From NCBI GenBank assembly GCA_026396065.1, contig JAPLXO010000008.1:1056-65055 (forward strand): a stretch of DNA of 64,000 nucleotides, written 5' to 3'. Positions 1 to 64,000 of the stretch are shown here, piece by piece. This DNA is from Candidatus Nomurabacteria bacterium (GTDB lineage Bacteria > Patescibacteriota > Minisyncoccia > Phycocordibacterales > UBA9973). Every line of letters begins with the position of its first letter. The first letter of the stretch is position 1. The position numbers and the translations under genes were made by a program. Under the pieces are notes generated by a model. The model was not told where the DNA came from. It did not search any database and saw only the letters and a list, made by a program, of their open reading frames with translations.

Positions 1-1300
1 ACAGACAGTCAAAACTTGGCTAACGAGAGACCAGCGTCAAGCGTCCCAACCTTCGGGTGGACGAAGATAGAGTCCTTCTTAGGTATAGAAGAGCGAAATA
101 CCTTGTCGGGTAAGTTCCGACGCGCACGAATGGTGTAATGACTGGAAAACTGTCTCGGAGATCAGCTCGGTGAAAATACAATGCCGGTGAAGATGCCGGC
201 TAAGTGCAGTTAGACGAAAAGACCCTAGAAGCTTTACTATAGCTTGATATTGAGCATGTTTTTTTATTGCGTAGAATATACGGGAGGATTTGAAGCAGCG
301 ATTTCGGTTTCTGTGGATCCGACAGTGCAATACCGTACTCTAAAAGGGCATGTTCTAACCAAAACGGCAAAAACGTTTTGAGACAGTATCTGGTGGGTAG
401 TTTTACTGGGGCTGTACCCTCCTAAAAAGTAAAGGAGGGGTTTAAAGGTCAGCTAGGCGCGAATGGAAACCGTGCCGATAGTGTAATGGCACAAGCTGGC
501 TTGACTGTAAGAGGTACATCTCAAGCAGGTGGGAAACCAGAACATAGTGATCCGACCATTCGCAGTCGGCTCACCTTATCCTGGCGGTGGAGAAGCTGCC
601 AAAGGTTTGGCTGTTCGCCAATTAAAAAGGTACGCGAGCTGGGTTCAGACCGTACAGAACCTCACCCGACCTCTCCGAATTTCGGAGAGGAGAAGTGAAT
701 TTTGTGCAATCTGAATCCTCAGAGGTAAATTTTTGTTTATGAAAAAAAATATTTTCGGGATTTTTTAAAATCCCAAAGTAAAGATAGAATCAATCACATC
801 ACGGCGGTCACGCGAAATTAATTCGAGTGATTAAAGTTGACTTATATCGGTGAAGTCCACCATTTGTCTTAATTGGCAAGCGACGGATAATACCGAGGGA
901 ACCCAAACGTAAAGTTTTGGACCCGTAGAGACTAATCGTCAACAGTTCTAACACATATCAGCTTCCGTTAGAATGAAGTTATAGTCCAATGCAACAAGTA
1001 ATTGTTGGTATCATGCGTGAGACAGGTTGGTCTCCTATCTACTGCACTCGTTGATTCTTGAGAAGATTTGTTCCTAGTACGAGAGGACCGGAATGAACTA
1101 ACCTCTGGTGTACGAGCTGTCCTGCCAAGGGCACTGCTCGGTAGCTATGTTGGGAATGGATAACCTCTGAAAGCATCTAAGAGGGAAGCCAGCTTCAAGA
1201 TTAGGAATCGTTAAGAACCCTGAGAGATGATCAGGTTGATAGGCTTTAAGTGTAAGCGCAGCAATGCGTTCAGCTGAGAAGTACTAATGTTTCGATTCCT
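1..1300 (+). rRNA. rrl: 23S rRNA, 3' portion (domains IV-VI equivalent), carrying internal insertion; 3' end near 1300
   Basis: Blocks collinear with E. coli 23S ~1900-2904: gtaagttccgac..cacgaatgg, gacgaaaagaccc..ctttactatagcttga, tctggtgggtagttt, gtaatggca..gcttgactg, catagtgatccg, ggtacgcgagctgggtt, gtgagacag, cctagtacgagaggaccgga, gaaagcatctaag, gtactaatg. Six-frame ORFs inside it are spurious. Confidence 0.85.
650..1012 (+). other. ~360-nt insertion inside 23S rRNA between the GGGTTYAGA and CGTGAGACAG blocks (E. coli ~2585-2593); putative ORF-less intron or intervening sequence
   Basis: Conserved 23S sequence stops after gctgggttcaga (649) and resumes at atgcgtgagacaggttggtctcctatc (~1013). 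Intervening sequence is AT-rich, unrelated to 23S, and holds local hairpins (cctctccgaatttcggagagg). Confidence 0.5.
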
Positions 1301-1613
1301 GTTAAGAAATTTGGAAATCACACTTCGATTTATTTCGAAGAAATTAAAAAAACAAAAACAAAAAATTTGAAATTCGAAAAGTGGAAAATAACAATTGTTG
1401 TTTTTTACAATTCATCCAAGGGGGATGAAGAATAATCAAGAAAGAATTAAAAAACTTTTGCAAGAACAACCTAACCCAAATCTACCCACTTGCTCTAGTA
1501 AATATTCTATTCTTTTGTATTATTTCTAACCCCTTACATTCGGAACGGTAAAAGAGTTAATCTACTTTCTTTACCTTCCACTTTCCGGATTTCAAATTGT
1601 TTCGAACCTTTTG

Positions 1614-1721
<108 letters not shown>

Positions 1722-1756
1722 CAAAATGTTTGAACATAAATATCCTTACTCACAAG

Positions 1757-1818
1757 CTGGAGTAGGCAGTCGCTAGGCGATTAGTAAATCGTACCGCGAG
1801 GAACAAAATGTTTGAAAG
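1757..1818 (+). repeat. partial direct duplicate of the 5S rRNA 3' tail
   Basis: agtaggcagtcgctagg plus acaaaatgtttgaa repeat the 5S 3' end and its immediate downstream 14 nt (1704-1737). Confidence 0.5.
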
Positions 1819-1831
1819 TCTCAATAAATAA

Positions 1832-1858
1832 AACCTAATTTATCAATCAGGTTTTTTG
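1832..1858 (+). terminator. rho-independent terminator of the rRNA operon
   Basis: aacctaatttatcaatcaggtt hairpin followed by a T-run. Confidence 0.5.
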
Positions 1859-1873
1859 TGCTAAAATTATTCA

Positions 1874-2281
1874 GTGCTTCAAATAAATATTGGAATTAAT
1901 ATAATAATTGTGCGGGATAATAAACTTTTGCTTGGTAAACGCAAGGGTGCTTTTGGTGCTGGGGATTGGGGTTTACCTGGAGGGCATTTAGAACAAAATG
2001 AAAAATTGCAAGATGCAGCAGCCAGGGAATTATTTGAAGAAACAGGAATGAAGGCGGATAAGTTTATTTTTGAAAATTTAGTAAATCAACCAAGAATAGA
2101 GAATCATTATATGCAAATAGGTTTTATAGCAGAAGGTGTTAAGGGTGAACCGCAACTTCTAGAACCAGATCGTTGTGAAGAGTGGCGTTGGTTTGATTTA
2201 GAAAACTTACCAGAAAATGTCTTTCGTTCACATAGAGATCAAATAAATCTATTCAAGAAAAGAGAAAATTTCACTGAATAG
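1874..2281 (+). CDS. NUDIX hydrolase
   Basis: Nudix box GGHLEQNEKLQDAAARELFEETG (Gx5Ex7REUxEExGU). Confidence 0.8.
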   Translation: MLQINIGINIIIVRDNKLLLGKRKGAFGAGDWGLPGGHLEQNEKLQDAAARELFEETGMKADKFIFENLVNQPRIENHYMQIGFIAEGVKGEPQLLEPDRCEEWRWFDLENLPENVFRSHRDQINLFKKRENFTE

Positions 2282-2335
2282 TATTCACACTATATTAGTC
2301 TTAGTATAAACAGATAAGTTAAAATTTTAGCTTTT

Positions 2336-3136
2336 TTGTGCTACAATAAAAAAATGACTTGGGCATTAAAAAGACAAATCATTTATTTTTTAATATTTAT
2401 ATGTATTATAGGTATCTTTGGTTTCTGGATTTTATATCCACATTTTACACAGGCACCTACATGTAAAGACAATAAACAAAATGGCACCGAGACTGGTGTC
2501 GATTGTGGAGGTTCGTGTATACTCGCATGTCCATTTCAAGTAGATAACGTAGCAGTGCTTTGGGCACGATCTTTCCGTGTAGTTCCTGGCAAATACAATG
2601 CTGTAGCATATTTAGAAAATAAAAATAAAAATAATGCTGTTTATAAATTACATTACAAATTTAGATTTGCAGATAAAGATAATATTTTTATTGGCAATCG
2701 TGAAGGGGATACATATATTCCAACACAAGGTAAATTTGCTATTTTAGAACCTGCTATAGATGTAGGTAATTCAATACCAGTCTTTACTTCTTTTGAATTT
2801 ACCGAGAAACCAATATGGATACAAATTCCAGAAGAAAAAGTAAAGGAACTTCAAATACTTATTGGAGATATTTCTCTTTCAGGAGAAGACACAAATCCAT
2901 CAATGTCTACAACACTTAAAAACAATTCTTTGTTTAAAATTCCATCTGTTAAAGCTGTAGCTATTTTATATGATTCATCTGGTAATGCAGTGAATGCTAG
3001 TAGCACATTTATAGATTCAATAAGTGGTGGTGTCACTGTACCTATAACTTTTACTTGGCCAGAAGCCTTCTCTCAAAAAATAGTAGCAAAAGAGATACTA
3101 CCAATATTCAATATTTTTTCAGTGAAGTTTAATTAA
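2336..3136 (+). CDS. hypothetical membrane-anchored protein (N-terminal TM, Cys-rich extracytoplasmic domain)
   Basis: Long ORF with N-terminal hydrophobic helix and coding-like composition; no recognised motif. Confidence 0.5.
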   Translation: MCYNKKMTWALKRQIIYFLIFICIIGIFGFWILYPHFTQAPTCKDNKQNGTETGVDCGGSCILACPFQVDNVAVLWARSFRVVPGKYNAVAYLENKNKNNAVYKLHYKFRFADKDNIFIGNREGDTYIPTQGKFAILEPAIDVGNSIPVFTSFEFTEKPIWIQIPEEKVKELQILIGDISLSGEDTNPSMSTTLKNNSLFKIPSVKAVAILYDSSGNAVNASSTFIDSISGGVTVPITFTWPEAFSQKIVAKEILPIFNIFSVKFN

Positions 3137-3137
3137 T

Positions 3138-4271
3138 ATGGTTCGAGCTTTTTTTCTTAAAAAAATAGATTGGTTGCTCGTAGCTTTTGTTTTACCAATA
3201 ACACTTGCCGGGCTTTTCACTATGAAGTCTTTTGTACCATCTGAGAGTGAGGGTAATTTTTTTGGAAAACAAATAATTTGGCTAATAATTGCTCTTGCTA
3301 TTTTTTTTATATTTTCCTTTGTTGATTTCAGATTTTTAAAACGTACGAATATACTAGTATATCTTTTTTTGTTTTTTTCTGGAATTCTTTTACTTCTTTT
3401 TATTTTAGGTCATGTATCGAATGGAGCAAAGAGCTGGTTTTCTCTTGGTGGCTTCTCTTTTCAACCATCAGACATGATGAAGCTTGTAGTTGTTTTAATT
3501 TTAGCTAAATATTTTTCTCGTCGTCATGTTGAAATAGCAAATATTAGACATATATTTATTTCAGCTCTTTATGCTCTAGTACCATTCCTTTTGGTTTTTT
3601 TTCAGCCAGATTTCGGTTCAGCTATCATTATATTTTTTATATGGCTAGGTATGACTTTAGTTTCTGGAATTTCTAAAAAACATCTTTTGATGGTATTTAT
3701 TGGTGGAGTTGTTGCACTCGGAATATTATGGCTTTTTGTTTTTGCTCCATATCAGAAAGCTCGTATTGTAAACTTTATAAATCCAATGACAAATATTCAT
3801 GGTTCAGGATATAATGCTTTGCAGTCTACAATAGCTGTCGGGTCTGGGCAAATTTTTGGTAAAGGTCTTGGTTTTGGAACACAATCTAGACTAAAGTTTT
3901 TACCTGAATATCAGACAGACTTTATTTTTGCTGCTTTTGCGGAAGAGTGGGGTTTTGTTGGATCATTGCTACTGTTACTCTTGTTTGCTCTAGTAATATG
4001 GAGGATTTTGCGGATTGCCTATCATGGTGAATCAAATTTCGAAATGCTTTTTGGTATGGGCATTGCTATTTATTTCATGAGTCATATACTGATAAATGTA
4101 GGAATGAATATTGGTGTAATGCCTGTAACTGGGATTACTCTTCCATTTATGAGTTATGGTGGCTCACATCTTGTGACAGAGTTTGCTGCTCTCGGAATTC
4201 TTATGAGTATGCGTGGATACGGACGCCCAGCACATAGAGATGATATGAAGAATGAATTTTTAGGATTATGA
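3138..4271 (+). CDS. SEDS-family peptidoglycan glycosyltransferase (RodA/FtsW)
   Basis: Multi-TM protein with FtsW/RodA motifs (GSGYNALQSTIAVGSGQIFGKGLG, PEYQTDFIFAAFAEEWGF, LPFMSYGGSHL); ends in TGA. Confidence 0.85.
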   Translation: MVRAFFLKKIDWLLVAFVLPITLAGLFTMKSFVPSESEGNFFGKQIIWLIIALAIFFIFSFVDFRFLKRTNILVYLFLFFSGILLLLFILGHVSNGAKSWFSLGGFSFQPSDMMKLVVVLILAKYFSRRHVEIANIRHIFISALYALVPFLLVFFQPDFGSAIIIFFIWLGMTLVSGISKKHLLMVFIGGVVALGILWLFVFAPYQKARIVNFINPMTNIHGSGYNALQSTIAVGSGQIFGKGLGFGTQSRLKFLPEYQTDFIFAAFAEEWGFVGSLLLLLLFALVIWRILRIAYHGESNFEMLFGMGIAIYFMSHILINVGMNIGVMPVTGITLPFMSYGGSHLVTEFAALGILMSMRGYGRPAHRDDMKNEFLGL

Positions 4272-4309
4272 CCTCACCCCCGACCCCTCTCCTTATGAAG
4301 GAGAGGGTA
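4271..4309 (+). repeat. GC-rich hairpin repeat, copy 1 (cctcaccccNNNcccctctcc..ggagaggg)
   Basis: acctcacccccgacccctctccttatgaaggagaggg; same motif at 43901-43948 and inverted at 44390-44438. Confidence 0.6.
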
Positions 4310-4320
4310 GGAATAAAAAT

Positions 4321-5154
4321 ATGAATATTATAGATGGAAAAAAAATAAGAGATGAAATATTATTCAAGATAAAATCTGAAGTAGAGGTTTTACCATTTCA
4401 GCCAGTTTTTTGTGACGTGTTGGTGGGGGAAGACCCTGTATCAATGCAGTATGTAAAAATGAAAGATAAGACAGCACAGTCTGTAGGTATTAAATTTCAC
4501 AATGCTGTTTTTCCTGCTGATATTTCGACTGAAAATTTAATAAAAGAAATTGAGAGTTTAAATAAGTTACCAAATATGTGTGGAATTATTGTTCAGCTTC
4601 CTTTACCAAAATCTTTTGATACAAAAATTATTTTAAATGCTATTGATCCAAAGCTAGACGTAGATTGTTTAGGAGAAACAACAAGAGAAAATTTTTATAA
4701 TCAAAAGTCTTCTTTGTGTTCTCCGGCAGCTTTGGCTTGTATTACTTTATTGGATTCTTTGAATTTAGATTTAAATAACAAAAAAATAGTTGTCTTAGGA
4801 CAAGGGGAACTCGTAGGTAAACCAGCTTCAGCTTTGTTAAATTTTAGAAATATAAAACATAAAATTCTAACAAGTAAAAGTGAGAATAAAGAACAAATTT
4901 TAAAACAAGCAGATATTATAATTTCTGGTATTGGTAATGGAAAATATATAACGGGTGGTATGATAAAAGAAGGGGTAGTCATAATAGATGCTGGAACGAC
5001 AGAAGAAAATGGCGGAGTGATAGGGGATGTAGACTTTGAGTCCGTAAAAAATATAGCGGGTTTCGTGTCTCCTGTACCGGGTGGCGTAGGCCCTGTGACA
5101 ATATCGATGCTTCTTAATAATGTATTAACTGTAGCTAAATCAAATGTTGAATAA
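4321..5154 (+). CDS. folD: bifunctional methylenetetrahydrofolate dehydrogenase/cyclohydrolase
   Basis: FolD-family motifs: PVFCDVLVGEDPVSMQYVKMK, DVDCLG, SPAALACITLL, VSPVPGGVGPVTISML. Confidence 0.85.
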   Translation: MNIIDGKKIRDEILFKIKSEVEVLPFQPVFCDVLVGEDPVSMQYVKMKDKTAQSVGIKFHNAVFPADISTENLIKEIESLNKLPNMCGIIVQLPLPKSFDTKIILNAIDPKLDVDCLGETTRENFYNQKSSLCSPAALACITLLDSLNLDLNNKKIVVLGQGELVGKPASALLNFRNIKHKILTSKSENKEQILKQADIIISGIGNGKYITGGMIKEGVVIIDAGTTEENGGVIGDVDFESVKNIAGFVSPVPGGVGPVTISMLLNNVLTVAKSNVE

Positions 5155-5701
5155 TCAAATATTTTTCTTTTTTTATAATTTTGCACATCAATCAAATACT
5201 TTTGACAAAGTCGTAGTTTTTTTTGCACAAACTTTTCCATATACAGTAATACTATTAGCTGTTTTGTTTTTGCTTTTTCATCACGACGCTTGGCCTAAAA
5301 AAGATGTTTTTGGAGAATTAAAAAGCTACTTAAGAAAGTGGAAAGAAATTATATTTGTATTTTTAGCTAGTGGTATTGGCTGGGTTTTAGCAGATATTTT
5401 AAAAATGATATTTAAGACACCTCGCCCTTTCAATGCTTTTCAAAATGTTTTCTCATTAATACCTGAAACTGGTTTTGCTTTTCCATCTCAGCATGCCGTC
5501 TTCTTTTCAGCACTCGCAGTTTCACTTTTCTTTTGTCATAAAAAAGTCGGTTATTGGTTTATCTTTTTTGCCCTCATAATCGGCATCACTCGCATTGTGG
5601 CCGGTGTTCATTTTCCTATAGATATTCTAGGGGGATTTATACTTGGAGCGCTTACAGCGATAGTGGTTAGAAAGTTTGCATTTTTTAGGAAAAATGTATA
5701 G
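5144..5701 (+). CDS. PAP2-family phosphatase (undecaprenyl-diphosphatase-like); true start probably an internal Met
   Basis: PAP2 motifs PSQHA and GVHFPIDILGG; multi-TM. Confidence 0.7.
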   Translation: MLNNQIFFFFYNFAHQSNTFDKVVVFFAQTFPYTVILLAVLFLLFHHDAWPKKDVFGELKSYLRKWKEIIFVFLASGIGWVLADILKMIFKTPRPFNAFQNVFSLIPETGFAFPSQHAVFFSALAVSLFFCHKKVGYWFIFFALIIGITRIVAGVHFPIDILGGFILGALTAIVVRKFAFFRKNV

Positions 5702-5719
5702 AATAAGCGTTATAAATAT

Positions 5720-7108
5720 ATGTGGAAAAAGAGAGTTTTAGCTTTAATAATACTTGCACTTGGCTTTGGAGTCGCTACTTTCGTCTACAAATCTGAATAC
5801 AAAACAAATAAAAATTTTGGGCAAGCTTCACATTTCTTACAAAATCATCAATTTCACCTCGGTTTAGATCTTTCTGGTGGTACTCATTTAATATACAAAG
5901 CTGATGTTTCAGGTGTTCCAGCAGGGCAAATTTCAGATGCCATGGATTCACTCCGTGATGTCATAGAACGTCGTGTGAATCTTTTTGGAGTTTCAGAACC
6001 AGTCGTTCAAGTCGAAGATGGTAGTATCGTCGCACGTGGAGAAGAAAAATTAATTATTGATTTACCAGGAGTCACAGATGTAGAGAAAGCGACAAAAATG
6101 ATTGGAGAGACACCTCTTCTAGAATTTAAAACAGAAGCACCAAAAGGAACAGCCCAAACTGCCACAGTTGGGAAAGATGGAAAAGTTCAGATAGATATAA
6201 ATTCACAATATGTTTCCACAGATCTTACTGGTAGATATTTAAGTAAAGCTACTTTAGAATTTGATCAAAATACTCGTGAACCAAAAGTAAGCCTACAATT
6301 TGACGACACAGGTACAGCACTCTTTGCAAAAATTACAAAAGAAAATGTAGGAAAAACAGTAGCAATCTTTTTAGATGGTTCACCAATTTCGACTCCTGTG
6401 GTTCGTGAAGAAATTCCAAATGGTCAGGCTGTTATTTCTGGAAGTTTCACTCCGACAGAAGCAAAGCAACTTGTAGGCCGCTTAAATTCAGGAGCTTTGC
6501 CTGTTCCAATTTCATTACTTTCAAAGCAAACAATCGGTGGTTCACTTGGTTCTAGTGCTGTAAATGCTGGAGTAAAAGCAGGAATGTTCGGTTTTCTTAT
6601 CATAGCTTTATTTTTAATACTTTGGTACCGTTTACCAGGAATTATTTCTGTAATTTCTCTTGGAATTTATATTTCAATAATGCTCGCTTTGTTTAAATTA
6701 ATTCCTGTTACTTTGACAGCTGCTGGTATCGCTGGATTTATTATTTCTATTGGTATTGCTGTGGATGCAAACGTTCTTATTTTCGAACGTGTAAAAGAAG
6801 AGCTTCGTTTGGGTCATAGTGTTGCAGACGCTGTGAAGGGTGGTTTTGCTCATGCTTGGTTTTCAATTCGTGATTCAAATATTTCAAGTATAATTACTTC
6901 TTTGATTTTATTCTGGTTTGGAACTTCACTTATCAAAGGTTTTGCTTTGACTCTTGGCATGGGTGTTTTAATTTCAATGTTTTCTGCTATCACTATCACT
7001 CGCATATTCCTTTCATCGATTGACTTTGTTGGTAATGGTAAAGTTGCAAGATTTTTATTTAGTTCAGGTTTTGGTTCTGGTGAAAGTAAGCACAGTATAA
7101 ATAATTAA
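5720..7108 (+). CDS. secD: protein translocase subunit SecD
   Basis: LGLDLSGGTHLIY motif, periplasmic domain and C-terminal 6-TM core. Confidence 0.85.
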   Translation: MWKKRVLALIILALGFGVATFVYKSEYKTNKNFGQASHFLQNHQFHLGLDLSGGTHLIYKADVSGVPAGQISDAMDSLRDVIERRVNLFGVSEPVVQVEDGSIVARGEEKLIIDLPGVTDVEKATKMIGETPLLEFKTEAPKGTAQTATVGKDGKVQIDINSQYVSTDLTGRYLSKATLEFDQNTREPKVSLQFDDTGTALFAKITKENVGKTVAIFLDGSPISTPVVREEIPNGQAVISGSFTPTEAKQLVGRLNSGALPVPISLLSKQTIGGSLGSSAVNAGVKAGMFGFLIIALFLILWYRLPGIISVISLGIYISIMLALFKLIPVTLTAAGIAGFIISIGIAVDANVLIFERVKEELRLGHSVADAVKGGFAHAWFSIRDSNISSIITSLILFWFGTSLIKGFALTLGMGVLISMFSAITITRIFLSSIDFVGNGKVARFLFSSGFGSGESKHSINN

Positions 7109-7114
7109 AATAAA

Positions 7115-8014
7115 ATGTTTATAATAAAATACAAAAAAATATTTATCAGTATATCAATAGCATTAGTTATTCTTTCTTTCGCATCTCTTTTTACTTTTGG
7201 TTTGAATTTTGGTATTGATTTCAAAGGTGGAGCTTTGATGGAAGTTACTTATAAAGATGTACGTCCAGCACAAACAGATTTAGATACTTCTTTAAAACCA
7301 CTTAATCTAGGTTCAATATTAATTCAGCCTACAGGTGATTTGGGTTATATAATAAAAACAAAAGATATCTCTGACATTGAACATTCTTCAATTCTTTCAG
7401 CTATTTCAGAAGGAGGTAAGAATGTTCCAGAAGAAAAGAGTTTTTCTTCTATAGGTCCATCAGTAGGAAAAGAACTTACACGTAAAGCAGTGCTAGCTAT
7501 TGTTTTAGTTTCTCTTGGGATTATTTTATTTATAGCTTATGCTTTTCGCAAGGTTTCCAAACCTGTTTCATCTTGGAGATATGGATTTATTGCTATTGTT
7601 ACACTTCTTCACGATGTGATGATTCCAGTTGGTTTATTTACAATTCTTTCACATTATTATGGTGCAGAAGTAGACACTTTATTTGTGGTAGCAATTTTGA
7701 CCGTGCTTGGTCTTTCTGTTTCTGACACTATTGTTGTGTTTGATCGTATTCGTGAAAATATAAAAAATAGAGCTTCTACTGATTTTCATGAAACTGTAGG
7801 TAAAAGTTTAGAGCAAGTTTATCCTCGATCAATCAATACTTCTCTTACTGTTATTTTAGTATTGCTTTGTCTTTTCTTCTTTGGTCCTAGTGCTACAAAA
7901 TACTTTTCTTTAATGATGATTGCCGGAATGTTTTTCGGAACTTATTCCTCAATTTTCCTAGCTTCACCATTACTCGTTTGGATTGAAGAATTTCAAAATA
8001 GAAATAAAAAATAG
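7115..8014 (+). CDS. secF: protein translocase subunit SecF
   Basis: FGIDFKGG motif, TM core, adjacent to secD. Confidence 0.85.
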   Translation: MFIIKYKKIFISISIALVILSFASLFTFGLNFGIDFKGGALMEVTYKDVRPAQTDLDTSLKPLNLGSILIQPTGDLGYIIKTKDISDIEHSSILSAISEGGKNVPEEKSFSSIGPSVGKELTRKAVLAIVLVSLGIILFIAYAFRKVSKPVSSWRYGFIAIVTLLHDVMIPVGLFTILSHYYGAEVDTLFVVAILTVLGLSVSDTIVVFDRIRENIKNRASTDFHETVGKSLEQVYPRSINTSLTVILVLLCLFFFGPSATKYFSLMMIAGMFFGTYSSIFLASPLLVWIEEFQNRNKK

Positions 8015-8086
8015 ACTTAATAAAATCCGCTTTATAGCGGATTTTATGTTATAATTAGTTTATTAATAAATAAACACAATAATCAT

Positions 8087-8638
8087 ATGATGTATCTACT
8101 TATCATTTTAGCCATTATCATTTTATGGGCCATTGTAGCTTTCAACAGTTTTGTTTCATTAAGAAATCGTGCGAAAGAAGCTTGGTCTGATATAGAAGTG
8201 CAATTAAAGCGCCGTTATGACCTTATACCAAATTTGGTGAATACAGTGAAAGGTTATGCTACTCACGAATCTAGCGCCTTTGAAAAGGTGACAGAAGCTC
8301 GTGCAAAGGCAATGAGTGGAGGTGGCACAAGTGAAGCTCATGCCCAAGCAGAAAATATGCTCACAGGAGCATTGAAATCAGTATTCGCTATTGCTGAAGC
8401 TTATCCAGAATTAAAAGCTAATACAAACTTTTTATCATTACAAGCTGAACTTTCAGATACAGAAAATAAAATCCAAGCATCACGAAGATTTTACAATGCC
8501 AATGTTCGTGAACTTAATACAAAGATAGAAATGTTTCCTAGTAGTATTATTGCAAAGATAGGTAATTTCTCTAAAATAGAATTCTTTGATATACCAGATG
8601 ATGGTGTCGAATCAAAGCCAGTGGAAGTTAAGTTTTAA
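8087..8638 (+). CDS. LemA family protein
   Basis: N-terminal TM plus LemA signature (NSFVSLRNRAKEAWSDIEVQLKRRYDLIPNLV). Confidence 0.75.
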   Translation: MMYLLIILAIIILWAIVAFNSFVSLRNRAKEAWSDIEVQLKRRYDLIPNLVNTVKGYATHESSAFEKVTEARAKAMSGGGTSEAHAQAENMLTGALKSVFAIAEAYPELKANTNFLSLQAELSDTENKIQASRRFYNANVRELNTKIEMFPSSIIAKIGNFSKIEFFDIPDDGVESKPVEVKF

Positions 8639-8645
8639 AAAATAT

Positions 8646-9146
8646 ATGCAAAATAATTCAAAAATAAATATTATTTTATTAGTTTTTATTCTAGCATTGA
8701 GTCTTTTTGTTTTGTTTATGGAAAATAAAAACTCAAATATGCTAATGTCTATTTTAGATAAACAGACAGAGAGTTATGTGAAGCCTCAAAAAGCTACTGT
8801 AACAGAAAATCCACTACAAACAGCCAGTTCTGATTTAGTTTCTTTCTCTATTTCACCTAATACAAAAGTCCATGGGATATTATCATATCGTGGTGTTTTG
8901 CAAGGTGGATATTTTTTTGAGGGAAATGTATTAGTAAATATCTTAGATATAAATAAAAAAGTTTTAAAGTCTAGTAATGCTGTAGCAAAAAGTGAGTGGA
9001 TGACTTCTGGTCCCGTGAACTTCGAAGGAAATATTGATTTTACTGGTCTTCCTAAAGGTTCTGCATATTTTGAAATTCATAATGATAACCCTTCCGGTGA
9101 AGCTTCAAAAGATAAAAGTATTTTAATTCCTATAATCATTGAATAA
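8646..9146 (+). CDS. hypothetical exported/membrane-anchored protein
   Basis: ORF with N-terminal TM. Start taken at the internal Met (MQNNSK), since the track start overlaps lemA. Confidence 0.5.
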   Translation: MQNNSKINIILLVFILALSLFVLFMENKNSNMLMSILDKQTESYVKPQKATVTENPLQTASSDLVSFSISPNTKVHGILSYRGVLQGGYFFEGNVLVNILDINKKVLKSSNAVAKSEWMTSGPVNFEGNIDFTGLPKGSAYFEIHNDNPSGEASKDKSILIPIIIE

Positions 9147-9149
9147 AAT

Positions 9150-9284
9150 ATGGACAAGAATAAATTTTGGTTTTTCGGTTCAAAATTAAATACTGCTCTA
9201 CTTCTTATTTTAATTGTGCTTACTGTAATTGCTATTAAAATAATGCTTCAAAATAAAGAAGTCTACTTACCATTTATTAAATAA
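9150..9284 (+). CDS. small single-TM protein (44 aa), unannotated in ORF track
   Basis: ATG-initiated 44-codon ORF ending 2 nt before htpX; hydrophobic core LLLILIVLTVIAI. Confidence 0.3.
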   Translation: MDKNKFWFFGSKLNTALLLILIVLTVIAIKIMLQNKEVYLPFIK

Positions 9285-9286
9285 TA

Positions 9287-10174
9287 ATGGCAACGCTATA
9301 TACACAACAATCAAAAAATATAGAAAAGACATGGCTACTCATGGCTGTGTTTTTGGCTGTGGTTATTGGTGTGGGATATTTTCTTTCTTATTATTATCAA
9401 AATTCTGTGATACTTTATTTTGCAATTATTTTTGCAGTCGTGATGAACTTCGTTTCATATTTGTTTTCAGATAAAATCGTCACGAAGCTCGCCGGCGCAA
9501 AAGAAGTGAAAAGGGAAGAGTATTTTGATCTATATAATATTGTAGAAAATCTAGCTATCACTGCTGGGCTTCCAAAGCCGAAAATTTATATAATTACTGA
9601 TCCTGCACCAAACGCCTTTGCGACTGGGCGCAATCCTGCACACGCTGTGGTGTGTGTGACGACCGGTTTACTTTCAATTTTGGACAAGGCAGAGCTCGAA
9701 GGGGTCATTAGTCACGAGATTTCTCACATTGGGAATAACGACATTTTGCTTTCGACTGTCGCTGCTGTGCTCGTCGGTTTTATTTCTATTTTAGCAAATA
9801 TGTTTACCCATAGTTTATTTTTTGGTGGACGAAGAAGTAACGATCGAGAAGGGAATGGTAATGGAATAATCATGGCGATAGGAATTATTTTAATGATTTT
9901 GTCACCGATAATTGCGACACTTATTCAACTCGCTATTTCTCGCAAGCGTGAATATCTCGCTGATGCTTCGGGTGCACTGCTCACTCGTTATCCAGAAGGC
10001 CTAGCAAGTGCTCTACAAAAAATAGGTAATTATGCACAACCACTTGCTCATCAATCCGAAGCTATCGCTCATCTTTATATTGCTGACCCAAAAGGAAAAA
10101 CTTCTCGAATTAAAAATCTTTTCATGACACATCCACCGATTACAGACAGAATAAAAGCACTTTTAAATAAATAA
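9287..10174 (+). CDS. htpX: M48 family zinc metalloprotease HtpX
   Basis: HEISHIGNND (HExxH) motif, 4 TM, HtpX-like C-terminus. Confidence 0.8.
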   Translation: MATLYTQQSKNIEKTWLLMAVFLAVVIGVGYFLSYYYQNSVILYFAIIFAVVMNFVSYLFSDKIVTKLAGAKEVKREEYFDLYNIVENLAITAGLPKPKIYIITDPAPNAFATGRNPAHAVVCVTTGLLSILDKAELEGVISHEISHIGNNDILLSTVAAVLVGFISILANMFTHSLFFGGRRSNDREGNGNGIIMAIGIILMILSPIIATLIQLAISRKREYLADASGALLTRYPEGLASALQKIGNYAQPLAHQSEAIAHLYIADPKGKTSRIKNLFMTHPPITDRIKALLNK

Positions 10175-10194
10175 GTTTATAGTTTGAAAAATTG

Positions 10195-10281
10195 CGGAGG
10201 GTGAGAGATTCGAACTCTCGGTGGGAGTAACCCCACACAGACTTTCCAGGTCTGCGCACTAGACCGCTATGCGAACCCTCC
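10195..10281 (-). tRNA. tRNA-Ser (anticodon GGA)
   Basis: Reverse complement folds as GGAGGGT acceptor, anticodon stem-loop CAGAC-CTGGAAA-GTCTG, long variable arm, T-arm GAGAG-TTCGAATC-CTCTC. Confidence 0.8.
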
Positions 10282-10344
10282 AATAAAAGAGATACTAGCA
10301 GAAAAAGTCTTTAATTACTAGTAATTTTTTGTTATAATAAAAAT

Positions 10345-10776
10345 ATGAAAAAAACAATTATAGTTATCATAGTTTTAGTAGTTATTATTGGAGTTTATTA
10401 TTTTGTTTCAAATAAAAAGTCGTATGATGTTCCTACTTTGATGGATAATTCACAAGTACAAACACAAACAAATCCAGAACCTGTTGTAAACACAAATACA
10501 ATCACTACTAATGTCGCTCCTTTAAATGCTAGTGTAAGTATAAAGAATTTCTCATTTAGTCCAGCAACTTTGAATGTTAAAACAGGTACAAAGGTAACTT
10601 GGGTTAACAATGATAGTGTGGGTCATACAGTCACTTCCGACACAAATGGTATTTTTGACTCAGGTATTATTTCTCCAGGGCAGTCTTTTAGTTTCACTTT
10701 TGTTAATGCTGGTTCAATTGGTTACCATTGCACTCCTCATCCTATGATGAAGGGTAATGTGGTTGTAGAAAATTAA
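10345..10776 (+). CDS. cupredoxin (plastocyanin/azurin-like blue copper protein), membrane-anchored
   Basis: Type-1 copper ligands H..C..H..M (GHTVTSD ... YHCTPHPMMKG); N-terminal TM. Confidence 0.7.
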   Translation: MKKTIIVIIVLVVIIGVYYFVSNKKSYDVPTLMDNSQVQTQTNPEPVVNTNTITTNVAPLNASVSIKNFSFSPATLNVKTGTKVTWVNNDSVGHTVTSDTNGIFDSGIISPGQSFSFTFVNAGSIGYHCTPHPMMKGNVVVEN

Positions 10777-10827
10777 AGAATTAGTTTGAGTTTAACAAAA
10801 AGTCCCTTGTAAGGGACTTTTTGTTTT

Positions 10828-11241
10828 TTATTCTATTTTGTTACTCATTGTACCTTGAACCATCGCTCGTAGAGTTTTTATAGAAAGGTAAGTCGCAAAG
10901 AAAAACAATAATGCTAGAGCTTGATTTGTCCAAAAGAAGGCTACATTTAAAGGATTATAACTTGGTAAATTTTGGTAAGTATTAAATGCATAATATTCAA
11001 ACATTGCTAATGCGAGTGGTGGAATGATAGATCCTATTATAAAAACTGATTTTGATAATGGGTTGATAAGTCCACCCACTATTACAAAAAGAATAATTAT
11101 AAAAATTGGAACATATATTGGTAGATTAATTAGATTATTAAAAAAAGGAAAAGAGACGAGCATTACAAGACCACCTACTATAAAGATGTTTCTAATAATT
11201 TTCCCATAATAATGTCCTTGATAGTGAATTTTTTGATCCAT
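10828..11241 (-). CDS. hypothetical polytopic membrane protein
   Basis: Long ORF, 4 predicted TM helices; the overlapping + strand ORFs are low complexity. Confidence 0.45.
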   Translation of the reverse strand: MDQKIHYQGHYYGKIIRNIFIVGGLVMLVSFPFFNNLINLPIYVPIFIIILFVIVGGLINPLSKSVFIIGSIIPPLALAMFEYYAFNTYQNLPSYNPLNVAFFWTNQALALLFFFATYLSIKTLRAMVQGTMSNKIE

Positions 11242-11264
11242 ACCTTAAGTATATCAAACCTCTT

Positions 11265-12035
11265 TTATAGGGCAAGACTTTTTAAAAATTCTGCTAGTTC
11301 TTTACCTAAAATAGGCCTAAATACTCCTGTTTTCAGGTCTAAAAGTTTAATATTCATAACACTAATTCTCTTTAAGTCTTCAACTTCGTTGAAGACTGCT
11401 GAAACCATTCTACGGATTTGGTGTGTTTTTCCTTCGATAATAGTAATAGAAAATTTATTTTCACTTAATACTTTTATTTTTGCTGGTTTAGTGACATATC
11501 CTTCTATATTTATTCCTCCTTCCATCTTTTCTTTAAAATTATCTCGAAGCTTTCTAGCGACTACGACCTCGTATTCTTTTTGGTGTTCATATTTTGGATT
11601 GAGTAATCTGTCTGTCACACGTCCATCATTTGTAAGTAAAATTAATCCATGAGAATTTCTATCTAGTCGTCCTAGAGGAAATAAATTTATTTTTTTGAGT
11701 TCAGCTGGAAGGGAAGATATTATATCCTCCTCTTCTTTTTCTTGAGAACTAGTGATCATACCTACTGGTTTGTTGAATGCATAATATGAGTATTTAGGAA
11801 TTTCTTCTTTTCCATATTTTACTTCAATCATATCAGTTTCTTTTATTTTATCTCCAATCTTTGCTAAAACACCGTTTATCGTAACTTTTTTAGATGTAAT
11901 TAATTCGTCCGCATTGCGACGTGTAGCATAATTTTTTAATGCAAGGTATTTATTGATACGCATTGGGTAAGGCTCTTTGTTGGGAATTGGGCTTCTAGAA
12001 GTCAGCTTTTTCTTTTTTGGTTTATATTGTTGCAT
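11265..12035 (-). CDS. RluB/RsuA-family pseudouridine synthase (S4 domain + catalytic domain)
   Basis: S4 domain (INKYLALKNYATRRNADELI), catalytic motif PLGRLDRNSHGLILLTNDG; basic N-terminal extension. Confidence 0.8.
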   Translation of the reverse strand: MQQYKPKKKKLTSRSPIPNKEPYPMRINKYLALKNYATRRNADELITSKKVTINGVLAKIGDKIKETDMIEVKYGKEEIPKYSYYAFNKPVGMITSSQEKEEEDIISSLPAELKKINLFPLGRLDRNSHGLILLTNDGRVTDRLLNPKYEHQKEYEVVVARKLRDNFKEKMEGGINIEGYVTKPAKIKVLSENKFSITIIEGKTHQIRRMVSAVFNEVEDLKRISVMNIKLLDLKTGVFRPILGKELAEFLKSLAL

Positions 12036-12081
12036 CTATAGAGTCTAACATATTTATGATACAATTATAATTGTAGAATTT

Positions 12082-12288
12082 ATGCCAACAAGAATACAGA
12101 TTTTATTAATAGTTATTACTATCTGGGAAATGATCTGGAAGGGTTTTGCTCTTTGGAAAGCTGCACAAAAATCTGAAAGAAATTGGTTTATTGCTCTTTT
12201 AGTTTTAAACACTATTGGTATTTTGCCAATATTCTACTTACTGATTCGAAAGGATAAAGAAGAAAAAAGGGTTGAAAAAAGCTCTTAA
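12082..12288 (+). CDS. PLDc_N-like small membrane protein
   Basis: 68 aa, 2 TM; WKGFALWKA...WFIALLVLNTIGILPIFYL resembles the cardiolipin-synthase N-terminal domain family. Confidence 0.5.
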   Translation: MPTRIQILLIVITIWEMIWKGFALWKAAQKSERNWFIALLVLNTIGILPIFYLLIRKDKEEKRVEKSS

Positions 12289-12454
12289 TTATGCTAGATT
12301 GTAAATGCTTAAAGTGACGGCTCGGATTAAAATCCTCGCACCGTCACAATGCTTTAGTTTGTGGTAATACCATCGACAAAAAGCAAAGCAGTTTGCTTTT
12401 TGTAGGCGTAGCTGTTTTGATAGATAACAGCAAAGTCGAAAGCAAGTAAATTTT

Positions 12455-12530
12455 GTCGGCGTAGCTCAGTTGGTAGAGCGGAGGACTCATAAGCCTCAGG
12501 TCACAGGTTCAATCCCTGTCGCCGACACCA
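12455..12530 (+). tRNA. tRNA-Met (anticodon CAT), CCA encoded
   Basis: gtcggcgtagctcagttggtagagc..actcataag..ggttcaatccctgtcgccgacacca. Confidence 0.8.
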
Positions 12531-12571
12531 CTTCGCTCTTATGAGAGGAGGATAAGTAATTTAAGAAATAC

Positions 12572-12645
12572 GCGATCGTAGCTCAATTGGTTAGAGCACC
12601 CGCCTGTCACGCGGGAGGTTGCCGGTTCAAATCCGGTCGGTCGCG
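12572..12645 (+). tRNA. tRNA-Asp (anticodon GTC)
   Basis: gcgatcgtagctcaattggttagagc acccgc-ctgtcac-gcggg ...ttcaaatccggtcggtcgcg. Confidence 0.8.
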
Positions 12646-12656
12646 CAGAAAAAAAT

Positions 12657-12694
12657 GACCTTGAGAAATCAGGGTCATTTTTGTGTACTAATTG
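12657..12694 (+). terminator. rho-independent terminator after tRNA pair
   Basis: atgaccttgagaaatcagggtcat hairpin followed by ttttt. Confidence 0.6.
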
Positions 12695-12719
12695 TAGGGA
12701 GAACTGGTATAATTAAATT

Positions 12720-13124
12720 ATGAACGAAACAACATTGTATTCACAATTGATTAAACCTACTTGGGCTCCACCTAGCTGGCTATTTGGTCCAGTGTGGACA
12801 GTGCTTTATGTAATAATTGCATTTTCGTTTGGTACAGTATTTTATAAAGTGTTTACCAAACAGATTCCGTGGATAGTGGCATTACCTTTTGTGCTCAATC
12901 TAATTTTCAACCTTGCTTTCCCACCAATACAATTTCGTTTGGTGAATAATTTTCTTGCATCAATAGATATTTTGCTCGTTGTCGGTACACTCGTCTGGGG
13001 ACTCTATATAGTCTGGCACAATGTGCCTGAGCTCCGCTGGGTCGTTTATGTTAACATTCCATACCTCATCTGGGGTGTATTTGCTACAACAGTACAATTA
13101 GCCATAACTTATTTAAATAGATAA
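12720..13124 (+). CDS. tspO: TspO/MBR tryptophan-rich sensory protein
   Basis: Five-TM protein with the TspO N-terminal signature IKPTWAPPSWLFGPVWTVLY. Confidence 0.75.
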   Translation: MNETTLYSQLIKPTWAPPSWLFGPVWTVLYVIIAFSFGTVFYKVFTKQIPWIVALPFVLNLIFNLAFPPIQFRLVNNFLASIDILLVVGTLVWGLYIVWHNVPELRWVVYVNIPYLIWGVFATTVQLAITYLNR

Positions 13125-13160
13125 TATCTTTATAAAACTTTAAGTTATAGTATTTCTTAT

Positions 13161-13523
13161 TTGTTTTGCTATACTTACTTTATGGAAAGATTAATGGGAG
13201 AATTCCCACAAAATATCACTACTGTAAAAGAAAAGATAATTCCTCAAGAATTAAGCTTGTTCGTAAAAGAAAAGAAGATCCTTTCGGATCAGTTTCTTTC
13301 TGTTGTTGTATTGAGAGATAATCTGTGGAATCAAGAGGCTGGTTTACTGGAAGAATATTCTAAAAATAAGAAAGACATAGAAAAGCAAAAAGAGATTAGT
13401 AGTCAATTAAATGATCTTAAAATTAAAATAAAAAATGCTAAACAAGAGTTTCTAAAAATAGAAAAGAAAATAGAAGAATTTGATCAAAAAGTAGAACTAC
13501 TAACTAATATTGGAAAAAATTAA
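13161..13523 (+). CDS. hypothetical coiled-coil protein
   Basis: ORF rich in K/E heptads; no motif recognised. Confidence 0.4.
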   Translation: MFCYTYFMERLMGEFPQNITTVKEKIIPQELSLFVKEKKILSDQFLSVVVLRDNLWNQEAGLLEEYSKNKKDIEKQKEISSQLNDLKIKIKNAKQEFLKIEKKIEEFDQKVELLTNIGKN

Positions 13524-13582
13524 AAGTTTAAATATTATTTTTTTAAGTTTTAATTTGTCGTTAGAACTGCTATAATTACTTT

Positions 13583-15364
13583 GTGAAAAATATTTTATTA
13601 AACAATCCAGTTGTTTATCTTTGGCGTAAGATGTATTTCTATGCTAAAGATAGACGTAAAAATATAAAAATAGCGACGACTTTATTTGTCTTTGCAAACA
13701 TAGCTGATGCGTCTCAGCCTCTTGTTTTTGGTTTACTTTTAAATTTTATTCAAAAAAATGGAATAACCAAAGAAAATTTAACACATTTATTTTTAATTTT
13801 GCTTCTTTTCCTAGCATCAGAAATTGTTTTCTGGGCTTTTTGGGCGCCAGCAAGAATCATAGAGCAAAAGACTGCTTTCATGGCCAAGAAAAACTATAAA
13901 GAATATTTGTTAAATGGAGTCATGGCTTTTCCTTTATCTTGGCACACCGATCATCATTCAGGAAATACAATAGATAAAATAGAAAAGGGTACAAATTCCT
14001 TATTTTCTTTTTCTGAAGATTCATTTATGTTTATTCAAGCAGTTGTGCGACTTGTGATTTCTCTTGGAGCTTTAATTTATTTAGACTTTTTTGCTTCTCT
14101 AGTCGTAATCGTAGTATCTTCTTTTATTTTTTATGTTATGTTTGTTTATGATAAGAAATTAATTCCTGGGTATAAAATAGTTAATCGCATGGAAAATGGA
14201 ATTTCTGCCAAAGTTTATGATGTGATAAGCAATATTACTACTGTAATAATTCTTCGTGTAGAGAATTTAGTTTTTAAAACTATTAGTAGTTCTATCGATA
14301 CACCATTTCCGCAGTTTAAAAAGAATATTGTAAACAACGAAATGAAATGGCTTTGGGCTGCAATATTGGGACAACTTTCCGTAATTATAACTATAAGTAT
14401 TTATCTTTTTTCTAATCTATCAAAAGGCAATATAATTTTAGTTGGATCTGTATATATTTTATATAGTTATGCTTTTAAAGTGAGAGAGACATTTTTTAGT
14501 TTTGCTCAACTTTACAATAACGCAGTGAGATGGAGGTCCAATATTGCAAATGCTGAAGAAATTTCAAAAGATTTCATAGATGCAAAATTATCAAAAAATA
14601 AACATTTACCTAAAAATTGGTCTACTCTTTCAATTAAAAATTTGTCTTTTTCTTATCACGATGAGTCTGATGCAGATTTACATTTAGATAATATAAATAT
14701 TAATTTAAAAAAAGGTGAAAAAATTGCAGTTATTGGCGAAAGTGGTGGAGGTAAGACAACATTCTTAAAACTTTTCCGTGGACTTTATTTGCCTAAAAAT
14801 ATCAATTTAGAAATTGATAATAAAGAATTTGCTGAAGATTTCAATCTTATTAGTGAATCAATTTCTTTGATACCACAAGATCCTGAAATTTTTTCTACTA
14901 CTATTAAAGAAAATATTACACTTGGTGTAAACTATAAAGAAAGTGAACTTAAAATTTTTACAGATATGGCTTCCTTGACTGAGGTGATTTCTAGATTACC
15001 TAAAGGTTTGGAATCAAGTATTGTAGAAAAGGGTGTAAATTTAAGTGGAGGTGAAAAGCAACGTCTGGCTTTGGCTCGTGGTCTTTTAGCCTCAAAAGAC
15101 AAAGATATAATTCTTCTTGATGAGCCTACAAGTAGTGTGGACTTTCATAATGAATTAAAAATTTATGAAAATATTTTCTCTGCTTTACCAGATAAAACAA
15201 TTATTTCTTCAATTCATAGGTTACATCTTTTGCCACTTTTTGATAATATATTCTTTTTTAAAGATGGCAAGATTGTAGCAGAAGGGAATATTGATGAATT
15301 GAAAGAAAAATCAAAAGACTTCAAAAAACTTTGGGCTAAATACTTAAAGACTCAAAATCAGTAA
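13583..15364 (+). CDS. ABC transporter, fused permease/ATP-binding exporter
   Basis: 6-TM N-terminal domain; Walker A GESGGGKTT, signature [15 protein letters not shown], Walker B ILLDEPTSSVD. Confidence 0.85.
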   Translation: MKNILLNNPVVYLWRKMYFYAKDRRKNIKIATTLFVFANIADASQPLVFGLLLNFIQKNGITKENLTHLFLILLLFLASEIVFWAFWAPARIIEQKTAFMAKKNYKEYLLNGVMAFPLSWHTDHHSGNTIDKIEKGTNSLFSFSEDSFMFIQAVVRLVISLGALIYLDFFASLVVIVVSSFIFYVMFVYDKKLIPGYKIVNRMENGISAKVYDVISNITTVIILRVENLVFKTISSSIDTPFPQFKKNIVNNEMKWLWAAILGQLSVIITISIYLFSNLSKGNIILVGSVYILYSYAFKVRETFFSFAQLYNNAVRWRSNIANAEEISKDFIDAKLSKNKHLPKNWSTLSIKNLSFSYHDESDADLHLDNININLKKGEKIAVIGESGGGKTTFLKLFRGLYLPKNINLEIDNKEFAEDFNLISESISLIPQDPEIFSTTIKENITLGVNYKESELKIFTDMASLTEVISRLPKGLESSIVEKGVNLSGGEKQRLALARGLLASKDKDIILLDEPTSSVDFHNELKIYENIFSALPDKTIISSIHRLHLLPLFDNIFFFKDGKIVAEGNIDELKEKSKDFKKLWAKYLKTQNQ

Positions 15365-15419
15365 AAACAAAAACAGTCAGCTAAAATAGCTGACTGCCTG
15401 TTAAATATTTTTTTGAAAA

Positions 15420-16118
15420 TTAAAATTTGTTGTTGAAAAATTCAATGAATCGTTCAACAACAGGAATACTTTCAAGTATGTTGTCTACGTGGTCTCCACG
15501 ACGTAGCTCATACGTAATAGTTGGTATTTTTCTCTCATAACCAGCATATGTGCCAAGGCATCCAGGAGTAGGGTAGCCCATTTCGTCCCCCCTAGTTATC
15601 TTTTTGTAAGGTGATACTTCAAAAAGATAATTTGCTAAATCCATAACTCCAGTATCATCATCTCCGTTTGCATTAATTTGTGGATCTTTAAATGAGTGTA
15701 AAGTCAGGATTCCTTTTGGTTTGTAAAGATCAATAAGTTCCATCAAGGCCTTATTTTCTGGCTCACTACCAGCAAATGGTCCAGGAGGATAGCGATCATT
15801 GAATTTTTCTGCACTCCAGTCTAAGGTTGGGAGATTTCTGTTTAAATCAACCTTATTTCCATTCGTGCGTTGCTTTAAAGCCACACCATCGGGGTTTGCC
15901 TGAGGTATAACTAATACGTTCACATTTGAATATGGAAATTTAACTCTCCAAGGTATTTCAAAGTGATCTAATAACCAAAGCCCTTCTACTTCGTCACCAT
16001 GAATGGTAGCTAAGATTAGGATTAGTGGCAAGTTCTGTTTTTTGTTGTTTTTAAAGAAAAGGTAACCAATTAGGTCATTCTTTAGTGCGGATTTACCGTA
16101 AATAATTCTTCTTATCAT
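15420..16118 (-). CDS. M14-family zinc carboxypeptidase-like (MpaA-like murein peptide amidase)
   Basis: HGDEVEG zinc-binding motif, NPDG, DLNRN and LHS motifs typical of M14 / gamma-D-Glu-DAP amidases. Confidence 0.55.
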   Translation of the reverse strand: MIRRIIYGKSALKNDLIGYLFFKNNKKQNLPLILILATIHGDEVEGLWLLDHFEIPWRVKFPYSNVNVLVIPQANPDGVALKQRTNGNKVDLNRNLPTLDWSAEKFNDRYPPGPFAGSEPENKALMELIDLYKPKGILTLHSFKDPQINANGDDDTGVMDLANYLFEVSPYKKITRGDEMGYPTPGCLGTYAGYERKIPTITYELRRGDHVDNILESIPVVERFIEFFNNKF

Positions 16119-16219
16119 GTTATTTGGTTTTAGTTTATTTGTCTCAAAATAGCATTTATTTTTGACAAAGTCAATTTTAAAGTTTTTATATTCAATAAAT
16201 AGTTGCTATAATAGCAACT

Positions 16220-17041
16220 ATGAATAGTCATGAAGGTTTTAATCCTTTAAAAGTAGAGACAGTAAAAACTCCTGAAGGGGGGCAGGTTTCTTTTTGTCCT
16301 GAGCGGGGTGGAATTATTACTTCAATAAAATTACACGGTCAAGAAATTTTATATTTAGACCAAGCAACGTTTCAAGATAAGACAGTGAATGTAAAAGGTG
16401 GTATTCCAATACTTTTCCCAAATGCTGGGCCAGTTGAAAGTTCAGAGTTCCCAAATTTAAAACAACATGGTTTTGCTCGAGAGTCTTCTAAGTGGAATGT
16501 TATTAAAACTCACGACGGTTTTAAGGAAACTTTGATACAAGAAAAAGAAAACTCAGCTTCATATCCTTATAATTTTAAATTATCTATAGAGGGGCAATTT
16601 AAAAACAATGGATCATTCACAGTAAAACAAAAAGTAGAAAATTTAGAAGAAAATAAGGAACTTCCAATTTCTATGGGTCTGCATCCTTATTTTAGAGTTT
16701 CGAATGATGATAAAAAAAATATCAAATTTAACTTTGAAGGTGGAAAGACAGTAGAAGAAGATTTTGAAACTTGGGCAAATGGAAAAGCTGTCAAAATAGA
16801 CAATCCAAAAGTAAAAGATTCCTTTGCTGTTATGGAGGTAGTTATTCCAAATATAGGGACACTTGTAATTGATGCATCTCCAGAGTATCAAAAAATCTGG
16901 GTGTGGTCTATGCAAGATAAGGACTTTTTTTGCGTTGAACCAGTCATGAGAAATAGCGGTGGTCTCGTTAATGATCCAGAAAAAGTTAAGTCAAAGGGAA
17001 GTTTTACTGCGAGTGTAAATTTTAAGTTAAAAAGAGATTAG
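16220..17041 (+). CDS. aldose 1-epimerase family protein (mutarotase-like)
   Basis: GGIPILFPNAGP and HGFARES motifs of the galactose-mutarotase-like fold. Confidence 0.55.
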   Translation: MNSHEGFNPLKVETVKTPEGGQVSFCPERGGIITSIKLHGQEILYLDQATFQDKTVNVKGGIPILFPNAGPVESSEFPNLKQHGFARESSKWNVIKTHDGFKETLIQEKENSASYPYNFKLSIEGQFKNNGSFTVKQKVENLEENKELPISMGLHPYFRVSNDDKKNIKFNFEGGKTVEEDFETWANGKAVKIDNPKVKDSFAVMEVVIPNIGTLVIDASPEYQKIWVWSMQDKDFFCVEPVMRNSGGLVNDPEKVKSKGSFTASVNFKLKRD

Positions 17042-17045
17042 TTTT

Positions 17046-19394
17046 ATGCGGAAATTTGAACTTTATCGACGTGTTTTACCTAGTATTACTCCAATACTTT
17101 TTCGTAATATAGTAATTTTAGTAAATGGAATTATTTTTGGAGTTGTAATTTTACTTTCTATTTTTGGCAATAAACAAGCAGCGCTTTTTATTGGAATAGT
17201 TTTTATTGTAAATATCTTACTAGGTGTAATTCAGGATATTCGTGCGCGAGTAATGCTAGAGCGTTTACAAATGCTCACAGCACTTAAAGCAATTAGATTA
17301 AATAAAGATGGTAGCGAAAAGGAAATTTTTGCTGAAGAAATAATACTTGGAGATGAAATAAAATTAAAACTTGGTGATCAGGTTCCTTGTGATGGTTTAT
17401 TGTTCTCCGCAAATAATTTGGAAGTGAGTGAGGCCTTGCTCACTGGTGAATCAGATTCTTTTCCCAAAAAAGAAGGTGAGAAGCTTGTTGCTGGAAGTAT
17501 TATTACTTCTGGTGTAGGAATAATAAGAGTAGATAATATTTTTAAAGAAAGTAGAATTTCAAGAATCACTGATGATGCAAAAAAATATGCTTTAAATCCT
17601 AGCTCCATTCAGCGTTCGATGGATACTGTAATAAAATATTCTGGATATATTTTAATTTTAAGTTTAATTTTTGTTGTCATACGTGGTTTTATAGCTCACG
17701 AATCATATATAGATATAGTGATGCATATTGGGGCCTTGGCTAGTATTATCGTGCCACAAGGTTTAATGGTCATTACAACATTACTTTTCACTATTGGAGC
17801 ATCTAGTTATTCTCGTCACAATGTTTTATTTCAAGAAATAAATGCTACAGAAAAACTTGGACGTATTAAAAATCTTTGTATGGATAAGACTGGTACTTTG
17901 ACTGATAATATTTTAGTGGTCGAAAATGTATTTATGCCAGAAGGAATTTCAAAAGAATTAGTTTTCGACTTAACTTCTATTTATATAAATGGATCAGGTG
18001 ATTCGTCACAGACAATCCTTGCAATAGAAAAATATATTGGATCAGAAGTAACAAAAAGAAATGAATCCATTAATGCATTACCATTTTCTTCATGGCGACA
18101 ATATGGTGCAGTTTCAATTGGAGAAAAGCTTGGTCATGGAGCAGTTTTTGTGGGTACTGCTAGTGTTTTTCTTCCTCAAATTTCAAATAGTGTAGAAAAA
18201 AAATGGCTTGAAGATATTTTGCAAAAAAATGCTCACACTGGAAAAAGAATTTTATGCGTTGTTAGGTCTGAAGTAAACGAATTACCTAGAGAGCTTTCAA
18301 AAACAAATCTTTCTGTAGTAGCAGTTTTTATATTCACAAATACTTTGCGTTTAGGCGTAAAAGAAGCAATCAAATTTTTCCAAGATAGAGATATAAAAAT
18401 AAGAATTATTTCTGGAGATAATCCAGATACAGTCCGCGCAGTTACTACTTCTGTGGGTATAAAAAATAGTGAAAATGTTATTTCTGGAAATGAAATTTCT
18501 AAATGGAAAGATGAAGATTTTGAAAAGAAGGTTCACGATTACACAGTTTTTGCACAAATTTTACCTGAACAAAAATTAAAGCTTATTGAAGCGTTTAAAA
18601 AAGATGGTTTTACTGCAATGGTTGGTGATGGAGTAAATGATGCTCTTGCAATAAAACGAGCAGATTTGGGTATTGCAATGTTTGATGGAGCACCTGTCAC
18701 ACGCCAAGTTGCTGGAGTAATTTTAACTAATAGCACATTTACAGATTTACCAGGTGCTGTAGAATTGTCGGATAATTTTATTCGTAGTATTGGAATGAAC
18801 GCTGGAATTTTTATAAATCAAAGTTTGATCGGTTTGTTCTTTTTTATTATCATAAGTTTATTTGGTTATGCATTTACACTTACACCACTAAATATAACCG
18901 CCATAAATTACTTCACTGTTGGAATTCCAGGGATGCTTATTGGTTATTGGGCTATTCAACCATCTAGGAAAAATTTTCCATCAAATGGAAAATCTTTTCT
19001 TCGACAGATTATGCCTTTTGTTTTATGTTCTGCTATTTTTGAATCAATAGCTATTGCTTTAGTATTTTTCTTTAGTCCAGAATATTTGAAAATGGCGCAA
19101 TCTAATACTCTAGTGATACTCGGCTTTATTGTTTCTGGTTTTATCTTTTTAGCTTTAGCACCAAATGTATATTCCGCCTCTCTTACTAAAAAAGAAAAAT
19201 TTCACTTATTTATACTTGCTATAGTTGAAATTATTTTAATGATGTTAATCTTAAGAAGTTCTATTCTCGTTCATTTCTTTAATATAACTACTCCATATCC
19301 TCCTATCAATTTTGTAGCTCAATCATTACTTATTTTATTAGCTTTTGGCATTGTTCAGTATTTTATAATGAAAAAGTTTTTTATTAAAAGATAA
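17046..19394 (+). CDS. P-type cation-transporting ATPase
   Basis: Phosphorylation motif CMDKTGTLT, hinge GDGVNDA, TGES-like motif, N- and C-terminal TM bundles. Confidence 0.85.
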   Translation: MRKFELYRRVLPSITPILFRNIVILVNGIIFGVVILLSIFGNKQAALFIGIVFIVNILLGVIQDIRARVMLERLQMLTALKAIRLNKDGSEKEIFAEEIILGDEIKLKLGDQVPCDGLLFSANNLEVSEALLTGESDSFPKKEGEKLVAGSIITSGVGIIRVDNIFKESRISRITDDAKKYALNPSSIQRSMDTVIKYSGYILILSLIFVVIRGFIAHESYIDIVMHIGALASIIVPQGLMVITTLLFTIGASSYSRHNVLFQEINATEKLGRIKNLCMDKTGTLTDNILVVENVFMPEGISKELVFDLTSIYINGSGDSSQTILAIEKYIGSEVTKRNESINALPFSSWRQYGAVSIGEKLGHGAVFVGTASVFLPQISNSVEKKWLEDILQKNAHTGKRILCVVRSEVNELPRELSKTNLSVVAVFIFTNTLRLGVKEAIKFFQDRDIKIRIISGDNPDTVRAVTTSVGIKNSENVISGNEISKWKDEDFEKKVHDYTVFAQILPEQKLKLIEAFKKDGFTAMVGDGVNDALAIKRADLGIAMFDGAPVTRQVAGVILTNSTFTDLPGAVELSDNFIRSIGMNAGIFINQSLIGLFFFIIISLFGYAFTLTPLNITAINYFTVGIPGMLIGYWAIQPSRKNFPSNGKSFLRQIMPFVLCSAIFESIAIALVFFFSPEYLKMAQSNTLVILGFIVSGFIFLALAPNVYSASLTKKEKFHLFILAIVEIILMMLILRSSILVHFFNITTPYPPINFVAQSLLILLAFGIVQYFIMKKFFIKR

Positions 19395-19416
19395 TAAAGT
19401 ATGCTAAAGTACATTT

Positions 19417-20160
19417 ATGCAAAATACAGAACAAATTAATACTAAAGGCGAGAAAAAGTTGTTTTTTTCTATTGTTATTCCAGCTCACAATGAAGCCTTG
19501 TATATAGAAAACACTTTGAATAAAATAGAATTATTGGAATACACAAAAGAGTTGTATGAAGTGATTGTCATTGAAAATGGTTCAAAAGATGATACTTATA
19601 ATATTGCAAAAAAGTTTGAAATAGGGAATATACATATTTTCACTTCTCCTAAAAAAGGAATATCACCAGCAAAAAATCTAGGTATAGAAAAAATAAATAC
19701 TAAAAGTGATTGGACTGTTTTTTTAGATGCTGACACGGTGCTCGAAAAAAACTTTTTAATAGACTTAAATAATTTTTTAATTAAAGACCTTGGTGAAATT
19801 TATTCAGTTGGCACAACAAAAATAAAACCTTTTCCTGCAAGTAAAAAAGCAAATCGCTGGTTTGCTTTTTATGATTTGGGACATAAGTTCACTAAGACTT
19901 CATATGCAATACAGATAATAAAGAGTAAGTTATTATCCAAGGTTCATTTTCGCGAAGACTTGGATATGGGAGAAGATCTGAAATTTATTGATGAGGCGCG
20001 AAAGTTTGGAAAATTTTTCTTTTTAGAAACAGATGAAGTTTACACATCTATTCGCAGATTTGAAAAAGAAGGTTGGTGGCATATATTTATTTATTGGAAC
20101 TTTGTCGCATTATTACCTGATAAATTAAAAAGAAAGTTTATATATAAAGTAGTAAGATGA
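19417..20160 (+). CDS. family 2 glycosyltransferase
   Basis: GT-A fold N-terminus SIVIPAHNEA, DAD motif. Confidence 0.7.
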   Translation: MQNTEQINTKGEKKLFFSIVIPAHNEALYIENTLNKIELLEYTKELYEVIVIENGSKDDTYNIAKKFEIGNIHIFTSPKKGISPAKNLGIEKINTKSDWTVFLDADTVLEKNFLIDLNNFLIKDLGEIYSVGTTKIKPFPASKKANRWFAFYDLGHKFTKTSYAIQIIKSKLLSKVHFREDLDMGEDLKFIDEARKFGKFFFLETDEVYTSIRRFEKEGWWHIFIYWNFVALLPDKLKRKFIYKVVR

Positions 20161-20164
20161 ATTT

Positions 20165-20878
20165 ATGAAAATTAGTTTAGTAATCCCAGCTTATAATGAA
20201 GAGAAATATATTGGCATTTGTCTCGAAAGTGTATTTAAAAATGCGCCAGATTTTTTTCATGAAATAATCGTGATAGATAATGCTAGTACAGACAAAACAA
20301 AAGAAGTAGTAGAAAAATTTCAAGGTGTAAAAGTAATACATGAATCACAAAAAGGATTGACCAGTGCAAGACAAAAAGGCCTAGAATCTGCATCCGGAGA
20401 TTTAATTGCGTACATCGATGCTGATACAAAAATGCCAAAAGGTTGGAGAGATAAAGTTATTAAAGCATTTTTTGAAAATCAAAATTTTGTTTGTGTCAGT
20501 GGTCCTTATATTTATCATGATGTTTCTTTTTTAAAGAGTATTTCTGTGTGGATATATTGGCATCTCTTTGCTTATCCTACTTATTTGTTAACAGGTTACA
20601 TGACTGTCGGAGGAAATTTTGTCGCTAAAAAAAGTGCTTTAGAAAAAATAAATGGTTTTGATAAAAGTATTAGTTTTTACGGAGAAGATACAGATATAGC
20701 CAAGAGATTACATAAAGTTGGTAAAGTAAAATTTATGCCAAGTTTGTTTATGTATACTTCTGCACGACGTTTTACAGGACAGGGAACACTTAAAACAGCT
20801 TTTATTTATATGTTAAATTTCCTTTCAGTCGCTATAAAAGGAAAGCCAATTTCAAAAGAGTATAAAGATATACGTTAA
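20165..20878 (+). CDS. family 2 glycosyltransferase
   Basis: ISLVIPAYNEEKYI, DNASTD, YIDADT motifs. Confidence 0.75.
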   Translation: MKISLVIPAYNEEKYIGICLESVFKNAPDFFHEIIVIDNASTDKTKEVVEKFQGVKVIHESQKGLTSARQKGLESASGDLIAYIDADTKMPKGWRDKVIKAFFENQNFVCVSGPYIYHDVSFLKSISVWIYWHLFAYPTYLLTGYMTVGGNFVAKKSALEKINGFDKSISFYGEDTDIAKRLHKVGKVKFMPSLFMYTSARRFTGQGTLKTAFIYMLNFLSVAIKGKPISKEYKDIR

Positions 20879-20912
20879 AGGTGTTTTATGTTAATATATA
20901 TATAGATTAATT

Positions 20913-21554
20913 ATGAAGAAGATTTTCGATTCTTACAAAGTTCACTTTTCTGAGAAAAAGTTTGTTTTTTCGGTGGTATCAGCGCTTATGCTTTTCGTTG
21001 TAAGTTTATTTGTCAATTTTTATGCTGGTATGTATGCCACCGAGAGGGCGAGTAACTCTGTAACCGATATTGTATTAAGTAATATTAGAAGTTTTGATGT
21101 TGATTCTTTGTTTATTTATGGTGGTTTTATTATTTTTATTGTTATTACACTTTTTTGTTTATTTGAACCAAAAAAACTTCCATTTATTATAAAATCTGTA
21201 AGTCTTTTTGTTTTGATTCGATCTTTATTTATCACTCTTACTCATATTGGACCTTTTCCTTCACAAATAGATATTACTTCAGAAAATTTTCTAACTAACT
21301 TTATCTTTGGTGGTGATTTATTTTTCTCTGGTCATACTGGTTTACCATTTTTAATGGCGCTTATTTATTGGGATAATAAAATAGTTCGTTTTTTCTTTAT
21401 AGTGATGTCTTTATTTTTTGGTACAATAGTTTTGCTCGGGCATTTACACTATACGATTGACGTATTGTCTGCGTTTTTTATTACTTATACTATTTATCAT
21501 ATGGCTAGATATTTATTTAAAAATGATTACGAATTTTTTAAAAAAAGTTTATAA
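20913..21554 (+). CDS. polytopic membrane protein, PAP2-like/sphingomyelin-synthase-like motifs
   Basis: FSGHTG and HYTIDV motifs in TM context; downstream of GT genes. Confidence 0.4.
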   Translation: MKKIFDSYKVHFSEKKFVFSVVSALMLFVVSLFVNFYAGMYATERASNSVTDIVLSNIRSFDVDSLFIYGGFIIFIVITLFCLFEPKKLPFIIKSVSLFVLIRSLFITLTHIGPFPSQIDITSENFLTNFIFGGDLFFSGHTGLPFLMALIYWDNKIVRFFFIVMSLFFGTIVLLGHLHYTIDVLSAFFITYTIYHMARYLFKNDYEFFKKSL

Positions 21555-21569
21555 ATTTATTAAATTATT

Positions 21570-22094
21570 ATGATATACAATATTCATCCAATCTTTGTTC
21601 ATTTTCCCATAGCTTTGCTTTTTCTCTATTCATTTGTAAAAATTCTTCCATTTAAAAGATGGTTACCAGGAGTTGCTTGGAATCATATAGAAAGAGCTTT
21701 GTTATTTTTTGGTGTACTAGGAGCTTTCACTGCTTTGGGAACAGGGGAGATTGCTGAAAAATTATATCAATCAGAACATAAACTTATTGAAATTCATTCT
21801 ACTTTTGCTGGTATTGCCACTTGGATTTATGTAGCACTTTTATTTGGAGAAATCATTTCAGTTTTAAATAATTCATATCAAAATTTAATTCAAGAAATAA
21901 AAATAGATAAAATAAAGACTTTTCTAGTTAAGTTAGAAAACATATTATGTAGTGGAACATTTTCTAAAATTTTATCTATTTTAGGTTTGATAGCTATTAG
22001 CGTAACAGGTATTTTAGGTGGAGCAATAGTATATGGAGCTTCTGCTGATCCATTTGCTGGTTTTATTTTAAAATTATTTGGTATTAATTTGTAA
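21570..22094 (+). CDS. DUF2231-like membrane protein
   Basis: N-terminal HPIFVHFPIALL motif, 4 TM. Confidence 0.4.
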   Translation: MIYNIHPIFVHFPIALLFLYSFVKILPFKRWLPGVAWNHIERALLFFGVLGAFTALGTGEIAEKLYQSEHKLIEIHSTFAGIATWIYVALLFGEIISVLNNSYQNLIQEIKIDKIKTFLVKLENILCSGTFSKILSILGLIAISVTGILGGAIVYGASADPFAGFILKLFGINL

Positions 22095-22748
22095 TTAATA
22101 AGTTACTCCAGGTATTACAAAAAATCCATAAAGTACTACTGCAAAATTTATTATTGAATGGCTTATTATTATAAGTAGTAAGCTCGGGTATCTCATATAC
22201 ATTATTGCAAAACCAAGTCCTCCAATAAAAGCTAGCGGTAGTCCAATCATTGGATTTGGAAATATAGAATGCAGAAACATAAAAATTAAAGCATTTACTA
22301 TTACTACAAGCCAAGGCCTCGATATTAATTTACTAAGTGCCGGTATTAGATATGCCCTATAGCCCACTTCTTGAAAAATAGAAACTAATAAAAATCCATA
22401 AATAAAATGGCTATATTTCCACCATTTATTTAATTCTTCATAACCAATTTTTTCACCAAATAAAGAAATAGTGGCCACTGTAACTAATGTAAATATTGTA
22501 TATGGAATTATATATTTTTTTATTCTGTATTTTGTAATACCGAGCATCAATAGTGTCCATTTTTCTTCTACTAGTATAACTACTAATAGACTAATAAGAG
22601 CAACTAATAAATATACTCTTTGTCCAGATGAAATAATACTAAGATCTATCAATAGTATTGGTAATATAAAAATTAGTAAAATTTGAAGCAGAAGCTCTTT
22701 TTTACTTGTTTGTATATTTTCAACAATGTATTTGATTTGCTCGTCCAT
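22095..22748 (-). CDS. CPBP family intramembrane glutamic endopeptidase (CAAX protease-like)
   Basis: EVGYRAYLIPAL (EExxxR-type) and FLHS motifs in TM helices. Confidence 0.7.
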   Translation of the reverse strand: MDEQIKYIVENIQTSKKELLLQILLIFILPILLIDLSIISSGQRVYLLVALISLLVVILVEEKWTLLMLGITKYRIKKYIIPYTIFTLVTVATISLFGEKIGYEELNKWWKYSHFIYGFLLVSIFQEVGYRAYLIPALSKLISRPWLVVIVNALIFMFLHSIFPNPMIGLPLAFIGGLGFAIMYMRYPSLLLIIISHSIINFAVVLYGFFVIPGVTY

Positions 22749-22813
22749 AATGTTATATTAACATAATATCGTTTGCCGTTGTAGTTGTTTTAGTAGGTCG
22801 ATACGTCAATATT

Positions 22814-22886
22814 GCCGTTATAGCTCAGGTAGTAGAGCACGTTCTTGGTAAGAACGAGGTCATCAGTGCAAATCTGATTAACGGCT
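22814..22886 (+). tRNA. tRNA-Thr (anticodon GGT)
   Basis: gccgttatagctcaggtagtagagc a cgttc-ttggtaa-gaacg ... ctgattaacggct. Confidence 0.75.
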
Positions 22887-22892
22887 CAGTAC

Positions 22893-22965
22893 GCCATCCT
22901 AGCTCATCTGGTAGAGCAACCCCTTCGTAAGGGGTAGGTGCCGAGTTCAAGTCTCGGGGATGGCT
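22893..22965 (+). tRNA. tRNA-Thr (anticodon CGT)
   Basis: gccatcctagctcatctggtagagc a acccc-ttcgtaa-ggggt ... ccgagttcaagtctcgg ggatggct. Confidence 0.75.
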
Positions 22966-22995
22966 CCTTTAAAACTAATATAGTATCATGACTAT

Positions 22996-23790
22996 ATGAA
23001 TATTGAATTTACAAAAATGCATGGCCTAGGTAATGACTTTATTGTTATTAACAATATGAATGGCAGAATAAAACTTTCCACTGAGCAAGTAGTTTTTTTA
23101 TGTAATCGTTTTATTGGTGTCGGTGCTGATGGAGTTATTTTAGTGGAAAAGTCCGATAAAGCACATTGTTTTATGAATTATATAAATGCAGATGGAACAT
23201 ACGCAGAAATGTGTGGCAATGGTGTACGTTGTACGGCAAAATTTTTGCGAGATGATTTTTTTAAAGATCAAAATGATTTTAAAATAGATACAAGAGCAGG
23301 AATAAAAGAAGTTAAATATTATAGTAAAGATAAAACTTTTTCTGTAAATATGGGTAAGCCAATTTTTAAGCATTCTGATTTTCCAGAAAATTCTTTGGAC
23401 TTGGAAGGATTATCTTTAGACTTTGTTTCAGTCGGCAATCCTCACGCTGTAGCTTTTGTTGAAAATTTAAATAATTATAATATTTCATTTATCGGACCTC
23501 GTATTGAAAATGATAAACACTTTCCAAATAAAATAAATTTTCATATAGTTCAAAAGAAAAGTGAAAAAGAATTTGATGTTTTGACATGGGAGCGTGGTTG
23601 CGGAGCGACCCTTGCTTGCGGTACTGGTGCTTGCGCCGTGTATGCTATTTTAAGAAAATATAAAAATACTTCCACTCCGTTGATCATAGGTTTACCTGGA
23701 GGCAAACTTTTTATTTCAGAGAATGAAGAAGGGGTTATTATTATGAGTGGTCCCGCAGAGAGTGTTTTTAGTGCTATTATATCTTTATAG
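22996..23790 (+). CDS. dapF: diaminopimelate epimerase
   Basis: MHGLGNDF, catalytic Cys motifs CGNGVRC and ERGCGATLACGTGACA. Confidence 0.85.
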   Translation: MNIEFTKMHGLGNDFIVINNMNGRIKLSTEQVVFLCNRFIGVGADGVILVEKSDKAHCFMNYINADGTYAEMCGNGVRCTAKFLRDDFFKDQNDFKIDTRAGIKEVKYYSKDKTFSVNMGKPIFKHSDFPENSLDLEGLSLDFVSVGNPHAVAFVENLNNYNISFIGPRIENDKHFPNKINFHIVQKKSEKEFDVLTWERGCGATLACGTGACAVYAILRKYKNTSTPLIIGLPGGKLFISENEEGVIIMSGPAESVFSAIISL

Positions 23791-23793
23791 ACT

Positions 23794-24681
23794 ATGAACG
23801 AAGATACAAATCAAATTGAAGAAAAAATCAGGACTCTAGAAGAATCAATGGTGAAGCCAGATTTTTGGAATGATAAAGTAAATGCTCAAACAGTATTGAA
23901 AGAACTTGCTGAACTTAAAGATAAAAAAGAAGGATTGGGAAAATATGATAAAGGCTCGGCAATAATAAATATTTTTTCTGGTGCTGGAGGGGATGATGCA
24001 GAAGATTTTTCTAGTATTCTTTTTGGAATGTATATGAAATATGCAAAGAGAACTGGCTATGGTATCAGCTTTATGGATGAACATAAAAATGATCATGGAG
24101 GATATAGAAATGTATCTTTTGAAATTTCTGGAAAGGGTGCGTATGGAAAATTAAAAAATGAATCAGGTGTGCATCGTCTCGTGCGTATTTCACCATTCAA
24201 TGCAAAAAAAATGCGTCATACTTCTTTTTCTCTTGTAGAAGTTTTACCAAAGTTTTCTAAAATGGATGAAAAAGATTTTATAATACCAGAAGCTGATTTG
24301 AAAATAGAATTTTCTCGTGCAGGTGGGCCTGGTGGGCAGAATGTAAACAAGCGCGAGACAGCAGTGCGAATAGTCCACACACCGACAGGAATATCGGTGC
24401 ATGCCAATGGAGAGCGAAGCCAAGAACAAAATCGCGAACAAGCTATGAGTATTCTTCGCGCAAAGATTTTTAAGAAAGCCCAAGATGAGAAAAAAACTTT
24501 TGAAGAAAGTATGAAGATTTCTAAAGGTACAGAAATAGAATGGGGAAGTCAGATTCGCTCATATGTCCTCCATCCATACAAAATGGTAAAAGACCACCGC
24601 ACAGATGCTGAAACCTCAAATGTAGACGCTGTGCTTAATGGCGATCTTGACCTTTTTATTAAAGCTGAGAAAAGCTTATAG
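23794..24681 (+). CDS. prfB: peptide chain release factor 2 (short form, no frameshift site)
   Basis: SPF tripeptide (RISPFNAKK), GGQ motif ([24 protein letters not shown]), [12 protein letters not shown]-terminal block. Confidence 0.8.
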
Positions 24682-24933
24682 CTCTTGACTTTTTTATACA
24701 ATATGCTAGTATAGAAGCCAGTTTCAGCTCTTTGACAGAAGCTTTGTTTTATTGTAATAAGAGCAACATTTAGTGAATTTAATATCACTAAGTTCTTTAA
24801 ATGTTGCTCTTTTAAATATATTTAATTAGAAACAACCGTTGCTGTAACCAATCAGCCATTCCGTTACGAAAGGACCAGATGAAAAGACTCTGGAGATTTT
24901 TTTAAATGTATCTAAACAAAAAACAAATTAAAA

Positions 24934-27105
24934 ATGAAGAAAATAGTTCTTTTGCTATTAGTAGCACTCTTATTCATTGGAGCGACAATGAAAGTAAACG
25001 CACAACAAATTATTCACCCGAGTTTCACGATAAGCGCAGATACTACTTGTACAGGAGTATATTTATTCCCTACAAGTACAACAACAGTGGATTTTCCAAG
25101 TGACACTTCATATTTGAAATATGAATGGTCAACAAATGGAAATGCTACAACGCAGTACTGGCAAGGGCGTTATTTTTACCAGGGAGTTGCTTATAATTGG
25201 GGAAGTAATACTTACTTTCTTACATTAACGGTAACAGATACTGTTAATAACATTGGAAACAGCTTTTCCCAGCCTATACATGTATATGACAGGCCGGGTT
25301 GGACATTAATAAGTCCGCAAAGTCCTACTATTGATTGTATTGATTCGGTGATTGTAACTGCTACAAATAACGACCCAAATACAACTTTTATTTAGGAAGA
25401 CAATACTGGAGCAATCATTGGTTCAGGACAACAACAGAGTTTTAATTTAGGTGGAAATTATTCAGTTACTGCGGTAAGTACGATTTCCGGCTGTGTTTCA
25501 AATGGCACAAATTTCTTCAATGTCCAAAATAATGGGCAAACCACGATTACTATATTCGCTGGTTACCCAAACATAAACTTTGGATACATAAATGTATTTG
25601 GTGATAGCGTAGAAGTCTGCGGCTCAAATGCAACACTCGGGTTCAATACCTCGGGACCATTCAATAATAACTTCACTTGGGACAATGGATCTAATCAGTA
25701 CAACCGAACTATCACAAGTTCAGGACTGTACTCTCTGACTTACATCAGTCCTAGTGGTTGCACAATCACGTCTACAATATATGTGACGATGCGTCCACTA
25801 CCTGTACTTCCTATAACTTCATCAGGGTCAACTACTTTTTGTAACGGAGGAAGTACAACACTTCAAACTACTCCAAACTTACAAAATTATAATTGGCAAG
25901 GAGCTTGGGGTCAGGGTAATACAGCTGTAGTTTCTTGGAATGGAAATGTAACTGTCATAGCAACCGATTCTTTCGGTTGTACTGGACAATCACAACCAGT
26001 TACAATTACTGTTTTAAATACATCAGTCACACCAATCATAAGTCAGGTTGGATGCAACACTTTTTCAAATGTAGCACCTGACTCGACTACGACTTTGAGT
26101 TGGACCTTGTATGGCACATCAGCTGTATTAGGAACTACTCAATTGTTTCAACCTCCGCATTATGGGATGTATGTTTGTACAGCTACAAATATAAATGGTT
26201 GTGCAAATGCATCGGTACCTTTTGCCTTTACCAACTTAATTATTCCACCTGTATTGAATACAACCGGAATGACTGAAGGTTGCCAAGGACAAAACATTAA
26301 TCTTGTAGTGCTAAATGCAGCAAGTTATTCTTCATTGATTTGGAGTAATGGTGCAAATACATCAAATATTGTTGTAAACAATTCTGGATTATTTTCAGTA
26401 ACTGGTTACAATAATGGATGCCAACAAACCTCAGTCGTGGATACTGTAATTTTCCATCCAAACCCTACAGCAACGATTAGTGGAAACTCACAGTTTTGTG
26501 AGGGCTCCACTGATACTCTTTCTGTAAGTGCTGGAGCTAGTACTTATTGCTGGAATACCAATCAAAATACTGCAAGTATTTCTGTGACAAATTCCGGTAC
26601 TTATTCTGTGACAACGACTAATACTTTTGGTTGTACAGGTAGTGCAAGTATTACGGTAACAGCAAATCCATTACCTATACCGGTAATTGCTGTAAATGGT
26701 TGTGTTGTTTACATTACAAATTCACAACCAGGTGATACACAGGAATGGTATATAAACGGAATATTAGTATCTGGTTCTGGAGATTATATCTCTACTGGTG
26801 ATATCGGAATGTATCAGGTTTTCGTTACTAACAGTAGCGGATGCAGTAATGGTTCAAACAGTATATTTATAAACTGTACCGCTGGTATTGAAGAAGCAAT
26901 TTTAAATAATGCTTCAATTTATCAGACGGACCATGAAATAACTATTAAATTTACCGAGAACAAAGATCATACGATAAATATTTTTGATGTACTAGGTAAA
27001 AAAGTGTTTGAAAAAACAGCACACGGAACTATGGTTATTCAAACCGAAAATTTTAACTCAGGGATGTACTTTATCCAGGGATTAAAAAGAATTTTAATAA
27101 AGTAA
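24934..27105 (+). pseudogene. large secreted surface protein with Cys-containing ~90-aa repeats (SprB-like) and T9SS-type C-terminal sorting-domain-like tail; 724 codons interrupted by one in-frame TAG at 25393-25395
   Basis: ORFs 24934-25395 and 25783-27105 are in the same frame, with no other stop in 25396-25782. Signal peptide MKKIVLLLLVALLFIGATMKVNAQQ. Repeated ..GCTGS.. / ..NGCQQTS.. / ..SGCSN.. modules. C-terminal ~70 aa resemble a Por/T9SS CTD beta-sandwich. Confidence 0.5.
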
Positions 27106-27252
27106 TTGTGGAATAAAGTTTTCGCTCTTAATAAAAAACTCTTTGTGACTTAATTGTTTGCAGGGAGTTTTTTCTTGCTATTTTACAAAAAATGTGATAA
27201 TATAATTCTATAATTTAAATATAGTTCTTAATCATTTAAAACAAAAGCAGTT

Positions 27253-27636
27253 ATGAAAAAAACAAAATTTTTACTGGTGCTTGGCACCTTAGTTATTTTG
27301 TCTGTGTTATTTGCTAATATAGCAAAAGCACAAACAGGTTATTATATTGAAAGTACAAAGTTTCAAAAGTATGCAAGAGAACATCCAAATTCAATGCAGT
27401 ATCGTTACGATAAGTTAAATCGTATGGTGCTTTGGATGACTCCTTGTAACAGGGATAGCATTAATACAACATCTTACACTTATGATGCTGCAGGTAATCG
27501 TTTGAGTAAGACAGTCCTTTTATTTTACAAGGACAAAGAAAACAACGAAAAATATATCTGCCAAACAACAATGGACCCAAAACAGTTTTCCACCTTTCTG
27601 GAAACTATTTTTAACCAATTGGATGGAAAACAGTAA
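27253..27636 (+). CDS. small secreted protein containing a single YD (RHS-type) repeat
   Basis: Signal peptide ending AKAQ; YTYDAAGNRLSK matches the YD-repeat consensus. Confidence 0.5.
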   Translation: MKKTKFLLVLGTLVILSVLFANIAKAQTGYYIESTKFQKYAREHPNSMQYRYDKLNRMVLWMTPCNRDSINTTSYTYDAAGNRLSKTVLLFYKDKENNEKYICQTTMDPKQFSTFLETIFNQLDGKQ

Positions 27637-27678
27637 ACTTTTAAAAATTTTGAAAATCCATAGTGAGCCTAGCTCATT

Positions 27679-28401
27679 ATGGATTTTTGTTTGTTTATCT
27701 TTTCTGATATAATAAGATTCGTGATCTACTTTAATAATGTTTCAAAAATTTACAATAAAGATTCAGTAGCATTAGATGATATTAATCTTACTATTTCTGC
27801 AGGGGAATTGGTCTCAATTGTAGGCCATTCTGGTGCCGGAAAGACTACTTTGATTAAAATGATACTTTCCGATGAAAAGCCTACAGGAGGTAGTGTTTTT
27901 TTTGAGTCTTTAGATATTCAAAATTTAAAAAATAAAGATCTCACGAAGCTCCGCCGACGTATCGGGGCTGTTTTTCAAGATTTTAAACTTTTAACAAATA
28001 AGACTGCTTACGAAAATATAGCTTTTGCAATGGAAGCGGCTGGAAAGACAGATGAAGAAATGCTCAGCGATATTCCACATGTTTTAGAATTGGTTAATTT
28101 ATCACACAAGACAAATCATTTTCCTCATCAAATGTCTGGAGGTGAAAAGCAACGTCTTGCTATAGCTCGCGCTATCATCAACCAACCAGAATTAATCATT
28201 GCTGATGAGCCTACTGGTAATTTGGACCCAGTAAATACTTTTGAAGTAATTCAGATTTTAAAAAAGATTAATGATTTGGGTACGACTGTTATTTTGACTA
28301 CACACAATAGAGGCGTAATAGATTCGATAGGTAAGCGTGTAATCACTATGGACAAAGGAAAGATTACTAGGGATGATAAAGACGGTAAATATACAATATA
28401 G
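27679..28401 (+). CDS. ftsE: cell division ATP-binding protein FtsE (true start probably GTG at 27722)
   Basis: [10 protein letters not shown]-terminus, Walker [35 protein letters not shown]; followed by ftsX. Confidence 0.85.
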
Positions 28402-28413
28402 TATAATAATATT

Positions 28414-29331
28414 ATGAGAGAATTAAAAAGAATTATAAAAGCAGGTTTTCTAAATTTTCGTAGAAATGGAATAATTTCTTGGGCAGCTGTTTTAATAGTC
28501 ACTATTACTCTTTCTGTAATTACTTCACTTATTTTTCTTCAAGCAGTTTTGCATTTTTCACTTGATCAAATAAAAGATAAAGTAGACGTTACTATTTATT
28601 TCACTACAGGTGCGTCAGAAGAAAAAATTCTTACTTTAGAATCTTCTATAAAAAAGTTACCAGAAGTATCCAGTGTGAGCTATGTATCATCTGGTGACGC
28701 ATTAAAAACTTTCCGTGATAGACATAGCAATGATTATCCTACTATTCAAGCACTAGATGAAATTGGAATAAACCCACTTGGTGCATATTTAAATATTAAA
28801 GCAAAAGAAATTTCTCAATACGGTGCCATTTCTGATTTCTTAGGATCTGACAATACTCTTATGAAAGACTCGGCTTCTATTATAGATAAAGTAAATTATA
28901 ATCAAAATAAAAGTGTGATAGATCGGTTGAATGCGATTATTAGTGGAGCTCAAAAATTAGGTTTTCTAATTACTCTTGTTTTAGTCGGCATCTCAATTAT
29001 TATTGCTTTTAATACCATTCGTTTAACTATATTTATGTCTCGTGAGGAGATATCTGTGATGCGTCTAGTAGGGGGTAGTAATATGCGTATTAGAGGCCCA
29101 TTTATGGTGGAAGGAGCGATTTATGGAGTAGTAGCGACAGTTATAACCTTGTTAATTTTCTGGCCATGGACAGCATGGCTCGGTAAAAATATGACTTCAT
29201 TTCTGGGTATGAATTTATATGATTATTATCTTTCCAATATATTTGAAATTTTTATGATTGTATTATTATCAGGTGTCTTGCTAGGAGTTATTTCTAGTTC
29301 TCTTGCAATACGTAAATATTTAAGAAAGTAG
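28414..29331 (+). CDS. ftsX: cell division permease FtsX
   Basis: TM1, large periplasmic loop, C-terminal 3 TM, FtsX family order after ftsE. Confidence 0.8.
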   Translation: MRELKRIIKAGFLNFRRNGIISWAAVLIVTITLSVITSLIFLQAVLHFSLDQIKDKVDVTIYFTTGASEEKILTLESSIKKLPEVSSVSYVSSGDALKTFRDRHSNDYPTIQALDEIGINPLGAYLNIKAKEISQYGAISDFLGSDNTLMKDSASIIDKVNYNQNKSVIDRLNAIISGAQKLGFLITLVLVGISIIIAFNTIRLTIFMSREEISVMRLVGGSNMRIRGPFMVEGAIYGVVATVITLLIFWPWTAWLGKNMTSFLGMNLYDYYLSNIFEIFMIVLLSGVLLGVISSSLAIRKYLRK

Positions 29332-29332
29332 T

Positions 29333-30985
29333 ATGGCTAAGGAAAATACAAAATATATTTTTGTGGTAGGTGGTGTTATTTCTGGAGTCGGAAAGGGTAT
29401 TACTTCTTCTTCAATTGGACTTATATTAAAAAATCGTGGACTCAATGTAACAGCAATAAAAATTGATCCATATATCAATGTGGATGCAGGTACAATGAAT
29501 CCTACAGAGCACGGAGAAGTTTTTGTACTTGGTGATAAAGATGAGACAGATCAAGATATGGGTAATTATGAAAGATTTTTAGATATTAATCTTACCCGTA
29601 CCAATTATATGACTACAGGACGAGTGTATCAAACAGTTATTGAAAAAGAACGTAATTTAGAATACAAAGGGAAGTGCGTCGAAGTTGTCCCACATATTCC
29701 TCTTGAGGTTGTTCGTCGTATAAAAAAAGCTGGAGTAGATGCTAAGGCCGATGTAGTGATTGTAGAAGTCGGTGGTACTGTCGGTGAATATCAAAATATG
29801 CTTTTTCTTGAAGCAGCTAGAATGTTGAAAATTGAGCAACCACACAATGTATTTTTCATTATGGTTTCATATTTACCGACTCCATCAAAAGTAGGAGAGA
29901 TGAAAACAAAACCCACACAGCATGCCTCACGTCTCCTTAATGGTTCTGGAATTCAGGCTGATATTTTAATTGCTCGCGCTGATACACCACTAGATGAAAA
30001 AAGAAAAGAAAAACTTGCAATGTTTTGCAATATCCCTGCTGATAAAATAATTTCTGCGCCAGACGTAGATAGTGTATATGATATACCAATAAATTTTGAA
30101 AAAGAAAAATTGTCTGAAAAACTTTGTGAAATAATGAATGTAGTTTGCAAAAAACCAGATGAAAAAAGATGGCTCGCTTGGAAAAATTTTACAAAGAAAG
30201 TTCATAATTCAAAAGATACCTTAAAGATTGCAATGATTGGTAAATATTTTGAGACTGGAGATTTTATTCTTTCCGATTCTTATCTTTCAGTAATTGAAGC
30301 TGTGAAATATTCTGCATATAGTCAAAATAAAAAACCTATAATTTCTTGGTTAAATGCTACTGACTTTGAAAAATCACCAGCAAAACTTAAAGAATTAAAA
30401 AATTATGATGGCATCATAGTCCCAGGAGGTTTTGGATCTCGTGGTATAGAAGGAATAATTAGTACTATAAAATTTGCTCGTGAAAATAAAATTCCATATT
30501 TTGGTCTTTGCTATGGTATGCAATTACTAGTGATAGAATATGCACGAAATATTTTAGGATTAAAAGATGCAAATACTCGTGAGGTAAATCCAAATTCAAA
30601 GAATATGGTAATCGATGTAATGGAAGAGCAAAAAGAACTTTTAAAAAATAATCTTTATGGAGGGTCTATGCGTTTGGGAAATTATGAATGTGTATTGGGA
30701 AAGGGTACAGTGGCCGAAAACTCTTATGGATCAAAAGAAATAATAGAGCGTCATAGACATCGCTACGAAGTAAACAATTCTTTTGTAGAAAGTTTAGAAA
30801 AGAAAGGTTTGGTTTTTTCCGGTAAATCTCCAAATGGAAAACTTATGGAGATAGCTGAACTTCCTAAAAAAGACCATCCATTTTTCCTGGGTACTCAATT
30901 TCATCCTGAGTTTTTAGCTCGTCCACTCACACCGCATCCACTTTTTACAGCTTTTATCAAAGCTTGCATAAATAAGAAAAAATAA
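29333..30985 (+). CDS. pyrG: CTP synthase
   Basis: N-terminal GGVISGVGKGI, glutamine amidotransferase GLCYGMQ ... H..E catalytic block. Confidence 0.9.
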   Translation: MAKENTKYIFVVGGVISGVGKGITSSSIGLILKNRGLNVTAIKIDPYINVDAGTMNPTEHGEVFVLGDKDETDQDMGNYERFLDINLTRTNYMTTGRVYQTVIEKERNLEYKGKCVEVVPHIPLEVVRRIKKAGVDAKADVVIVEVGGTVGEYQNMLFLEAARMLKIEQPHNVFFIMVSYLPTPSKVGEMKTKPTQHASRLLNGSGIQADILIARADTPLDEKRKEKLAMFCNIPADKIISAPDVDSVYDIPINFEKEKLSEKLCEIMNVVCKKPDEKRWLAWKNFTKKVHNSKDTLKIAMIGKYFETGDFILSDSYLSVIEAVKYSAYSQNKKPIISWLNATDFEKSPAKLKELKNYDGIIVPGGFGSRGIEGIISTIKFARENKIPYFGLCYGMQLLVIEYARNILGLKDANTREVNPNSKNMVIDVMEEQKELLKNNLYGGSMRLGNYECVLGKGTVAENSYGSKEIIERHRHRYEVNNSFVESLEKKGLVFSGKSPNGKLMEIAELPKKDHPFFLGTQFHPEFLARPLTPHPLFTAFIKACINKKK

Positions 30986-31049
30986 ATATTCTCTTGAGTA
31001 ATTGGTATTTTTAAGCTAATCTTTAGAAGTAGGGTTATTTTTGTTTATA

Positions 31050-31073
31050 AAGCTGGGAGATCGTCTAATGGTG
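31050..31073 (+). repeat. partial direct copy of tRNA-Gln 5' end (aaagc + first 19 nt)
   Basis: aaagctgggagatcgtctaatggt is identical to 31141-31164. Confidence 0.7.
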
Positions 31074-31145
31074 GGAATAAAAAATAAACTTCTTTATTTT
31101 TTATCTGGTTCTGAAAGAAATTATCGTTATTTTTGTTGTGAAAGC

Positions 31146-31216
31146 TGGGAGATCGTCTAATGGTAGGACACCTCCCTCTGGAGGAGGTTATCTTGGTTCG
31201 AGTCCAAGTCTCCCAG
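31146..31216 (+). tRNA. tRNA-Gln (anticodon CTG)
   Basis: U1:A72 acceptor tgggaga/tctccca, anticodon arm cctcc-ctctgga-ggagg, T-arm cttgg-ttcgagt-ccaag, discriminator g. Confidence 0.75.
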
Positions 31217-31242
31217 CTTTCATAAGAAAAATAGATAATAAG

Positions 31243-31283
31243 CCCTCTGGGAGTTATCTTATTCGAGTCCAAGTCTCCCAGCT
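31243..31283 (+). repeat. partial direct copy of tRNA-Gln 3' half
   Basis: ccctctgggagttatcttattcgagtccaagtctcccagcttt. The last 28 nt are identical to the tRNA 3' end plus 4 nt downstream. Confidence 0.7.
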
Positions 31284-31312
31284 TTGGAAAGAAAAATAAT
31301 ATCAATTTTAAT

Positions 31313-32059
31313 ATGAATTTTGAAATACAAAAAAATAATTCTAATCAAGAAAAAGAAAAGGTTGTTTCTGTGCATCAGGAGCATATTGGTATTTTGAATT
31401 ATAAATTTGAAGTTGGTGAAAAAGAATTAGAAAAGTGGAATACGCAAGTAGAGGCAATACATACAGCCATCGAAGAAAAAGATTTTGAAAGTTTAAAAAA
31501 ACTTTTAGAAAATCAAAAACTTATTGAACGTACACAAAAAACGTTACAACGTAGTGAATTTCTTTCACTTGAAAAACAAAAACACATAAAAGATTTGTTG
31601 GCTATTAGTGTTTGGGTAATTGATAATCAAAATAAATGGCCTGGGAATTTTAAAACTCAGTTTCGTTTAGTAGTGGGCGGTTTAAAACATTTAGAAGATT
31701 TTACAAAAAAAGATGGACGGGTTGGTCCAAATTGCTTGGATATGTGTGCTATTACACAAGCACTTGCCAATAAACGTGGTATTTTGGGTCAAATTGAAAG
31801 AGTTGGCGTTAAAGGTACTGGTAGTCGTTTTGGACACAGATATTGGCGTAGCAAAGAAGGTTTCGTTGTAGATACTCTTTGGGGTATTGATATAGGTGGT
31901 GTTTACTTAACTGACGAAGAATATGAGAAACGTCGTATTCGTAGACAAAAGGAACGATTGGGTGGTTTATTTATCGGATCATTCAATCCAAGTAGTCCTG
32001 AAGATTGTACAGAAAATTATCTTGATAAAGATGAAACTTTTAGAAAGTCTGCTTCGTAA
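31313..32059 (+). CDS. hypothetical protein
   Basis: 248-aa ORF immediately downstream of the tRNA-Gln repeat cluster; no motif recognised. Confidence 0.45.
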   Translation: MNFEIQKNNSNQEKEKVVSVHQEHIGILNYKFEVGEKELEKWNTQVEAIHTAIEEKDFESLKKLLENQKLIERTQKTLQRSEFLSLEKQKHIKDLLAISVWVIDNQNKWPGNFKTQFRLVVGGLKHLEDFTKKDGRVGPNCLDMCAITQALANKRGILGQIERVGVKGTGSRFGHRYWRSKEGFVVDTLWGIDIGGVYLTDEEYEKRRIRRQKERLGGLFIGSFNPSSPEDCTENYLDKDETFRKSAS

Positions 32060-32077
32060 TCTTAGTATTTTTGGTTT

Positions 32078-32611
32078 ATGAAAAAAATTTGGATTTTTAT
32101 TTTAATAACATTATTTATTCAAGAACCAGCTTCTACGGATGCGGCAATTTTTCAAATTCGTACTTTGCATATTAATATTTTTTTAATTAATTTTATTTGG
32201 ATTATTGCGACTGTTTTCGACATTTGGTTTGGGTATAAAGTAGGAAAGTTTGTTCAAAAGAAATTTAAAGATACAAGGTTTGAATTGTGGTCTTTCAGGT
32301 GGGCTGGAAGAATTGAAAATTTTATTGGTCAAAAAGGAAAAAAATTTGTTTTAATATTACTCGGTATTATAAACTTTCCGTACGCAAATTCTTTTCTTGC
32401 TTCTTGGCTGACACTTTCTTTTAAAGATATTTTCACTTATCTTTTTATCGGTGATGTCTTGTATTGGGCTATTGAGTGGGGGATTAATATAGGAGTTCGT
32501 AGTTTTGTAATTGATCCACATTTAGCCTTGTATATAGTAATAGGTGCCGGTTTGCTCCTTTTAGTAATTTCAAAAATTATTTTGAGTAAAGTTTTAAAAA
32601 ATAAGAACTAA
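32078..32611 (+). CDS. hypothetical membrane protein
   Basis: 4-5 TM ORF. Confidence 0.45.
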   Translation: MKKIWIFILITLFIQEPASTDAAIFQIRTLHINIFLINFIWIIATVFDIWFGYKVGKFVQKKFKDTRFELWSFRWAGRIENFIGQKGKKFVLILLGIINFPYANSFLASWLTLSFKDIFTYLFIGDVLYWAIEWGINIGVRSFVIDPHLALYIVIGAGLLLLVISKIILSKVLKNKN

Positions 32612-32638
32612 AAGAAATATTTTTTGTATTTTTAATTT

Positions 32639-34237
32639 TTACTCGAAATTACAGTTATTTTCTATTGGTAATGAAAGGGTAGTAAATACATTTTTACATA
32701 TTCCATTAATACTACTATTTTTCTTGAATACGTGGTCTTCATCAGCGTATGGATAAAATTCCACATTTTTATTTTGGTTTTTTAATTCTGAATATAATAA
32801 GTCAGCTTGAGCTGGAGGGACTGTCTTGTCGGCTTGTGCTTGTATAAGAACTATTTTTTGATTATCAAGATTTGGAATTCTAGAAATTATAGATGCTTTA
32901 TTGTATATTTTTTTATTTTTTTTACTTGGTTTGCCGTTAAAATCTACGTTAAAAATAGAATTATTTAAATTACTTAGCATACTTGCCCAATCTGTGACTC
33001 CGTTGATTGATATTGCCCCTGTGAATTGTTTTGGATAGGCCACAATACTTCGTAATGCCAAGTAACCACCATAGCTATTTCCCATTAAATATGTGTCTCC
33101 GATTTTGAAATCTTTTTTTATTGAAGTGAGAGCTGTCTCTACGTCTGCTACGTCACCTTTGCCCACATTTTCCTTAATTGCTTCTGCAAATTTTTTCCCA
33201 TAACCATAGCTACCTCGATAGTCGAGTTTTAGAACCATAACATTATTTTTTGCTAATTCATCCAATATTAAGTCGTAAACCGCATAGCTAGCATAAGGGT
33301 GGTATGCAAGAGCTGTTTGTCGATATGGGCCACCATGAAGCCATATTAAAAGTGTATGTTGTGTATCGTTATTAAAATTTTCTGGAGTCAATAGTGCCCC
33401 ATGCATATTTCCACCAAATGATATTTCCTTTCTATTAATTGTTGATACTGTTTCGTTTATATTTATACCAGTAAAGTTTTTTATCGTATTTGTTTGTTCA
33501 TCATAAAATACAGGATAGGATGAACTTCCTTTTACTACAAAAAATACAAAACCATTATCAAATTTTCTTATTCTGAAAGCATATGAAGCATTTGTAGCAA
33601 TTAGAGATATTTCTTTTGTTGTAAAATTATATTTATAAAGATTCCACTCATAAGCATTTTTTTTATTTGAAACAAAATATAAATCATTTTGTGAAGTTAA
33701 TATAAAACTACTCGTTGTAAAAGATTCAGTAAAAATCTTTTTACCCTTAAAAGTGTTTCCTTTTAGAGTAGATAAATCCAATTGATAAAGTGTAGGGTAG
33801 CCACTTTCATCATCTAGATAAACTAGTTTTTTTCCATCAGGTGAAAAAGATGATAGCATTCCTTCTTCACCAATTAAGTCCCAAAAAGAAACTTTATAAC
33901 TTCTTTTATAAATTTTCCCTGTTTTATTATTTTTTAAGAAAAAATTTCTAGTATGTATATTTTTTTTCCAAGTAGAACTAGTAGAAAAAGTAAAAGGTTT
34001 AAGATCCGTCTGTATTGTTTCTGCTGTAGTTTGTTCTGGAGTATTTTTTCCTAGATCAATACAAGAAAGATTACTTATTATGCAATTATAATAAGTAGGA
34101 TTTTCAGTGTTTCCATATCTTAATAAAATAGTGTCCTTTGTCTGAGAAAGGATCCTTCCGTAATTAATACCAGAAGCAGATGAACATATTGGAGATAGTA
34201 ATAAAATCCCAAAAACTATAAAAAGATATTTTTTCAT
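32639..34237 (-). CDS. S9 family serine peptidase (prolyl oligopeptidase/dipeptidyl-peptidase-like) with N-terminal beta-propeller
   Basis: Nucleophile elbow GNSYGGYLAL, LIWLHGGPY, catalytic D and H blocks near the C-terminus; signal peptide. Confidence 0.75.
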   Translation of the reverse strand: MKKYLFIVFGILLLSPICSSASGINYGRILSQTKDTILLRYGNTENPTYYNCIISNLSCIDLGKNTPEQTTAETIQTDLKPFTFSTSSTWKKNIHTRNFFLKNNKTGKIYKRSYKVSFWDLIGEEGMLSSFSPDGKKLVYLDDESGYPTLYQLDLSTLKGNTFKGKKIFTESFTTSSFILTSQNDLYFVSNKKNAYEWNLYKYNFTTKEISLIATNASYAFRIRKFDNGFVFFVVKGSSSYPVFYDEQTNTIKNFTGININETVSTINRKEISFGGNMHGALLTPENFNNDTQHTLLIWLHGGPYRQTALAYHPYASYAVYDLILDELAKNNVMVLKLDYRGSYGYGKKFAEAIKENVGKGDVADVETALTSIKKDFKIGDTYLMGNSYGGYLALRSIVAYPKQFTGAISINGVTDWASMLSNLNNSIFNVDFNGKPSKKNKKIYNKASIISRIPNLDNQKIVLIQAQADKTVPPAQADLLYSELKNQNKNVEFYPYADEDHVFKKNSSINGICKNVFTTLSLPIENNCNFE

Positions 34238-34240
34238 TTC

Positions 34241-35167
34241 TTAATCAAAAATATTAGCTAAATAAGTGTCTATTATTCTTTGATCCAAATTATAAAAATA
34301 AGTATTATCGTCATGGATCTTTGTAGCAAGTGCTATTCCTACAAAACGCCAATGCCATGGTTCAAATTTGTAATAAATATTACTTTTTGGATATGAAATA
34401 ATAAAACCATATTTATATGCATTTTCGAGAAGCCAACTATACTCTGGTGTTTTGTCAAAACCTTCCAATTTTCCTCCAATTTTTTGAGTTGTAAAATCTA
34501 CAGTTGTTCCTAGCTGATGTTCAGAATATCCTTGTTCAGCAGAAAATGAATTTGCTGTTCCAGCTCCATATCTAATACGATATTCAGATTTTAATATTGC
34601 TTGAGTCTCAAAACTACGATAAGCAGATGCAATTTGCAGAGTCATACCATTACCGTTTGCATTATCTAGTATATTCTTTAGGTCTTGATAAACATTACTA
34701 TGTATTTGCAGTGTCCTTGTTTTATTATTTAAATATTTTGTTTCAATATCTATTAAAGATAATGGAATATAGTGTTCATTCAAAAAATAATTTTTTGAAT
34801 ATTTTTTTAGTAATTCTGAATCTGTTTTACTGAGTCTCTCTAAATCGCTAACATTGTTTGAAATTTCTCCAAGATTGTTATTAATTTGATCTATTATGGT
34901 ACTAATAGAACCAGTTTTTGTTTTTTCTGAATCTATTGTTTGAAAAATTAAATCATTTTGTTCTTTTAATTTTAGTATATTTCTTTCAAGATCATTTATT
35001 CTTTTCTCAGAATTTATTTTTGTTGTTTCAAAATTATTTACAGCATATAAAAATTTTTTTATATTTTTTATATATCCATAAGAAATATAAGTAAAAAGAC
35101 AAAAAACCACAAAAAGTAGTGGAAAAAATATTTTTTTAGATATTTCATTCTTTAAAAAATTCTGCAT
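34241..35167 (-). CDS. M15 family D-Ala-D-Ala carboxypeptidase (VanY-like), membrane-anchored with coiled coil
   Basis: SAYRSFETQ, SEHQLGTTVDF, EPWHWRF motifs (zinc ligands H-D-H). Confidence 0.7.
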   Translation of the reverse strand: MQNFLKNEISKKIFFPLLFVVFCLFTYISYGYIKNIKKFLYAVNNFETTKINSEKRINDLERNILKLKEQNDLIFQTIDSEKTKTGSISTIIDQINNNLGEISNNVSDLERLSKTDSELLKKYSKNYFLNEHYIPLSLIDIETKYLNNKTRTLQIHSNVYQDLKNILDNANGNGMTLQIASAYRSFETQAILKSEYRIRYGAGTANSFSAEQGYSEHQLGTTVDFTTQKIGGKLEGFDKTPEYSWLLENAYKYGFIISYPKSNIYYKFEPWHWRFVGIALATKIHDDNTYFYNLDQRIIDTYLANIFD

Positions 35168-35202
35168 ACTTGTATTCTAGCATATTATAGTATAATAATA
35201 GT

Positions 35203-35598
35203 ATGGAAAAAATGTCAGAAAAAAAGAGGTTTTCTATTGTTGCTAGGGTTAAAAGTGTAAACCATGCATTTAGAGGCTTTATTATATTATTAAAAACTGG
35301 GCATAATTTTTGGACGCATATCTTTTTTGGTTTTTTTGCTATATATTTAGGTTTTATTTTAAAAATTTCAAGTATTGAATGGGCTATTATTGTTTTTACT
35401 GTAGGATTAGTTCTTATTGTTGAGTCAATTAATACTGCTATTGAAATAGATATAGATCTAACTAGCCCAAATTATCATCCATACGCTAGAGACACAAAAG
35501 ATGTTTCAGCTGCAGCGGTAGCCCTTTCTGTTTTAGTGGCTGGTATTATTGGACTTATTATTTTTTTACCAAAAATTTTAGTTCTTTTGATTAAATAA
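35203..35598 (+). CDS. dgkA: diacylglycerol kinase / undecaprenol kinase family
   Basis: ~120-aa 3-TM protein with DgkA N-terminal amphipathic helix (NHAFRGF). Confidence 0.65.
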   Translation: MEKMSEKKRFSIVARVKSVNHAFRGFIILLKTGHNFWTHIFFGFFAIYLGFILKISSIEWAIIVFTVGLVLIVESINTAIEIDIDLTSPNYHPYARDTKDVSAAAVALSVLVAGIIGLIIFLPKILVLLIK

Positions 35599-35624
35599 TC
35601 AAGATTTAGTATAATGAAAAGATT

Positions 35625-36026
35625 ATGACAAATATAAAAATTTTCTTTTCAGTAATAGGGTTATTAATCTTAGGTACAGTTTTTGCAGTAGTTATTAAAT
35701 CAAAACCCGAAGTCAGTGCATTTCCAGGAAAATATGATACTTTCGCACAGTGTTTAAAAGAAAAAGGTGTTACATTTTATGGAGCATTTTGGTGTCCTCA
35801 TTGTAAAAAACAAAAAGAACTCTTTGGAACTTCTGTAAAATTTTTGAAATATGTAGAATGTTCTTTGCCTGATGCTTCTGGTCAAACACAAGAATGTAAA
35901 GATAAAAAAATAGAAGGGTATCCTACTTGGGAGCTTGCTGATGGAACACGTTTACCAGTAGAAAATGCTAGTGGAGTTTCTCTTGAGACATTATCAGCAA
36001 AGACTAGCTGTGCATTGCCGCAATAA
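35625..36026 (+). CDS. membrane-anchored thioredoxin-fold protein (DsbA-like partner of DsbB)
   Basis: CPHC active site (GAFWCPHCKKQKELFG), N-terminal TM. Confidence 0.7.
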   Translation: MTNIKIFFSVIGLLILGTVFAVVIKSKPEVSAFPGKYDTFAQCLKEKGVTFYGAFWCPHCKKQKELFGTSVKFLKYVECSLPDASGQTQECKDKKIEGYPTWELADGTRLPVENASGVSLETLSAKTSCALPQ

Positions 36027-36027
36027 T

Positions 36028-36579
36028 ATGAATTCAATCACTGTGCATTATCTAAATATGTTTCTAGGGATAGGGGCTATTTTACTTCAGTTGTTTTCTT
36101 TTGTTGCTCTCGCTACACTTTTTTTTGGAGATAAAAAAGCAAAGTTTTTAGAATATATTGATAAACATTTTTTAGTTATAGGACTATTAATATCTCTTTT
36201 TGCTTTGTTTTTTTCTTTAGTATATTCAGAAGTTATTAATTTTGCACCATGTTATCTTTGTTGGTGGCAAAGAGTTTTTGTTTACCCATTGGTTTTTATG
36301 TTTGCTGTTGCCCTTTGGCATAAAGATAAAAAAGTCTTGCGTTATTCTTTACCACTAGTCGCTATTGGTTTTTGTATTTCTGCTTATCACAATTTAAGAT
36401 ATTATTTTGGTGAAAATACAAATGCACCTTGTGATTCTTCTGGAGTTTCTTGTTATCAACAACTCGTCAGTGAATTTCACAATTATATTTCAATTCCAAT
36501 GTTAGCCCTTACAGGATTATTTGCTTTACTTACACTTTGTCTAGTTGTGCACTTTCGATCAAAACATATTGAAAAATAA
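36028..36579 (+). CDS. disulfide bond formation protein DsbB/BdbC family
   Basis: 4 TM; CYLCWWQR motif in the first loop, second Cys pair downstream; start set at the internal Met. Confidence 0.65.
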   Translation: MNSITVHYLNMFLGIGAILLQLFSFVALATLFFGDKKAKFLEYIDKHFLVIGLLISLFALFFSLVYSEVINFAPCYLCWWQRVFVYPLVFMFAVALWHKDKKVLRYSLPLVAIGFCISAYHNLRYYFGENTNAPCDSSGVSCYQQLVSEFHNYISIPMLALTGLFALLTLCLVVHFRSKHIEK

Positions 36580-36686
36580 ATTTGCTCTATTTTTTCTAAA
36601 TATGATATAATTAATTTATTATTAGTTTAATGTAGTTAGATATTTTTATACTTTCTTTCGACACTGTATAAAAATATCCAAAATCT

Positions 36687-36752
36687 ATGTCAAAAGGAGA
36701 TACACATCAACACCGAGAAAAAAAGAAGCCAAAGAAAGTAAAGGCAAAATAA
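36687..36752 (+). CDS. 21-aa Lys-rich peptide ORF (MSKGDTHQHREKKKPKKVKAK) with own terminator
   Basis: ATG ORF followed 10 nt later by the perfect hairpin acaccccaatatggggtgt plus T-run. Confidence 0.3.
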   Translation: MSKGDTHQHREKKKPKKVKAK

Positions 36753-36762
36753 TTTATCAAAA

Positions 36763-36788
36763 AACACCCCAATATGGGGTGTTTTTTG
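36763..36788 (+). terminator. rho-independent terminator
   Basis: acaccccaatatggggtgttttttg. Confidence 0.7.
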
Positions 36789-36853
36789 ATATTGCTTAAA
36801 GGGGTGAAAGGTATATAATAAGGGTATATCAGTTAAATTAATTTTAGAAAATT

Positions 36854-37219
36854 ATGCAATATATATTTATTTTAGGTAGAATTTTAATGGGAGGGTTTTT
36901 TTTGAATAGTGGTTTTAATCATCTTAAAAATTTAAAAGACACAGCTGGATACGCAGCATCAAAGGGTATTCCTATGCCAAAGTTGGCTGTTTTTATAACT
37001 GGATTGATGCTTATATTAGGAGGCCTTGGTATTATTTTTCTATTTCACATGGCATTAGCTCTTATGCTCATAATTTTGTTTTTAATTCCTACTACTATAA
37101 TGATGCATCAATACTGGAGAGCTACTGATCCAATGCAAAAAATGGGTGAGATGATTAATTTTTATAAAAATCTGGGTTTATTGGGTGCAGCTTTAATGCT
37201 TTTTGCATTATTTTCTTAA
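36854..37219 (+). CDS. DoxX family membrane protein
   Basis: RILMGGFFLNSGFNHL N-terminal DoxX signature, 4 TM. Confidence 0.65.
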   Translation: MQYIFILGRILMGGFFLNSGFNHLKNLKDTAGYAASKGIPMPKLAVFITGLMLILGGLGIIFLFHMALALMLIILFLIPTTIMMHQYWRATDPMQKMGEMINFYKNLGLLGAALMLFALFS

Positions 37220-37238
37220 TTTCTAAAAAAATTTATTC

Positions 37239-37649
37239 ATGGCATCTTTTTTCTTGATATTTATACGTTTTGGTAGAGCTATAAAATCTGCTTGGAAAGA
37301 ATCAGAATTTAAAGGTCTTGTATTTATTGTAGTTGTTATTTTATTCGCTGGAACTATTGTATATCACTCTGTTGAGGGTTGGAATTATTTAGATTCTTTA
37401 TTTTTTAGTGTAACTACTTTGACTACTGTAGGCTATGGTGGAGAAGATTTAATTCCCCATAGTCCAATTAGTAAAATATTCACAATGGTTTATATTTTTG
37501 TTGGACTTGGAGTTATGTTTGCTTTTATAAATACTGTAGCTAAACATGCACAAAAGGAGCCATCTGTGATGAGTGGTCTCGCTAAAGATGGAAAAGAAAT
37601 ATTACGTAAAGTAAATATTTTAAATAGTGATGAAGAAACAAAAAACTAA
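37239..37649 (+). CDS. two-TM potassium channel (KcsA-like pore)
   Basis: Selectivity filter TTVGYGG flanked by two TM helices. Confidence 0.8.
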   Translation: MASFFLIFIRFGRAIKSAWKESEFKGLVFIVVVILFAGTIVYHSVEGWNYLDSLFFSVTTLTTVGYGGEDLIPHSPISKIFTMVYIFVGLGVMFAFINTVAKHAQKEPSVMSGLAKDGKEILRKVNILNSDEETKN

Positions 37650-38061
37650 AATAATGGTTTTTGGAACTTTCGATGGTTTACATCTCGGTCATTTAAATTT
37701 TTTTAAACAAGCTAGAAATTTAGCAATTAAAAATTGTTTACCATTTTTAATTATATCTATCGCTAGAGATAAAAATGTAAAAAAAATAAAAAATAAAAAG
37801 ACAATTTTTTCTGAAAAAGAAAGAATGTTCTTGGTTAAAAAAAGTAAACTCGCAGATAAAGTAGTTCTCTCTGGAATTAAAAATTATATTCCACATATTG
37901 TAAAAGAAAAACCAGAAATTATTGCCCTTGGCTATGATCAAAAAGCCTATGTGAAGAATCTTAGAGCTGAGCTGTTTAAAAAGGGGATTAACGTTAAAAT
38001 TGCTCGTTTAAAGCCATATAAAGAGCATATATACAAAAACTCTTTACTCAACAAGAGCTAA
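37627..38061 (+). CDS. cytidylyltransferase-like nucleotidyltransferase (HxGH; RibL/TagD-like)
   Basis: MVFGTFDGLHLGHLNF motif; ~140 aa. Confidence 0.55.
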   Translation: MMKKQKTKIMVFGTFDGLHLGHLNFFKQARNLAIKNCLPFLIISIARDKNVKKIKNKKTIFSEKERMFLVKKSKLADKVVLSGIKNYIPHIVKEKPEIIALGYDQKAYVKNLRAELFKKGINVKIARLKPYKEHIYKNSLLNKS

Positions 38062-38170
38062 AAATATACTTGCTTTTTAAGTGTTCATGTGTTATCCTGT
38101 AATTTAATCGGACGACAGTTTTTAGTTTTTCGAAAAAAAAATAAGTAAACCTTAAAAACATTAGAAAATC

Positions 38171-38581
38171 ATGTTTGTAACGAAAGAACAGTGCCCAGGA
38201 ACAATTTTTGTTTCTATGAGCGGAAAAGAACTTTCTGCTTTAGAAAAATCACAAACCTTATCATCAGTTATGGATGTCATTAAAAACGACAAAAAGACTG
38301 ATCGAATTAATTTCCAGGTATCATTATTGCCTGATTCTCCCTCTATCATAAAAAAGAAAAAGGAGAGTAAAAACAAAATTTTATTTTTTGGATGTCCAAT
38401 GATATTGGAATTCAATAAGATAAATAATGAGTATTGTTTAACGCTTAACGGTGATTGGGCTAAAGAGCACCTTTCACCTGAAGGGTTGGATGATATGGGT
38501 ATAAAAGAATTCCAATTTAACAAAAAGAAAATTTCCAGCATCATTTTCTCAGTAGGAGAGGAGTTGGAAACCCTTAATTAA
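38171..38581 (+). CDS. hypothetical protein
   Basis: ORF with upstream AT-rich region; the antisense ORF 38161-38544 was judged spurious. Confidence 0.4.
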   Translation: MFVTKEQCPGTIFVSMSGKELSALEKSQTLSSVMDVIKNDKKTDRINFQVSLLPDSPSIIKKKKESKNKILFFGCPMILEFNKINNEYCLTLNGDWAKEHLSPEGLDDMGIKEFQFNKKKISSIIFSVGEELETLN

Positions 38582-38625
38582 GGATTCATTTTTTAAAAAG
38601 GCTTCACAGCAATGTGGAGCTTTTT

Positions 38626-39777
38626 TTATTTTACTTCTTTTAGTCGAATAGAAATTAAAACCCCAGATAGTAATATTGCACCTAATACAAAGAAAAGATA
38701 TTTAAAAGATGGAATATATAAGAGTATTGGTATAGCAATTAATGGACCAATTATATAAGACAAAGAAGATGTATTTCTAAAGAAAACAATTACATCTGCT
38801 TTTTCTGCTGTCACTATTTTGAAAAAATAATTGTCTGACATTACTTCTATGGCTGCAGCTCCTACGCGCGTGCCAAATAAAATCATTGCCCAGATTTTCC
38901 AATCCATTGTTGTAACAAAAGGAATAATTAAAGTAAAAAAAGTAGTTATAAATAACCCAACAATAAGCATTTTCTTTTCACCAATTTTGTCAGATAGGCG
39001 GCCAAGTGGCATATCTAAAATTACGAATGGTATAAGCATTATTGTGAATATTAAACCAATTTTATCCCAACCAAAATGCAGGTATTGATGTAAATATATT
39101 GGTGTATAAATAACCATCCAAGCATAAAAGAATTTTAAAATAAAACTAATAATATATATTTTAGAAATATTTTTATCTTTTAAAAATAATTTTATTGTTT
39201 TTAACAACGATATTTTTTTATATAATGGATCTTCAAAATTTTTAAGAAATAATATAAATATTCCTGCCACAAGTCCCATAAATAAAGCAGAGAATAAATA
39301 GATTCCTTTATAAGAACTTTTAGCAATAATTGAACCAGAAATAGCTTGTGACAAAACCCATGCTAAATTTGCTATTACTAAATAAGTTCCACGAATTCTA
39401 CCTATCTCTCTTGCTTTTGAAAGTTCTTCAATAAAGATATCAAGTGAAACCATAATGAAACTCGCAGATACAAAATATAAAATAAAACAAATTACTATTA
39501 GTAATTGTTGTTTTAAAAATGCCATTCCAATTAATGAAAATAGAGTAACCAAGCTAAAAAGCATTGTAGCATTTCTATTTCCTATGTTTCTAAGAATTCT
39601 TGATATTTCAACAAGTCCAAATATCGTTATAATTGAGGCAATTATATAAACTAATCCAACATATTTTGTTTCCATATAAGACTCTAAAAAACTAGAGTTT
39701 ATATAAGAAGTCAATGCAAATGGAAGAGCAAATAAAAATCCTGCAAGATATATTATTCTTCTTTCTTTTTTTATCAC
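38626..39777 (-). CDS. MFS transporter
   Basis: 12-TM organisation with an MFS loop2-3 motif (GRLSDKIGEKKM). Confidence 0.75.
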   Translation of the reverse strand: MIKKERRIIYLAGFLFALPFALTSYINSSFLESYMETKYVGLVYIIASIITIFGLVEISRILRNIGNRNATMLFSLVTLFSLIGMAFLKQQLLIVICFILYFVSASFIMVSLDIFIEELSKAREIGRIRGTYLVIANLAWVLSQAISGSIIAKSSYKGIYLFSALFMGLVAGIFILFLKNFEDPLYKKISLLKTIKLFLKDKNISKIYIISFILKFFYAWMVIYTPIYLHQYLHFGWDKIGLIFTIMLIPFVILDMPLGRLSDKIGEKKMLIVGLFITTFFTLIIPFVTTMDWKIWAMILFGTRVGAAAIEVMSDNYFFKIVTAEKADVIVFFRNTSSLSYIIGPLIAIPILLYIPSFKYLFFVLGAILLSGVLISIRLKEVK

Positions 39778-39784
39778 TAATGAA

Positions 39785-41776
39785 TTATACGCTTAATATG
39801 ACAGGTATTACAAGTGGTCGTTTTGCTGTTTTTTGAAATAAAAATTTCGAAACACTATCACCAAGGTTATTTTTTATTAAGTCAAAATCCACCATTTGCA
39901 TATTTGTAGTATTATCTTCTATTGTTTTTTTAATAATTACACGGCAAGCACGAAGTAATTCCTGATTTTCTTTTAAATATACAAAACCACGAGATATTAA
40001 GTCTGGAGACTTTTTTAATTTACCAGTATTTTGATCTACAACAGCGATAATAACAAACATTCCATCCTGCGCGAGCATTTGACGGTCTTTTATTACTACA
40101 TCTTGCACATCACTTACAGAGCTACCATCCACCATCATTGGAGAAGAAGGCGCTTTTTCTTTTCGAGCAAAAATTTTATCTCCTTCAGCAGAAATTTCTA
40201 TAATAGATCCATTGTCTGGTACAACTATATGATCTTCAGACATACCCATATCAGTAGCTAAGAGTTTATGAAGTTCAAGCATGAAATGATTTCCGTGTAT
40301 TGGAACAAAGAATTTTGGATGAGTTTTTGCATGAAGCCACTTTATATCTTCTTTGTTTCCATGACCTGTGGCGTGAACAAAATCTTCTCCTGGTGTTCTA
40401 TAACTAATTATTTTTACTCCTTGACGAGACAATGCGTCCTTCATTTTTTGCATTTGTCTTTCATTACCAGGAACAATAGATGCAGAAATAATAATCGTGT
40501 CTCCAGCTTTTAGAATAAATTTTTTGTCTGTTTTATTTGCAGCACGATTTAATCCTGAAAATTCCTCTCCTTGTCCACCTGTTGTTAAAATAACAATTTT
40601 ACTAGATGGATAATTATCTACTTCTTCCATTCCAATAATTGTTCCTTTTTTTGGTTTATAAAGTCCAGCTTCAAAGGCTACTTCCATGTTTGTCTTCATA
40701 CTTCGTCCATTTAGAACTATTTTCTTACCTAGATTTTCAGCTATTTGAATAACTTTGATTAAACGACTAATATGTGAAGCAAAAGCAGCAATAATAATTT
40801 TTCCAGAGATTTTTTTTATCAAATTTTCTAAACCTTGATGTACTTTTATTTCAGGAAGAGCAAAACCTTCGTTTTCTATATTTGTAGAGTCTGTCATTAA
40901 AAGCAAAACTTTTGCTTTATCAAAAATACTATATTCTTTTTCTTCTTCATCAGATACTATTCCGTCGACTTGGTCGAGTTTATAGTCACCAGGATTTACA
41001 ATCCAACCATGTTGAGTTTCGATTATTATACCCATAGAATCTGGAATAGTATGAGTGACACCAAAGAACCTTATTCGCATGTTTCCAAGAGTGACTACTT
41101 CATCTGTTTCCACTGTCACTGTTTTCATTTCTGGTAGGTGAGGGAATTCAGTCGCTCTTTTTTTCATCATTAAGATTGAAAGATTACGAGAGTAGACTGG
41201 TGGATTACCGATACGAGATAATACTAAAGGTACACCACCAATGTGGTCTAAGTGCCCGTGAGTGATAAATAAAGCACGAATTTTATCTTTTCTTTCTTCT
41301 AAATATGTAGTATTTGGAATAACATAATCTACTCCTGGTGTTTCTTCTGTCGAGAAGTGCATACCAGCATCGATGACGATAATATCATTACCGATCTCGA
41401 TTGCTGTCATATTTTTTCCAATTTCTTCTACACCACCTAGAGGAATAATACGAATATTTCCTGTTGGTAATTCTGGAATTTTTGTAATTGTATTTCTTGA
41501 TACAAAAGGTTTACTATTGTTTACACTTCCAATAGGGGAACGTCGTCCTTTTCCAAATTTTGAATATTGAAAAGTTGAGCTTTTTGTAGTTCTTTTTTCA
41601 TTGTGATGTGTAGTGTGGGCATGTTGACGAATTGGCGCATGAGCTCCATGCGTGTGTGTGATTTGTATATTTGAACGCTGATGGTGTACTGTATTTGTAG
41701 TTTTTGCTGATTGATTTTCTTCTTTTTTCTTTTCTATACTTATTTCGCTAAAAGATAGTCTGTTTTTTCTTTTCAT
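39785..41776 (-). CDS. rnj: ribonuclease J with His-rich low-complexity N-terminal extension
   Basis: Metallo-beta-lactamase motif FITHGHLDHIGG, beta-CASP and C-terminal domains; N-terminal ~100 aa His/Thr-rich. Confidence 0.8.
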   Translation of the reverse strand: MKRKNRLSFSEISIEKKKEENQSAKTTNTVHHQRSNIQITHTHGAHAPIRQHAHTTHHNEKRTTKSSTFQYSKFGKGRRSPIGSVNNSKPFVSRNTITKIPELPTGNIRIIPLGGVEEIGKNMTAIEIGNDIIVIDAGMHFSTEETPGVDYVIPNTTYLEERKDKIRALFITHGHLDHIGGVPLVLSRIGNPPVYSRNLSILMMKKRATEFPHLPEMKTVTVETDEVVTLGNMRIRFFGVTHTIPDSMGIIIETQHGWIVNPGDYKLDQVDGIVSDEEEKEYSIFDKAKVLLLMTDSTNIENEGFALPEIKVHQGLENLIKKISGKIIIAAFASHISRLIKVIQIAENLGKKIVLNGRSMKTNMEVAFEAGLYKPKKGTIIGMEEVDNYPSSKIVILTTGGQGEEFSGLNRAANKTDKKFILKAGDTIIISASIVPGNERQMQKMKDALSRQGVKIISYRTPGEDFVHATGHGNKEDIKWLHAKTHPKFFVPIHGNHFMLELHKLLATDMGMSEDHIVVPDNGSIIEISAEGDKIFARKEKAPSSPMMVDGSSVSDVQDVVIKDRQMLAQDGMFVIIAVVDQNTGKLKKSPDLISRGFVYLKENQELLRACRVIIKKTIEDNTTNMQMVDFDLIKNNLGDSVSKFLFQKTAKRPLVIPVILSV

Positions 41777-41788
41777 AGTTTTTTGTTT

Positions 41789-43564
41789 TTATTTAATAAA
41801 AATTCTCCATATTTTGTCTTTTAAGATTGACCAATTATATACATTAAGAAAACGATCTCCAGGTGAAGTGATATGGTCAATATTTAAACCATATAAATTT
41901 TTATCTACTACATAAATAAAATTTGGGCTATAAATAAAAACTGCTGGCATATCTTGTCTTATTTGATCTTCAAATTGGGCATATTTTTTTATTCTACTTT
42001 TTTCATCTACTGTGACCAATGCATCTTCTAAGATTTTATCTACTTTTGGATTTGTATATATTGCTACATTTAGTCCTGGGTCTTTTCTTTGTGAAGAGTG
42101 CCAAAAAGCAAATAGGTCAGATTCGTGAGAAATAATTTCTCCAAATAAAAGAGCGTCATATTTTCTTGGGCGAATTACTGCTTGGTTTAAGTTTCCAATT
42201 TCAAAAGTTTTTACATCTATTTTCATACCTATGCTTTCCAAATCATTTTTAATTAAATTTGCTGTTTCAGATAATGCTGGAGCATTTCCAGTAGAAATAG
42301 AAAATTCTAATTTAGCTGTCGTTTTATTATTTTTCTTCTTTTTTTTATCTATAGATACTTTTTCTAAAATACCATCAGCTCCTTTTGTCCAGCCACCATT
42401 TTTTAATATTTGATATGCTTTTTCTAAATTGTCCTCATGTGATGTTTTTGTATCAGACAATATTCTTTGATAAGCTACCATGTTTGGTGGTATTGGATCA
42501 TCTATAACTAAGCCATATCCTTTCAATACTTCTTTAATTATAAATTCTTTATTTATTGCCTGATCTATCGCTTTTATTACATTTTTATCAGTAAAAATAT
42601 TATTTTGATTTTGATTAAAAAATAATCCAAACACTCTAGGTAATACTGAAGTTTCTATATTATAACCTTCATTTTTTAATTTTTCTGCATTTTCTGGAGT
42701 GATAGAACTCATTTGGTCAATTTCATTATTTTGCAATGCATTTAAAAGATCTTCCTCGTTTGGATAAAAGTGCATAGTAATTTTATCTAAATACGGTTTA
42801 CCTAAAGCAAATTTTTTAAAAGATATAAGATCATAGTAATTTATAATTCCAGAAGTTCCTTTTTTAGTACCAGACACTTGGTATGGGCCAGATCCAATAG
42901 GATTTATGTTATAGCTTGAAAGTTCTATTGGGCCATTTCCCCACAAAGAAGCTGGCATTATTCCGATCGTAGCATTTTCTAAAAAAGAAGCGTAAGGTTG
43001 TTTTAAAGTAAACACTAAAGTTTTTTCATCTTGTTTTTCTACGTTTACACCATCCCAATTTCCTTTAATTGGACTTTTTATTATTGGGTCTTTTGCTTCT
43101 TTTATTGTAAAAATAATATCGTCTGCTGTTACTGGTGTGCCATTTGAAAAATAAATATTATCTTTTAGTATAAATGTATAACTAAGCCCATCTTCAGAAA
43201 TTTGAAAACTTTTTGCTAAATCGGGTATTAGTGTACCATCTCCAGATTTTCTCATGAGCCCAGAATAAACAAGTGAAGTTAAATCACGATCTGCATCAGA
43301 TAGAGCTAAAATAGGATTTATAAATCTTGGTGTGCCTACTACGCCTTCAGAAAGACTTCCTCCACGCATAGGTACCTCTACCATAAATTGCTGATTTATG
43401 TTTTCTAAAATTACTATTGTTGTTAGTAAAAGAACAAAACAAAATCCAAAAAAGATTAAACGTTCCTTTTTTTCGAATGAAGAAATTGCCATCATTGTTT
43501 CTTTTTTGGATGGCAATTTAGCGGTATTTATTAGCTGGCGTATACGCCTATAAAGATTTTCCAT
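41789..43564 (-). CDS. ABC transporter substrate-binding protein, family 5 (oligopeptide-binding-like), membrane-anchored
   Basis: SBP_bac_5-like length and blocks (LVYSGLMR, GTPVTADDI); N-terminal TM. Confidence 0.65.
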   Translation of the reverse strand: MENLYRRIRQLINTAKLPSKKETMMAISSFEKKERLIFFGFCFVLLLTTIVILENINQQFMVEVPMRGGSLSEGVVGTPRFINPILALSDADRDLTSLVYSGLMRKSGDGTLIPDLAKSFQISEDGLSYTFILKDNIYFSNGTPVTADDIIFTIKEAKDPIIKSPIKGNWDGVNVEKQDEKTLVFTLKQPYASFLENATIGIMPASLWGNGPIELSSYNINPIGSGPYQVSGTKKGTSGIINYYDLISFKKFALGKPYLDKITMHFYPNEEDLLNALQNNEIDQMSSITPENAEKLKNEGYNIETSVLPRVFGLFFNQNQNNIFTDKNVIKAIDQAINKEFIIKEVLKGYGLVIDDPIPPNMVAYQRILSDTKTSHEDNLEKAYQILKNGGWTKGADGILEKVSIDKKKKKNNKTTAKLEFSISTGNAPALSETANLIKNDLESIGMKIDVKTFEIGNLNQAVIRPRKYDALLFGEIISHESDLFAFWHSSQRKDPGLNVAIYTNPKVDKILEDALVTVDEKSRIKKYAQFEDQIRQDMPAVFIYSPNFIYVVDKNLYGLNIDHITSPGDRFLNVYNWSILKDKIWRIFIK

Positions 43565-43623
43565 AAATTAAAAAATAGAATACAAAAACAAAATAATAGC
43601 AAAAGACAATAGCGTAAAAAGAA

Positions 43624-43866
43624 TTAACTCTTTGCTTTTATAATTATAGCGAGTAGAGCTAAAACTGCAAGTAAAATTCCAAGTACAATTGAAAGGATAA
43701 AAAGAAACTTTTCGAAACCTCGGCGAGTGTGATGGAAGCTTCCTCCTTCTCCACCTCCAAGTGCACCACCAACACCAGCATCTGATTGCTGTAGTAATAT
43801 TGCTGTAATTAATACTATTGAGACTATTATCTCCGCGTAGGGAAGAATCTTAGTTATTGTCTGCAT
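43624..43866 (-). CDS. secG: preprotein translocase subunit SecG
   Basis: 80 aa, 2 TM, LLQQSDAGVGGALGGG glycine-rich loop. Confidence 0.7.
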   Translation of the reverse strand: MQTITKILPYAEIIVSIVLITAILLQQSDAGVGGALGGGEGGSFHHTRRGFEKFLFILSIVLGILLAVLALLAIIIKAKS

Positions 43867-43900
43867 TTAGCTATTATTGCATAAAGAAGCTCCAAATGCA

Positions 43901-43948
43901 ACCTCACCCCTAGCCCCTCTCCAAAATTTGGGGATTTTAGAGAGGGGA
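43901..43948 (+). repeat. GC-rich hairpin repeat, copy 2
   Basis: acctcacccctagcccctctcc...agagggg. Confidence 0.6.
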
Positions 43949-44015
43949 ATATGGTACTTGACGTCTAAAGAGAGAGAGTATTATTTGTGTATTAACAATA
44001 ATATAATAAAAATAT

Positions 44016-44261
44016 ATGGCTGATCCAAAACCAAATTTTAGCGAAGATCATATTTCCGGAGAGGAGCAAATACAAAAATGCTTATTAGAAAAGAGAATAG
44101 GGTTTGATGAAATTTCTATAATTACACTACAAAATTTAATTCAGAAAGCGCCAAAAGGAGAAACTTTCATTGTTCCTAGTGATATGAAAAAGCATCTTTA
44201 TACAGATTGTGCTCAAAGAACAGAAAGAAAAGACTTAAAATTTGTTGTTGAGAGTAAGTAA
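44016..44261 (+). CDS. hypothetical small protein
   Basis: 81-aa ORF followed by terminator hairpin ggacactcggtgtcc. Confidence 0.4.
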   Translation: MADPKPNFSEDHISGEEQIQKCLLEKRIGFDEISIITLQNLIQKAPKGETFIVPSDMKKHLYTDCAQRTERKDLKFVVESK

Positions 44262-44389
44262 TAATTTAGATTACTTTGAAAATAGTGGACACTCGGTGTC
44301 CGCTATTTAGTTTTTACTTTTTTTGCGATACTGTCTTTCATAAATTTCTTATGTCCATTTCCTTTGAATTGTTCCTAATTATTTTATGT

Positions 44390-44438
44390 TCCCCTCTCTA
44401 TTTTCGTAAAATGGAGAGGGGATTAAGGGGTGAGGGGA
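44390..44438 (-). repeat. GC-rich hairpin repeat, copy 3 (inverted)
   Basis: Reverse complement reads cccctcaccccttaatcccctctcc....gagagggg. Confidence 0.6.
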
Positions 44439-44452
44439 ATTATTGGAATTAA

Positions 44453-45502
44453 TTGGAGGGGCGGGTTTTGTATTGCATTTATCTACACAGGGTTTATAAT
44501 AAAAAAATGAAAAATCAAACAACAATGTTGGGCTTGTTCGAAAAATTATTCCATAACTTTAACGCTCGCGCTATGAAAGACGCGACACTATCTTATAAGA
44601 AGCATTTAGATGAAGGAGGCAAAATGATGCTCGCGATGGGAGGCGCTATGTCTTCTGCACAAATGGGTATCACTCTCGCTCCGATGATAAAGAATGAAAA
44701 AATTCATGCTGTATCTTGCACAGGTGCAAACCTAGAAGAATCAGTTTTTCGTCTCGTAGCTCACGATAGTTACAAAGATTATCCTGACTACAGATATTTT
44801 ACAAAAGAAGATGATGAAGCAATTTTAAATAGAGGAGAAAGAAGAGTTACAGACACTAGTATTCCAGAAGAAGAAGCTTTCCGTGTCATGGAACCTATCA
44901 TATTGAAATATTGGAAAGAAGCACAAGAAAAAGGTGAGAGATATTTCCCTCATGAATATTTTTATAAAGTTCTTTTATCGGATGAATTAAATGGAAAATA
45001 CGAAGGCAATCCAGAAGCTTGCTGGCTTCTCGAAGCTGCAAAGAAAAATTTACCAATAGTTGTACCAGGATGGGAAGACTCAACACTCGGAAATATTTTC
45101 GCTGGTTACTGTAAAGCAGGAGAACTCAATCCTTCTATTATGAAGTCTGGAGTAGAATACATGATGTATCTCTACGATCAATACAAAGAATTATCTAAAG
45201 GTGGTCCTGGAATTGGATTCTTCCAAATCGGTGGAGGTATCTCCGGAGATTTCCCTATATGCGTAGTGCCATCTATAAAATACGATCTAAAAGAAGAAGT
45301 TCGCCCTTGGGGATATTTCTGCCAAATCTCAGACTCTACTACTTCATATGGTTCATATTCAGGTGCGACACCAAATGAAAAAATAACTTGGGACAAACTC
45401 ACAAAACACACACCAATGTTCGTAATAGAATCAGACGCTACAATCGTCGCTCCATTTATTTTTGAAGCGATACTTAATAGATACGATATTTCTGAAAAAT
45501 AA
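44453..45502 (+). CDS. deoxyhypusine synthase-like protein
   Basis: DHS-like NAD-binding blocks (MLAMGGAMSSAQ, HAVSCTGANLEE, VPGWEDSTLGN, QIGGGISGDFP). Confidence 0.55.
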   Translation: MEGRVLYCIYLHRVYNKKMKNQTTMLGLFEKLFHNFNARAMKDATLSYKKHLDEGGKMMLAMGGAMSSAQMGITLAPMIKNEKIHAVSCTGANLEESVFRLVAHDSYKDYPDYRYFTKEDDEAILNRGERRVTDTSIPEEEAFRVMEPIILKYWKEAQEKGERYFPHEYFYKVLLSDELNGKYEGNPEACWLLEAAKKNLPIVVPGWEDSTLGNIFAGYCKAGELNPSIMKSGVEYMMYLYDQYKELSKGGPGIGFFQIGGGISGDFPICVVPSIKYDLKEEVRPWGYFCQISDSTTSYGSYSGATPNEKITWDKLTKHTPMFVIESDATIVAPFIFEAILNRYDISEK

Positions 45503-45504
45503 TA

Positions 45505-46446
45505 ATGTCTAATATAAAAACAGCTGAATTTGTGAGTCCGAAACATCCGGATAAGATTTGCGACTTTATCGCAGATAGTATTTTAGATGCTTATTTAGCA
45601 GGTGACATAGAAAGCCGCGTTGCTATTGAAGTGATGGGTGGACATAAATTAATTACAATAAATGGAGAAGTCACATCTATCGCAAAACCAGATATAGAGA
45701 GTTTAGTAAAAAATATTGTAGGTAGCGATTATAAAGTAATTATAAATATTGCACTTCAAAGTAATGAAATTGCACAAGGTGTAGATACCGGTGGAGCAGG
45801 TGATCAGGGAATAATGAAAGGTTATGCTACTGATGAGACGCCAGAATTTTTACCACTTGAATATACTCTTGCCAGACATCTTTGTGAAAAGATTTATGCT
45901 GTTTATCCTTTTGATGGAAAAACTCAAGTGACTATAGAAGATGGTGTTGTCACTACAGTAGTCGTAAGTTTTCAAAATTCAAAAAATATTGATTTATTAC
46001 CTTTTGTAAAAAATCTAATTACAGCCAAAGAATACCTGATCAATCCAGCAGGTGAATGGGTTCAAGGTGGTTTTGATGCTGATACAGGACTTTCTGGAAG
46101 AAAATTAATTGTGGATAATTATGGTCCCGAAATTCCAATTGGTGGAGGATCTTTTTCTGGAAAAGATTATACAAAAGTAGATCGCTCTGGTGCATATATG
46201 GCAAGACGAATAGCAGTAGATCTTTTAAAAAATAGAAATGCAAAAACAGTTTATACAAAACTCGCTTATGCTATTGGTAAAAAAGAACCAGTCATGGCTG
46301 TATCAGTAATTGATGGTAAAGAAGAAGATATTATTGATTATGATCTTACTCCAAAAGGTATTCGAGAATTTCTAAAATTAGATAAAGTAAAATATTCAGA
46401 TACTTGCACTTGGGGCCACTTTGGGCACGATTTTCCTTGGATGTAA
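45505..46446 (+). CDS. metK: S-adenosylmethionine synthetase (short form)
   Basis: EFVSPKHPDKICD, GAGDQG, GRKLIVDNYG, GGGSFSGKDYTKVDRSGAY. Confidence 0.8.
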   Translation: MSNIKTAEFVSPKHPDKICDFIADSILDAYLAGDIESRVAIEVMGGHKLITINGEVTSIAKPDIESLVKNIVGSDYKVIINIALQSNEIAQGVDTGGAGDQGIMKGYATDETPEFLPLEYTLARHLCEKIYAVYPFDGKTQVTIEDGVVTTVVVSFQNSKNIDLLPFVKNLITAKEYLINPAGEWVQGGFDADTGLSGRKLIVDNYGPEIPIGGGSFSGKDYTKVDRSGAYMARRIAVDLLKNRNAKTVYTKLAYAIGKKEPVMAVSVIDGKEEDIIDYDLTPKGIREFLKLDKVKYSDTCTWGHFGHDFPWM

Positions 46447-46476
46447 ATTTTCTAAAAAATTTGTTATAATATCGTT

Positions 46477-47013
46477 ATGCGAATGACTATAGAAAACGAG
46501 GAAATAGATAATATTTTAAGTGAGGTTTATACTGAACATAAAGAACAGCATGCTGATAGATATATTGATCATTATTTAGAACAGTATCGTATTTATTTAC
46601 ACATTTTCAATGGTTTGAGTGAACGTAGACAAAAAGCCAATGAATTTTTTCTTGGGCTAAATACAGCTATTATGGCTATCATGGGTTATATAGAAACCAA
46701 AGAAGTTGTGCATATTTCAGCTATTTTTATACTCGTACCATTTGTAGGTATTGCTATTTGTTATTGTTGGTATCAAATGATACTTTCTTTTCGTCAGCTC
46801 AATCGTGCAAAATTCAAAGTAATTCATTCGATGGAAAAAAAATTACCAGCTTCACTCTTTGGTGCTGAATGGAAACTCCTAGGTGAAGGGAAAGATGATA
46901 CTAAATATATTCCTCTTTCAAGACTAGAGAAAAGAATTCCAATTATTTTTATAATTTTATATTTAATACTTTTCTTTATTAATTCTCCAATAGCTTCTTT
47001 CTTTCATTTTTAA
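46477..47013 (+). CDS. hypothetical membrane protein
   Basis: ORF with 3 TM helices. Confidence 0.45.
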   Translation: MRMTIENEEIDNILSEVYTEHKEQHADRYIDHYLEQYRIYLHIFNGLSERRQKANEFFLGLNTAIMAIMGYIETKEVVHISAIFILVPFVGIAICYCWYQMILSFRQLNRAKFKVIHSMEKKLPASLFGAEWKLLGEGKDDTKYIPLSRLEKRIPIIFIILYLILFFINSPIASFFHF

Positions 47014-47019
47014 TTTGTT

Positions 47020-48393
47020 ATGACTCAAAATGAAGCACTTAATATTTTAAAGACTGGTGCTAGTGTTTTTCTTACGGGTGAACCTGGGGCAGGAAAGAGT
47101 TATACCATAAATAGTTTCGTTTCATATTTACGTGAGCATGAGATTGAGCCAGCCATCACAGCGTCAACAGGTATAGCTGCCACACATATAGGTGGTATGA
47201 CGATACATTCTTGGAGTGGTATTGGTATTAAAGATGTTTTGACTCCGTATGATTTAGATAAAATTGCTAGTAGTGAATACGTGCACCGCAGAATTAAAAA
47301 AACAAAAGTTCTCATTATTGATGAAATTTCAATGCTTCGTGCAGATACACTAGACATGGTAGATGCGGTTTGTAGGGAAATAAAGCAGACCAGCGAAGCT
47401 TTTGGTGGAATACAGGTCATCCTCGTCGGAGATTTTTTTCAGCTTCCACCAATTTTTAAAAGGGAAATAAAAGAAAAACAAACACAATTAATAGAAGAAC
47501 AAAAAGCGCATTTTGCTTATCAATCAAACTCTTGGAAAAGATTGAAACCAGTCGTGTGTTATATTTCAGAGCAACACCGCCAAGATGACAGCGCCTTTCT
47601 AGAATTACTTTCTGCAATTCGCACAGACACGGTAGAAGAAGAACATTATGAATATATGAAAGAGCGATTCATAGAGCCTACGGAGATTCCAGAAAATACT
47701 ACGAAATTATATTCGCACAATTTAAATGTCGATAAAGTGAATGAAGAAATGCTCGGCAAAATTGTAGACGAAGAAGAAATACCATTCCTTATGGATAGTG
47801 ATGGCAATGAAGCACTCGTGACAATGCTAAAGAAGGGATGCCTTTCACCAGAGACTTTGCTTTTAAAAAAAGGTGCAGTAGTGATGTGTACAAAAAATAA
47901 TCCAAAAGAAAGATTTGTAAATGGCACGCTCGGTATTGTAGAAGATTTCGATTCTTATACAGGAAATCCGATTATTAGAACTAGGAGTGGTAAGACTATA
48001 GAAGTCGCTCCGATGGAATGGGTGGTAGAAGAAAATGGAAAAGTAAAAGCCATGATCGCCCAAATTCCACTTCGCCTAGCTTGGGCTGTGACTATACACA
48101 AAAGCCAAGGGATGAGTATGGATGCTGCTGTAATGGATCTATCAAATGTATTTGAATATGGGCAAGGGTACGTGGCACTATCTCGCGTGCGCAGGCTTTC
48201 AGGATTATACCTTCTCGGTATCAATCATCAAGCATTAAAAGTGCATCCGCTTATTTTAGAGCAAGATAAAATTTTCAGAAAAGAATCCGACAGTGCTGAA
48301 AAGACCTTTGGTAAATTATCAAAAACCGAGCTTAATAAAATGCATAAAAACTTCGTCGTTGCATTGGGCGGGGAGTGGAAAGACAAGAAATAA
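47020..48393 (+). CDS. PIF1/RecD-family SF1 DNA helicase
   Basis: Walker A TGEPGAGKSY, LIIDEISM, ILVGDFFQLPP, C-terminal QGMS...ALSRV block. Confidence 0.8.
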   Translation: MTQNEALNILKTGASVFLTGEPGAGKSYTINSFVSYLREHEIEPAITASTGIAATHIGGMTIHSWSGIGIKDVLTPYDLDKIASSEYVHRRIKKTKVLIIDEISMLRADTLDMVDAVCREIKQTSEAFGGIQVILVGDFFQLPPIFKREIKEKQTQLIEEQKAHFAYQSNSWKRLKPVVCYISEQHRQDDSAFLELLSAIRTDTVEEEHYEYMKERFIEPTEIPENTTKLYSHNLNVDKVNEEMLGKIVDEEEIPFLMDSDGNEALVTMLKKGCLSPETLLLKKGAVVMCTKNNPKERFVNGTLGIVEDFDSYTGNPIIRTRSGKTIEVAPMEWVVEENGKVKAMIAQIPLRLAWAVTIHKSQGMSMDAAVMDLSNVFEYGQGYVALSRVRRLSGLYLLGINHQALKVHPLILEQDKIFRKESDSAEKTFGKLSKTELNKMHKNFVVALGGEWKDKK

Positions 48394-48413
48394 AAAAATG
48401 CTATAATGTGCAT

Positions 48414-49226
48414 ATGGATGAATCAAAACAATTTTCATATTCTAGAGAAGATAAACGCCCAGATTTATCTCTCGAGCAAAAATATGTAAAAAATAAAGTA
48501 AAAGAATTGGGTGAAATCTTAAGCAAAAATAGTGTTATTGCTGTTGCTTGGGATTCACAAAAAAGTTTTTCTTACAGAGTCTTTGAAAGACAACGAACAA
48601 GAGAAATAAGTAAACTTGAAAAATTTAAAGCAGAATGGAAAAACGAAAACATTTTTGATCAAGACGGAGACCTTGTTTTTTCTGGAACTGATTCTGAAAA
48701 AGAGAGGACTAAAAAACAAAAAGAAATAAATCGATATCAAAGATTTTTAGAAAGAGAAAAAGAAGAATTAAAGAATATTGCTATTGCAGATAATGGTGAG
48801 AACTCATTAAAAAATAATGAAATAGTATATGCTTCATACATAAATGATGCTTTTGTATTTTCTCCTCCAAAAAAATTAGTAGATGGCAAATTATCTGAAA
48901 AAAACAAAGAAGATAGTATTGGTAATATACCTATAGATGGTGGAATACAAAGCCAACACAGAATATATGATAATAAATTTAATCTTATTTACGATAGTAC
49001 TGATCCAGTAAATTTCTTAATTTCAGATGAAATTGATAGATTTATTCCAAAAATAATTCCTGAAGACTTTGATGAATTTAGTGATTTTGAATTGGAAGAC
49101 AAACTAGAGGAAGATTTAGTAAATGGATCAGTCGAAGATTATGAAGAAGCGGCTAAAATTAGAGATGAATTAACCTCACGAAAAGTCTTAAAAACAGCAG
49201 AGAAGCTTTTAAATAAAAAACAATAA
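48414..49226 (+). CDS. hypothetical acidic protein with C-terminal UVR motif
   Basis: EDYEEAAKIRDEL UvrB/UvrC-type motif; TATAAT box at 48402-48407. Confidence 0.5.
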   Translation: MDESKQFSYSREDKRPDLSLEQKYVKNKVKELGEILSKNSVIAVAWDSQKSFSYRVFERQRTREISKLEKFKAEWKNENIFDQDGDLVFSGTDSEKERTKKQKEINRYQRFLEREKEELKNIAIADNGENSLKNNEIVYASYINDAFVFSPPKKLVDGKLSEKNKEDSIGNIPIDGGIQSQHRIYDNKFNLIYDSTDPVNFLISDEIDRFIPKIIPEDFDEFSDFELEDKLEEDLVNGSVEDYEEAAKIRDELTSRKVLKTAEKLLNKKQ

Positions 49227-49292
49227 TATACAAAAAAATAAGGAGTCCTGAAAAAATCAGTACTCCTTATTTTGTAATTTTGATTTCCTACT

Positions 49293-49829
49293 TTAAGAAT
49301 AGTAGGTTTTTCCAGACGAAAAGTTATCTTCGATGCTTATCATTTGATAGCACCAACTGTAGGCACCTTCACCTTTGTTTTCATCGTCATCTTCAATTTT
49401 TTTGAAGTTGTTCACATTGTCTTGTATAAAACTCAACAAGTGTGCCATTTCAATGATTTCAGGTTGCTCGAATGGAATGTCCAACAGTACATTCGCAGCT
49501 AAATTCCCAATATTGTAGTCCAATTTTTTTTCCAAGTTTCCAGTACCGCTCAATTTTTGCTTTAAAATGTTTTTGAGAATTTCACTAGGACCAAATTCTG
49601 GTGATGTGATTATTCCCCAAACATTCATCTCTGGAACAATTGAATTTTCCAATTTGGAAAGCATAATGTCAACTTGATGACAAGTGCTATTTACTACTTT
49701 TTTGGCATTAAAAATACCAATTTCTACCGATAATACATTATCTGTTTTTCTTATTAAAGAGATAACGCATACATAATTACCAGCTCCCAAGTGTGTTAGG
49801 GATGCCAGAAGGGTTCTTACATTTTTCAT
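49293..49829 (-). CDS. hypothetical protein
   Basis: 178-aa ORF convergent with the previous gene; no motif recognised. Confidence 0.45.
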   Translation of the reverse strand: MKNVRTLLASLTHLGAGNYVCVISLIRKTDNVLSVEIGIFNAKKVVNSTCHQVDIMLSKLENSIVPEMNVWGIITSPEFGPSEILKNILKQKLSGTGNLEKKLDYNIGNLAANVLLDIPFEQPEIIEMAHLLSFIQDNVNNFKKIEDDDENKGEGAYSWCYQMISIEDNFSSGKTYYS

Positions 49830-49983
49830 TTTTCGAGTTATTTATTTAGTTAATGTTTAGAAAATCTCTTTAATTTTTAATATCAAAGAGCAATTATTAA
49901 TTACCTATAGCATACTACTTTTAAAAATCTAGTCAAGCTTAATAGTTTGTAATTTTTATTTAAAAATATGATAAAATAGATTT

Positions 49984-50379
49984 ATGAAAACATATGAATC
50001 ATATCAAGCATTAATAAAGCCGTCTTGGGCACCACCGTCTTATGTCTTTGGTCCGGTGTGAACTTTTCTTTATATTTTAATTTTCATTTCTTTCGGGAAA
50101 GTTTTTATGATGACTTATGAGAAAACTATTCCATTTATCGTAGCTTTGCCATTTATTTTAAATTTAATTTTTAATATTCTTTATACACCTATTATGTTTG
50201 GTTTGAAGAATACTACACTCGCATCACTCGATATTCTCCTCGTCCTCTGCACACTCATTTGGGCTATCATTGCCATTTTCCCTCATGTTCGATGGATTGC
50301 TTATATCCAAATCCCATACTTGGTTTGGGTATGTATTGCGACAACATTGCAGCTCTCTATATATTGGCTAAACAAATAA
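49984..50379 (+). pseudogene. TspO/MBR paralogue with in-frame TGA at the conserved Trp position
   Basis: ATG at 49984 encodes MKTYESYQALIKPSWAPPSYVFGPV-TGA-TFLY; the intact copy at 12720 has GPVWTVLY. Frame continues into ORF 50107-50379. Confidence 0.6.
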
Positions 50380-50392
50380 TTTTTTAGTAAAT

Positions 50393-51037
50393 ATGAAAAA
50401 ATTTCAAAAAATGCTAATAGTTTCTTTTTTAGCACTTTTTCTAGTGCCCGCTTTTACTTTTGCGCATCAACCTCGTATTGTCGAAAGTAGGCAAAATATC
50501 GTGCCAAACCCAGAAATTTCAAAAGCATATTATGCTACTTTGGCTGGTGAGCCAGACGTGTATATTATCAACGCAGATACAGCTTTTGATTTGTATGTAA
50601 ATATTCTCGTGCCAGATATTGCTGGTCAAAAGAAAGATGTCTCTGTCGAGATTTTAAAAGACGGGGATAAAAGCCCGCTCGCTACGCTCGCGGGCCAACC
50701 CTCCGACTGGAAAAAATTCTACGAACCTTTCGGTGCGGATACTTACTGGATGGGTCCTGAATACAAGGCTCGAGCCGAGGCTGGCACATACGAGATTCGT
50801 GTATCGAGCCCAAACAATGATACAAAATATTCACTCGCTATTGGTGAGCTAGAAAAGTTTGATTCTAAAGAGGGGATGAATGCACTCATCTCGATTCCAC
50901 AAATCAAGATGCACTTTTTCAATAAATCATTTTTCAGTATTTTCAAATCACCATTTATCTATGGACCATCTTTGGTTTTGGTAGTAGTAATTATCTTAGT
51001 GATTTTTATTATTAGAAGAATTAAGCATAGGAAATAA
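50393..51037 (+). CDS. hypothetical secreted protein with C-terminal TM anchor
   Basis: Signal peptide MKKFQKMLIVSFLALFLVPAFTFA, C-terminal hydrophobic helix + RRIKHRK. Confidence 0.5.
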   Translation: MKKFQKMLIVSFLALFLVPAFTFAHQPRIVESRQNIVPNPEISKAYYATLAGEPDVYIINADTAFDLYVNILVPDIAGQKKDVSVEILKDGDKSPLATLAGQPSDWKKFYEPFGADTYWMGPEYKARAEAGTYEIRVSSPNNDTKYSLAIGELEKFDSKEGMNALISIPQIKMHFFNKSFFSIFKSPFIYGPSLVLVVVIILVIFIIRRIKHRK

Positions 51038-51038
51038 C

Positions 51039-51479
51039 ATGCAAACAATATCTTTATTTATACTTTTAGCTGGTTTTATTATCGGCCTCGGTGCAGTGAC
51101 TGTGATAGATCTGCATGGATTCCTAGGCCGTAAATCAGCGTATTGGACTGAAGCAACGACTCGCACACACAAAGTCACCAAGCCTTTGATTTGGATTGGA
51201 ATGCTACTCGTAATTATCGGTGGAATATTTTTCTATCGCGGTGTGCCGTTTACAGGTATTTTACTTTTCCATGTCATCTCTGTACCTATTATGCTTTTGA
51301 ATGGCGTTTTCCTTTCTTTTTCTGTGAGTCCGTTCTTACTCAATCGTGAAAAGGAAGGCCGACAAGCCGAACTCTTGCCACAATCTTGGCAGAATAAAAT
51401 AATTTTTTCATTTATGCTTTCGTTTGTTTCATGGTGGGGGAATTTAGCAGTGTTGGTCTATTTCCTCACAATAAAATAA
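51039..51479 (+). CDS. hypothetical membrane protein
   Basis: 4 TM ORF. Confidence 0.45.
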   Translation: MQTISLFILLAGFIIGLGAVTVIDLHGFLGRKSAYWTEATTRTHKVTKPLIWIGMLLVIIGGIFFYRGVPFTGILLFHVISVPIMLLNGVFLSFSVSPFLLNREKEGRQAELLPQSWQNKIIFSFMLSFVSWWGNLAVLVYFLTIK

Positions 51480-51480
51480 A

Positions 51481-51996
51481 ATGTCTTTCAAAAAGAAAAA
51501 AGTAATAGTGAATGATGAAATGCAGAAAAAGTATGTATACTTTTTGACTGAGCCTGTGGGTAAACATTTCGATCCTGATTTCAAGCCAGATCTGACGCCC
51601 AAGGAAATGCTTTCCTTGGGCGTCTTCGGTGGCCGCTACCTCACCGATTGTAAAAAAGAATTTCCAAAAGACTGGTTCACTCGTGCGAAACTTTCTCCAC
51701 ATCATCATGATAAAAAATTAAATTATTTCGGTGTCGATGCGAGCCAGTCCTTATCAACCTGGAAGAAAAATGGATGGATTCACCCTATGGACCCGCGTGG
51801 CTGGTTTCAATGGTATTGCCGGTATTATATGGGACGAAGAATTCCCGATGAAGATGCACGACAAATAAAACGCTGGCGGATGATGCGACGACATGTCGCC
51901 CAAATACACAACAATTGCCGAGTAGGGGATATTTTCTGTCGCCCCCGCCAACGCCAAGCCCTCCTCCACTGGGCGTATGATAGTAGAAAGATTTGA
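51481..51996 (+). CDS. hypothetical protein, compositional outlier (GC-rich, Arg/Trp-rich)
   Basis: 171-aa ORF whose GC content is visibly higher than flanking genes. Confidence 0.5.
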   Translation: MSFKKKKVIVNDEMQKKYVYFLTEPVGKHFDPDFKPDLTPKEMLSLGVFGGRYLTDCKKEFPKDWFTRAKLSPHHHDKKLNYFGVDASQSLSTWKKNGWIHPMDPRGWFQWYCRYYMGRRIPDEDARQIKRWRMMRRHVAQIHNNCRVGDIFCRPRQRQALLHWAYDSRKI

Positions 51997-52017
51997 TGTT
52001 TTTGGTATAATTTATAT

Positions 52018-52524
52018 ATGGAAAATAACTATGCCTTTATAGATGGTCAAAACCTGTATCTAGGAACACAAGCAGAGAATTTTGATTTAGATCTAGCTCG
52101 CTTTAGGATTTACTTAAAAGAGAAATATAAAGTAAGCGTAGCTTATTATTTTTTAGGTTGTATATTTGATGCAAATACAGAATTGTATGATGAAATACAG
52201 AAAGCTGGTTTTGTCCTAAAATTTAGAGAACATAATTCAAATATGATAGGCAATAAAAAGGGTAATGTCGATACGGATGTTGTTTTTGAAATGATGCGTA
52301 GTTTGATAAATGAAAACCAAATGTCTAAAATAGTTCTAGTGTCTGGTGATGGTGATTATAAAAAAGTTGTTGACTATTTGATTAAAAAAGATAAATTTTT
52401 AAAAATACTTTTTCCTAACAATCGCTACTCTTCTTTGTATAAAGAAATCACTGTAAAATATTTTGATAAATTGTGTGATGAACACGTAAGATCAAAAATT
52501 GAGCAAAAGAAAAAGCGAACTTAG
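52018..52524 (+). CDS. NYN domain protein (LabA-like PIN-fold nuclease family)
   Basis: AFIDGQNLYLG N-terminus and VLVSGDGDYKKVVDYL motif. Confidence 0.7.
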   Translation: MENNYAFIDGQNLYLGTQAENFDLDLARFRIYLKEKYKVSVAYYFLGCIFDANTELYDEIQKAGFVLKFREHNSNMIGNKKGNVDTDVVFEMMRSLINENQMSKIVLVSGDGDYKKVVDYLIKKDKFLKILFPNNRYSSLYKEITVKYFDKLCDEHVRSKIEQKKKRT

Positions 52525-52673
52525 GGATCGCCCCGTTCGCTTGCTTTTTCGTTGTTATAAATACATTATATACTGATGAACACGTAAGATCAAAAATTGA
52601 GCAAAAGAAAAAGCGAACTTAGGGATCGCCCCGTTCGCTTGCTTTTTCGTTGTTATAAATACATTATATACTG
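52478..52673 (+). repeat. perfect 98-bp tandem duplication (3' end of NYN gene + terminator)
   Basis: 52478-52575 and 52576-52673 are identical; each contains the hairpin aaagcgaac..gttcgcttgcttttt. Confidence 0.8.
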
Positions 52674-52798
52674 TTTACATTTGTAAGTAAAGTCAACTAT
52701 TTGTGAAAATAGTATTTGAGGTTATTTAATATTGAAAAATCCTTAAAAATAAGGTCAAATTTTGAAATTTCCTTAAAATGTGCTATAATTGTGAGGTT

Positions 52799-55180
52799 AT
52801 GGATAAAAAATCCCTTACAGAACAAGATATTTGTTCAAAATACGTTCTACCAGCAATTCTCGATTCAGGATGGGATTTACATACTCAAATACGTGAACAA
52901 TGGACATTCACTTCCGGCAGAATTATGGTTCATGGAAAAACTATTTCTCGCGGTGATAAAAAGCGTGCTGATTTTATTTTATATTACAAAAACAATTTCC
53001 CAATAGCTGTCGTTGAAGCAAAAGATAATACACATTCTGCTGGAGCAGGTCTCGAACAAGCAAAACAATATGCAGAAATTTTAAATATTCCATTTGCGTA
53101 TAGTACCAATGGTGATGAATTTGTAGAATATGATTTTTTAATTGGTACAGAAAAAACTTTTCCATTAAATGAATTTCCAGATCGAGAAGAATTAATGCGT
53201 CGTTTCTCAGAATCAAAAGATTACAATCAAGAACAAAAAGAAGTAATTCTTCAAGATTATTTTATAGATCCTTCAGGTAAGGGGCCTCGTTATTATCAAG
53301 AAAATGCTATAAACAAAGTTGTCGAAGCTGTAGCCAAAGGAAAAGATAGACTTCTTTTAGTAATGGCAACCGGAACAGGAAAGACATATACAGCATTTCA
53401 GATAATTTACAGACTTTGGAAATCAAAGAAAAAGAAAAGAATTTTATTTCTCGTAGATCGTACAGCTTTGGCTCAACAGACAATGCAAGGTGACTTTCGT
53501 CATTTTGGTGGAGCGATGACTCGTATTAAAAATGGTACAGTAGATAAAGCATATGAGATTTATGTTGCTTTATATCAAGGTCTCACTGGTGGTAGTAATT
53601 CTGAAAATGATATAGAAGCTGAAGAAGAAAAGAAAAAACTCTTTCAAGAATTTTCTCCTAATTTTTTTGATCTTATTGTTGTAGACGAGTGTCATCGTGG
53701 TAGTAGTAATGAAAATAGTGCATGGAGAGAAATTTTGAATCACTATACTAGTGCAACACAGATTGGTATGACTGCTACACCAAAAGAAACCACCGATATG
53801 AGTACTGAGGAATACTTTGGTAAGTCTGTATATACATATTCATTAAAACAAGGTATTGATGATGGATTCCTTGCACCATATAAGGTTATTCGTTATAGAT
53901 TCAATAACGACGAATGGCGTCCGATAGAAGGTTTTCGTGACGTAAATGGAGAAATTGTTCCTGATGAGATTTATACCGAAGGTATGTTTGACCGTACTAT
54001 CATTATAGATGAACGTAATAGAGCAGTAGCAAAATGTATTGCAGATTTTATGAGAGATACTGATGTGTATCAGAAAACAATTGTTTTCTGTGTTGATATC
54101 GCACATGCAGAGCGTATGCGTACTTGTTTGACGAATGAATTAAAAGAACAAACAAAAGAAAATTCTAGATTTATAGTAAAGATAACAGGGGATGATACTT
54201 TTGGAAAAATGGAAATTGAAAATTTTATTAATCCCGAATCTCGATATCCAGTTATCGCGACGACTTCAAAGCTTCTTTCTACTGGAGTTGATACAAAGAC
54301 AGTTAAACTCATTGTCCTTGATTCACCTATGAATTCAATGACAGAATTCAAGCAAATCATTGGTCGTGGTACACGTGTCGAAGAGCAATACGGAAAATAT
54401 TATTTTACTATTATGGATTTTAGAAATGTTACTCGTCTTTTTGCTGACAAAGATTTCGATGGTGATCCTGTGAAAGTCTATGATGTTGATGGAAAAGATC
54501 CTGTTGATATTGAGAGCTTGATGAACGAAGAAACAAGGTCTGAAGAAATGATAAAAGAATTAGATCCGTTGGCTGAAGTTTTGATTGATGGTACTCAAAC
54601 AGAAGAAAAACCAAAAAAGATTCGTATCAAAGACGGAGTTGATTTTTATCCTATTCATCAAGAAGTAAAATATATCGATCCGAAGACAGGTAAACTCATT
54701 ACTGAATCATTAAAAGATTTTTCAAAGAAAACAATTATTTCTGAGTATGCATCTATTGATGAATTTCTGACTCGTTGGAAAGAAATAGAAAGAAAAGACA
54801 TCATCGTAAATGAATTACTCGATCGCGGTGTTGCTTTTGAAGAGCTTCGTAAAGAATCCGGTAAAGACCTCGATGTGTTTGATTTGATTTTACATGTTGC
54901 CTATGGCAAGAAGCCGATGACTCGTAGTGAAAGAGTTAAAAAAGTTCACGCAAATGATTATTTTGGAAAATATGAAGGCAAAGCAAGGGAAATAATAGAC
55001 TTATTACTTACAAAATATACAGACCAAGGTATTACTGCTATTGATGGTATTGAAGATTTGATGGTTTCTCCATTTACCGACTATGGTACTCCTATAGAAA
55101 TAGTTGAGGATATTTTTGGAGGTAGAGAATCCTATATGGAAGTTATCAAAAACATAGAAAATAGTTTATACTCAGATTAA
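52799..55180 (+). CDS. hsdR: type I restriction enzyme R subunit
   Basis: N-terminal HsdR nuclease region, helicase motifs VMATGTGKTYTA and VVDECHRG (DEAH), motif VI QIIGRGTR. Confidence 0.85.
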   Translation: MDKKSLTEQDICSKYVLPAILDSGWDLHTQIREQWTFTSGRIMVHGKTISRGDKKRADFILYYKNNFPIAVVEAKDNTHSAGAGLEQAKQYAEILNIPFAYSTNGDEFVEYDFLIGTEKTFPLNEFPDREELMRRFSESKDYNQEQKEVILQDYFIDPSGKGPRYYQENAINKVVEAVAKGKDRLLLVMATGTGKTYTAFQIIYRLWKSKKKKRILFLVDRTALAQQTMQGDFRHFGGAMTRIKNGTVDKAYEIYVALYQGLTGGSNSENDIEAEEEKKKLFQEFSPNFFDLIVVDECHRGSSNENSAWREILNHYTSATQIGMTATPKETTDMSTEEYFGKSVYTYSLKQGIDDGFLAPYKVIRYRFNNDEWRPIEGFRDVNGEIVPDEIYTEGMFDRTIIIDERNRAVAKCIADFMRDTDVYQKTIVFCVDIAHAERMRTCLTNELKEQTKENSRFIVKITGDDTFGKMEIENFINPESRYPVIATTSKLLSTGVDTKTVKLIVLDSPMNSMTEFKQIIGRGTRVEEQYGKYYFTIMDFRNVTRLFADKDFDGDPVKVYDVDGKDPVDIESLMNEETRSEEMIKELDPLAEVLIDGTQTEEKPKKIRIKDGVDFYPIHQEVKYIDPKTGKLITESLKDFSKKTIISEYASIDEFLTRWKEIERKDIIVNELLDRGVAFEELRKESGKDLDVFDLILHVAYGKKPMTRSERVKKVHANDYFGKYEGKAREIIDLLLTKYTDQGITAIDGIEDLMVSPFTDYGTPIEIVEDIFGGRESYMEVIKNIENSLYSD

Positions 55181-55183
55181 TAT

Positions 55184-56605
55184 ATGTCATCCCAAATTCA
55201 ATCAATCATAAAAAATATTCAAGATGAAATGCGCAAAGACGCAGGGCTCGATGGTGATGCACAACGTATCTCACAGCTTGTATGGATGCTATTCTTGAAA
55301 ATTTTTGATGACCGTGAAAAGAACTTGGAACTCATTGATCCAAAATATGTTTCTCCAATTCCTGAAAAATTCCGTTATCGTAATTGGGCTGTTGATGATG
55401 AAGGCATCACTGGCCAAGATCTTGCAGACTTCATCGATAAAGAGCTTTTCCCTGCACTCAAAAATCTTTCCATTTCCGATACTGATACTCGTGGATTCTT
55501 GATAAAGAATATCTTTACTGATACGTATAACTATATGAAGAATGGTACGCTCATTCGTAAAGTTTTTAATAAAATAAATGAAATAAATTTCAATAAAAAA
55601 GACGACCGTCATGCATTCGGAGATTTGTATGAAAAGATTTTGAAAGATCTTCAAAATGCTGGAAATGCAGGGGAGTTCTATACACCACGCCCACTGACGA
55701 AATTCGTGGTAGATATGGTCGATCCAAAGTTTGGTGATACAATCCTCGATCCTGCATGTGGCACAGGAGGATTCCTCGTCAATGCACTCGAGCATATGCG
55801 TGCTGGTGTAAAAACTGCAAATGATGAAAAGAAACTACATTCATTCGTAAACGGTGTAGAGCTCAAACCACTTCCACACATGCTCGCTATTACAAATATG
55901 ATTCTCCATGGAGTTGAAGACCCCTCTACTATTCTTCGTGGCGATATGCTTTCTCGTCCATATACTGATTATGGTCCGAAAGATCGCGTCGATGTTATTC
56001 TTGCAAATCCACCTTTCGGGGGTACTGTTACTGATGGCACAGAATTAAATTTCCCATCACAATTCCGCACAAAAAGTACTGCAGAATTATTTCTTGTTTT
56101 ATTTGTTCACTTATTAAAAGATGGCGGTAGGGCTGGTATAGTTTTACCCGATGGGTCTTTATTTGGTGATGGAGTTATTGCAAAGGTTAGAGAATATCTT
56201 ATGACTGAATGTAACCTTCACACTATTGTCCGTCTTCCTCCGGGAGTTTTCAATCCATATGCAGGAGTAAATACAAACTTACTCTTTTTCACTAAAGGTG
56301 AGCCTACAAAAGAAGTTTGGTATTACCAGATGAAGCTTCCAGCTGGACTTCGTGCTTATACAAAGACCAAGCCTATTACAGATGCAGAATTTGATACAGT
56401 CAAAGAATGGTGGAAAAATCGTGCCGATTTTTCCACCGACAACGCATGGTGTGTTTCCATCGAAGACATAAAAGCTAAAAATTGGAATTTGGACTTCAAG
56501 AATCCAAAGGGTGGGGAAGTAGAGGAAGAATTCGGGTCGAAAGAATTGGTTGAGAGAATTTTTGGAAAAGAAGAGGAAATTAAAAAGATTTTGAAGAATA
56601 TATAA
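55184..56605 (+). CDS. hsdM: type I restriction-modification N6-adenine DNA methyltransferase subunit
   Basis: HsdM N-terminal domain, motif I DPACGTGGFL, motif IV ILANPPFGG. Confidence 0.85.
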   Translation: MSSQIQSIIKNIQDEMRKDAGLDGDAQRISQLVWMLFLKIFDDREKNLELIDPKYVSPIPEKFRYRNWAVDDEGITGQDLADFIDKELFPALKNLSISDTDTRGFLIKNIFTDTYNYMKNGTLIRKVFNKINEINFNKKDDRHAFGDLYEKILKDLQNAGNAGEFYTPRPLTKFVVDMVDPKFGDTILDPACGTGGFLVNALEHMRAGVKTANDEKKLHSFVNGVELKPLPHMLAITNMILHGVEDPSTILRGDMLSRPYTDYGPKDRVDVILANPPFGGTVTDGTELNFPSQFRTKSTAELFLVLFVHLLKDGGRAGIVLPDGSLFGDGVIAKVREYLMTECNLHTIVRLPPGVFNPYAGVNTNLLFFTKGEPTKEVWYYQMKLPAGLRAYTKTKPITDAEFDTVKEWWKNRADFSTDNAWCVSIEDIKAKNWNLDFKNPKGGEVEEEFGSKELVERIFGKEEEIKKILKNI

Positions 56606-56606
56606 T

Positions 56607-57062
56607 ATGGATGAGCAAATCATTAAAATTAAAACAATAATGACAGAAGTTTCTACTGGAGTTGCTAGAATTCAAGAGATGAATGACACTTATAAAGTTT
56701 TATATAAAGAAATTGCTAGTTATTGCAAAGAATATAGTATCAAAAATACTAACCCGTATTCTGATTTATGGGAATTTTATAGTTATTGGTCAAAAAAACT
56801 TCCTAAATATTCTGATAGAAGATCATATATTATTGAGTTATATAAAAAATTTGGTTTAGGAAAAGAACAAAAGAAGAATTTACGAATTACTACATTTTAT
56901 GTAAATAAAGATAGGATTAAAGAAATACAAAAAATTAAATCTTTGTCCTTTGATTTCAAAAAATTATCAAAACTTTGTGAAGAAATAAATATTTTGGGTA
57001 TAAAAATTTTTCAGATGTATGTGCACAATATGGTAAAAAAAGTTTTAAAGAAGTATCATTAA
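56607..57062 (+). CDS. hypothetical protein embedded in type I RM operon (gene A)
   Basis: 151-aa ORF starting 1 nt after hsdM stop; no motif recognised. Confidence 0.5.
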   Translation: MDEQIIKIKTIMTEVSTGVARIQEMNDTYKVLYKEIASYCKEYSIKNTNPYSDLWEFYSYWSKKLPKYSDRRSYIIELYKKFGLGKEQKKNLRITTFYVNKDRIKEIQKIKSLSFDFKKLSKLCEEINILGIKIFQMYVHNMVKKVLKKYH

Positions 57063-57208
57063 GGCTTAATGAATCTTCGAGGAAGATTGCTGATTCTTAT
57101 TTACATGATCCTATAAGAAAAAAAGAAACACTACCAAATAAAACACAAGTTAACTTTTCTCAAGAGCTCGATTATGTATTATCAGAAATGTTGTCTCTTA
57201 CTTAATAT

Positions 57209-58726
57209 ATGAAAGAAAATGAAGCAAAAATACACTTTTCAGATTTTTTTAAGGTAAGTCATGATTTAGTTGAGAATTATGGTGCTCTTGATATATCACT
57301 TCTATCAGATAATCCTGCTTTCGTGGATCCATTTTTAATTTTCTATAGTAAAAAAAGTGAATACGAAGTGTTGCATAAGCAGATTATTGAATATATTTTT
57401 TTCTTAAAAAGAAATAGTGATAATGGTAATTATTTAGAAACTAATTATAAATTTCCAGAAGTTAGCCAAACATGGTTAGGATATTCAAGACATGGAAATA
57501 AAGGGAGAGGTCTTGGTCCGAAGTTTGCTAAAGAGTTAGATAAAAATTTGACGGAAATATTTTTTGAATTACAAGATAGTAAAATTACTAAAAGTCCACA
57601 TTTAGAAAAACTTTGTCTAGTTGCTAAGGGTGTTGGGGTTGATAATATTAGTGATTTTACACTTAATCTTGTTAAAGGTTATTTAATTAAATATACAAAA
57701 AATTTTTGTAAGGAAAATGTCAATCCTAAATTTTTAAACGATTTTGGTATTTCTAGAATTGAATTTGATTTTGAAAAAGGAATTTGGATTGATGGAGTGG
57801 CAAGTTTGCCATTCATTTATAATGAAAAAGGATTGAAAGAATACGTATTATTAACTCCTAAGGATATTTTAGTAAAAGAAGAAGATTGGATTTCAAAAAG
57901 CGATTTTCTTAAACATGACAGTGTTATTTTAAATAGAATTGATAATCAGGATTTAAGAGATAAAATTAATCAATATTTTAATGCATTGATTCCAGTTAAA
58001 ATAAACAAAAAAGGTAAAAAAGTTCCGGATAATTCTCAAAAAAATAGAAAAGAAGCGTTAATAGAAACTGCTAAAAAATATACAATATTATTAGAGTATT
58101 ATATACGATATAAAGAAAATGAAGGATCTCCTGTTGTTAAAAGAAACTTAGAGGATGTTTCTTTGATTAAAGATATTTTTTACTCAGAAGCAAGAAAAAT
58201 TGTGTCTGAATTAAAAAATGACACAGAATTTTATAAAAAACCACTTTCTTCACTCGAAGAAAGTATCAAGAAAATAAAGATATTTAAACATTATCTAGAG
58301 GACAGGAATAACTGTAGAATCTTTTGGGATGGTGAAAAGTTAAAAAAAATAAAAGAAGATGATATTGGAATATTATTAGATCTTATTTTTAACGAATCTT
58401 TGTTTTCTGTCGATAATCAAGTAAATAATGGCAGAGGTCCTTCTGATGTAAAAGTTTCAATGGGTAGAAAAGATTGTACTATTATTGAAATAAAACTTGC
58501 GTCAAATCCGCAAATGCCTAAAAATCTAAAAAATCAATTAGATATTTATAAAAAAGCTAACGATACTTACAATGGTGTCTATCTCATTGTATATTTTACA
58601 AATGATGAAAAAGTTAAGATGGAAATTTTATTAAAAAAGTTAAATATGTTTATATATATTGATAAATATATATTTCTTATTGATTGTCGAAAAAAGATTT
58701 CTGCATCTAAAGTAAATGAACTATGA
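57209..58726 (+). CDS. hypothetical protein embedded in type I RM operon (gene B), C-terminal PD-(D/E)xK-like motif
   Basis: 505-aa ORF; C-terminal region has hydrophobic-D (IGILLDLIF) then TIIEIKLAS (ExK). Its stop overlaps the hsdS start (ATGA). Confidence 0.5.
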   Translation: MKENEAKIHFSDFFKVSHDLVENYGALDISLLSDNPAFVDPFLIFYSKKSEYEVLHKQIIEYIFFLKRNSDNGNYLETNYKFPEVSQTWLGYSRHGNKGRGLGPKFAKELDKNLTEIFFELQDSKITKSPHLEKLCLVAKGVGVDNISDFTLNLVKGYLIKYTKNFCKENVNPKFLNDFGISRIEFDFEKGIWIDGVASLPFIYNEKGLKEYVLLTPKDILVKEEDWISKSDFLKHDSVILNRIDNQDLRDKINQYFNALIPVKINKKGKKVPDNSQKNRKEALIETAKKYTILLEYYIRYKENEGSPVVKRNLEDVSLIKDIFYSEARKIVSELKNDTEFYKKPLSSLEESIKKIKIFKHYLEDRNNCRIFWDGEKLKKIKEDDIGILLDLIFNESLFSVDNQVNNGRGPSDVKVSMGRKDCTIIEIKLASNPQMPKNLKNQLDIYKKANDTYNGVYLIVYFTNDEKVKMEILLKKLNMFIYIDKYIFLIDCRKKISASKVNEL

Positions 58727-59910
58727 AAACTAATTGGCAAACAAAAAAACTAAGTGAAGTTTGTACTATTGTTGGTGGTGGTACACCAAAAACTGGAATT
58801 TTCGAATATTGGGATGGTGATTTATGTTGGGTAACTCCCAAAGATCTTGGAAGACTTGATGGTTTTGAAATTTCGGAAACAGAAAGAAAAATTTCTGAAA
58901 TAGGACTTAAAAATTCTTCAGCACAAAAATTACCAATTGGTTCAGTAATTCTTTCTTCTCGTGCACCAATTGGTTATGTTGTTATTAATACAGTACCAAT
59001 GGCAACAAATCAAGGTTGTCGTAGTTTTGTTTGTGGTGCTTATATTTTTAATAAATATTTATATTATTTTCTTATTTCAAATACAGAGTTATTAAATTCA
59101 TTAGGTAGTGGCTCAACATTTTTAGAGGTTTCTGGTTCAAGGTTAAAAGAAATTGAAATTCCACTCCCATCACTCGAAACTCAAAAGAAAATCGTGGAGA
59201 TTTTGGATGAGAAATTTGCAAAGATTCGTGAAGCGAAAAGTTTACGTGAACAATCCATCACCGACACAGAAAAAATCCTTTCCCAAACTCTTCGTGAAAT
59301 TTTTGAAGAGGGTAAAGAAAAAGGATGGGAAGAAGATATTTTAAATAATGTTGCTGCAAAAGTTGCAGATGGTACACATGATACACCAAAATATCAATCA
59401 AAAGGTTTTCCTCTAATCACTTCAAAAAATCTTCTAGAATCTGGTCTAGATTTTTCTAATATAAAGTATATTTCTGAAGAAGATTATATTCAGATTAAAC
59501 AAAGATCAGGAGTAAATAAAGGAGACTTGCTTATTGCAATGATTGGAACTATTGGAAATATAACGAGAGTAGAAACAGAACAAAAATTTAGTATTAAAAA
59601 TGTTGGACTTATTAAACCAGATGAAGATAAGGTTTTAGGTAAATATATAATGTATTTTTTACATAATTCTAGATTGATGTCTTTGATAGAAAGTAAGGGT
59701 GCTACACAGAAATTTATTGCACTTGGACCAATTAGAAATATAAAAATTAAATTTCCATCACTTACAGAACAGAAGAAAATTGTAGAAAGATTAGATGCAC
59801 TTTCAGAAAAAATTCGACAAATGGTAGATTTGCAAAAATCACAACTTGAAGATTTTAAAAAATTAGAAAAATCATATCTCCGCGAAGCCTTCAACGGGGA
59901 ATTGATATAA
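58723..59910 (+). CDS. hsdS: type I restriction-modification specificity subunit
   Basis: Two target-recognition domains separated and followed by the conserved repeats IPLPSLETQKKIVEILDEKFAKI and IKFPSLTEQKKIVERLDALSEKI. Confidence 0.85.
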   Translation: MKTNWQTKKLSEVCTIVGGGTPKTGIFEYWDGDLCWVTPKDLGRLDGFEISETERKISEIGLKNSSAQKLPIGSVILSSRAPIGYVVINTVPMATNQGCRSFVCGAYIFNKYLYYFLISNTELLNSLGSGSTFLEVSGSRLKEIEIPLPSLETQKKIVEILDEKFAKIREAKSLREQSITDTEKILSQTLREIFEEGKEKGWEEDILNNVAAKVADGTHDTPKYQSKGFPLITSKNLLESGLDFSNIKYISEEDYIQIKQRSGVNKGDLLIAMIGTIGNITRVETEQKFSIKNVGLIKPDEDKVLGKYIMYFLHNSRLMSLIESKGATQKFIALGPIRNIKIKFPSLTEQKKIVERLDALSEKIRQMVDLQKSQLEDFKKLEKSYLREAFNGELI

Positions 59911-59942
59911 CATCCTTACATACTGGAGTTTGTCAGTATGAC
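59911..59942 (+). repeat. hairpin repeat H1 (degenerate copy of gtcatccttacaaac-tggag-gtttgtaaggatgac family)
   Basis: catccttacatactggagtttgtcagtatgac immediately after hsdS stop. Confidence 0.7.
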
Positions 59943-59953
59943 AAAATAATTAA

Positions 59954-60067
59954 ATGAACAAATACGAACAAAAGGCGGAGGTGGAGATTGATCTGCATGG
60001 GCATACGATGCCCGAGGCGGGGGGAGGTCTTGGATATTTTATTATATTTACCCATTCGTACGAATAG
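59954..60067 (+). pseudogene. truncated smr 5' fragment (copy S1)
   Basis: Encodes MNKYEQKAEVEIDLHGHTMPEAG then diverges to GGLGYFIIFTHSYE-stop. The first 24 codons are homologous to the intact smr at 62675. Confidence 0.6.
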
Positions 60068-60077
60068 GTAAATAAAC

Positions 60078-60111
60078 GTCATCCTTACAAACTGGAGTTT
60101 GTAAGGATGAC
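60078..60111 (+). repeat. hairpin repeat H2 (perfect 15-bp stem)
   Basis: gtcatccttacaaac tgga gtttgtaaggatgac. Confidence 0.8.
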
Positions 60112-60167
60112 GGAATGTTTAATGTAAGGAAATTTTAATACTAATTTTGTAGGAATTGTTACGAAGT

Positions 60168-60197
60168 CCAGCGACTTTAGTATACTAAAGTCGCTGG
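60168..60197 (+). repeat. second palindromic element P (copy 1)
   Basis: ccagcgactttagtatactaaagtcgctgg; identical element at ~61624-61655. Part of a ~250-bp repeat unit (59954-60203 vs 61424-61664). Confidence 0.7.
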
Positions 60198-60251
60198 GCA
60201 GGAAAGTGTCAATATTTAAATTAAAAGTTTTCCATAGTTGATAGTGAACAA

Positions 60252-61292
60252 ATGTTCACATATAATATAAGTATGAAGAAAGTAATTAAAAAAATACAAA
60301 AGAATACAAAAAACGACTTAGTCATTTATCAAGCAAAGTCAGGGGCTATTGAGTTCCGTGGTGATTTTAATAAGGAGACTATTTGGGCTACACAGGCGCA
60401 AATCGCTGAGATTTTCGGTGTTAATTCACAAGCGATAACAAAACATATAACTAATATTTATAAAGAAAAAGAACTTAGTCAAAAGGCAACTTGTTCCAAA
60501 ATGGAACAAGTTCGAATGGAAGGTAACAGACAAATTAAAAGAAATTTAGATATATATAACTTAGATATTGTTATTGCAGTTGGATATAGAATTAATTCAA
60601 AAATTGCCACTCAATTTCGTATCTGGGCTACAAAGACTCTTCGTGAGCATATTGTAAAAGGTTATACCGTAAACGAAAAGAGATTGCTTCAAGTTACAGA
60701 TAAATTCAGAGAATTACAAAATACTGTTTTGTTCTTGCAGGAAAAATCTCAGAAAGAATTACTTTCAGGCCAAGAAAACGAAGTTTTGAATTTACTCGCA
60801 TCTTATGCAAAGACTCTCACTATCCTCGATGAATATGACAAGGGAGATTTAAAACAAGTCAAAGGAGAAAAAGCAAAATTTATTTTAACTTATGAAAAAT
60901 CCATAGAGATACTCGTCGAAGTTAAAAAAGAATTGATGGCAAAAGGCGAAGCAGGAGAACTTTTTGGAAATGAACGCGATGGATCTTTTGATGGAATAAT
61001 AAAAGGCTTGTATCAGACATTTGGTGGTAAAGAATTATATGCAACGCTTGAAACTAAAGCAGCGCATTTACTGTACCTCATCATCAAAGATCATCCGCTT
61101 TCAGATGGTAACAAGCGTACAGCGTCTTTCCTGTTTGTATATTTCTTGGACAAGAATAATGCACTTTATAGAAAAAATGGAGAAAAGAAAATAAACGACA
61201 ACGCGCTCGCTGCGCTCGCGCTCCTCATTGCCGAAAGTAATCCAAATGAAAAGGATATTATGGTGGCTCTTATAACGCAGTTATTAAATTAA
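60252..61292 (+). CDS. RhuM-family N-terminal domain fused to Doc/Fic-family toxin domain
   Basis: N-terminal RhuM-like blocks (IEFRGDFNKETIWATQAQIAEIFGV, IVIAVGYRINSKIATQFRIWATK); C-terminal Doc-type motif HPLSDGNKRTA. Confidence 0.7.
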   Translation: MFTYNISMKKVIKKIQKNTKNDLVIYQAKSGAIEFRGDFNKETIWATQAQIAEIFGVNSQAITKHITNIYKEKELSQKATCSKMEQVRMEGNRQIKRNLDIYNLDIVIAVGYRINSKIATQFRIWATKTLREHIVKGYTVNEKRLLQVTDKFRELQNTVLFLQEKSQKELLSGQENEVLNLLASYAKTLTILDEYDKGDLKQVKGEKAKFILTYEKSIEILVEVKKELMAKGEAGELFGNERDGSFDGIIKGLYQTFGGKELYATLETKAAHLLYLIIKDHPLSDGNKRTASFLFVYFLDKNNALYRKNGEKKINDNALAALALLIAESNPNEKDIMVALITQLLN

Positions 61293-61384
61293 TGCCAAAC
61301 AAATACGAACAAAAAGCCGAAATAGAAATAGATTTACATGGATATACGATGCTCGAGGCGGGGAATATTTCAGATTATAAATAG
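61292..61384 (+). pseudogene. truncated smr 5' fragment (copy S2), ATG overlapping the Doc gene stop (TAATG)
   Basis: MPNKYEQKAEIEIDLHGYTMLEAG identical to the intact Smr N-terminus, then NISDYK-stop. Confidence 0.6.
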
Positions 61385-61417
61385 TCATACTTACATACTG
61401 GAGTTTGTAAGTATGAT
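61384..61417 (+). repeat. hairpin repeat H3
   Basis: gtcatacttacatac tggag tttgtaagtatgat (one mismatch in stem). Confidence 0.7.
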
Positions 61418-61423
61418 AAAAAA

Positions 61424-61541
61424 TATGCCAAACAAATACGAACAAAAGGCCGAAATAGAAATAGATTTACATGGATATACAATGCTTGAGGCGGGGGGAG
61501 GTCTTGGATATTTTATTATATTTACCCATTCGTACGAATAG
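61424..61541 (+). pseudogene. truncated smr 5' fragment (copy S3)
   Basis: MPNKYEQKAEIEIDLHGYTMLEAGGGLGYFIIFTHSYE-stop; same divergent tail as S1. Followed by the half-hairpin gtcatccttacaaac (H4, right arm deleted). Confidence 0.6.
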
Positions 61542-61777
61542 GTAAATAAACGTCATCCTTACAAACACGGAATGTTTAATATAAGGAAAATTTTAATACA
61601 GGTTTTGTAGGAATTGTTACGAAGCCCAGCGACTTTAGTATACTAAAGTCGCTGGGCAGGAAAGGTTTTATTCTAATTTTACTTGTTTTAAAGTCCAAAA
61701 GCGTGAAAAAGGCTACTTTTTAGCATATTTTCACGCTTTTGTTGACAAAACAGTGAAAAAGACTATAATTAGTATAT

Positions 61778-62668
61778 ATGGCAAAAATACCAGCAGTATT
61801 TAATAAAATTAACTCTCTTAGGGAGAGATATTACAAAGCTTCTACTGGTAAAGAAGCGCTTATTAATCTTGTCAGTGAAGCCGAAGTCGCTGAACAAGTG
61901 TATAACTCAAATGCTATTGAAAATAGCACTCTAACACTCGAGGAAACAGAAAAAATTCTTTTGCAAATTGATCTCGATAGATATATCAACGAGCGCGAGA
62001 TTTTTGAAGCTAAAAATCTCGCGCGAGTGGTGTCATATATCGAAAAACGTTCGAAAGAACAAGATCTAACTCTCGAAGTAATATTGTCACTTCATAAAAT
62101 GTTGATTTCAAATATTCGCGATGATATCGCAGGTAGATTTCGAAAAGATAAAGAATTTGTACGAGTAGGTAGTCATATTGCTCCTTCTCCACAAGAAATA
62201 CTTGAGAGACTAGAGAACATGCTTGCAGAATACAATGCAAATAGCCACGAAAGTATTGTGAAGCGTATTGCGCGACTACATCTAGTATTTGAGCATACTC
62301 ATCCATTTGTCGATGGTAATGGACGTATCGGACGTGTATTAAACAATTATCTTTTAATTCGTGAAGGATTTGTCCCTATCAATATTAAATTTATAGATCG
62401 TAAGAAATATTATAATGCGTTTAAAGAATTTGATGAAAAAGGAAAAACAAAAATAATGGAAGAAATTGTCGCTAAAGCTTTGACCAATAGTTATCACAAA
62501 CGTTTAGCGTATTTAGAAAATAAAAAAATTGTTACATTAGTAGAATATGCAAAATCTAATAAGATTTCTCATTCAAATCTTATTAACAAAGCTACTCGTC
62601 AAACAATTGATGCTTTTTTAGAAAAAGGTATTTGGAAAATTGGTATTGAATATAATAAGACTAAATAA
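61778..62668 (+). CDS. Fic family protein (adenylyltransferase-type)
   Basis: Canonical Fic motif HPFVDGNGRIGR. Confidence 0.85.
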   Translation: MAKIPAVFNKINSLRERYYKASTGKEALINLVSEAEVAEQVYNSNAIENSTLTLEETEKILLQIDLDRYINEREIFEAKNLARVVSYIEKRSKEQDLTLEVILSLHKMLISNIRDDIAGRFRKDKEFVRVGSHIAPSPQEILERLENMLAEYNANSHESIVKRIARLHLVFEHTHPFVDGNGRIGRVLNNYLLIREGFVPINIKFIDRKKYYNAFKEFDEKGKTKIMEEIVAKALTNSYHKRLAYLENKKIVTLVEYAKSNKISHSNLINKATRQTIDAFLEKGIWKIGIEYNKTK

Positions 62669-62674
62669 AATCTA

Positions 62675-62941
62675 ATGCCAAACAAATACGAACAAAAAGC
62701 CGAAATAGAAATAGATTTACACGGATACACGATGCTTGAGGCGGGGAGTGTTTTAGACGATTTATTTCGTGAAGCAAAGTACAAACATGTCAGAATAATT
62801 ACAGGCAAAGGCAAGAATAGCGAGAATGGTCCCGTCTTGCCGAACTTTGTGCGAAACTATTTGAATTCCCGCGGGGTGCATTACAATCAATCCAAACTTC
62901 AATCCGGCGGCGAAGGCGCACTCGAGGTTTTTCTCCGTTAA
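62675..62941 (+). CDS. Smr domain protein (intact copy)
   Basis: 88 aa: IDLHGYTMLEA, VRIITGKGKNS, GGEGALEVFL Smr-domain blocks. Confidence 0.75.
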   Translation: MPNKYEQKAEIEIDLHGYTMLEAGSVLDDLFREAKYKHVRIITGKGKNSENGPVLPNFVRNYLNSRGVHYNQSKLQSGGEGALEVFLR

Positions 62942-62971
62942 AATTCTCTCCACCCCCCCCTCACTTTCGAC

Positions 62972-63010
62972 TTATCCACATACCAACATACTGGAGTTTG
63001 TAAGGATGAC
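62972..63010 (+). repeat. hairpin repeat H5 (degenerate left arm)
   Basis: atccacataccaacatactggagtttgtaaggatgac. Confidence 0.6.
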
Positions 63011-63317
63011 GTTTTGTAATATGACTATGGCAAAAATAAAAACAGCAAAACAAATGGAGCGACATTTGAAAGGCATGTCAAACCATCATCGTATCGAGAT
63101 TTTATTATTAGTGGGGAAGCAAAGTGGAATTACACTCGATCAGATTATCGGGTTACTCAACGCGAATCCGAAAACAATAGGTGAGCATACACGCCGACTG
63201 CATAATGCTGGTTTAATAAATAAAAAATACAAAGGCAAATTTGTACAACATTCATTATCTCCATACGGAAAAACTTTTTATAATTTTCTCAAAGCATTTC
63301 AAAACCTCACTCAATAA
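63006..63317 (+). CDS. ArsR/SmtB-like winged-helix transcriptional regulator (true start possibly MAKIK)
   Basis: HRIEILLLV...ITLDQIIGLL...TIGEHTRRLHNAGLI helix-turn-helix pattern. Confidence 0.55.
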   Translation: MTFCNMTMAKIKTAKQMERHLKGMSNHHRIEILLLVGKQSGITLDQIIGLLNANPKTIGEHTRRLHNAGLINKKYKGKFVQHSLSPYGKTFYNFLKAFQNLTQ

Positions 63318-63328
63318 TTTAAATACAT

Positions 63329-63362
63329 GTCATCCTTACATACTGGAGTTTGTAAGGATGAC
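63329..63362 (+). repeat. hairpin repeat H6
   Basis: gtcatccttacatac tggag tttgtaaggatgac. Confidence 0.8.
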
Positions 63363-63395
63363 AATATACATTTTTATATGTGGTATACTTAACCC

Positions 63396-63935
63396 ATGAT
63401 AAAAACTACACTTGTGTTCGTTTCGGTTATCGCTCTTTTTGCGGTAGGCTCTTTGGTTATTTCTCACAACAAAACTGTTGTTGTACAGAAACCGGTTATT
63501 ACCAACTTTGAAGAATGTGTCAGAGATGGTCGTCCTATCATGGAGACATATCCTCGTCAGTGTCGTGATGATAGTGGTCATGTATTTACTGAAGTTGTAG
63601 TATCGCCAGTGACTCCACCAGTATCAGATGTTCAAAATTTTAGTACAGAATATTTATTGAATATCGATGGACATATTACGTTGCCTGATGGGCTCACTGT
63701 TACATTGAAAAAAGTAAATGATTCACGTTGTCCAAAAGGTGTCACGTGTGTTTGGGCAGGAGAACTCGCACCAGTGTTGTCGGTAATGGGTGGATATTTT
63801 GGCACTGCGGTTCAAGAAGTAATTATTGGTACAGTCAGAAATCAAAGTGATACAACTGGTGGATATACATTTGCTATTCGATCTGCGACAATAGAAAGCG
63901 CAAACATTGTAGTATATAGAGGTGTTTCAAATTAG
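63396..63935 (+). CDS. hypothetical secreted/membrane-anchored protein
   Basis: N-terminal TM/signal; Cys-containing extracytoplasmic domain. Confidence 0.5.
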   Translation: MIKTTLVFVSVIALFAVGSLVISHNKTVVVQKPVITNFEECVRDGRPIMETYPRQCRDDSGHVFTEVVVSPVTPPVSDVQNFSTEYLLNIDGHITLPDGLTVTLKKVNDSRCPKGVTCVWAGELAPVLSVMGGYFGTAVQEVIIGTVRNQSDTTGGYTFAIRSATIESANIVVYRGVSN

Positions 63936-64000
63936 ATATTAAAACAATGTATTATATTTATATCGTACAATGCGCAGACAAGAGTTTATATACTGGTATC

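Follow-up and report, generated by a model that had tools for sequence, protein, structure and literature searches.

Organization of the array

The window analysed in this study is the whole stretch of 64,000 nucleotides. Its segment at 59.9-63.4 kb contains an array of five full hairpins and one half-hairpin, four copies of the 5' end of an smr gene and a duplicated unit of about 320 bp. The features of the array and of the preceding Type I restriction-modification (R-M) operon are given below; loci from other genomes are numbered L.

52778-55180, hsdR of the Type I R-M operon (Pfam ResIII/EcoEI_R_C)
55184-56605, hsdM of the same operon (Pfam N6_Mtase)
58723-59910, + strand, hsdS, last gene of the operon (Pfam Methylase_S, 6e-45)
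59911-59942, + strand, hairpin H1, core at 59914-59937, resident ACATAC type with degenerate right arm, 52.5 bits; opens duplicated unit 1
59954-60043, + strand, smr 5' fragment A, initial 72 nt like the L047/L096 allele (94% identity to L096 smr over 67 nt)
60045-60074, unstranded, pal1 copy 1, 30-nt palindrome tatttacccattcgtacgaataggtaaata
60078-60111, + strand, hairpin H2, perfect copy, its apex the canonical ACAAAC and not the resident ACATAC type, 63 bits
60168-60197, unstranded, pal2 copy 1, ccagcgactttagtatactaaagtcgctgg
60238-60266, + strand, RhuM-Fic promoter, sigma-70-like TTGATA-17-TATAAT (11/12), 6 nt upstream of the in-frame ATG at 60273
60273-61292, + strand, RhuM + Fic/Doc fusion gene (Pfam), full-length match to phage-defence candidate PDC-S23 (PADLOC, 7e-122)
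61292-61374, + strand, smr 5' fragment B, allele of L088 type, 83 nt long and ending where it joins the left flank of H3
61384-61417, + strand, hairpin H3, complementary changes in both arms, 53.9 bits; opens duplicated unit 2
61427-61517, + strand, smr 5' fragment C, L042/L088-like allele, frameshifted tail same as in fragment A
61519-61548, unstranded, pal1 copy 2
61552-61566, + strand, half-hairpin H4', reduced to the left arm by loss of 17 nt of loop and right arm in comparison with H2, 19.3 bits
61626-61655, unstranded, pal2 copy 2
61701-61769, + strand, Fic cassette head: palindrome GCGTGAAAA...TTTTCACGC, TTGACA, third GTGAAAA and TATAAT (12/12 promoter), 8 nt upstream of the ATG
61778-62668, + strand, Fic gene, SoFic/PDC-S04-like defence candidate
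62675-62941, + strand, intact smr, 88 aa, Smr domain only
62979-63010, + strand, hairpin H5, chimeric: left arm of ACCAAC type (degenerate), right arm GTAAGG, 48.3 bits
63027-63317, + strand, ArsR/SmtB-type winged-helix (HTH) gene, 96 aa, conserved hairpin partner
63329-63362, + strand, hairpin H6, 11 nt past the HTH stop codon, 57 bits
63396-63935, + strand, 179-aa ORF without family match, variable gene

All six hairpins lie on the + strand, and none is expected by chance. A covariance-model scan of the 64 kb with filters off found no other copy; the sole extra match, at 36756-36790, is an ordinary terminator with a GC stem and a T-tract. H2 has a predicted fold of -27.6 kcal/mol (z -8.3). 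The canonical apex is found in H2 and H4', whereas H1, H3, H5 and H6 carry a clade-specific T.T variant, and the units are thus mosaic. The duplicated unit (59911-60231 and 61386-61689) follows the order hairpin, smr 5' fragment, pal1, hairpin, spacer and pal2, and pal2 is private to its two copies. The ATGs of the smr copies are located at 59954, 61292, 61427 and 62675. Fragment B reaches nt 83 of the gene, and its ATG overlaps the RhuM-Fic stop codon as TAATG; fragments A and C reach about nt 91-93 with a 1-nt frameshift, which in A leads to a 37-aa ORF ending at 60067. Fragment A is only 66-75% identical to the other smr copies.

An earlier note on this DNA had counted six copies or variants of the hairpin, and all six are present, the half-site being H4'. 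It was also correct in regarding only the last smr copy as complete. The four smr copies that it listed are found, but the stretch they share is longer than the 72 nt it gave. Likewise, a unit is duplicated before both Fic-family genes, but it measures about 320 bp instead of about 250 bp and already starts at H1 and H3. The proposed hairpin after every ORF does not hold, since it is smr sequence that comes next after both RhuM-Fic and Fic, and the gene named Doc is the RhuM + Fic/Doc fusion.

The hairpin element in Patescibacteria

Exact matches to the 24-nt core of the hairpin were found in at least 87 Patescibacteria loci. The hairpin is a Patescibacteria-wide palindromic DNA element of which the array holds local copies. 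It measures about 32-44 bp, with an invariant apex ACAAAC-TGGA-GTTTGT around which the stem covaries; the outer stem needs only to pair. Double-sided stem changes numbered 231, against 152 +/- 10 in shuffles, and this value was reached in none of 500 shuffles. The CTGGAG loop favours the sense strand, both between co-directional genes (13:2) and in ORFs (10:2). Four of the six reading frames are open, and in-frame copies occur within the PPDK, TatD, UvrC, Sua5, TruB, HsdS and TspO genes. Comparison of the Sua5 hairpin between L058 and L097 revealed three compensatory double changes at the same codons, with an altered peptide. No matching family exists in Rfam, and no description of the hairpin was found in the searchable literature.

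Association of the hairpin with the winged-helix gene

Of the 87 hairpin loci, 28 contain an HTH homologue. It accounts for 25 of 175 flanking ORFs, and no other neighbour of the hairpin recurs. In about 30 of 35 HTH loci the hairpin occurs on both sides of the gene (~95 aa). The end of the upstream core lies 20-22 nt before the HTH ATG in most loci (21 nt for H5), and the downstream copy 8-19 nt beyond the stop codon. Loci found through the HTH protein alone (L088-L093, L103/L104) are likewise flanked by hairpins, and in the syntenic locus L096 both HTH and hairpins are missing.

The predicted fold of the HTH protein is that of the ArsR/SmtB repressors SqrR, HlyU, CadC, CzrA and NolR (Foldseek probability 1.0, TM 0.65-0.77). 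Its recognition helix and wing are near-invariant, matching the invariant apex of the hairpin, whose half-sites are spaced 10 bp centre to centre. The upstream hairpin has no convincing -35 box in relation to it. This co-location suggests that the ~95-aa winged-helix dimer binds the hairpin as its cognate site. A simple operator would nevertheless leave unexplained the selection for outer-stem pairing, the sense-strand bias of the loop and the maintenance of copies within ORFs.

Fic-family cassettes and the defence-island slot

RhuM-Fic and Fic are defence candidates by their database matches (PDC-S23 and SoFic/PDC-S04, respectively); each has a strong promoter of its own, and both are probably leaderless. 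RhuM-Fic is 99.2% identical to its L088 counterpart; Fic shares 83-90% identity with proteins from many Patescibacteria classes, and its cassette head is homologous to the Fic heads of L061, L073 and L100-L102. No hairpins accompany the homologous Fic cassettes of other genomes, nor are any present in the Fic-only loci L100-L102. In L061 and L073 the cassettes are accompanied by orphan fragments from the 5' end of another downstream gene, also without hairpins, which indicates that such 'scars' accompany Fic cassettes and their target gene and not the hairpin.

Comparison with other genomes, available as pieces of 8-20 kb, revealed that the array region is a defence-island slot with different content in every relative. 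Its left limit is formed by a 171-aa gene (51481-51996) and a segment reaching about 52762, its right limit by smr; hsdS belongs to the left part of the variable island. The smr 5' end forms the right boundary in relatives as well: island content differs in L042, L047, L095 and L096, and similarity between L047 and L095 stops at the smr ATG. The 179-aa ORF is present in L088 and absent in L042, where a GIY-YIG gene directly follows the hairpin.

The metagenome contig L088 is 99.2% identical to the window over RhuM-Fic and smr nt 1-83 and 93% identical on the right side. Missing from L088 is the H3...Fic segment of 1382 nt, on both sides of which the window has 92-nt direct repeats of the smr 5' end. 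The array is therefore polymorphic, as the repeated recombination proposed in the earlier note would have it, and L088 is an empty-site variant; the step from 99% to 93% identity fits gain, loss or transfer alike. Truncated smr scars of the kind that the note described are absent from related arrays, as L042, L047, L088, L094, L095 and L096 hold only intact smr. One junction lies 83 nt into smr, at the left edge of H3. Among close relatives, structural-variant boundaries fall within a few nt of a hairpin edge in three cases: at H3 (window/L088), at H6 (window/L042) and at the left hairpin in L095/L096. The two independent smr truncations are at most 20 nt apart (nt 83 and about nt 93), each joined near the left flank of a hairpin, which hints at something more site-specific than random illegitimate recombination.

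Proposed origin of the array

We give a probability of about 0.5 to the reading that the hairpin is the HTH binding site and that the array was built by homologous and illegitimate recombination. H5-HTH-H6 would be a hairpin/HTH module at the edge of a chromosomal defence-island slot. The upstream hairpin, abutting a -10-like box of the HTH gene, would probably mediate autorepression, and extra copies (H1-H4' here, intergenic and in-ORF copies elsewhere) may serve, with HTH bound, as boundaries or roadblocks. Being long, conserved palindromes, the hairpins may also be fragile and recombinogenic. Each Fic-family gene sits behind an approximately 320-bp unit, possibly a decayed hairpin-flanked smr cassette, and before an smr 5' end. 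Tandem duplication or serial insertion of this unit would produce the four smr 5' copies, and the cargo gene could later be swapped by homologous recombination through the repeated flanks. The host's own recombination, working on DNA that related strains exchange, would suffice, with no need for a dedicated integrase.

Comparison with known systems

ArsR/SmtB repressors with palindromic 12-2-12-type operators (SmtB, CzrA, CadC, NolR, HlyU, SqrR) are autoregulated. The HTH protein resembles them in predicted fold, small size and dimeric-repressor type, and its gene has a palindrome directly upstream with half-sites one helical turn apart. Unlike these systems, a second hairpin directly follows the gene, the palindrome continues into a stem with covarying arms that can reach about 20 bp each, extra hairpins occur between and inside unrelated genes, and the HTH gene and its putatively bound hairpin are conserved across the whole superphylum. 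No sensor site was identified in the HTH protein.

As in integron arrays (IntI, attI, attC), structure-constrained, strand-asymmetric hairpins in one orientation punctuate genes of variable, defence- or toxin-like content. The array differs in lacking IntI and R''/L''/L'/R' boxes, its cassettes own their promoters, and hairpins also occur inside ORFs and round one fixed gene. Acinetobacter pdif (XerC/XerD) modules are small, include toxin-antitoxin genes and have short palindromic bounds; their recombinase is encoded elsewhere, their content is shuffled between replicons, and their 11-6-11 XerC/XerD sites alternate in orientation on plasmids (PMC6449649, PMC13141974). The modules of the array are similarly small and bounded by short palindromic sites, but the hairpins are all direct, chromosomal, unrelated in sequence and tied to a winged-helix gene.

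Rickettsia palindromic elements (RPE) can sit in frame inside protein-coding genes (PMC1779305; review PMC10969869). The hairpin shares this property with RPE, but is much shorter. In REP/RAYT 'REPtrons', REP repeats flank on both sides the RAYT gene, which encodes an HUH transposase. A dedicated protein gene flanked on both sides is common to both systems; here, however, it encodes a winged-helix DNA binder, the copy number is much lower than that of REP and, unlike in RPE or REP, compensatory change preserves the in-gene copy. Defence-island hot spots and Neisseria 'minimal mobile elements' are exchanged by homologous recombination between conserved flanking genes. The locus agrees with these in having one slot with conserved flanks, a different R-M or defence set per relative and similarity that stops exactly at the flanking gene (smr ATG), and departs from them in its internal hairpin and smr 5' repeats, tandemly stacked cassettes and orphan fragments from the 5' end of the flanking gene.

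Alternative explanations

Of the integron-like logic seen in the earlier note, recombination and polymorphism stand, whereas the hairpin as the cassettes' own recombination site, and the tie of the scars to it, give way to a Patescibacteria-wide element linked to the adjacent HTH gene. A related scheme takes the hairpins, folded or duplex, as sites for a recombinase encoded elsewhere, e.g. a Xer-type tyrosine recombinase, with the genes between them as cassettes excised, inserted and shuffled. This is rather unlikely. Same-orientation hairpins do punctuate genes here and in L030, L061 and L028, the three variant boundaries lie at hairpin edges, chimeric hairpins join arms of different forms, L099 has the loop in flipped form at the same Sua5 site, the strand bias and the covarying stem are reminiscent of attC, and in L018 about 40 nt separate a hairpin from a Xer-like gene. 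However, no recombinase was found in the window, as the note had already observed, nor beyond it, where the note suggested looking, in the next 1.5 kb (L088) or 7 kb downstream in syntenic L095. The chimeric hairpins are not reciprocal pairs like attL/attR, the most clear-cut breakpoints fall within the 5' end of smr rather than in hairpins, and movement of the Fic cassette in L061/L073 and L100-L102 does not involve hairpins. Hairpins at fixed distances round one conserved gene and in housekeeping ORFs are unexpected for att sites. The attC architecture is reversed (conserved centre, variable ends), the right arm GTTTGTA is incompatible with GTTRRRY, in agreement with the mismatch to attC core sites noted earlier, and the six direct hairpins do not alternate as pdif sites do.

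It is unlikely, too, that the hairpin is a selfish miniature palindromic repeat (like RPE, REP or MITE) spreading within and between Patescibacteria genomes, with the HTH gene as no more than a place where it often lands or a neighbour that became domesticated, and with the array resulting from repeated palindrome insertions. The copies in seven kinds of gene and the open frames agree with tolerated in-frame insertion, and diverse flanking genes, variable presence at the Sua5 site and near-identical nucleotides across lineages with names indicating 33-54% GC agree with spreading. Yet there is no associated transposase or visible target-site duplication, copies are scarce (0 in the rest of the 64 kb, a few exact ones per MAG) and the hairpin keeps a fixed spacing to the start and stop of the HTH gene. 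Moreover, the Sua5 copy is kept, with compensatory changes, across hosts only about 70% identical, which argues for maintenance and not decay. An RNA-level element, i.e. a 3'-end stabiliser, a processing site (e.g. for RNase III) or a factor-dependent terminator between cistrons, would suit the sense-strand bias of the loop, hairpins 4-25 nt past stop codons, strong predicted folds and stem covariation, but is quite improbable: the + strand carries no T-tract after the hairpin and the genome uses canonical terminators elsewhere. The generic-terminator explanation raised earlier does not hold. Internal mismatches show no preference for G.U over A.C (T.G 7, C.A 2, other 37), the T.T mismatch is retained in 14 copies, Rfam offers no family, and cleavage or termination would harm the essential ORFs carrying copies. 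The window is probably a metagenome-assembled contig and identity to L088 drops from 99% to 93% at the repeat, so that strain variants with different Fic genes might have been chained through shared smr and hairpin repeats. Such an artefact is highly improbable, since a join through a shared repeat would not yield the unique junction of smr nt 83 with TTATAAATA-H3, and the divergence of the copies, with private complementary substitutions in H3 and the low identity of fragment A, would go unexplained; the repeats, at 34-92 nt, are also short compared with usual read or insert lengths.

Hairpins and smr fragments in the window

Analysis of the window revealed five full copies of the palindrome GTCATCCTTACAWAC-TGGA-GTTTGTAAGGATGAC in the region 59.9-63.4 kb, together with a half copy and four copies of the smr 5' end. 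All six hairpin copies are on the + strand, with a chance expectation of none. The features are listed below.

Features of the defence island and hairpin array
hsdR, hsdM, two extra ORFs and hsdS: Type I R-M operon
59911, 60078, 61384, 62979 and 63329, + strand: full hairpins H1, H2, H3, H5 and H6
61552-61566, + strand: left half-hairpin H4', loop and right arm deleted (17 nt)
59911-60231 and 61386-61689: duplicated unit, in the order hairpin, smr 5' fragment, pal1 (palindrome), hairpin, spacer, pal2 (palindrome)
59954, 61292, 61427 and 62675: ATGs of the four smr 5' copies (fragments A, B and C and the intact gene), complete only at 62675
60273-61292: RhuM+Fic/Doc fusion (RhuM-Fic), full-length match to PADLOC candidate PDC-S23 (7e-122)
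61778-62668: Fic protein, SoFic/PDC-S04-like
62675-62941: Smr protein, 88 aa
63027-63317: ArsR-type HTH protein, 96 aa
63396-63935: 179-aa ORF with hydrophobic N-terminus and no family match, directly 3' of H6

The hairpins, the smr copies and the duplication are as the earlier note had described them, except that the duplicated unit is longer than the ~250 bp proposed there. A covariance model of 127 non-redundant hairpin copies, scanned over the entire window with filters off, matched the six array copies and one ordinary terminator with GC stem and T-tract (36756-36790); no further hairpin copy was found elsewhere in the 64 kb, and none was seen inside ORFs of the window.

Comparison with loci from other genomes and metagenomes (L numbers) revealed the mixed origin of the repeats. 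The first 72 nt of fragment A resemble L047/L096, fragment C resembles L042/L088, fragment B matches L088, and the ~200 nt 3' of nt 72 are near-identical between A and C. Judged by these matches, the three fragments evidently derive from different alleles. The apex of H2 and H4' is canonical and that of H1, H3, H5 and H6 is the clade-specific ACATAC (T.T), a variant also present in L042, L047, L094 and L095. Because mixed smr alleles with near-identical tails occur together with mixed apex types, the array is a mosaic. In L094 a hairpin lies directly 5' of an intact smr, so that the ~320-bp unit looks like a decayed hairpin-smr-hairpin cassette. An assembly artefact is an unlikely source of the array since its junctions and repeat copies are unique in sequence.

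Variation among relatives

Relatives with close smr homologues (L042, L047, L088, L094, L095 and L096) have the flanks of the window in common and different content 5' of smr. This slot holds two D12 methyltransferases, an AlwI-like endonuclease and a HARE-HTH/PD-(D/E)XK protein in L042; a fusion of Schlafen-type helicase and S24 peptidase in L047 and L096, with RNase H too in L047; and another Type I R-M in L095. Between L047 and L095, which are 95-97% identical, similarity ends precisely at the smr ATG. None of these six relatives has orphan smr fragments, an absence that the earlier note had counted, jointly with hairpins at most gene ends, against its own reading.

Another variant is the metagenome contig L088 (3.4 kb); its HTH protein and that of the window are 98% identical. 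L088 positions 1-711 match window 60664-61374 at 99.2% (6 differences) and 620-1963 match 62665-64000 at 93% (94 differences, evenly spread). The window has an extra 1382 nt comprising H3, smr fragment C, pal1, H4', spacer, pal2 and Fic. On both sides of this segment the smr 5' end (-9 to +83) is present as a direct repeat of 92 nt; at one junction smr nt 83 abuts the H3 left flank. This variant and the differing island content bear out the earlier claim that the array and its smr scars are recombination products; they lie in a defence island.

On the simplest account, the slot 5' of smr was refilled via homologous recombination on exchanged DNA. The stacked units would be tandem duplicates or serial insertions, and the junction of smr nt 83 with the hairpin flank would be illegitimate or due to microhomology; cargo would afterwards have been swapped through the repeated flanks. 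A window-type allele would become an L088-type one if fragment B recombined with the intact smr; because of the 99% to 93% step in identity, the actual event can be read in either direction.

Three variant boundaries among close relatives coincide with hairpins. Globally, 46 of 161 breakpoints fall at hairpins against 5.3 expected, an enrichment confounded by the hairpin-HTH-hairpin (H-HTH-H) module, since distant loci have no other conserved block of DNA in common; it was therefore set aside as evidence for recombination at hairpins and the close-relative comparison was used instead. Reading the chimeric hairpins as attL/attR products is not supported, since the chimeras are not reciprocal. 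Site-specific recombination at the hairpins is possible and is not required.

Other ORFs of the island were also noted. The 179-aa ORF at 63396-63935 is present in L088 and not in L042, where GIY-YIG is 3' of the hairpin, and is a variable gene at the hairpin edge. Between hsdM and hsdS lie a 505-aa ORF (57209-58726) matching PADLOC candidate PDC-M36A (2e-17) and a 151-aa ORF of no family (56607-57062).

Distribution and conservation of the hairpin

A wide search, which the earlier note had put forward as a check, found the exact 24-nt core in at least 87 stretches (one genome per species), all from Patescibacteria-type MAGs. Hosts include Nomura-, Taylor-, Sung-, Yanofsky-, Jorgensen-, Lloyd-, Moran-, Harrison-, Niyogi- and Tagabacteria, with some MAGs labelled Saccharibacteria or Gammaproteobacteria; going by names, these lineages span 33-54% GC. 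The searchable literature does not mention the hairpin sequence or a comparable Patescibacteria element.

Analysis of the copies revealed that the apex ACAAAC-TGGA-GTTTGT is essentially invariant, that G is almost absent from the left arm and that C is almost absent from the right arm. The outer core occurs in discrete complementary forms (CCTTAC/GTAAGG, CCCTAC/GTAGGG, ACCTAC/GTAGGT and ACCAAC/GTTGGT). Beyond the core the sequence varies from locus to locus with complementarity kept, perfect Watson-Crick pairing extending the stem by 0-18 bp (median ~5-6), and T-A forms the first outer pair in 74 copies, C-G in ~21. Among 127 distinct copies, stem changes on both sides amounted to 231 cells against 152 +/- 10 after shuffling, with 0 of 500 shuffles reaching 231; a slid-partner control gave 117-153. 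A single HTH gene may have different outer-core forms on its two sides (L025, L090), each self-complementary. This argues that the outer stem is conserved for pairing rather than for sequence.

The hairpin also has a preferred strand. Of 15 copies between co-directional genes, 13 have the CTGGAG loop on the sense strand, as do 10 of 12 copies inside ORFs (binomial p ~3e-4 from these counts).

The winged-helix partner gene

The HTH homologue is the sole recurrent neighbour of the hairpin, accounting for 25 of 175 flanking ORFs and occurring in 28 of the 87 hairpin loci at 55-86% identity. Clustered at 90% identity, the family exceeds 1500 clusters; its members are uniformly ~95 aa, and every source that has a name belongs to the Patescibacteria. 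A hairpin lies on either side of the gene in ~30 of 35 loci. In most loci the upstream core ends 20-22 nt 5' of the ATG with a (tg)TATAAT-like box in between, and the downstream hairpin follows 8-19 nt past the stop. Loci retrieved via the protein or Smr, not the hairpin, have the same layout (L088-L095, L103/L104). In the syntenic L096 the gene and its hairpins are jointly absent, and the L095/L096 indel begins at the hairpin left flank, immediately 3' of the smr stop.

The protein matches Pfam HTH_5 (5e-05) and NCBIfam HTH_metalloreg, and its AF2 model (pLDDT 84.5) has SqrR, HlyU, CadC, CzrA, SmtB and NolR as top Foldseek matches. It is a distant ArsR/SmtB member by sequence and, by its predicted fold, clearly one. 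The recognition helix and wing are near-invariant, paralleling the invariant apex, whose half-sites ACAAAC and GTTTGT are 10 bp apart centre to centre. We infer that the protein is a putative autoregulator that binds the hairpin sequence.

Hairpins inside genes

The hairpin is open in four of six reading frames, and ~12 of 96 exact copies are in frame within long ORFs, read mostly as (Q)HPYKLEFVRM. Pfam assigns the hosts to PPDK (PPDK_N), TatD, UvrC, Sua5/YrdC, TruB and HsdS, and several domain matches span the hairpin. A further in-gene copy was found within TspO in Uhrbacteria.

The Sua5 site was the most informative on what is conserved. L058, L097 and L099 carry the hairpin at this site and L098 does not. 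It reads aacatCCTTACAAAC-TGGA-GTTTGTAAGGatgtt in L058 and aacatACCAACAAAC-TGGA-GTTTGTTGGTatgtt at matching codons in L097, where the host protein is ~70% identical. Three double complementary substitutions between the two change the peptide from PY to TN and from R to G, and the palindrome is still perfect. These compensatory changes imply that selection or conversion targets the palindrome, not the peptide. In L099 the loop is flipped (TCCA) and the left arm decayed. A clean empty site for insertion is undefinable, L098 having an unrelated 21-nt stretch in place of the hairpin.

Two other in-gene settings are recorded here. In the Uhrbacteria loci a third hairpin (L103 4542-4589, L104 2117-2164) lies inside the TspO_MBR gene adjoining HTH; TspO-like genes also adjoin hairpins in L003 and L055. 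The hairpin of L067 (2065-2088) is in frame and antisense in the central region of hsdS between two target-recognition domains.

Fic cassettes

Both Fic-type genes have strong sigma-70-like promoters ending 6-8 nt before the ATG, TTGATA-17-TATAAT (11/12) for RhuM-Fic and TTGACA-16-TATAAT (12/12) for Fic. A palindrome, GTGAACAAATGTTCAC, lies between -35 and -10 of the RhuM-Fic promoter (60246-60261) and is a candidate operator for a different regulator. The Fic control region (61701-61769) contains three GTGAAAA, an inverted pair 5' of the -35 and a third between -35 and -10.

At E <= 1e-40 at least 7995 clusters were counted for the Fic protein, which is 83-90% identical in Pacebacteria, Azambacteria, Staskawiczbacteria, CPR1 and Minisyncoccia. 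Its head (CGTGAAAA...TTTTCACG, TTGACA, GTGAAAA, TATAAT) is conserved in L061, L073 and L100-L102; the cassette's neighbours differ from genome to genome, and L100-L102 have no hairpin. The Fic cassettes of L061 and L073 are 96% identical and lie on different sides of an H-HTH-H block whose identity is only 86%. In both, the cassette is directly 5' of one of two DUF1905 paralogues, with a remnant of that gene's 5' end before it; thus the arrangement of orphan 5' fragment, promoter and Fic, and intact target gene recurs with another target and without hairpins. Likewise, the window and L088 have RhuM-Fic at 99% identity within a 93%-identical backbone. By these comparisons the Fic cassettes are evidently independent mobile units. 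Flanking direct repeats are ruled out as their general trait, being absent in L100-L102. The Fic cassette, with its triple-GTGAAAA control region and orphan target-gene 5' fragments in two lineages, offers another starting point for tracing how defence modules of a single gene spread in this group.

In L100 (4001-8106) the Fic homologue adjoins a tRNA gene, a PLD-like protein, GIY-YIG, a large serine recombinase and a Type ISP R-M, and the segment looks like an integrative defence island.

Comparison with known systems

The array resembles integron arrays and pdif modules in layout and fails their defining tests. An integron is expected to have adjacent intI and attI. In agreement with the earlier note, a motif scan and tblastn found no Tyr/Ser recombinase in the 64 kb, the positive control recovering Xer-like genes in L014 and L018, and there is none among the annotated neighbours; beyond position 64000, with L088 (1.5 kb) and L095 (7 kb downstream) as proxies, there was none either. 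That note was also right that the hairpins do not match attC. In attC the R''/L''...L'/R' ends are conserved, with R' being GTTRRRY, the centre is variable and extrahelical bases occur; here the centre ACAAACTGGAGTTTGT is invariant, the ends vary, the fourth base of the right arm GTTTGTA is T and the stems are perfect, without bulges. Integron cassettes are mostly promoterless and expressed from Pc, whereas both Fic-type genes here have their own promoters. Xer/dif modules have alternating 28-bp 11-6-11 XerC/XerD sites; the hairpins are all on the + strand with identical, not C/D-distinct, arms. The earlier reading is partly right: of the integron-like shuffling at a common site that it proposed, the punctuated layout stands; the shared site is not supported, since the hairpins belong to a wider hairpin-HTH system and Fic cassettes occur elsewhere without hairpins.

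REP/RAYT elements have in common the layout of a gene flanked by repeats, but these and IS200/IS605 derivatives are expected to have an HUH (Y1) transposase and high copy number; here no transposase is present, copy number is low and the sole recurrent neighbour is the winged-helix gene. Rickettsia palindromic elements share in-frame tolerance and variable presence among orthologues; the hairpin again differs in having no transposase and a low copy number. Generic terminators were rejected because the T-tract is missing, no copy lies outside the array in the 64 kb, and a terminator of canonical form is present elsewhere: no + strand hairpin was called terminator-like, and a T-rich tail is found only at H2 on the - strand. 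The earlier note had held that such terminators at most gene ends would tell against it. A structure formed in RNA only was rejected, as G.T is not preferred over A.C among internal mismatches and so nothing points to RNA specifically. No Rfam 15 family reached its gathering score (the best, ar14, scored 27.7 bits against 58.8 required; the rest were weaker), which rules out a known RNA family, and viral contigs had no match to the hairpin or to pal2, which tells against phage origin. A replication landmark (parS-, Ter- or dif-like) was set aside: GC skew is monotonic over the window, HTH loci show no consistent switch in gene orientation, and the element, also present inside ORFs, is multi-copy.

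The closest way of working is that of an autoregulated ArsR/SmtB repressor with palindromic sites, whose winged-helix fold the HTH protein matches and whose operator lies at its own promoter; the palindrome 20-22 nt before the ATG, with the TATAAT-like box between, is the predicted site. Departures from such a repressor are the extended stem with its covariation, the preferred strand, an additional site past the gene and the in-ORF copies. The hairpin-HTH system is broader than the cassettes and undescribed. We give a probability of only about 15% to the reading that it is a superphylum-wide, DNA-structure-specific system in which the protein would recognise the apex on an extruded or single-stranded hairpin, the sites being insulating, recombinogenic joints that organise and exchange defence cassettes. 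Such a system, if real, would do without a linked integrase what integron attC arrays or pdif modules do, as their functional analogue in bacteria thought to depend on uptake of DNA. If the hairpins are recombination joints, they would represent a new way of assembling defence islands; if the protein and its sites are regulator and targets, they would be among the first candidate CPR-wide regulons or boundary elements. Patescibacteria are largely uncultured, with tiny genomes and few regulators, and to our knowledge almost nothing is known of their gene regulation and genome plasticity. A ~40-bp palindrome near-identical over many classes, kept by compensatory change even within essential genes, and an equally conserved 95-aa protein constitute a pair testable in vitro without cultivation.

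Further observations

The terminator at 36756-36790 (aaaaaacacccc...ggggtgtttttt) is a canonical bidirectional intrinsic one and shows that this genome uses ordinary terminators. In L018 the gene of a XerD-like tyrosine recombinase (192-869) has a hairpin (131-154) ~40 nt past its 3' end, the sole such association seen. Two hairpins of one MAG (L006 and L029) are within a larger common repeat, gtgccaYgggtaataaaaaYat-core-atRtcRagtggaaaaagtataaa, which suggests that this MAG carries a longer composite repeat. A second punctuated array is present in L030 (250-2508), in the order RhuM-Fic homologue, hairpin, small Zn-ribbon ORF, hairpin, 323-aa ORF, hairpin, HTH, hairpin; the two distal hairpins of this array have the orientation opposite to that of the genes.
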